A DNA stretch of 8,386 nt from the IMG/VR virus record IMGVR_UViG_2585427737_000008; one strand, written 5' to 3'. Origin of the DNA: a virus (lineage: Duplodnaviria > Heunggongvirae > Uroviricota > Caudoviricetes). The position numbers and the translations under genes were made by a program. The notes below the pieces were generated by a model that worked only from the letters and a program-made list of their open reading frames with translations, searched no databases and had not been told where the DNA came from. Below, piece after piece: positions 1-8,386 of the stretch. Within the stretch, counting starts at the first letter, position 1; the number at the start of each line of letters is the position of its first letter.

Positions 1-1
1 A

Positions 2-1486
2 ATCCGCCCTTCTTCCGTGGTGACCAAAGACTACACCTTTAAACGCCCCGGCTGGGCCGGACGTTTTGATCAGGAAGGCCAGCACCAGGATTACCAGCGC
101 ACACAGTATGAAGTGTATGACTACCCCGGACGTTTCAAGGGGGCCCACGGGCAGAACTTTGCCCGCTGGCAGATGGACGGCTGGCGAAACAATGCAGAAA
201 CCGCGCGGGGAATGAGTCGCTCGCCGGAGATATGGCCGGGACGACGAATTGTGCTGACGGGGCATCCGCAGGCGAACCTGAACCGGGAATGGCAGGTGGT
301 GGCAAGTGAACTGCACGGCGAACAGCCACAGGCGGTGCCAGGACGGCAGGGAGCGGGGACGGCGCTGGAGAACCATTTTGCGGTGATCCCGGCAGACAGA
401 ACATGGCGACCACAGCCGTTGCTGAAACCGCTGGTGGACGGCCCGCAGAGCGCCGTCGTGACGGGACCGGCAGGCGAGGAAATCTTCTGTGATGAACATG
501 GCCGCGTGCGGGGGAAATTTAACTGGGACCGTTATAACCCGTCAAACCAGGACAGTTCATGCTGGATCCGTGTGGCACAGGCGTGGGCAGGCACCGGATT
601 CGGTAACCTGGCGATACCGCGTGTGGGTCAGGAGGTGATTGTGGACTTCCTCAACGGCGATCCGGACCAGCCGATCATTATGGGGCGCACCTACCACCAG
701 GAAAACCGCACACCCGGCAGCCTGCCGGGAACAAAGACGCAGATGACCATTCGTTCGAAAACCTATAAGGGCAGCGGGTTTAATGAACTGAAGTTTGACG
801 ATGCGACAGGGAAAGAACAGGTCTACATCCACGCGCAGAAGAACATGAACACCGAGGTGCTGAATAACCGCACCACTGATGTGATAAACAACCATGCCGA
901 AAAAATAGGTAACAACCAGGCGATCACCGTTACCAATAACCAGATCCAGAACATTGGCGTTAATCAGATACAGACGGTTGGTGTCAACCAGGTGGAAACG
1001 GTGGGCAGTAACCAGATTATCAAAGTGGGATCAAACCAGGTTGAAAAGGTGGGGATCATTCGTGCGCTGACGGTGGGTGTAGCTTACCAGACGACGGTAG
1101 GCGGCATTATGAATACCTCGGTGGCGTTGTTGCAGTCCTCACAGGTAGGGCTGCATAAATCACTGATGGTGGGAATGGGCTACAGCGTCAATGTGGGGAA
1201 TAACGTCACCTTCTCGGTGGGCAAGACGATGAAGGAAAACACCGGACAAACAGCAGTTTATTCTGCCGGTGAGCATCTTGAACTCTGCTGTGGTAAGGCA
1301 AGGCTGGTGCTGACGAAGGACGGAAGCATATTTCTCAACGGTACGCACATTCATCTGGAAGGGGAGTCGGATGTGAACGGTGATGCGCCAGTGATTAACT
1401 GGAACTGTGGTGCCACACAACCTGTACCGGATGCGCCTGTGCCGAAAGATTTACCCCCCGGAATGCCGGATATGCGGCAATTTTGA
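2..1486 (+). CDS. vgrG: VgrG T6SS spike protein, C-terminal ~494 codons (5' end lies upstream of window)
   Basis: Frame is open from the window edge (codons at 2-16 precede the GTG at 17), so the gene is truncated by the window. Translation has VgrG-like motifs (YEVYDYPGRFK, GQEVIVDFLNGDPDQPIIMGRTYH) and a run of VGxNQxxx beta-helix octapeptides; TGA stop at 1484-1486. Family assignment is from memory of VgrG sequences, not a search. Confidence 0.88.
   Translation: MRPSSVVTKDYTFKRPGWAGRFDQEGQHQDYQRTQYEVYDYPGRFKGAHGQNFARWQMDGWRNNAETARGMSRSPEIWPGRRIVLTGHPQANLNREWQVVASELHGEQPQAVPGRQGAGTALENHFAVIPADRTWRPQPLLKPLVDGPQSAVVTGPAGEEIFCDEHGRVRGKFNWDRYNPSNQDSSCWIRVAQAWAGTGFGNLAIPRVGQEVIVDFLNGDPDQPIIMGRTYHQENRTPGSLPGTKTQMTIRSKTYKGSGFNELKFDDATGKEQVYIHAQKNMNTEVLNNRTTDVINNHAEKIGNNQAITVTNNQIQNIGVNQIQTVGVNQVETVGSNQIIKVGSNQVEKVGIIRALTVGVAYQTTVGGIMNTSVALLQSSQVGLHKSLMVGMGYSVNVGNNVTFSVGKTMKENTGQTAVYSAGEHLELCCGKARLVLTKDGSIFLNGTHIHLEGESDVNGDAPVINWNCGATQPVPDAPVPKDLPPGMPDMRQF
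905..1056 (+). repeat. Degenerate tandem ~24-nt repeats encoding the VgrG beta-helix octapeptides (VGxNQxxx)
   Basis: Translation reads IGNNQAIT / VTNNQIQN / IGVNQIQT / VGVNQVET / VGSNQIIK / VGSNQVEK; this is an intragenic coding repeat, not a mobile or regulatory repeat. Confidence 0.6.
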
Positions 1487-1548
1487 GTCAGGTGCAAAAA
1501 ATTAAAACGGAACTGGTGCAGTGACCAGATGAACCATATTAAAAGCAG

Positions 1549-1553
1549 AAGGA
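1549..1553 (+). promoter_or_regulatory. Shine-Dalgarno (AAGGA) for the rhs start codon
   Basis: AAGGA lies 8 nt upstream of the ATG at 1562. Confidence 0.5.
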
Positions 1554-1561
1554 ATTGATTT

Positions 1562-2956
1562 ATGGGCGGCGGAAAACCGGCGGCGCGGCAGGGTGACATG
1601 ACCCGCAAGGGACTGGATATTGTGCAGGGTTCAGCAGGGGTGCTGATAGGTGCGCCAACCGGTGTGGCCTGCTCGGTGTGTCCCACAAAAAAGGACAGTC
1701 CGAACTATGGCAGCCCGGTGAACCCGCTACTCGGTGCGAAGGTTCTGCCTGTTGAAACCGACCTGGCACTGCCCGGCCCGCTGCCGTTTATTCTTTTCCG
1801 CGCCTACAGCAGCTACCGGACCAGGACGCCCGCGCCAGTGGGCGTGTTTGGTCCCGGCTGGAAAGCGCCCTTCGATATCCGCTTACAGATACGCGATGAA
1901 GGCCTGATACTCAACGACAGCGGTGGTAGGAGCATTCACTTTGAGCCGTTGTTTCCCGGCGAGATAAGCTACAGCCGCAGCGAGTCACTCTGGCTGGCGC
2001 GGGGCGGAGTAGCGGCGCAGCACAGTTCGCAGCCGCTAAGCGCGCTCTGGCAGGTGCTGCCGGAAGATGTTCGCCTGAGTCCGCATGTGTACCTGGCGAC
2101 AAACAGCCTTCAGGGGCCGTGGTGGATACTCAGCTGGCCGGAGCGGGTGCCGGGGGCGGACGAGGTGCTGCCGCCGGAGCCGCCCGCATACCGGGTGCTG
2201 ACGGGCGTGGTGGACGGCTTCGGGCGGACGCTGGCCTTTCACCGGGCGGCGGAGGGTGACGTGGCGGGCGCGGTGACGGGGGTGACGGACGGCGCGGGCC
2301 GCCGTTTTCACCTGGTGCTGACCACACAGGCGCAGCGGGCGGAAGCCTTCCGTAAACAGCGCGCCACGTCTTTATCTTCCCCTGCCGGTCCCCGTTCTGC
2401 TTCCTCTTCTCTGGTTTTCCCCGACACGCTGCCCGCCGGTACAGGATACGGTGCCGATAACGGTATCCGGCTGGAGGCGGTGTGGCTGACACACGACCCG
2501 GCATACCCGGATGAACAGCCGACTGCGCCGCTGGCGCGCTACACGTACACGGCCAGCGGAGAACTGCGGGCGGTGTATGACCGCAGCGGGACGCAGGTTC
2601 GCGGGTTTACTTATGATGCGGAGCACGCCGGGCGGATGGTGGCGCACCATTATGCGGGGAGGCCGGAGAGCCGCTACCGGTATGATGATACCGGTCGGGT
2701 GACGGAGCAGGTCAACCCGGAGGGGCTGGACTACCGCTTTGAGTACGGAGAGAGCCGGGTAATCATCACGGACAGCCTGAACCGGCGGGAGGTGCTGTAC
2801 ACGGAAGGCGAGGGTGGCCTGAAGCGGGTGGTGAAGAAGGAGCATGCCGACGGGAGCATCACCCGCAGCGAGTATGATGAGGCGGGGAGGCTGAAGGCGC
2901 AGACGGATGCGGCGGGGCGGCGGACGGAGTACCGGCTGCATATGGCGTCGGGCTGA
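1562..2956 (+). CDS. Rhs family protein, N-terminal segment (PAAR motif plus first YD-repeat region); upstream half of a split rhs gene
   Basis: 464-aa ORF beginning MGGGKPAARQGD...GSAGVLIGAPTGVACSVCP (literal PAAR motif), closely resembling E. coli Rhs N-termini as I recall them. YD-type repeats (RYRYDDTGR, RSEYDEAGR) appear near the end. Terminates at TGA 2954-2956, whereas intact Rhs proteins continue in this region. Confidence 0.8.
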   Translation: MGGGKPAARQGDMTRKGLDIVQGSAGVLIGAPTGVACSVCPTKKDSPNYGSPVNPLLGAKVLPVETDLALPGPLPFILFRAYSSYRTRTPAPVGVFGPGWKAPFDIRLQIRDEGLILNDSGGRSIHFEPLFPGEISYSRSESLWLARGGVAAQHSSQPLSALWQVLPEDVRLSPHVYLATNSLQGPWWILSWPERVPGADEVLPPEPPAYRVLTGVVDGFGRTLAFHRAAEGDVAGAVTGVTDGAGRRFHLVLTTQAQRAEAFRKQRATSLSSPAGPRSASSSLVFPDTLPAGTGYGADNGIRLEAVWLTHDPAYPDEQPTAPLARYTYTASGELRAVYDRSGTQVRGFTYDAEHAGRMVAHHYAGRPESRYRYDDTGRVTEQVNPEGLDYRFEYGESRVIITDSLNRREVLYTEGEGGLKRVVKKEHADGSITRSEYDEAGRLKAQTDAAGRRTEYRLHMASG

Positions 2957-2960
2957 CTAG

Positions 2961-5789
2961 GTGACGGGGCCGGACGGCAGGACGGTGCGGTATGGCTATA
3001 ACAGCCAGCGGCAGGTGACGTCAGTGACGTACCCGGACGGGCTTCGCAGCAGCCGGGAGTATGATGAGAGGGGAAGGCTGACGGCGGAGACCTCGCGCAG
3101 CGGTGAGACAACGCGGTACAGCTATGATGACCCGGCGAGTGAGCTGCCGACAGGGATACAGGACGCGACGGGCAGTACAAAACAGATGGCATGGAGCCGT
3201 TACGGTCAACTGCTGGCCTTCACGGACTGCTCGGGGTACACGACGCGGTATGAGTACGACCGGTACGGTCAACAAATCGCCGTTCACCGGGAAGAAGGCA
3301 TCAGCACTTACAGCAGTTATAATCCGCGTGGCCAACTGGTCAGTCAGAGGGATGCGCAGGGGCGTGAGACCCGTTATGAGTACAGCGCCGCAGGCGACCT
3401 GACAGCGACGATATCACCGGACGGTAAACGCAGCACCATCGAATATGATAAACGCGGGCGTCCGGTGAGTGTGACGGAAGGCGGACTGACGCGCAGCATG
3501 GGGTATGACGCCGCCGGGCGCATCACCACGCTGACTAATGAGAACGGCAGCCAGTCCACGTTCCTGTATGACCCGGTGGACAGGCTGACGGAGCAGCGCG
3601 GCTTTGATGGCAGGACGCAACGTTACCAGTATGACCTGACCGGAAAACTCACGCAGAGTGAAGACGAGGGACTTATCACCCTCTGGCACTACGATGCGTC
3701 GGACCGCATCACGCACCGGACGGTGAACGGCGACCCGGCGGAGCAGTGGCAGTATGATGAGCACGGGTGGTTAACCACCATCAGCCATACCAGTGAAGGC
3801 CACCGCGTGGCGGTCCACTACGGCTATGACGATAAAGGCCGCCTGACGGGCGAACGGCAGACGGTGGAGAACCCGGAGACGGGGGAGATACTGTGGGAGC
3901 ATGAGACGGGGCATGCATACAGCGAACAGGGGCTGGCGACCCGTCAGGAGCCGGACGGCCTGCCGCCGGTGGAGTGGCTGACGTATGGCAGCGGTTATCT
4001 TGCGGGGATGAAGCTGGGCGGAACGCCACTGGTCGAGTACACGCGGGACCGGCTGCACCGGGAGACGGTGCGCAGCTTCGGCGGGGAGGCCTGTGAACTT
4101 GCCACCGCCTGGAATACCAGCGGCCAGCTACAGAGCAGGCACCTGAACCTTCCGCAGCTTGACTGTGACTATACGTGGAACGATAACGGACAACTAATCC
4201 GCATCAGCGGCCCGCAGGAGAGCCGGGAGTACCGTTACAGCGACACGGGAAGGCTGACGGGCGTCCACACCACGGCGGCGAACCTGGATATCGATATCCC
4301 GTATGCGACGGACCCGGCAGGAAACCGGCTGCCGGACCCGGAACTGCACCCGGACAGCACCCTCACGGCATGGCCGGATAACCGCATCGCGGAAGATGCG
4401 CACTATGTCTACCGCCACGATGAATACGGCAGGCTGGCGGAGAAGACGGACCGCATCCCGGAAGGGGTGATACGGATGCACGACGAGCGGACCCACCACT
4501 ACCACTACGACAGCCAGCACCGCCTGGTGTTCTACACGCGGATACAGCATGGCGAGCCACTGGTCGAGAGCCGCTACCTCTACGACCCGCTGGGACGGCG
4601 AATGGCGAAACGGGTATGGCGGCGGGAGCGTGACCTGACGGGGTGGATGTCGCTGTCGCGTAAACCGGAGGTGACATGGTACGGGTGGGACGGTGACAGG
4701 CTGACGACGATACAGACCGGCACCACGCGTATCCAGACGGTGTACCAGCCGGGGAGCTTCACGCCGCTCCTGAGAATCGAAACAGAGAATGGCGAACAGG
4801 CGAAGGCGCGGCACCGTAGCCTGGCGGAGGTGTTGCAGGAGGACACGGGTGTGACGCTACCGGCGGAGCTGGCGGTGATGCTGGGGAGGCTGGAGCGGGA
4901 ACTGCGCGCGGGAGCGGTGAGTGCGGAGAGTGAGGCATGGCTTGCGCAGTGCGGGCTGACGGCGGAACAGATGGCCGCGCAGATGGAGGCGGAATACATC
5001 CCGGAGAGGAAACTTCATCTTTACCACTGTGACCACCGTGGACTGCCGCAGGCGCTCATCACCCCGGAAGGCGAAACGGCGTGGTGCGGGGAGTATGACG
5101 AGTGGGGGAACCAGCTTAAGGAGGAGACCCCGCATCCCCTGTCCCAGCCGTACCGTTTGCCGGGGCAGCAGTATGATGAGGAGTCGGGACTGTATTACAA
5201 CCGTCACCGGTACTACGATCCGTTGCAGGGGCGGTATATCACCCAGGATCCGATAGGGTTGAAGGGGGGAATAAATCTATACACGTATCCACTGGCACCA
5301 ATACGTTACACTGATCCACTGGGGTTAGAACGAGTTATAAGTGTATATGGGCCTCCCGCTCCAGACCGGGCAGGTGCTGAAACTCCTCTTGTTCTTACTG
5401 ATATGACTGGAGGAGTGACTATTTATTATGATCCTGAAACAGGTGATTCAATGACTTTTGATAGTAGCAATAGAATTGATCGTCGTTCTCAACGTGGTGC
5501 TGGTGATCCATATACAGGTGAAGTCGTTGGTTGTGAGACAAATGAATCAGGAATATCGGCAGCATATGGCACAACGAAGATCTATACTACAGATACTAGA
5601 GCAAGATGGCTACATGGTGGGGGATCATCGTTGCGCGATCCTTATGCTCCTCGACAAGGCTGGAAACCAACTATGGGATGTACCCGTGCACAGAATGAAG
5701 ATGTAGATGAGTTGTGTAAGAAAGTGACAAGTTGGATGTATTCGCATCCTGGAGAGAGAATTAGATATGAACGTTTTAAGACACGTTAA
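2961..5789 (+). CDS. Rhs family protein, YD-repeat shell/core plus polymorphic C-terminal toxin domain; downstream half of the split rhs gene
   Basis: 942-aa ORF in the +1 frame relative to 1562..2956, opening with GTG at 2961 immediately after an in-frame TAG. Numerous YD repeats (RYEYD, RYSYDD, RYQYD), the conserved core end [26 protein letters not shown]...YTDPLGL, then a 153-aa AT-rich C-terminal domain; TAA stop 5787-5789. Whether it is translated independently is unknown. Confidence 0.8.
5328..5786 (+). other. Rhs C-terminal polymorphic toxin domain (Rhs-CT), candidate L,D-transpeptidase-like fold
   Basis: Begins right after DPLGL (5313-5327) and is AT-rich against the GC-rich core. 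Contains WLHGGG, then 22 residues later [19 protein letters not shown], resembling the YkuD pattern H-x(n)-[ST]-x-G-C-x-R-x-x-N-x-D-[IV]-x-x-L. Assignment is by motif recollection only. Confidence 0.4.
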
Positions 5790-6159
5790 TGCGATTAACA
5801 TGGGAGTGTGCATTCTAATTTTGGTTATTGGATGTGCAAATGCTAAAGTTCTTAAACGATGTATATTACCCGCTCCTGATGGTGGCGTAGAAAAACTATC
5901 AAAACCCAACTTACATGGAGTAATTAAAAAAGTTGATTTGAACACAAATGAAGCGGAAATTAAAATAAAAGAGGGGGGGGCAGTGAGTTTTATTTTTAAT
6001 GAGGAAACATTGTATTTTACTGTTTTTGGTGGGGATTTTATTATGGATGATTTAAAAAAAGTAAAAAATACGGAAGCATGGGTATGGTATAAAAATTGCG
6101 ATAGTAAAAATAAAAATGTGGCAGTTGAACTTCTTCAAATCTACGAATTGCATCAATGA
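5767..6159 (+). CDS. Small lipoprotein, putative cognate Rhs immunity protein (RhsI)
   Basis: 130-aa ORF overlapping the rhs 3' end by 23 nt. N-terminus [23 protein letters not shown] has a charged n-region, hydrophobic core and lipobox (VIG|C). AT-rich like the toxin domain; TGA stop 6157-6159. An alternative ATG at 5800 would leave too short a signal peptide. Confidence 0.65.
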
Positions 6160-6199
6160 AAAATATAGTTAAATAGAGGAGGTTATTAATAGCAGGAAA

Positions 6200-6223
6200 A
6201 GCATCACGTGATGCTGATTTTTT
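6200..6223 (+). terminator. Putative Rho-independent terminator downstream of the rhs-immunity pair
   Basis: Perfect 16-bp palindrome AGCATCACGTGATGCT (6200-6215), which can form a ~6-bp stem with a 4-nt loop, followed by GATTTTTTG; an A-run sits upstream. Confidence 0.45.
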
Positions 6224-6325
6224 GCACTAAATAATTCGCATTTTATGTTTAAAAATTGAGATATTCCTTATTACCTAAAGCTGTTTTTTATTGCTTATAC
6301 ATGATCAAATACTCCTTACATAATT

Positions 6326-6331
6326 AAGGAG
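6326..6331 (+). promoter_or_regulatory. Shine-Dalgarno (AAGGAG) for the transposase gene
   Basis: AAGGAG lies 6 nt upstream of the ATG at 6338. Confidence 0.6.
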
Positions 6332-6337
6332 AACAAA

Positions 6338-7474
6338 ATGGAACTTAAAAAATTGATGGAACATATTTCTATTATCCCCGATTACAGACAAGCCTGGAAA
6401 GGGGAGCATAAATTATCGGATATTCTACTGTTAACTATTTGTGCCGTTATTTCTGGTGCAGAGGGTTGGGAAGATATAGAGGATTTTGGGGAAACACATC
6501 TCGATTTTTTGAAGCAATATGGTGATTTTGAAAATGGTATTCCTGTTCACGATACCATTGCCAGAGTTGTATCCTGTATCAGTCCTGCAAAATTTCACCA
6601 GTGCTTTATTAACTGGATGCGTGACTGCCATTCTTCAGATGATAAAGACGTCATTGCAATTGATGGAAAAACGCTCCAGCACTCTTATGACAAGAGTCGC
6701 CGCAGGGGAGCGATTCATGTCATTAGTGCGTTCTCAACAATGCACAGTCTGGTCATCGGACAGATCAAGACGGATGAGAAATCTAATGAGATTACAGCTA
6801 TCCCAAAACTTCTTAACATATTGGATATTAAAGGAAAAATCATCACAACTGATGCGATGGGATGCCAGAAAGATATTGCAGAGAAGATACAAAAACAGGG
6901 CGGTGATTATTTATTCGCGGTAAAAGGAAACCAGGGGCGGCTTAATAAAGCCTTTGAGGAAAAATTTCCGCTGAAAGAATTAAATAATCCAGAGCATGAC
7001 AGTTACGCAATCAGTGAAAAGAGTCACGGCAGAGAAGAAATCCGTCTTCATATTGTTTGCGATGCCCCTGATGAACTTATTGATTTCACGTTTGAATGGA
7101 AAGGGCTGAAGAAATTATGCGTGGCAGTCTCCTTTCGGTCCATAATAGCAGAACAAAAGAAAGAACCCGAAATGACGGTCAGATATTATATCAGCTCTGC
7201 TGATTTAACTGCAGAGAAGTTCGCCACAGCGATCCGAAATCACTGGCACGTGGAGAATAAGCTGCACTGGCGCCTGGACGTGGTAATGAATGAAGACGAC
7301 TGCAGAATAAGAAGAGGAAATGCAGCGGAATTATTTTCAGGGATACGGCACATTGCTATTAATATTTTGACGAATGATAAGGTATTCAAGGCAGGGTTAA
7401 GACGTAAGATGCGAAAAGCAGCCATGGACAGGAACTATCTGGCGTCAGTCCTTGCGGGGAGCGGGCTTTCGTAA
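6338..7474 (+). CDS. ISAs1-family transposase (H-repeat-associated protein, YhhI/YdcC/YbfD-like)
   Basis: 378-aa [67 protein letters not shown]..., which matches my recollection of the E. coli H-repeat-associated proteins nearly residue for residue. Strong SD, TAA stop 7472-7474, uninterrupted. Confidence 0.9.
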
Positions 7475-7487
7475 TCTTGCCCTGGGT

Positions 7488-7493
7488 AGGAGG
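7488..7493 (+). promoter_or_regulatory. Shine-Dalgarno (AGGAGG) for the ORF starting at 7504, sitting in the loop of an inverted repeat
   Basis: AGGAGG lies 10 nt upstream of the ATG at 7504, between inverted arms CCCTGG (7480-7485) and CCAGGG (7498-7503). Confidence 0.4.
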
Positions 7494-7503
7494 CCCTCCA
7501 GGG

Positions 7504-7956
7504 ATGTTAGTCGGTGCGGCAGTTGGAGCGGTGGTTATTGGTGGTGGTATAGTAATATACAACAATCGCGAGGCTGTTGGGGATGCGATTGAGAAAAGTA
7601 TGGAGATGCGGGGTGAAGCCGAATTATTAAATGCACAAAGTCAAATGGAATTCTGGCGAGATCCCTATGGTGCTTTTTCCAGCGTGTTTGGAAATGATGA
7701 TTCATCAAAAGAGAATCCAAATGTCGGGAAGGATTTGACGGATGAAGAGAAGAACTGTTTGGGCAGTGGCAGTACAGGAGGTTCGGGAGGGTGGGAGCCA
7801 GATGAGGATGGCGAAATAAGAAATACCTACAGGTCTATTAAGGATGCTCCTCAGTATCCCAGAGGGTTTAGGAATGTCCAAAATGGCACTACAAGGAATG
7901 TTGTAAAGGATCAGCAGTTATTGAAACAATTACGTAAAGTAGATTCAGGAAAATAG
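7504..7956 (+). CDS. Hypothetical membrane-anchored protein; candidate orphan toxin fragment ending at an in-frame TAG
   Basis: The ORF track opens this frame at TTG 7477; I prefer ATG 7504, which has the SD. N-terminus MLVGAAVGAVVIGGGIVIY is a hydrophobic glycine-zipper-like segment, followed by a Gly/Ser-rich linker (GSGSTGGSGGW). AT-rich; stops at TAG 7954-7956 but the frame stays open 39 more codons to TAA 8074-8076. Confidence 0.5.
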   Translation: MLVGAAVGAVVIGGGIVIYNNREAVGDAIEKSMEMRGEAELLNAQSQMEFWRDPYGAFSSVFGNDDSSKENPNVGKDLTDEEKNCLGSGSTGGSGGWEPDEDGEIRNTYRSIKDAPQYPRGFRNVQNGTTRNVVKDQQLLKQLRKVDSGK

Positions 7957-8075
7957 AGTAAAGTTTATAAAGATGGATTTGATGCGTCAGGTCGAAAAGT
8001 GTCCATTCACTATTTTGAAAGTCAGAGTGGTCGAGTATTTAATGTAAAAGTAAAACCTTATTGGAGTAATTTATA

Positions 8076-8386
8076 ATGAGAATTGATTATAGTATTAGCA
8101 ATGAACACGCAGAGAAATTTATCAGTCTTTTAGTGTTGGGTGTTTTATATTCTATTGAAAAAAAGCAATATCTATAGATGAGGCAGAAGGTTTTATATTT
8201 AAGCCATCTACGTCAAAAACATTGAATGCTGCATCGCACTCTAAAAACTTAATTGACATTATAGATTCTGGTTGTGAGCTTGAAGATATATCTAGCATCA
8301 TTCCTGAAAATTTATCAGGTAATATTGATAAATTAATTAACCAGACGCTGGATTTTATTCGAGGTGCTCCTGATTTTGGCGGTGCA
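8076..8386 (+). pseudogene. Putative immunity gene for the upstream orphan toxin, apparently frameshifted at an A7 tract; 3' end beyond window
   Basis: ATG at 8076 overlaps the upstream TAA (TAATG). It encodes only 33 aa (MRIDYSISNEHAEKFISLLVLGVLYSIEKKQYL) before TAG 8175-8177. The +2 frame is open from 8159 to the window end (…AISIDEAEGFIFKPSTSKTLNAASHSKNLIDIIDSGCELEDISSIIPENLSGNIDKLINQTLDFIRGAPDFGGA) with no ATG or GTG start. Adding one A to the A7 run at 8158-8164 fuses the two. Confidence 0.35.

Follow-up and report, generated by a model that had tools for sequence, protein, structure and literature searches.

A probable relic of a displaced Rhs C-terminal tip beside an ISAs1-family insertion sequence in Escherichia coli

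Introduction

The described systems closest to the locus reported here are the dissociated Rhs tips (Jackson et al. 2009, PMC2935791; Poole et al. 2011, PMC3150448). Like them, the locus is preceded by a full-length rhs gene linked to vgrG, is low in GC compared with the Rhs core, has an immunity gene that overlaps its toxin tip and consists of sequence that is attached after DPxGL in other strains. Unlike them, it has lost the core fragment, the DPLGL motif and 27 further codons at the end of an ISAs1/H-repeat element, and its toxin gene is nonsense-mutated and its immunity gene frameshifted, so that it is probably a relic that could not serve as a spare cassette.

CdiA-CT regions, as Willett et al. 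reportedly set out in 2015, consist of an N-terminal domain for entry into the cytoplasm and a C-terminal toxin, which are recombined in modular fashion. Similarly, the Rhs tips related to our locus show two pre-toxin variants, at least three toxins and a conserved junction at which GC steps down. Here, by contrast, the carrier is a T6SS Rhs protein, and the pre-toxin region is Gly-rich and hydrophobic instead of a folded receptor-binding entry domain, its entry role being putative. Membrane-inserting glycine-zipper segments are found at the N-terminus of Tde1, in CdzC/D and in Tse4/Tse5-CT. Our locus resembles the Agrobacterium T6SS DNase Tde1, which needs its glycine zipper to enter target cells (Ali et al. 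2023, PMC10240207), in having a Gly-rich hydrophobic stretch of the GxxxG type N-terminal to a presumed cytoplasmic toxin. The two share no sequence homology, however, and our locus has one GxxxG and one AxxxG instead of a long repeat, in a segment that is internal to an Rhs tip instead of forming the N-terminus of the effector; its role in permeabilisation is putative. Finally, the toxin domain is reminiscent of the BECR RNases (barnase, EndoU, colicin D/E5, RelE) in its size of ~90 aa, its strongly basic character, a helix packed on an antiparallel sheet, invariant His/Lys/Tyr/Ser/Arg/Glu residues, a cytoplasmic immunity partner and its polymorphic-toxin contexts.

Here we analyse an open reading frame (ORF) in a stretch of 8,386 nucleotides, hereafter the window. 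A preliminary description had regarded the ORF as something other than a typical orphan Rhs C-terminus. It had offered three origins: a toxin of another lineage, a membrane-anchored or bacteriocin-like protein, or what is left of the 3' end of a longer gene that the H-repeat had interrupted.

Results

Position and properties of the ORF

Comparison with E. coli genomes identified the window as an E. coli T6SS vgrG-rhs island (table 1). Over its full length the window shares 97.8% identity with TW10722, whose gene order is tssB/C/E/F, hcp, vgrG, rhs, dsORF, ISAs1, hypothetical, DUF3969 and second rhs, while positions 7400..8386 are 100% identical to IAI1 and many other strains. The ORF occupies the position of an orphan tip, with the window reading vgrG, rhs, dsORF, IS, ORF, and the same order is present in IAI1, TW10722 and MB15. 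A block of IS, ORF, DUF3969 and next rhs occurs in the chromosome both at the rhs locus vgrG..yafV and at a second, vgrG-linked rhs locus that is bordered by pptA, yddH and nhoA. The products of the locus are annotated as 'hypothetical protein' (WP_000960005/6) and a shortened 'DUF3969 family protein'.

Table 1. Features of the window, with coordinates counted from its first nucleotide.
Feature	Coordinates	Strand	Remarks
vgrG, 3' end	17..1486		
Main rhs gene with its own tip	1562..5789		
dsORF of main rhs	5767..6159		
ISAs1-family IS (H-repeat, ISEc1-like)	about 6192..7484	+	Right end ...CCCTG at 7484
ISAs1 transposase ORF, intact, 378 aa	6338..7474		ISAs1 family transposase according to PGAP in matching genomes
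Rhs pre-toxin remnant	7485..7809	+	Begins at the 28th codon after DPLGL
SD-like AGGAGG (7488..7493) and ATG 7504	7488..7506	+	Prompts gene callers to report the ORF
ORF under study	ATG 7504, TAG 7954-7956	+	150-aa product
Hydrophobic Gly-zipper-like segment LVGAAVGAVVIGGGIVIY	7507..7560		Within pre-toxin remnant
Acidic helical stretch			Within pre-toxin remnant 7485..7809
Junction motif PNVGKDLTDEEKNCL	7717..7761		Within pre-toxin remnant
Gly/Ser linker GSGSTGGSGGWEPDEDGE	7762..7815		
Toxin domain, ~88 aa, interrupted by TAG	7810..8073	+	Unnamed polymorphic-toxin family
Nonsense codon TAG for Trp codon TGG	7954..7956	+	G-to-A change
DUF3969 immunity pseudogene	8076..8386	+	Exits the window; end ~30 nt beyond

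Translation of ORF 7504..7956 starts with MLVGAAVGAVVIGGGIVIY..., continues into the linker ...GSGSTGGSGGWEPDEDGE and ends in a basic tail, in agreement with the hydrophobic Gly-rich start, Gly/Ser linker and basic C-terminal region that had been noted before; the longest ORF call begins at TTG 7477. The hydrophobic segment LVGAAVGAVVIGGGIVIY has a 19-residue Kyte-Doolittle mean of ~2.1, and its zipper-like spacing amounts to two repeats only, G4xxxG8 and A9xxxG13. The reconstructed domain 7810..8073 has a pI of 10.3, compared with 4.1 for the part that precedes it. The ORF had also been called AT-rich and devoid of Rhs core and DPxGL. Both points held: GC is 0.49 at 7485..7808 and 0.35 at 7809..8076 against 0.64 in the Rhs core, and a motif and similarity check found neither core nor DPxGL inside the ORF. 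A homology search with the readthrough product, which the preliminary description had proposed, matched Salmonella Rhs fragments. Homologues were recovered at E = 1e-82 to 1e-30, which argues that the ORF is not a product of chance.

The ORF matches the C-terminal tip of Rhs proteins

When 7485..8386 was used to query complete E. coli genomes, the matches fell into two classes. The first covered the whole piece at >=99% identity in ~600 genomes. The second was confined to 7485..7808 at ~93.5% identity and occurred in ~267 genomes (90-95% identity band), within a gene annotated 'RHS element core protein'. At the nucleotide level, 7485..7808 (324 nt) is 93.5% identical, in frame, to positions 6001..6324 of locus L002, which lie within the full-length Rhs protein WP_021516938.1. 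In DA33137 the gene for this protein adjoins vgrG at the same vgrG..yafV locus, and the Rhs C-terminus carries the tip sequence VGGPPGMLVGAAVGTVVIGGGIIIYNNREAVGDAIEK...PNVGKDLTEEEKNCLGGGSTGSPGGWGPEDE followed by a different toxin. The stretch MLVGAAVGTVVIGGGIIIY is the Gly-rich stretch of the DA33137-type Rhs pre-toxin, and in the nucleotide alignment with DA33137 identity starts at GGTAGGAGGCCC, that is, at window position 7485. The tip follows the DPxGL motif in frame in the DA33137 Rhs, in the Salmonella sequences P0005 and P0006 and in P0018, where DPLGL stands ~30 aa before the same VGGPPG motif. The window itself has no core fragment or DPxGL of the kind that orphan tips keep, its tip homology beginning at 7485, right after the IS.

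This homology to the sequence that follows DPLGL, together with its start at the first base after the IS, identifies the ORF as a displaced Rhs tip. By sequence comparison, the ORF is thus an Rhs C-terminal tip minus the core, DPLGL and 27 further codons. Of the three proposed origins, truncation of a longer gene at the H-repeat, with only its 3' part left, was thereby borne out, the same pre-toxin following DPLGL in full-length Rhs and the homology starting at the IS end. A toxin of another lineage, on the other hand, does not agree with close homologues that are Rhs C-termini of Salmonella and E. coli. As for the view that this is not a typical orphan Rhs C-terminus, it stands in so far as core and DPxGL are gone; in other respects the tip is an ordinary dissociated one, made atypical by truncation and decay.

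We also considered that a non-Rhs toxin, such as a CdiA, colicin or phage module, landed beside the H-repeat by horizontal transfer and was never part of an Rhs gene. The domain is indeed found on CdiA, eCIS and Tc-like carriers as well as in stand-alone secreted proteins, and the GC of the toxin (0.35) differs from that of the pre-toxin (0.49). Yet the 324 nt before the toxin domain are the Rhs-tip sequence that follows DPLGL in E. coli, the closest homologues are Salmonella Rhs tips, and the contig L010 has DPLGL directly upstream of the same allele. An origin outside Rhs is, on these comparisons, already contradicted, and we give it next to no credence.

Junction with the insertion sequence

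The element between the main rhs gene and the ORF is of the ISAs1 type, with an ISAs1 transposase and terminal inverted CAGG...CCTG ends, the left one at about 6193 (CAGGAAAAG...) and the right one at 7484 (...CCCTG). Over ~1300 nt it shares 94.8% identity with the copy of the element in L002. The right end at 7484 is set independently by four copies of the IS, each with a right flank of its own, and tip homology therefore starts at the first base past the IS (7484|7485). No target-site duplication was present, the flanks TTATTAATAG (left) and GGTAGGAGGC (right) being unrelated, and the lost 5' piece (core end, DPLGL and 27 codons) was not found anywhere else in the window. A simple IS insertion was rejected, given that both the target duplication and the left half are missing from the window. 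These two absences point to an IS-associated deletion or IS-IS recombination instead of a clean insertion.

Lesions in the toxin and immunity genes

Reading through the TAG to the TAA at 8074-8076, as the preliminary description had proposed, yields genuine homologous coding sequence in frame. The Salmonella Rhs fragment P0005, which has RHS Pfam domains, shows 63% identity over 96% of the readthrough query, and P0006, a Salmonella Rhs C-terminal fragment, carries an intact domain; in the Salmonella homologues, the Rhs core end and DPLGL precede this same domain. The position of the TAG is occupied by Trp in all 239 unique family members (239/239). In DNA, the codon is TGG in six intact homologous loci and TAG in the window and in L010, a short contig from a metagenome run. 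As the TAG allele of L010 is preceded by DPLGL and by a pre-toxin region other than that of the window, the nonsense allele exists in a core-linked setting too.

An AF2 model of the domain from a Salmonella homologue (pLDDT 86.6) predicted a strand at 25-35, a helix at 39-46 and strands at 53-61, 67-75 and 80-87. The stop falls at domain residue 53 and leaves the window without an intact domain; of the four core strands, the ORF product would thus lack three, along with most of the polar residues that the family conserves, among them the invariant K53, Y55, S67 and H69.

The toxin-frame stop TAA (8074-8076) overlaps the ATG of a DUF3969 gene at 8076 (TAATG). In the window, the DUF3969 frame breaks in a run of seven A at 8158..8164. 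Adding one A to this run gave a 113-aa protein with a full-length DUF3969 match (2.7e-19), whose intact counterpart is a 113-aa DUF3969 protein in Salmonella locus L004 (2888..3229). PGAP annotates only the 3' part of the window gene. The cognate immunity gene is therefore there in frameshifted form, and the toxin/immunity setting suspected in the preliminary description was found directly downstream of the ORF, though with this frameshift. With both genes broken, the ORF is very probably a non-functional relic, the 3' part of a dissociated Rhs C-terminal tip.

A 150-aa product may nonetheless be translated, given the good SD and ATG. Such a product could be a small functional protein exapted from the tip, membrane-anchored or bacteriocin-like, that starts at ATG 7504, perhaps by transcription reading out of the IS, and places its Gly-zipper helix in a membrane. 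In favour of it, the ATG is preceded at a distance of 10 nt by a strong SD-like hexamer, the hydrophobicity of the 19-residue segment would suffice for a membrane helix, and glycine-zipper peptides can depolarise membranes (Tde1 N-terminus, PMC10240207; EsxX, PMC12744356). In the intact DA33137 Rhs, however, the region of AGGAGG and ATG 7504 encodes an internal VGGPPGM, so the SD and ATG belong to ancestral coding sequence and did not evolve as a start site. SD, ATG and helix alike are internal coding sequence of intact Rhs and were not selected as a start. Moreover, the ORF stops at a nonsense codon in the middle of a domain, a promoter scan gave no excess over shuffled controls, neither a leader peptide nor an exporter accompanies the ORF, and the sole candidate immunity gene is broken. 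Given a hydrophobic segment internal to a larger pre-toxin, a toxin fold that a nonsense codon interrupts and a frameshifted immunity gene, the membrane-anchored or bacteriocin-like protein of the preliminary description found no backing. The distribution of the ORF among E. coli genomes bears on the exapted protein as well.

A single allele in E. coli

The toxin and DUF3969 segment was present in 605 of 5426 complete E. coli genomes (~11%), always at >=99% identity. A blastn 'distant' search of the same 5426 genomes returned no intact or divergent copy, the single broken allele being the only one. One allele at >=99% identity points to recent shared ancestry. Retention of the ORF in ~600 genomes would suit an exapted protein, but this conservation is that of the single allele and reflects its recent shared ancestry.

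We inspected four of the ~605 alleles base by base (IAI1, MB15, 268.2 and ESBL 15). All four (4/4) retain the TAG and the broken DUF3969 gene. Among them we found a further A deletion (A6), two additional indels within the DUF3969 gene, a deletion that falls between SD and ATG, at 7500, and, in two of the four, an F-to-V change at a Phe that is invariant in the family. On its sequence, the lesion pattern of the sampled alleles is one of neutral decay. The Phe-to-Val change and the deletion between SD and ATG speak against an exapted protein in particular, which we consider very unlikely.

Alternatively, the locus could be a silent cassette from which the pair is recovered by recombination, reversion (TAG to TGG, A7 to A8), readthrough or slippage on the A run. 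Each gene is one point change away from intact, the length of the A run differs between strains, and the pre-toxin and junction are common to main Rhs genes and offer ~320 nt of homology for recombination. There is also precedent in orphan Rhs tips re-expressed in Salmonella, and dissociated tips have been regarded as exchangeable (PMC2935791). Against this, no core homology is left and the usual core-core crossover cannot re-attach the tip, two independent lesions would both need repair, and the 5426 genomes offer no intact copy. The sampled alleles gain further lesions and none of the four is repaired (0/4). Recovery of this cassette strikes us as most improbable, and we retain the relic of a displaced Rhs tip as our reading of the locus.

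Intact relatives of the toxin domain

A profile search of 1.84 billion representatives recovered 399 family members, 252 of them at E <= 1e-10. The conserved C-terminal domain of ~90 aa that many homologues of the readthrough product share reads IKNTYxSIKDAPQYPxGF..QNGT..LR..ESGxWxKVYKDGxDxSGxKVSIHYFxSxSGxVFxVKVKxxWSN. The domain ends at the C-terminus, or no more than ~20 residues from it, in the 150 members listed of the 399. Its carriers include Rhs/YD (RHS_repeat) proteins with or without PT-HINT, Tc-like SpvB/TcdB/FG-GAP proteins, a CdiA-type protein (DUF637 and PT-VENN), an eCIS_core protein, a RicinB/VWA protein, a PAAR-like protein, and short stand-alone proteins, among them signal-peptide or lipoprotein forms in Xenorhabdus. 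A DUF3969 gene lay immediately downstream in seven of seven contexts from four phyla, namely Salmonella (two), Gilliamella, Xenorhabdus, Enterococcus, Corallococcus and Pseudomonas. Its C-terminal place on diverse carriers, together with DUF3969 downstream, is the behaviour of a polymorphic toxin. From these sequences, the intact relatives define an unnamed, putative polymorphic-toxin domain, basic and ~90 aa in size, for which DUF3969 would be the dedicated immunity family.

The family members bear no source names other than 'hypothetical', 'lipoprotein' or that of the carrier. Pfam and NCBIfam returned no toxin match for the ORF, the readthrough product or seven intact homologues, and PADLOC and PHROGs had none for one intact domain. 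A PDB sequence search gave only noise with the toxin profile and with the DUF3969 protein, and Foldseek comparison of the domain with PDB and BFVD produced nothing at E <= 0.001. We found no papers on DUF3969, PF13108 or the WP accessions in a literature search.

Alignment of the family profile with barnase and RelE by hhalign gave probabilities below 1%, and neither sequence nor fold matched a BECR RNase (barnase/EndoU/colicin E5-D/RelE), which leaves the likeness as a lead only. A BECR-type catalytic set would correspond to K53, Y55, S67, H69, R44 and E47, with the conservation pattern as its sole support. The small size, the pI of 10.3 and an invariant His, accompanied by Lys, Tyr, Ser, Arg and Glu, nevertheless suggest RNase-like action, as do a DUF3969 protein without a signal peptide, judged by eye, and carriers aimed at both bacteria and eukaryotes. 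Since BECR membership was tested and did not hold, this idea concerns the mode of action and not the family. We propose only tentatively that the toxin acts in the cytoplasm on nucleic acid, most likely as a metal-independent RNase.

Pre-toxin region and junction

A first variant of the pre-toxin region precedes both the DA33137 toxin and the toxin of the window, and a second variant (P0043, P0007) precedes a DA33137-type toxin and, again, the toxin of the window. A third toxin is carried by P0050, the sequence of which starts inside the junction. The junction common to these tips is PNVGKDLTDEEKNCL-GG.STG.PGGW.PEDE, and GC drops there. One pre-toxin region thus stands ahead of at least two toxins and the junction ahead of at least three; by sequence, pre-toxin region and toxin assort independently. 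Related junctions occur in Salmonella Rhs tips and a PAAR-like protein, and Gly/Ala-rich hydrophobic stretches are also found ahead of this toxin in unrelated carriers. In the window, the pre-toxin region is itself truncated.

In other Rhs classes, prePAAR transmembrane domains are thought to serve translocation across the inner membrane. Judged by eye from the N-terminus of the Rhs in the window, the Rhs effectors of the E. coli type appear to be without them. How Rhs tips cross the inner membrane has been called undefined in a recent preprint (bioRxiv 10.1101/2025.10.28.685041). The AF2 model of a whole Salmonella tip (P0006, 303 aa) had a pLDDT of 43 and was unusable for the pre-toxin region, whose helical, membrane-inserting nature is consequently argued from hydropathy only. 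By analogy with Tde1, a role of the pre-toxin segment in translocation or membrane insertion in the intact proteins is a serious possibility, if somewhat short of a probable one.

Discussion

We consider it quite probable, as the best explanation overall, that the ORF is a relic of a displaced Rhs tip that was cut at the IS and then decayed. On this reading, the ancestral tip comprised the Rhs core end, DPLGL, a pre-toxin region of ~130 aa, a basic toxin of ~90 aa and an overlapping DUF3969 gene. In its pre-toxin region were hydrophobic, putatively helical segments rich in Gly and Ala, together with an acidic stretch and the junction PNVGKDLTDEEK..GG.G.G.PGGW.PEDE. A rearrangement associated with the ISAs1/H-repeat deleted everything before the 28th codon after DPLGL. 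Thereafter, a TGG-to-TAG change cut the toxin domain behind its first strand and helix. A 1-nt change in the A run broke the immunity gene.

In the intact relatives, T6SS delivery would, we infer, be followed by release of the tip from the Rhs cage at DPxGL. The Gly-zipper-like pre-toxin could insert in the inner membrane of the target and help the toxin to reach the cytoplasm, where the basic domain would attack its target, most likely nucleic acid. Invariant His/Lys/Tyr/Ser residues could provide RNase-like chemistry, and a cytoplasmic DUF3969 protein would block the toxin in the producer.

For annotation, the 'hypothetical' WP_000960005/6 and the truncated DUF3969 call would belong together, each as one half of a toxin-immunity cassette that is dead and was truncated at the H-repeat. 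As a feature of the window this is ordinary; the toxin family, its DUF3969 partner and the shared pre-toxin module are modest leads. They comprise a widespread toxin domain that has no family name or structural relative in the libraries searched, DUF3969 as its assignable immunity partner (seven of seven contexts, four phyla), and the DA33137-type Rhs as a testable candidate module, with a hydrophobic Gly-rich pre-toxin common to different toxins. The toxin family and the pre-toxin/junction unit are undescribed in the libraries and literature that we searched.

Taken jointly, the data could describe a family of toxins that differ in fold and activity from any solved toxin and have DUF3969 as their immunity, in which the Gly-zipper pre-toxin and its junction form an inner-membrane translocation unit and a point of cassette exchange. 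This joint reading is possible but on balance unlikely. If true, a toxin family would have retained 50-70% identity across a range that extends from Enterobacterales to Firmicutes and Myxococcota, and a tip-borne unit would serve the Rhs effectors of the E. coli type.

A possible second exchange point in the Rhs tips

The relic ORF, the IS-truncated Rhs C-terminal tip, carries the motif PNVGKDLTDEEKNCL-GG.STG.PGGW.P(E/D)DE, which is common to Rhs tips whose toxins are of three kinds and whose pre-toxin regions are of two. At this motif, the GC content drops from 0.49 to 0.35. The junction may be a second cassette-exchange point, located downstream of DPxGL.

Features of the window and of related loci (window coordinates unless a locus is named)
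Feature	Position	Remarks
Main rhs, split	ORFs 1562..2956 and 2961..5789	break within 2950..2965
Main Rhs tip, after DPLGL	5295..5789	Pfam YkuD match
dsORF, overlapping main Rhs tip	5767..6159	lipobox-like ...LVIGC at start
ISAs1 transposase ORF	6338..7474	378 aa, intact
Junction motif	7717..7815; E. coli DA33137 locus (L002) ~6230..6330	also in Rhs tip homologues P0043, P0050, P0007
Block of ISAs1, relic ORF, DUF3969 pseudogene and second full-length rhs	E. coli loci L001 9105..14345 and L007 6696..11951	
Stand-alone toxin copy, Xenorhabdus japonica	L006 4001..4809	further copies: P0027, P0032, P0061

The main Rhs effector

The tip of the main Rhs is matched by Pfam YkuD, the L,D-transpeptidase catalytic domain (2.8e-5, exceeding the gathering score), and the N-terminus of dsORF resembles a lipobox. 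Together, these sequence features suggest that the tip is a cell-wall toxin acting in the periplasm, with dsORF as its lipoprotein immunity partner.

Compared with TW10722, the closest complete genome, where rhs is one undivided gene of 4233 nt, a 5-nt deletion at approximately 2959 divides the main rhs of the window. This break may mean that the strain's primary Rhs effector is a pseudogene too; alternatively, the split may be a sequencing error. Of the 198 substitutions that separate the window from TW10722, 190 fall in one part of the Rhs core (2000..3500), a cluster that looks like a recombination patch, while 6100..8386 is identical in the two sequences.

Decay and probable relocation of the orphan copies

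The frameshift in the window copy of DUF3969, the probable immunity family of the toxin, maps to a homopolymer (8158..8164) that is A7 or A6 depending on the strain, and one allele has further indels close to this run (a T gained at 8127 and a G lost at 8165). The orphan Rhs fragment P0005 of Salmonella enterica, a copy of this toxin, has its own 1-nt deletion (L004 2850..2890), which leaves the protein nine residues short (..NVK*), and is adjoined by an intact DUF3969 gene. Orphan copies of the toxin seem to decay independently of one another.

The ISAs1 transposase ORF is also intact in TW10722; the annotations of IAI1 and several other strains list it as a pseudogene that internal stops or frameshifts interrupt. 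The block that it heads occupies two different chromosomal rhs loci, one at vgrG..yafV and the other bordered by pptA, yddH and nhoA, which implies that the entire block was relocated when copies of rhs or of the H-repeat recombined.

Stand-alone forms in Xenorhabdus

Several copies of the toxin domain that lack a carrier are encoded in Xenorhabdus, with a signal peptide or a lipoprotein leader. In the one Xenorhabdus context examined, a DUF3969 gene lies downstream of the toxin copy and a Phage_lysis gene is found nearby. The Xenorhabdus copies would be a secreted, carrier-free version of the toxin of the window.

Follow-up and report, generated by a model that had tools for sequence, protein, structure and literature searches.

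A decayed orphan Rhs tip and its immunity gene

The 3′ end of the investigated window (the whole stretch of DNA analyzed here, 8,386 nucleotides) very probably hosts the decayed remains of an orphan Rhs tip and its immunity gene, with the 5′ part cut off by an insertion sequence (IS), the toxin stopped at an invariant tryptophan, and the immunity gene frameshifted. Originally, the module would have belonged to an Rhs protein ending in a toxin domain of ~88 aa (7810-8073), the stop codon of which would have overlapped the start of a DUF3969 gene (TAATG, 8074-8078), leading to a tightly coupled translation of the pair. Its present state would be explained by three lesions in the E. coli lineage with this copy, whose order of mention here, from IS cut over nonsense mutation to frameshift, carries no time order. 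An ISAs1 element (6193-7482) presumably took away the native start together with the Rhs core. At 7954-7956, TGG, the codon of the invariant Trp, turned into TAG, with loss of the domain half that comprises three β-strands and a His-Tyr-Phe motif, and a 1-nt deletion at an A-run (8158-8164) shifted the frame of the immunity gene. In this condition, the module would provide neither a toxin nor a full-length immunity protein and would persist as a hitch-hiking pseudogene between rhs genes. Correspondingly, the truncated product is probably non-functional and the module probably not expressed. The preliminary description, made from the sequence without database searches, had recognized the in-frame amber codon and the TAATG junction; the frameshift of the immunity gene at 8158-8164 and the IS cut at the 5′ end of the orphan were missed in this earlier reading, and the whole module is decayed.

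Locus and gene order

Annotation of open reading frames (ORFs) and Pfam domains characterized the window as a T6SS-linked rhs locus of E. coli. The gene order, found likewise in RefSeq genomes (VgrG, Rhs, immunity candidate, IS, orphan), is composed of the following modules:

17-1486: C-terminal part of VgrG, first in the gene order
1562-2956 and 2961-5789 (overall 1562-5789): Rhs protein with DUF6531, RHS repeats, an RHS core-end motif, and a weak YkuD-like tip
5767-6159: immunity candidate for the main Rhs protein, a small overlapping ORF at the usual immunity position
6193-7482, + strand: ISAs1-family element (ISEc1 / H-repeat type) between the immunity candidate (5767-6159) and the orphan, with limits taken from a further ISAs1 copy of E. 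coli IAI1 that matches over 1,290 bp
from 7483, + strand: orphan ORF, 3′ of the IS and last module of the window

Being located 3′ of a full-length vgrG-linked rhs gene and of the immunity gene belonging to it, the orphan occupies the position of a displaced tip. In strain IAI1, the segment resides between two rhs genes near yafV-ivy-fadE; in other E. coli strains, it is also found at a second chromosomal rhs locus.

The main rhs gene of the window shows features of its own. It is broken at 2945-2965 into the two ORFs 1562-2956 and 2961-5789, corresponding to a net deficit of 5 nt compared with both rhs genes of IAI1 and with strain 504237, where rhs is one intact CDS of 4,233 nt. The deficit falls within a part of the core that is mosaic and diverges locally. 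No full-length match to the main rhs gene in complete E. coli genomes exceeded 96.6% identity, and two records with at least 99% identity apparently cover only part of the query. The split may represent a strain-specific pseudogene or an assembly error. The tip of this protein (5202-5789) gave a weak match to YkuD, the L,D-transpeptidase catalytic domain (E 4.4e-5, 24.5 bits vs a cutoff of 23.4). The presumed immunity gene at 5767-6159 (130 aa) is AT-rich, overlaps the Rhs tip by 23 nt, and matched DUF4367 only below threshold. A scan of the whole window against Rfam at gathering thresholds returned zero hits.

The IS element and the missing 5′ end of the orphan

The IS harbors an intact transposase ORF (6338-7474, 378 aa) with the Pfam domains DDE_Tnp_1_assoc (2.5e-33) and DDE_Tnp_1 (8.1e-30), named ISAs1 family transposase in RefSeq. 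The IAI1 copy of the IS at the same place contains an internal stop. Terminal inverted repeats were not found by a repeat finder applied to 6193-7482; the limits of the IS were taken from the comparison with another ISAs1 copy instead. Its right end at 7482 abuts the orphan, whose 5′ end is cut off and which starts with the following remnant:

7483-7809, + strand: Rhs pre-toxin linker remnant (GGPPG...NNREAVGD...PNVGKDLTDEEKNCL...), without Rhs core and without DPxGL cleavage motif

Homology to intact relatives sets in at GGPPG (~7489), corresponding to a site ~27 residues after DPLGL, the motif at which the Rhs core of homolog P0012 ends, and two further homologs (P0006 and P0005) carry the end of the Rhs core. 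As the IS ends at 7482 and the homology begins directly thereafter at GGPPG, the orphan is devoid of the Rhs core, the cleavage motif, and a native start. No PxxxxDPxGL motif is found 5′ of its variable tip; this motif and the core fragment were presumably lost through the IS insertion. The only candidate starts left to the orphan are a TTG at 7477, inside the IS end, and an internal ATG at 7504, the latter being the choice of PGAP. A search for sigma-70-like promoters on the + strand of 7300-8386, including the interval between IS and orphan, found none, whereby such a scan constitutes weak evidence.

The linker itself is shared more widely. The motif PNVGKDLTDEEKNCL is common to other E. coli Rhs tips with different toxins (P0033 and P0034), and the window stretch 7720-7800 (PNVGKDLTDEEKNCL...GG.G.PGGW.P.DE) also occurs in two loci with unrelated toxin domains (L012 and L013). 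Judged from these alignments, it looks like a recombination junction 5′ of a variable toxin. An E. coli copy of the toxin on a full-length Rhs protein was sought via the alternative upstream context present in L008, a related contig from Logan (public sequencing-run assembly); the hits share the pre-toxin linker only and carry other toxins.

An amber codon in place of a conserved tryptophan

Downstream of the linker, the toxin domain is divided by an in-frame stop codon into two parts:

7810-7953, + strand: N-terminal half of the toxin domain, 48 codons, alignable with every homolog and containing the invariant residues Y, S, I, K, P, Y, P, F, N, G, T
7954-7956, + strand: amber codon TAG, one G-to-A transition away from TGG (Trp), with W in homologs
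7957-8073, + strand: C-terminal half of the toxin domain, 39 codons, untranslated, delineated by conservation, dN/dS, and the AlphaFold2 (AF2) model of homolog P0016

The TAG is embedded in the context GTA GAT TCA GGA AAA TAG AGT AAA GTT TAT. Using the read-through sequence as protein query, homologs were retrieved from Salmonella, Snodgrassella, Gilliamella, Xenorhabdus, an Enterobacteriaceae MAG, and a Syntrophomonadaceae MAG. In all 13 first-round homologs, defined as those not of E. coli type, a W within the motif ...ESGKW-x-KVYKDG... aligned to the amber codon, and all 13 sequences continue through the 39 residues following the TAG of the window. The wider family, represented by 166 members aligned to the domain profile, has W at the amber position in 160 of 161 members. 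On DNA level, the Salmonella codon aligned with the TAG is TGG. With W in all 13 homologs and TGG in Salmonella, the lesion is explained by a single G-to-A transition. E. coli-type proteins of a large protein database that reach the amber point (P0002, P0003, and P0007) all end with ...VDSGK. Homologs consequently carry a sense codon at the position of the stop as well as conserved sequence up to a common downstream stop, the pattern of a nonsense pseudogene, and the alignments identify TAG 7954-7956 as a real TGG-to-TAG nonsense mutation that halves the predicted toxin domain. This bears out the initial proposal that the toxin gene once ran to 8076 and then gained a nonsense mutation, since the homologs outside E. 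coli have Trp at this codon and their stop at the equivalent of 8074; the alignment suggested at that time as a check for a sense codon at 7954-7956 gave the outcome predicted by it.

The lost half of the toxin domain

After the TAG, the same frame contains 39 sense codons (SKVYKDGFDASGRKVSIHYFESQSGRVFNVKVKPYWSNL) followed by TAA 8074-8076, which overlaps the ATG at 8076-8078, exactly as had been described initially. The 117 nt of this post-amber stretch have a G+C content of 31.6%. Only 1.9% of 20,000 composition-matched mononucleotide shuffles of these 117 nt lacked an in-frame stop, and the remaining two frames of the stretch are interrupted by 2 and 6 stops. An open frame arising by chance is mildly unlikely on this basis; it is homology that settles the coding nature of the post-amber frame.

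The most conserved residues of the family (K, Y, G, S, H-Y-F, G, W-S), including its only near-invariant His, reside in this half. In the 166-member alignment, the residues conserved in at least 90% include K55, Y57, G60, S69, H71, Y72, F73, G78, W89, and S90, all of them positioned after the amber codon. Compared with the Salmonella allele, dN/dS amounts to 0.075 for the post-amber half (8.5 synonymous and 3.5 non-synonymous differences over 31 comparable codons), similar to the 0.049 determined for the pre-amber half of the domain. According to this estimate, the post-amber half still carries the signal of purifying selection relative to the Salmonella allele, and as both halves resemble each other, the nonsense mutation is recent relative to the divergence of the E. 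coli and Salmonella alleles. Since 141 of the 151 family proteins with a complete domain end no more than 4 residues past its last position, TAA 8074 represents the ancestral stop.

In the AF2 model of P0016, the second strand (117-125) opens with the Trp that aligns to the amber codon, and all three C-terminal strands come after this residue. The amber codon is consequently predicted to remove three strands together with the H-Y-F motif.

Separately, an ENA metagenome contig of 1,882 nt encodes a 140-aa protein (P0029) that combines a DedA/VTT-like N-terminus (PF09335) with 37 of the 39 post-amber residues (VYKDGFDASG...PYWSNL), these being identical. It is probably a chimeric assembly or the product of a rearrangement.

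The TAATG junction and the frameshifted DUF3969 gene

The sequence downstream of the ancestral toxin stop is organized as follows:

8074-8078, + strand: TAATG junction, the ancestral toxin stop TAA (8074-8076) sharing its last A with the immunity ATG (8076-8078)
8076-8177, + strand: 5′ part of the DUF3969 gene, read in the original frame up to a premature TAG after 33 codons, which results from the frameshift; aligning to the N-termini of intact DUF3969 proteins of 111-118 aa
8158-8164, + strand: A7 homopolymer at or next to the 1-nt deletion, relative to Salmonella, that frameshifts the immunity gene
8165-8386, + strand: remaining 3′ part of the gene, read in the shifted frame and running ~30 nt beyond the window end

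At the frameshift site, Salmonella reads ATTGAAAATAAGGTAATATCT, compared with ATTGAAAAAAAG-CAATATCT in the window. Compared with Salmonella, one base is missing from the window at the A7 run or beside it, and the immunity gene is therefore frameshifted; the addition of one base at the A-run would repair the frame so that ...IEKKAISIDEAEGF... is read. Beyond the 33-codon ORF, the shifted frame continues with ...KKAISIDEAEGFIFKP... up to the window end. In the related Logan contig L008, the same run is A6 and likewise out of frame. With both frames joined across the shift, the sequence matched Pfam PF13108 (DUF3969) with an E value of 4.3e-19 and 69 bits vs a cutoff of 25, covering model positions 4-90 of 106 and spanning the junction. 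Only in this joined form does the window copy pass the gathering threshold of PF13108. An intact ORF of ~110-118 aa is absent from the window, as the original frame stops after 33 codons, and RefSeq annotates DUF3969 fragments of only 64-86 codons, in the segment of the window the last 64 codons.

Intact DUF3969 genes of 111-118 codons directly follow the toxin in Salmonella, Xenorhabdus, Gilliamella, and the Syntrophomonadaceae MAG. The TAATG junction of the window is shared by the Salmonella locus L002 and the Xenorhabdus japonica locus L003 and is present in several Xenorhabdus loci. In Gilliamella, stop and start are separated by a 1-nt spacer, and in the Firmicutes (Syntrophomonadaceae) MAG by 20 nt containing GGAG. 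A scan of one genome per species detected a DUF3969-like ORF directly 3′ of the toxin domain in 71 out of 78 loci. With start codons called heuristically for these 71 junctions, stop and start overlap by 1 or 4 nt in 24 of them, and most others are spaced by at most 25 nt. The assumption that TAATG is typical of a translationally coupled toxin-immunity pair was hence well founded, since the junction leads into DUF3969 and recurs in Salmonella and Xenorhabdus. Because of its consistent position directly after the toxin domain, DUF3969 is best interpreted as the family of immunity proteins cognate to this domain. Pfam lists PF13108 as a family of unknown function, and among the papers searchable here none contains the term DUF3969 or PF13108.

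A GGAG (8063-8066), located 9 nt 5′ of the immunity ATG, lies within the codons of the conserved Trp-Ser. In the window, TGGAGT (8061-8066) codes for this near-invariant Trp-Ser at the C-terminus of the toxin, and the same TGGAGT is found in many homologous loci. With this arrangement, the Trp-Ser motif of the toxin may at the same time provide the immunity gene with its Shine-Dalgarno sequence.

The toxin domain family

A profile search with the ~88-aa domain (window 7810-8073) against 1.84 billion representative proteins retrieved 403 clusters at 50% identity, 128 of them at E values of at most 1e-30. Within these 403 clusters, the domain is almost always located at the extreme C-terminus of its carrier protein. 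Proteobacteria as well as Firmicutes contain carriers of the domain. Among them are two Rhs-repeat proteins (1,588 and 1,708 aa), a protein of 1,941 aa with SpvB, TcdB-middle, FG-GAP, and Rhs regions, and one protein each of PT-HINT and PAAR-like type. Terminating Rhs, PT-HINT, PAAR-like, and TcdB/SpvB-type proteins in this way, the domain qualifies as a polymorphic-toxin tip, and the orphan is homologous to the C-terminal domain of such full-length toxins. A search for a family name in Pfam, NCBIfam, and by PDB sequence profile gave no usable match, and no relation to known toxin families (Pfam Ntox/Tox, BECR-fold RNases, HNH, deaminases, and others) was found. AF2 modeled the domain of P0016 with a pLDDT of about 85-94 as a long strand and a helix followed by three more antiparallel strands, and this confidently predicted model matches no solved fold.

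Whether the domain constitutes an undescribed polymorphic-toxin family with DUF3969 as its dedicated immunity protein is, in our assessment, evenly balanced. The intact domain is probably toxic. Its activity might be that of a small metal-independent nuclease or RNase, a guess based on the conserved His, Lys, and Tyr together with the lack of an invariant acidic residue in the alignment. If the family is indeed undescribed, the E. coli copy, once its TAG is restored to TGG and one base is added to the A-run, would provide a ready pair for defining a new toxic activity. The module thereby points to an uncharacterized toxin domain and gives DUF3969 a likely role in immunity.

Disrupted copies of the module are also seen in other species. 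The orphan of Salmonella enterica GCA_010723345.1 (L002, 2855-2890) keeps TGG at the Trp codon and has its own 1-nt deletion eight codons 5′ of the native stop, resulting in a premature TAA, next to an intact DUF3969 gene (113 aa). In Xenorhabdus yunnanensis (L074, 1603-1605), the toxin domain contains an in-frame stop. At about five loci (L077, L080, L082, L083, and L084) the domain is split between frames, and several more loci carry a partial domain.

Distribution in E. coli and alternative explanations

Using a 71-mer centered on the amber codon as query, the segment was detected in 605 out of 5,426 complete E. coli genomes (~11%), with 588 records matching the TAG allele at 100%. The corresponding 71-mer with TGG reached a best identity of 98.6% and no exact match in the same 5,426 genomes. 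Of the 19 non-identical records, the one inspected retains the truncated CDS of 453 nt that is present in every E. coli copy inspected. The whole interval 7440-8386 (947 bp) shows 100% identity throughout the 30 complete E. coli assemblies listed, which originate from many labs and platforms and include IAI1. The TAG allele is fixed wherever the module occurs in E. coli. RefSeq/PGAP list the truncated ORF of 150 aa (“hypothetical protein”) and the DUF3969 fragment as ordinary genes, without a pseudogene flag. The near-invariance across ~600 genomes could be due to recent spread, to linkage to the adjacent rhs gene, or to some retained role.

Such a role is the subject of the best surviving alternative, which assigns a newly gained function to the truncated product of 150-159 aa, made up of linker and half-domain, or to the C-terminal DUF3969 fragment. 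We regard this as improbable, even though PGAP calls both CDS in every genome inspected and an Rhs immunity protein has reportedly been repurposed for another role in one published case. The truncated toxin is without three β-strands and its most conserved residues and is unlikely to fold, while its ORF is without a native start. The DUF3969 fragment could in principle keep some activity, yet it is missing the conserved N-terminal ~30 residues including a hydrophobic helix. Moreover, linkage and recent descent account equally well for the conservation, and the signal of purifying selection sits in the ancestral post-amber frame and not in a new one.

Somewhat less likely still is a functional amber codon, serving by low-level read-through or suppression as a “safety catch,” with the A-run in the immunity gene as a slippage-prone switch. 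The fully open post-amber frame, the intact TAATG, and the conservation of the allele in ~600 genomes would be compatible with it, as would the variation of the run between A7 in the window and A6 in L008, which resembles that of a slippage-prone tract. The residue to be restored is, however, a near-invariant Trp, and its replacement by Gln, Tyr, or Lys through near-cognate or supE-type decoding would probably achieve no functional rescue; E. coli is also not known to have a dedicated UAG-decoding system. Neither A7 nor A6 restores the immunity frame, and no copy inspected contains a full-length immunity CDS, the annotated fragments being limited to 64-86 aa. The Rhs core needed for delivery is gone, and no promoter-like site was found by the scan of the + strand described above. 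The hallmarks of programmed read-through are equally absent, as the stop is confined to the E. coli allele, with Trp in every other homolog, and no Rfam hit was obtained. That amber codon and A-run operate together as leaky or phase-variable switches is accordingly rated slightly lower again.

A sequencing or assembly error at 7954-7956 in a gene that is intact in the real genome, considered initially because TAG is just one base from TGG, a change an error could make, and to be weighed also in view of the other frame disruptions of the window (rhs core near 2950 and A-run 8158-8164), is refuted by the E. coli population counts, as identical bases in hundreds of independent complete assemblies, with the 947-bp identity and no TGG counterpart, demonstrate that the codon is real, leaving this explanation practically no probability.

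For the decayed orphan tip as the preferred explanation, a practical consequence arises. The 150-aa ORF and the 64-86-aa DUF3969 fragment of RefSeq would be pieces of one dead module in hundreds of E. coli genomes, for which a pseudogene flag is warranted.

Comparison with known systems

Displaced Rhs tips “shunted to a silent position” have been described (Jackson et al. 2009, PMC2935791). Like those of Enterobacteriaceae (PMC2935791; Poole et al. 2011, PMC3150448; Koskiniemi et al. 2014, PMC3967940), the window orphan is found at a silent position 3′ of a vgrG-linked rhs gene and its immunity gene, its toxin tip has homologs that form the C-terminal ends of full-length Rhs proteins elsewhere, and the cognate immunity gene follows directly. 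Typical displaced orphans keep a piece of the Rhs core with DPxGL, allowing recombination onto the main gene, whereas the window orphan lost this piece to ISAs1; with the core piece removed, its re-recruitment by core homology is no longer possible. A further difference is that both toxin and immunity gene of the window carry inactivating mutations. With its frame repaired, the immunity gene is a clear member of DUF3969 (PF13108), but the window copy is frameshifted.

Silencing by nonsense mutation has precedents as well, displaced Rhs tips being known from the literature as silent and frequently struck by such mutations (PMC2935791; PMC5727410). Orphaned toxin domains of Serratia marcescens are silenced in this way (Steele et al. 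2017, PMC5727410), rhs3 of S. alvi was pseudogenized by nonsense mutations, and orphaned immunity genes gain nonsense mutations, too (PMC5727410). The window toxin resembles these Serratia marcescens and Snodgrassella alvi orphans in being silenced by a nonsense mutation, and members of the same toxin family occur in Snodgrassella and Gilliamella (P0013, P0014, and P0022). In contrast to the cases reported there, one nonsense mutation and one frameshift are fixed across ~11% of complete E. coli genomes. As the rest of the coding sequence of the module is pristine, the decay is recent. Nonsense-silenced displaced Rhs tips are already described and the window module is, in comparison with these systems, an ordinary decayed remnant. 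It provides a clean and datable example for the decay of a displaced Rhs tip, in which a cut by an IS is combined with a single nonsense mutation and a single frameshift and the coding signal is otherwise intact.

Follow-up and report, generated by a model that had tools for sequence, protein, structure and literature searches.

The window analysed here, the whole stretch of 8,386 nucleotides, carries in order the 3' part of a T6SS vgrG gene, a PAAR-Rhs gene, an ORF of 130 aa, an ISAs1-family (H-repeat) transposase gene, the orphan tip of an Rhs/CdiA-type toxin, and a gene of the DUF3969 family whose reading frame is broken at a run of seven adenines (Table 1). The cluster is flanked by T6SS genes and yafV in E. 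coli 504237 and IAI1, with the start of a second rhs gene 80 nt past the DUF3969 stop. The transposase, which matches Pfam DDE_Tnp_1_assoc and DDE_Tnp_1 and is annotated as ISAs1 in RefSeq, stands between the main Rhs/immunity pair and the orphan module, and truncates the orphan toxin on its 5' side.

Table 1. Features of the window, with positions counted from its first letter.
Feature	Position	Strand	Remarks
T6SS vgrG gene, 3' part	17-1486		
PAAR-Rhs gene	1562-5789		split into 1562-2956 and 2961-5789; TGA 2957-2959
C-terminal tip of main Rhs	~5320-5789		after DPLGL
130-aa ORF	5767-6159		
Second A7 run	6054-6060		TTA AAA AAA GTA, in frame within the 130-aa ORF
ISAs1-family (H-repeat) transposase gene	6338-7474	+	378-aa ORF
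Orphan Rhs/CdiA-type toxin tip	7477-8076	+	C-terminal domain only; TAG 7954-7956, same frame on to TAA 8074-8076
Shine-Dalgarno sequence GGAG	8063-8066	+	9 nt before ATG 8076; anti-SD duplex -5.9 kcal/mol
Zero-frame ORF	8076-8177	+	33 codons, ATG start, TAG 8175-8177
A7 homopolymer, frame-break site	8158-8164	+	in-frame state A8 (or A5)
A_AAA_AAG slippery heptamer (dnaX/IS911 -1 type)	8159-8165	+	zero-frame codons GAA AAA AAG, phase from ATG 8076
Downstream (-1) frame	8159-8386	+	DUF3969 protein residues 29-104; runs off the window
TTG, RefSeq/PGAP start of 64-aa 'DUF3969 family protein'	8222-8224	+	not a credible start

The main PAAR-Rhs gene of the window is itself split. Relative to the intact rhs gene of E. 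coli 504237 it has a net shortfall of 5 nt at 2940-2965, by which EYRLHMASGKLTSVILPDGRTV becomes EYRLHMASG-stop followed by VTGPDGRTV. The best match to the whole window among complete E. coli genomes is 97.8%, and the mismatches are clustered at 2000-2500 and 3000-3500, a distribution that suggests a mosaic Rhs core. The C-terminal tip scores 25.2 bits against Pfam YkuD (cut-off 23.4); as YkuD is an L,D-transpeptidase catalytic domain, the tip may be a Tlde1-like cell-wall toxin. The 130-aa ORF overlaps the tip, has a lipobox-like LVIGC, and probably encodes a periplasmic lipoprotein that serves as the immunity protein of the tip. This ORF is intact and holds the second A7 run of the window, which forms a zero-frame A_AAA_AAA and so offers another place where slippage could occur within an AT-rich immunity gene.

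The orphan toxin tip starts right behind ISAs1, without the end of an Rhs core. Its internal TAG stands at an invariant tryptophan (GKWSKVY in every aligned homologue): a Salmonella homologue reads ...ESGKWSKVYRDGFDASGRK... where the window reads GK-stop-SKVYKDGFDASGRK. The TGG version of the toxin gave exact matches in 0 of 607 E. coli records. Truncated and carrying a fixed nonsense codon, the partner toxin is, to judge from its sequence, dead in all E. coli copies. When full-length 'armed' proteins, Rhs or CdiA, with this tip were sought, the search, limited by its word index, matched only orphans and short ORFs. The tip contains a domain of ~85 aa, I.NTY.SIKDAPQYP.GFR.VQNGT...GKWSKVYKDGYDASG..VSIHYF.S.SG.VF.VKVKP.WSN, which gave no Pfam, NCBIfam or PDB match and is present in Salmonella, Xenorhabdus, Acinetobacter, and one metagenome fragment carrying a PT-HINT domain. 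Recognition of this unclassified partner domain is a modest novelty of the analysis.

The DUF3969 gene begins at the very end of the toxin, its ATG overlapping the toxin stop as TAATG (8074-8078), and has a Shine-Dalgarno sequence of its own; a promoter and terminator scan of 7300-8386 gave nothing informative on the + strand. The same arrangement, a homologous ~85-aa toxin tip followed by a DUF3969 gene, recurs in Salmonella Rhs orphan arrays, in an S. diarizonae array behind cdiA, and in Xenorhabdus. Because it starts at the toxin stop, has its own Shine-Dalgarno sequence and recurs as a pair with this toxin, the gene is a putative orphan immunity gene, a role which the conserved association supports, and the label 'orphan immunity gene' given to it in the first-pass annotation fits its conserved place directly after a homologous toxin tip. 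That DUF3969 belongs with polymorphic-toxin loci, as a probable family of immunity proteins, appears to be new; a literature search (DUF3969/PF13108) found no papers on the family. In S. diarizonae the DUF3969 orphan is followed, a few kb further on, by a Piwi-domain (prokaryotic Argonaute-like) gene and a DpnII/MboI-type gene (9622-11853 of loci L019/L020), so that this array adjoins a defence island.

Read directly from the window letters, the A7 homopolymer stands in the context ...TATTGAAAAAAAGCAAT..., and the codons that start at ATG 8076 approach it as ...TCT ATT GAA AAA AAG CAA TAT CTA TAG. The first-pass annotation correctly described an ORF that stops after 33 codons. Codons 1-30 are the true DUF3969 N-terminus, and codons 31-33 (QYL) together with the TAG are an out-of-frame read-out. 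The -1 frame has a TGA at 8156-8158 and is open from there to the window end; a frame scan agreed with the earlier statement that it lacks any ATG or GTG, the sole start-like codon within 8159-8386 being the TTG at 8222. It had also been claimed that one extra A would fuse the two frames into an ORF of at least 100 codons, and the addition indeed yields ...SIEKKAISIDEAEGF... and an ORF of 104 codons within the window. E. coli IAI1 is identical to the window over 7400-8386 (987 nt, 100%), and its frame stops 30 nt past the window end, which brings the full gene to 113 codons. An A7 run alone is unremarkable, since the window holds two and its shuffles average 1.1; what goes beyond chance is that, on comparison with related proteins, each frame proves to encode half of a single conserved protein.

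The evidence for a single protein comes from both profile and alignment. The fused protein matches Pfam DUF3969 (PF13108) at 69.6 bits (cut-off 25), with residues 10-102 covering profile positions 4-96 of 106 and no break at the junction. Taken by itself the downstream part reaches 56.4 bits, whereas the upstream 33-mer gives no match to DUF3969. Searches of Pfam, NCBIfam and PDB returned nothing besides the DUF3969 match itself, and a PDB sequence search with the protein found no relative. No gaps are needed to align the fused protein with 17 intact homologues, 112-118 aa long, that come from Salmonella, Xenorhabdus and metagenomes. Invariant residues occur both before and after the tract: M1, Y5, F15, L19, L21, G22 and L24 in the upstream frame, and S33, E36, A37, E38, F42 and P44 in the downstream frame, before TTG 8222. 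At the junction the homologues read ...LGVLYSI(K/E)xK(A/V)ISIDEAEGFIFKP..., also written ...KEKAISIDEAE..., and the corresponding peptide specific to the -1 frame of the window is (K)AISIDEAEGFIFK, the zero-frame C-terminus being (K)QYL. A profile search gave 491 family representatives at 50% identity, mostly of ~105-125 aa and matching nearly the whole profile.

All of the diverged homologues are single uninterrupted ORFs, and the split architecture occurs in none of them; in the Salmonella orthologue the tract is interrupted (GAA AAT AAG GTA) and the gene is intact. The comparison with orthologues proposed earlier therefore shows that the frames do not encode unrelated proteins, and the continuous profile match and gap-free alignment identify them, by homology, as one gene split at the A7 tract. 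An AlphaFold model built from a 103-sequence alignment (pLDDT 97) comprises a strand at residues 2-7, a helix at 9-29, five more helices and a strand at 106-111, a predicted fold that amounts to a generic helical bundle only. In this model the upstream frame encodes strand 1 and helix 1, the longest, so the downstream frame alone is predicted to be incapable of making the domain.

The structural argument bears on the possibility that the downstream frame works as a gene of its own, read from TTG 8222, as PGAP annotates it in IAI1 and hundreds of other genomes with a product of 64 aa. This product would be without 49 of the 113 residues; strand 1 and helices 1-2 are among the missing parts, as is the conserved ISIDEAE..F.P motif with the invariant S33, E36, A37, E38, F42 and P44, whereas members of the family are normally near-complete over the profile. 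An anti-SD scan upstream of TTG 8222 found nothing that reaches -3 kcal/mol. Moreover, in genomes with an A6 tract PGAP chooses another TTG and a product of 86 aa, and since the start shifts in this way the annotation is merely that of the longest available ORF. An independent downstream start was rejected on these grounds, the lack of any ATG or GTG in the frame being a further one, and we hold it to be very improbable that the 64-aa product is a gene in its own right. A frame that is broken relative to intact orthologues and has no credible alternative start is that of a frameshift pseudogene; in hundreds of E. coli genomes RefSeq lists this remnant as if it were an ordinary protein, and the locus is properly a frameshifted gene of 113 codons.

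The state of the tract was censused in complete E. coli genomes, of which ~604 of 5426 carry the module, in one to three copies per genome that are at least 99% identical. Queries of 83-86 nt differing only in tract length were used, and records with exact matches were counted; the A7 query has 85 nt and is exact in complete E. coli records including IAI1. A7 accounts for 563 of the 606 records (~93%), A6 for 15, A8 for 2 (~0.3%) and A5 for 1, and the rest differ from the census queries by SNPs. The first-pass annotation had allowed for a homopolymer sequencing error. Homopolymers are error-prone in long-read data, and the deviating assemblies SCU-152 (A8) and LR130532 (A5) do hold other indels, several in the former, which is probably erroneous, and one in the latter. 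An error of sequencing or assembly in the source genome is nonetheless refuted by the exact A7 tract in 563 independent complete records, to which thousands of draft and metagenome blocks are added, and by the complete identity of the window with IAI1 over the region, and its probability is negligible.

Allele-specific products were also counted by contig in a collection of 15 billion proteins. The 33-aa product of A7 was found in at least 999 contigs, the 86-aa product of A6 in 262, the 113-aa product of A8 in 67, the 112-aa product of A5 in 11 and the 113-aa product of a second-site allele in 4; counted as index blocks, the A7 product has 7861 and the A8 product 97, so that A8 makes up ~1% of both combined. 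The exact A8 product thus exists in some E. coli, which corroborates A8 as the in-frame state. Of the two complete A8 records the second, VCSW8, is clean, and clean A8 alleles are present in short-read draft assemblies. Most of the contigs with A5 have indels at other homopolymers too, and are probably read errors. A8 and A7 are both found on at least three common SNP backgrounds (reference-like; 7867G; 7305A+7327A+7867G), which points to recurrent length change or to recombination between alleles. The tract is thus a recurrent slippage hot spot, and the gene is overwhelmingly OFF.

Two observations concern individual restored alleles. In the second-site allele the A7 tract is kept and a T is inserted at 8172/8173 (CT to CTT), 8-9 nt downstream, which restores the frame and alters three residues (AIS to QYL); its sources are one NCBI assembly and three ENA metagenome assemblies. 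GCA_024547425.1 and GCA_024547365.1 are single-contig assemblies of the same project; in each of them the module is present twice, both times as A8 and on different SNP backgrounds. These paired A8 copies could stem from gene conversion, from frame 'repair' as an artefact of polishing, or from a genuine reversion throughout a lineage.

The allele data bear directly on adaptive phase variation, the second mechanism that had been considered at the outset, by which the A tract would toggle the immunity gene between ON (A8/A5) and OFF (A7/A6) at high frequency. Frame-changing lengths from A5 to A8 do all occur in this intragenic repeat, A8 and A7 share SNP backgrounds as would follow from recurrent length change, and the A8 alleles in short-read drafts (L024, L026) are clean. 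Even so, ON and OFF states are not both common, the ON state being confined to the few A8 records given above, one of them doubtful, and to the ~1% of the wider index, while the A5 contigs are for the most part suspect. Seven adenines are short for a contingency tract, and toggling would have no obvious benefit next to a partner toxin that is dead in all copies. In E. coli mutation accumulation, any A7 or A8 run is expected, under neutrality, to be about as polymorphic as all SNPs in the neighbouring kilobase, and the variation observed at the tract roughly equals this expectation. No evidence of selection for switching was found in the allele data. Because the ON state is too rare and the tract too short, the tract is not regarded as a contingency switch, and adaptive phase variation is improbable.

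The lesion coincides with a perfect -1 slippery heptamer, an observation of modest novelty that the first-pass annotation did not make. A ribosome that slips by -1 at A_AAA_AAG reads GCA as its next codon and makes ...EKKAISIDE..., so that the slip is the equivalent of one added DNA base and rebuilds the ancestral ...SIEKKAISIDEAE... protein. A zero-frame heptamer of the form X_XXY_YYZ with a functional continuation in the -1 frame is thus present, as at programmed -1 sites, but neither stimulators nor conservation of the split frame accompany it. An anti-SD scan found no upstream SD-like stimulator at 10-14 nt, the best candidate being GGGUG at -3.7 kcal/mol and 18 nt away, compared with -7.4 kcal/mol for dnaX. 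There is no hairpin at 5-9 nt downstream; the only one starts 13 nt after the heptamer (dG -10 kcal/mol), and among four windows folded its z-score is -2.2 in one chosen window and not significant in larger ones. An Rfam search (E <= 1) gave no match. Nothing supports the A7 heptamer as a programmed frameshift site.

Published efficiencies leave room for some leakage. In E. coli, A_AAA_AAG shifts at ~0.3% when unstimulated and at no more than ~3.7% when its 3' context is the most favourable, and tens of percent are reached only with the stimulators of IS911 or IS3 (PMC4066793). Background on the dnaX heptamer is given together with the case of pDEST17, where in one context frameshifting on AAA-AAA reached as much as 60% (PMC1851650). 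Since there are no stimulators here, a leak of ~0.3-4% is expected, and the frameshift is probably slightly leaky in the sense of corrective frameshifting, by analogy with indels for which this is a recognised class (PMC5009743).

It could be argued from the same facts that A7 has been kept by selection as a 'pseudo-pseudogene', supplying a low but useful amount of full-length immunity protein through -1 frameshifting or perhaps transcriptional slippage. The zero-frame heptamer of the dnaX/IS911 kind has exactly the conserved protein as its -1 product, the Shine-Dalgarno sequence and ATG are retained, A7 dominates among carriers and the remaining ORF is intact; correction of indels by frameshifting is a recognised class, and pDEST17 is a case of high frameshifting on AAA-AAA in one context. 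The heptamer itself, however, is no evidence of selection, because any one-base deletion from GAA AAA AAA GCA produces it automatically. The weak and misplaced SD-like element, the marginal hairpin, the empty Rfam search and the uninterrupted state of all diverged homologues also speak against selected recoding, and A7 is shorter than the ~9 nt at which bacterial transcriptional slippage becomes evident (PMC1088944). Selected recoding is on balance unlikely. The same guarded judgement applies to a two-tier dosage scheme, in which the -1 leak would supply a trickle of DUF3969 protein that blunts a few T6SS/CDI toxin molecules and A8 or second-site revertants would give high expression. If the heptamer did give physiologically useful read-through, the locus would offer a simple case, in a bacterium, of a pseudogene by which the host is still protected.

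The explanation that we consider probable is that A7 is an inherited one-base deletion which disables the DUF3969 gene within a decayed orphan toxin/immunity cassette, behind an ISAs1 element, in an E. coli T6SS vgrG-rhs locus. An ancestral A8 would have become A7 by replication slippage in the Lys-Lys run GAA AAA AAA GCA, an origin suggested by the interrupted run and intact gene of the Salmonella orthologue. The resulting OFF allele, A7, is now the standard one in E. coli, and the tract varies in length recurrently but at low frequency (A5, A6, A8), with occasional further slippage in both directions. The cassette may have spread through E. coli already disabled, its immunity gene being presumably under relaxed selection because its toxin was hardly deployed. 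The deletion would automatically have created A_AAA_AAG in the zero frame, probably with a slight leak, such that ~0.3-4% of ribosomes would shift by -1 and make the full ancestral protein and the others would make the 33-residue peptide.

As for signs of relaxed selection, the partner toxin is dead, the copies are at least 99% identical and thus too little diverged, and the immunity ORF is without a second lesion. Against the pseudogene reading, the fact that the ORF has otherwise stayed intact would also fit a gene that keeps its function, and the in-frame A8 alleles on at least three backgrounds, the A5 allele and the second-site T insertion could reflect selection for restored function. 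Of the possibilities first attached to the slipped-strand frameshift, pseudogenisation is the one favoured by the data; sequencing error has been refuted, and the phase-variable switch is weakly supported by lengths A5-A8 on common SNP backgrounds, set against an ON state of ~0.3% in complete genomes and ~1% in the wider index and a dead toxin. The main value of the result lies in the correct annotation of the locus.

Several known systems resemble the locus in part. Like the contingency genes of Neisseria, Haemophilus and Campylobacter, it has an intragenic mononucleotide run whose length toggles an ORF, but here the tract is short, the ON state amounts to ~1% or less, and E. coli mismatch repair is intact. 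With dnaX and IS911/IS3-type frameshifting it shares the identical zero-frame heptamer and a -1 frame that is the functional continuation; unlike in those systems there is no SD stimulator and no properly spaced stem-loop, the split architecture is not conserved, and the frameshifting expected is the unstimulated 0.3-4%, not ~50%. Homopolymer frameshifts that are leaky or corrected include the G7 tract of herpes simplex virus thymidine kinase, the A8 tract of human apoB and the poly(A) tracts of endosymbionts (PMC5009743, PMC1088944). The present lesion is likewise a homopolymer indel in a coding sequence that could be partly compensated in translation or transcription, although the gene is dispensable here rather than essential and the compensation hypothetical.

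The closest comparison is with the orphan toxin/immunity modules that occur behind rhs and cdiA genes, among them those of E. coli Rhs elements into which an H-repeat (ISAs1) has inserted. Such modules have reportedly been treated by Hill and co-workers, by Jackson et al. in 2009, by Poole et al. in 2011 and by Koskiniemi et al. in 2014. The window agrees with them in its succession of vgrG, PAAR-Rhs, immunity gene, ISAs1, displaced toxin tip and small gene at the toxin stop, and in the recurrence of the toxin-DUF3969 pair in other Rhs and CdiA orphan arrays. It differs in that both members are disabled, the toxin by nonsense codon and truncation and the immunity gene by frameshift, in that the toxin tip is without the core-end homology (DPxGL) used for recombination, and in that the toxin domain and DUF3969 are without prior characterisation in the literature and databases searched. 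As a whole the module is typical of the degenerate orphans that belong to E. coli Rhs elements carrying an inserted H-repeat, and its lesion is a typical homopolymer frameshift, that of an ordinary pseudogene, possibly slightly leaky, and not of a dedicated switch.
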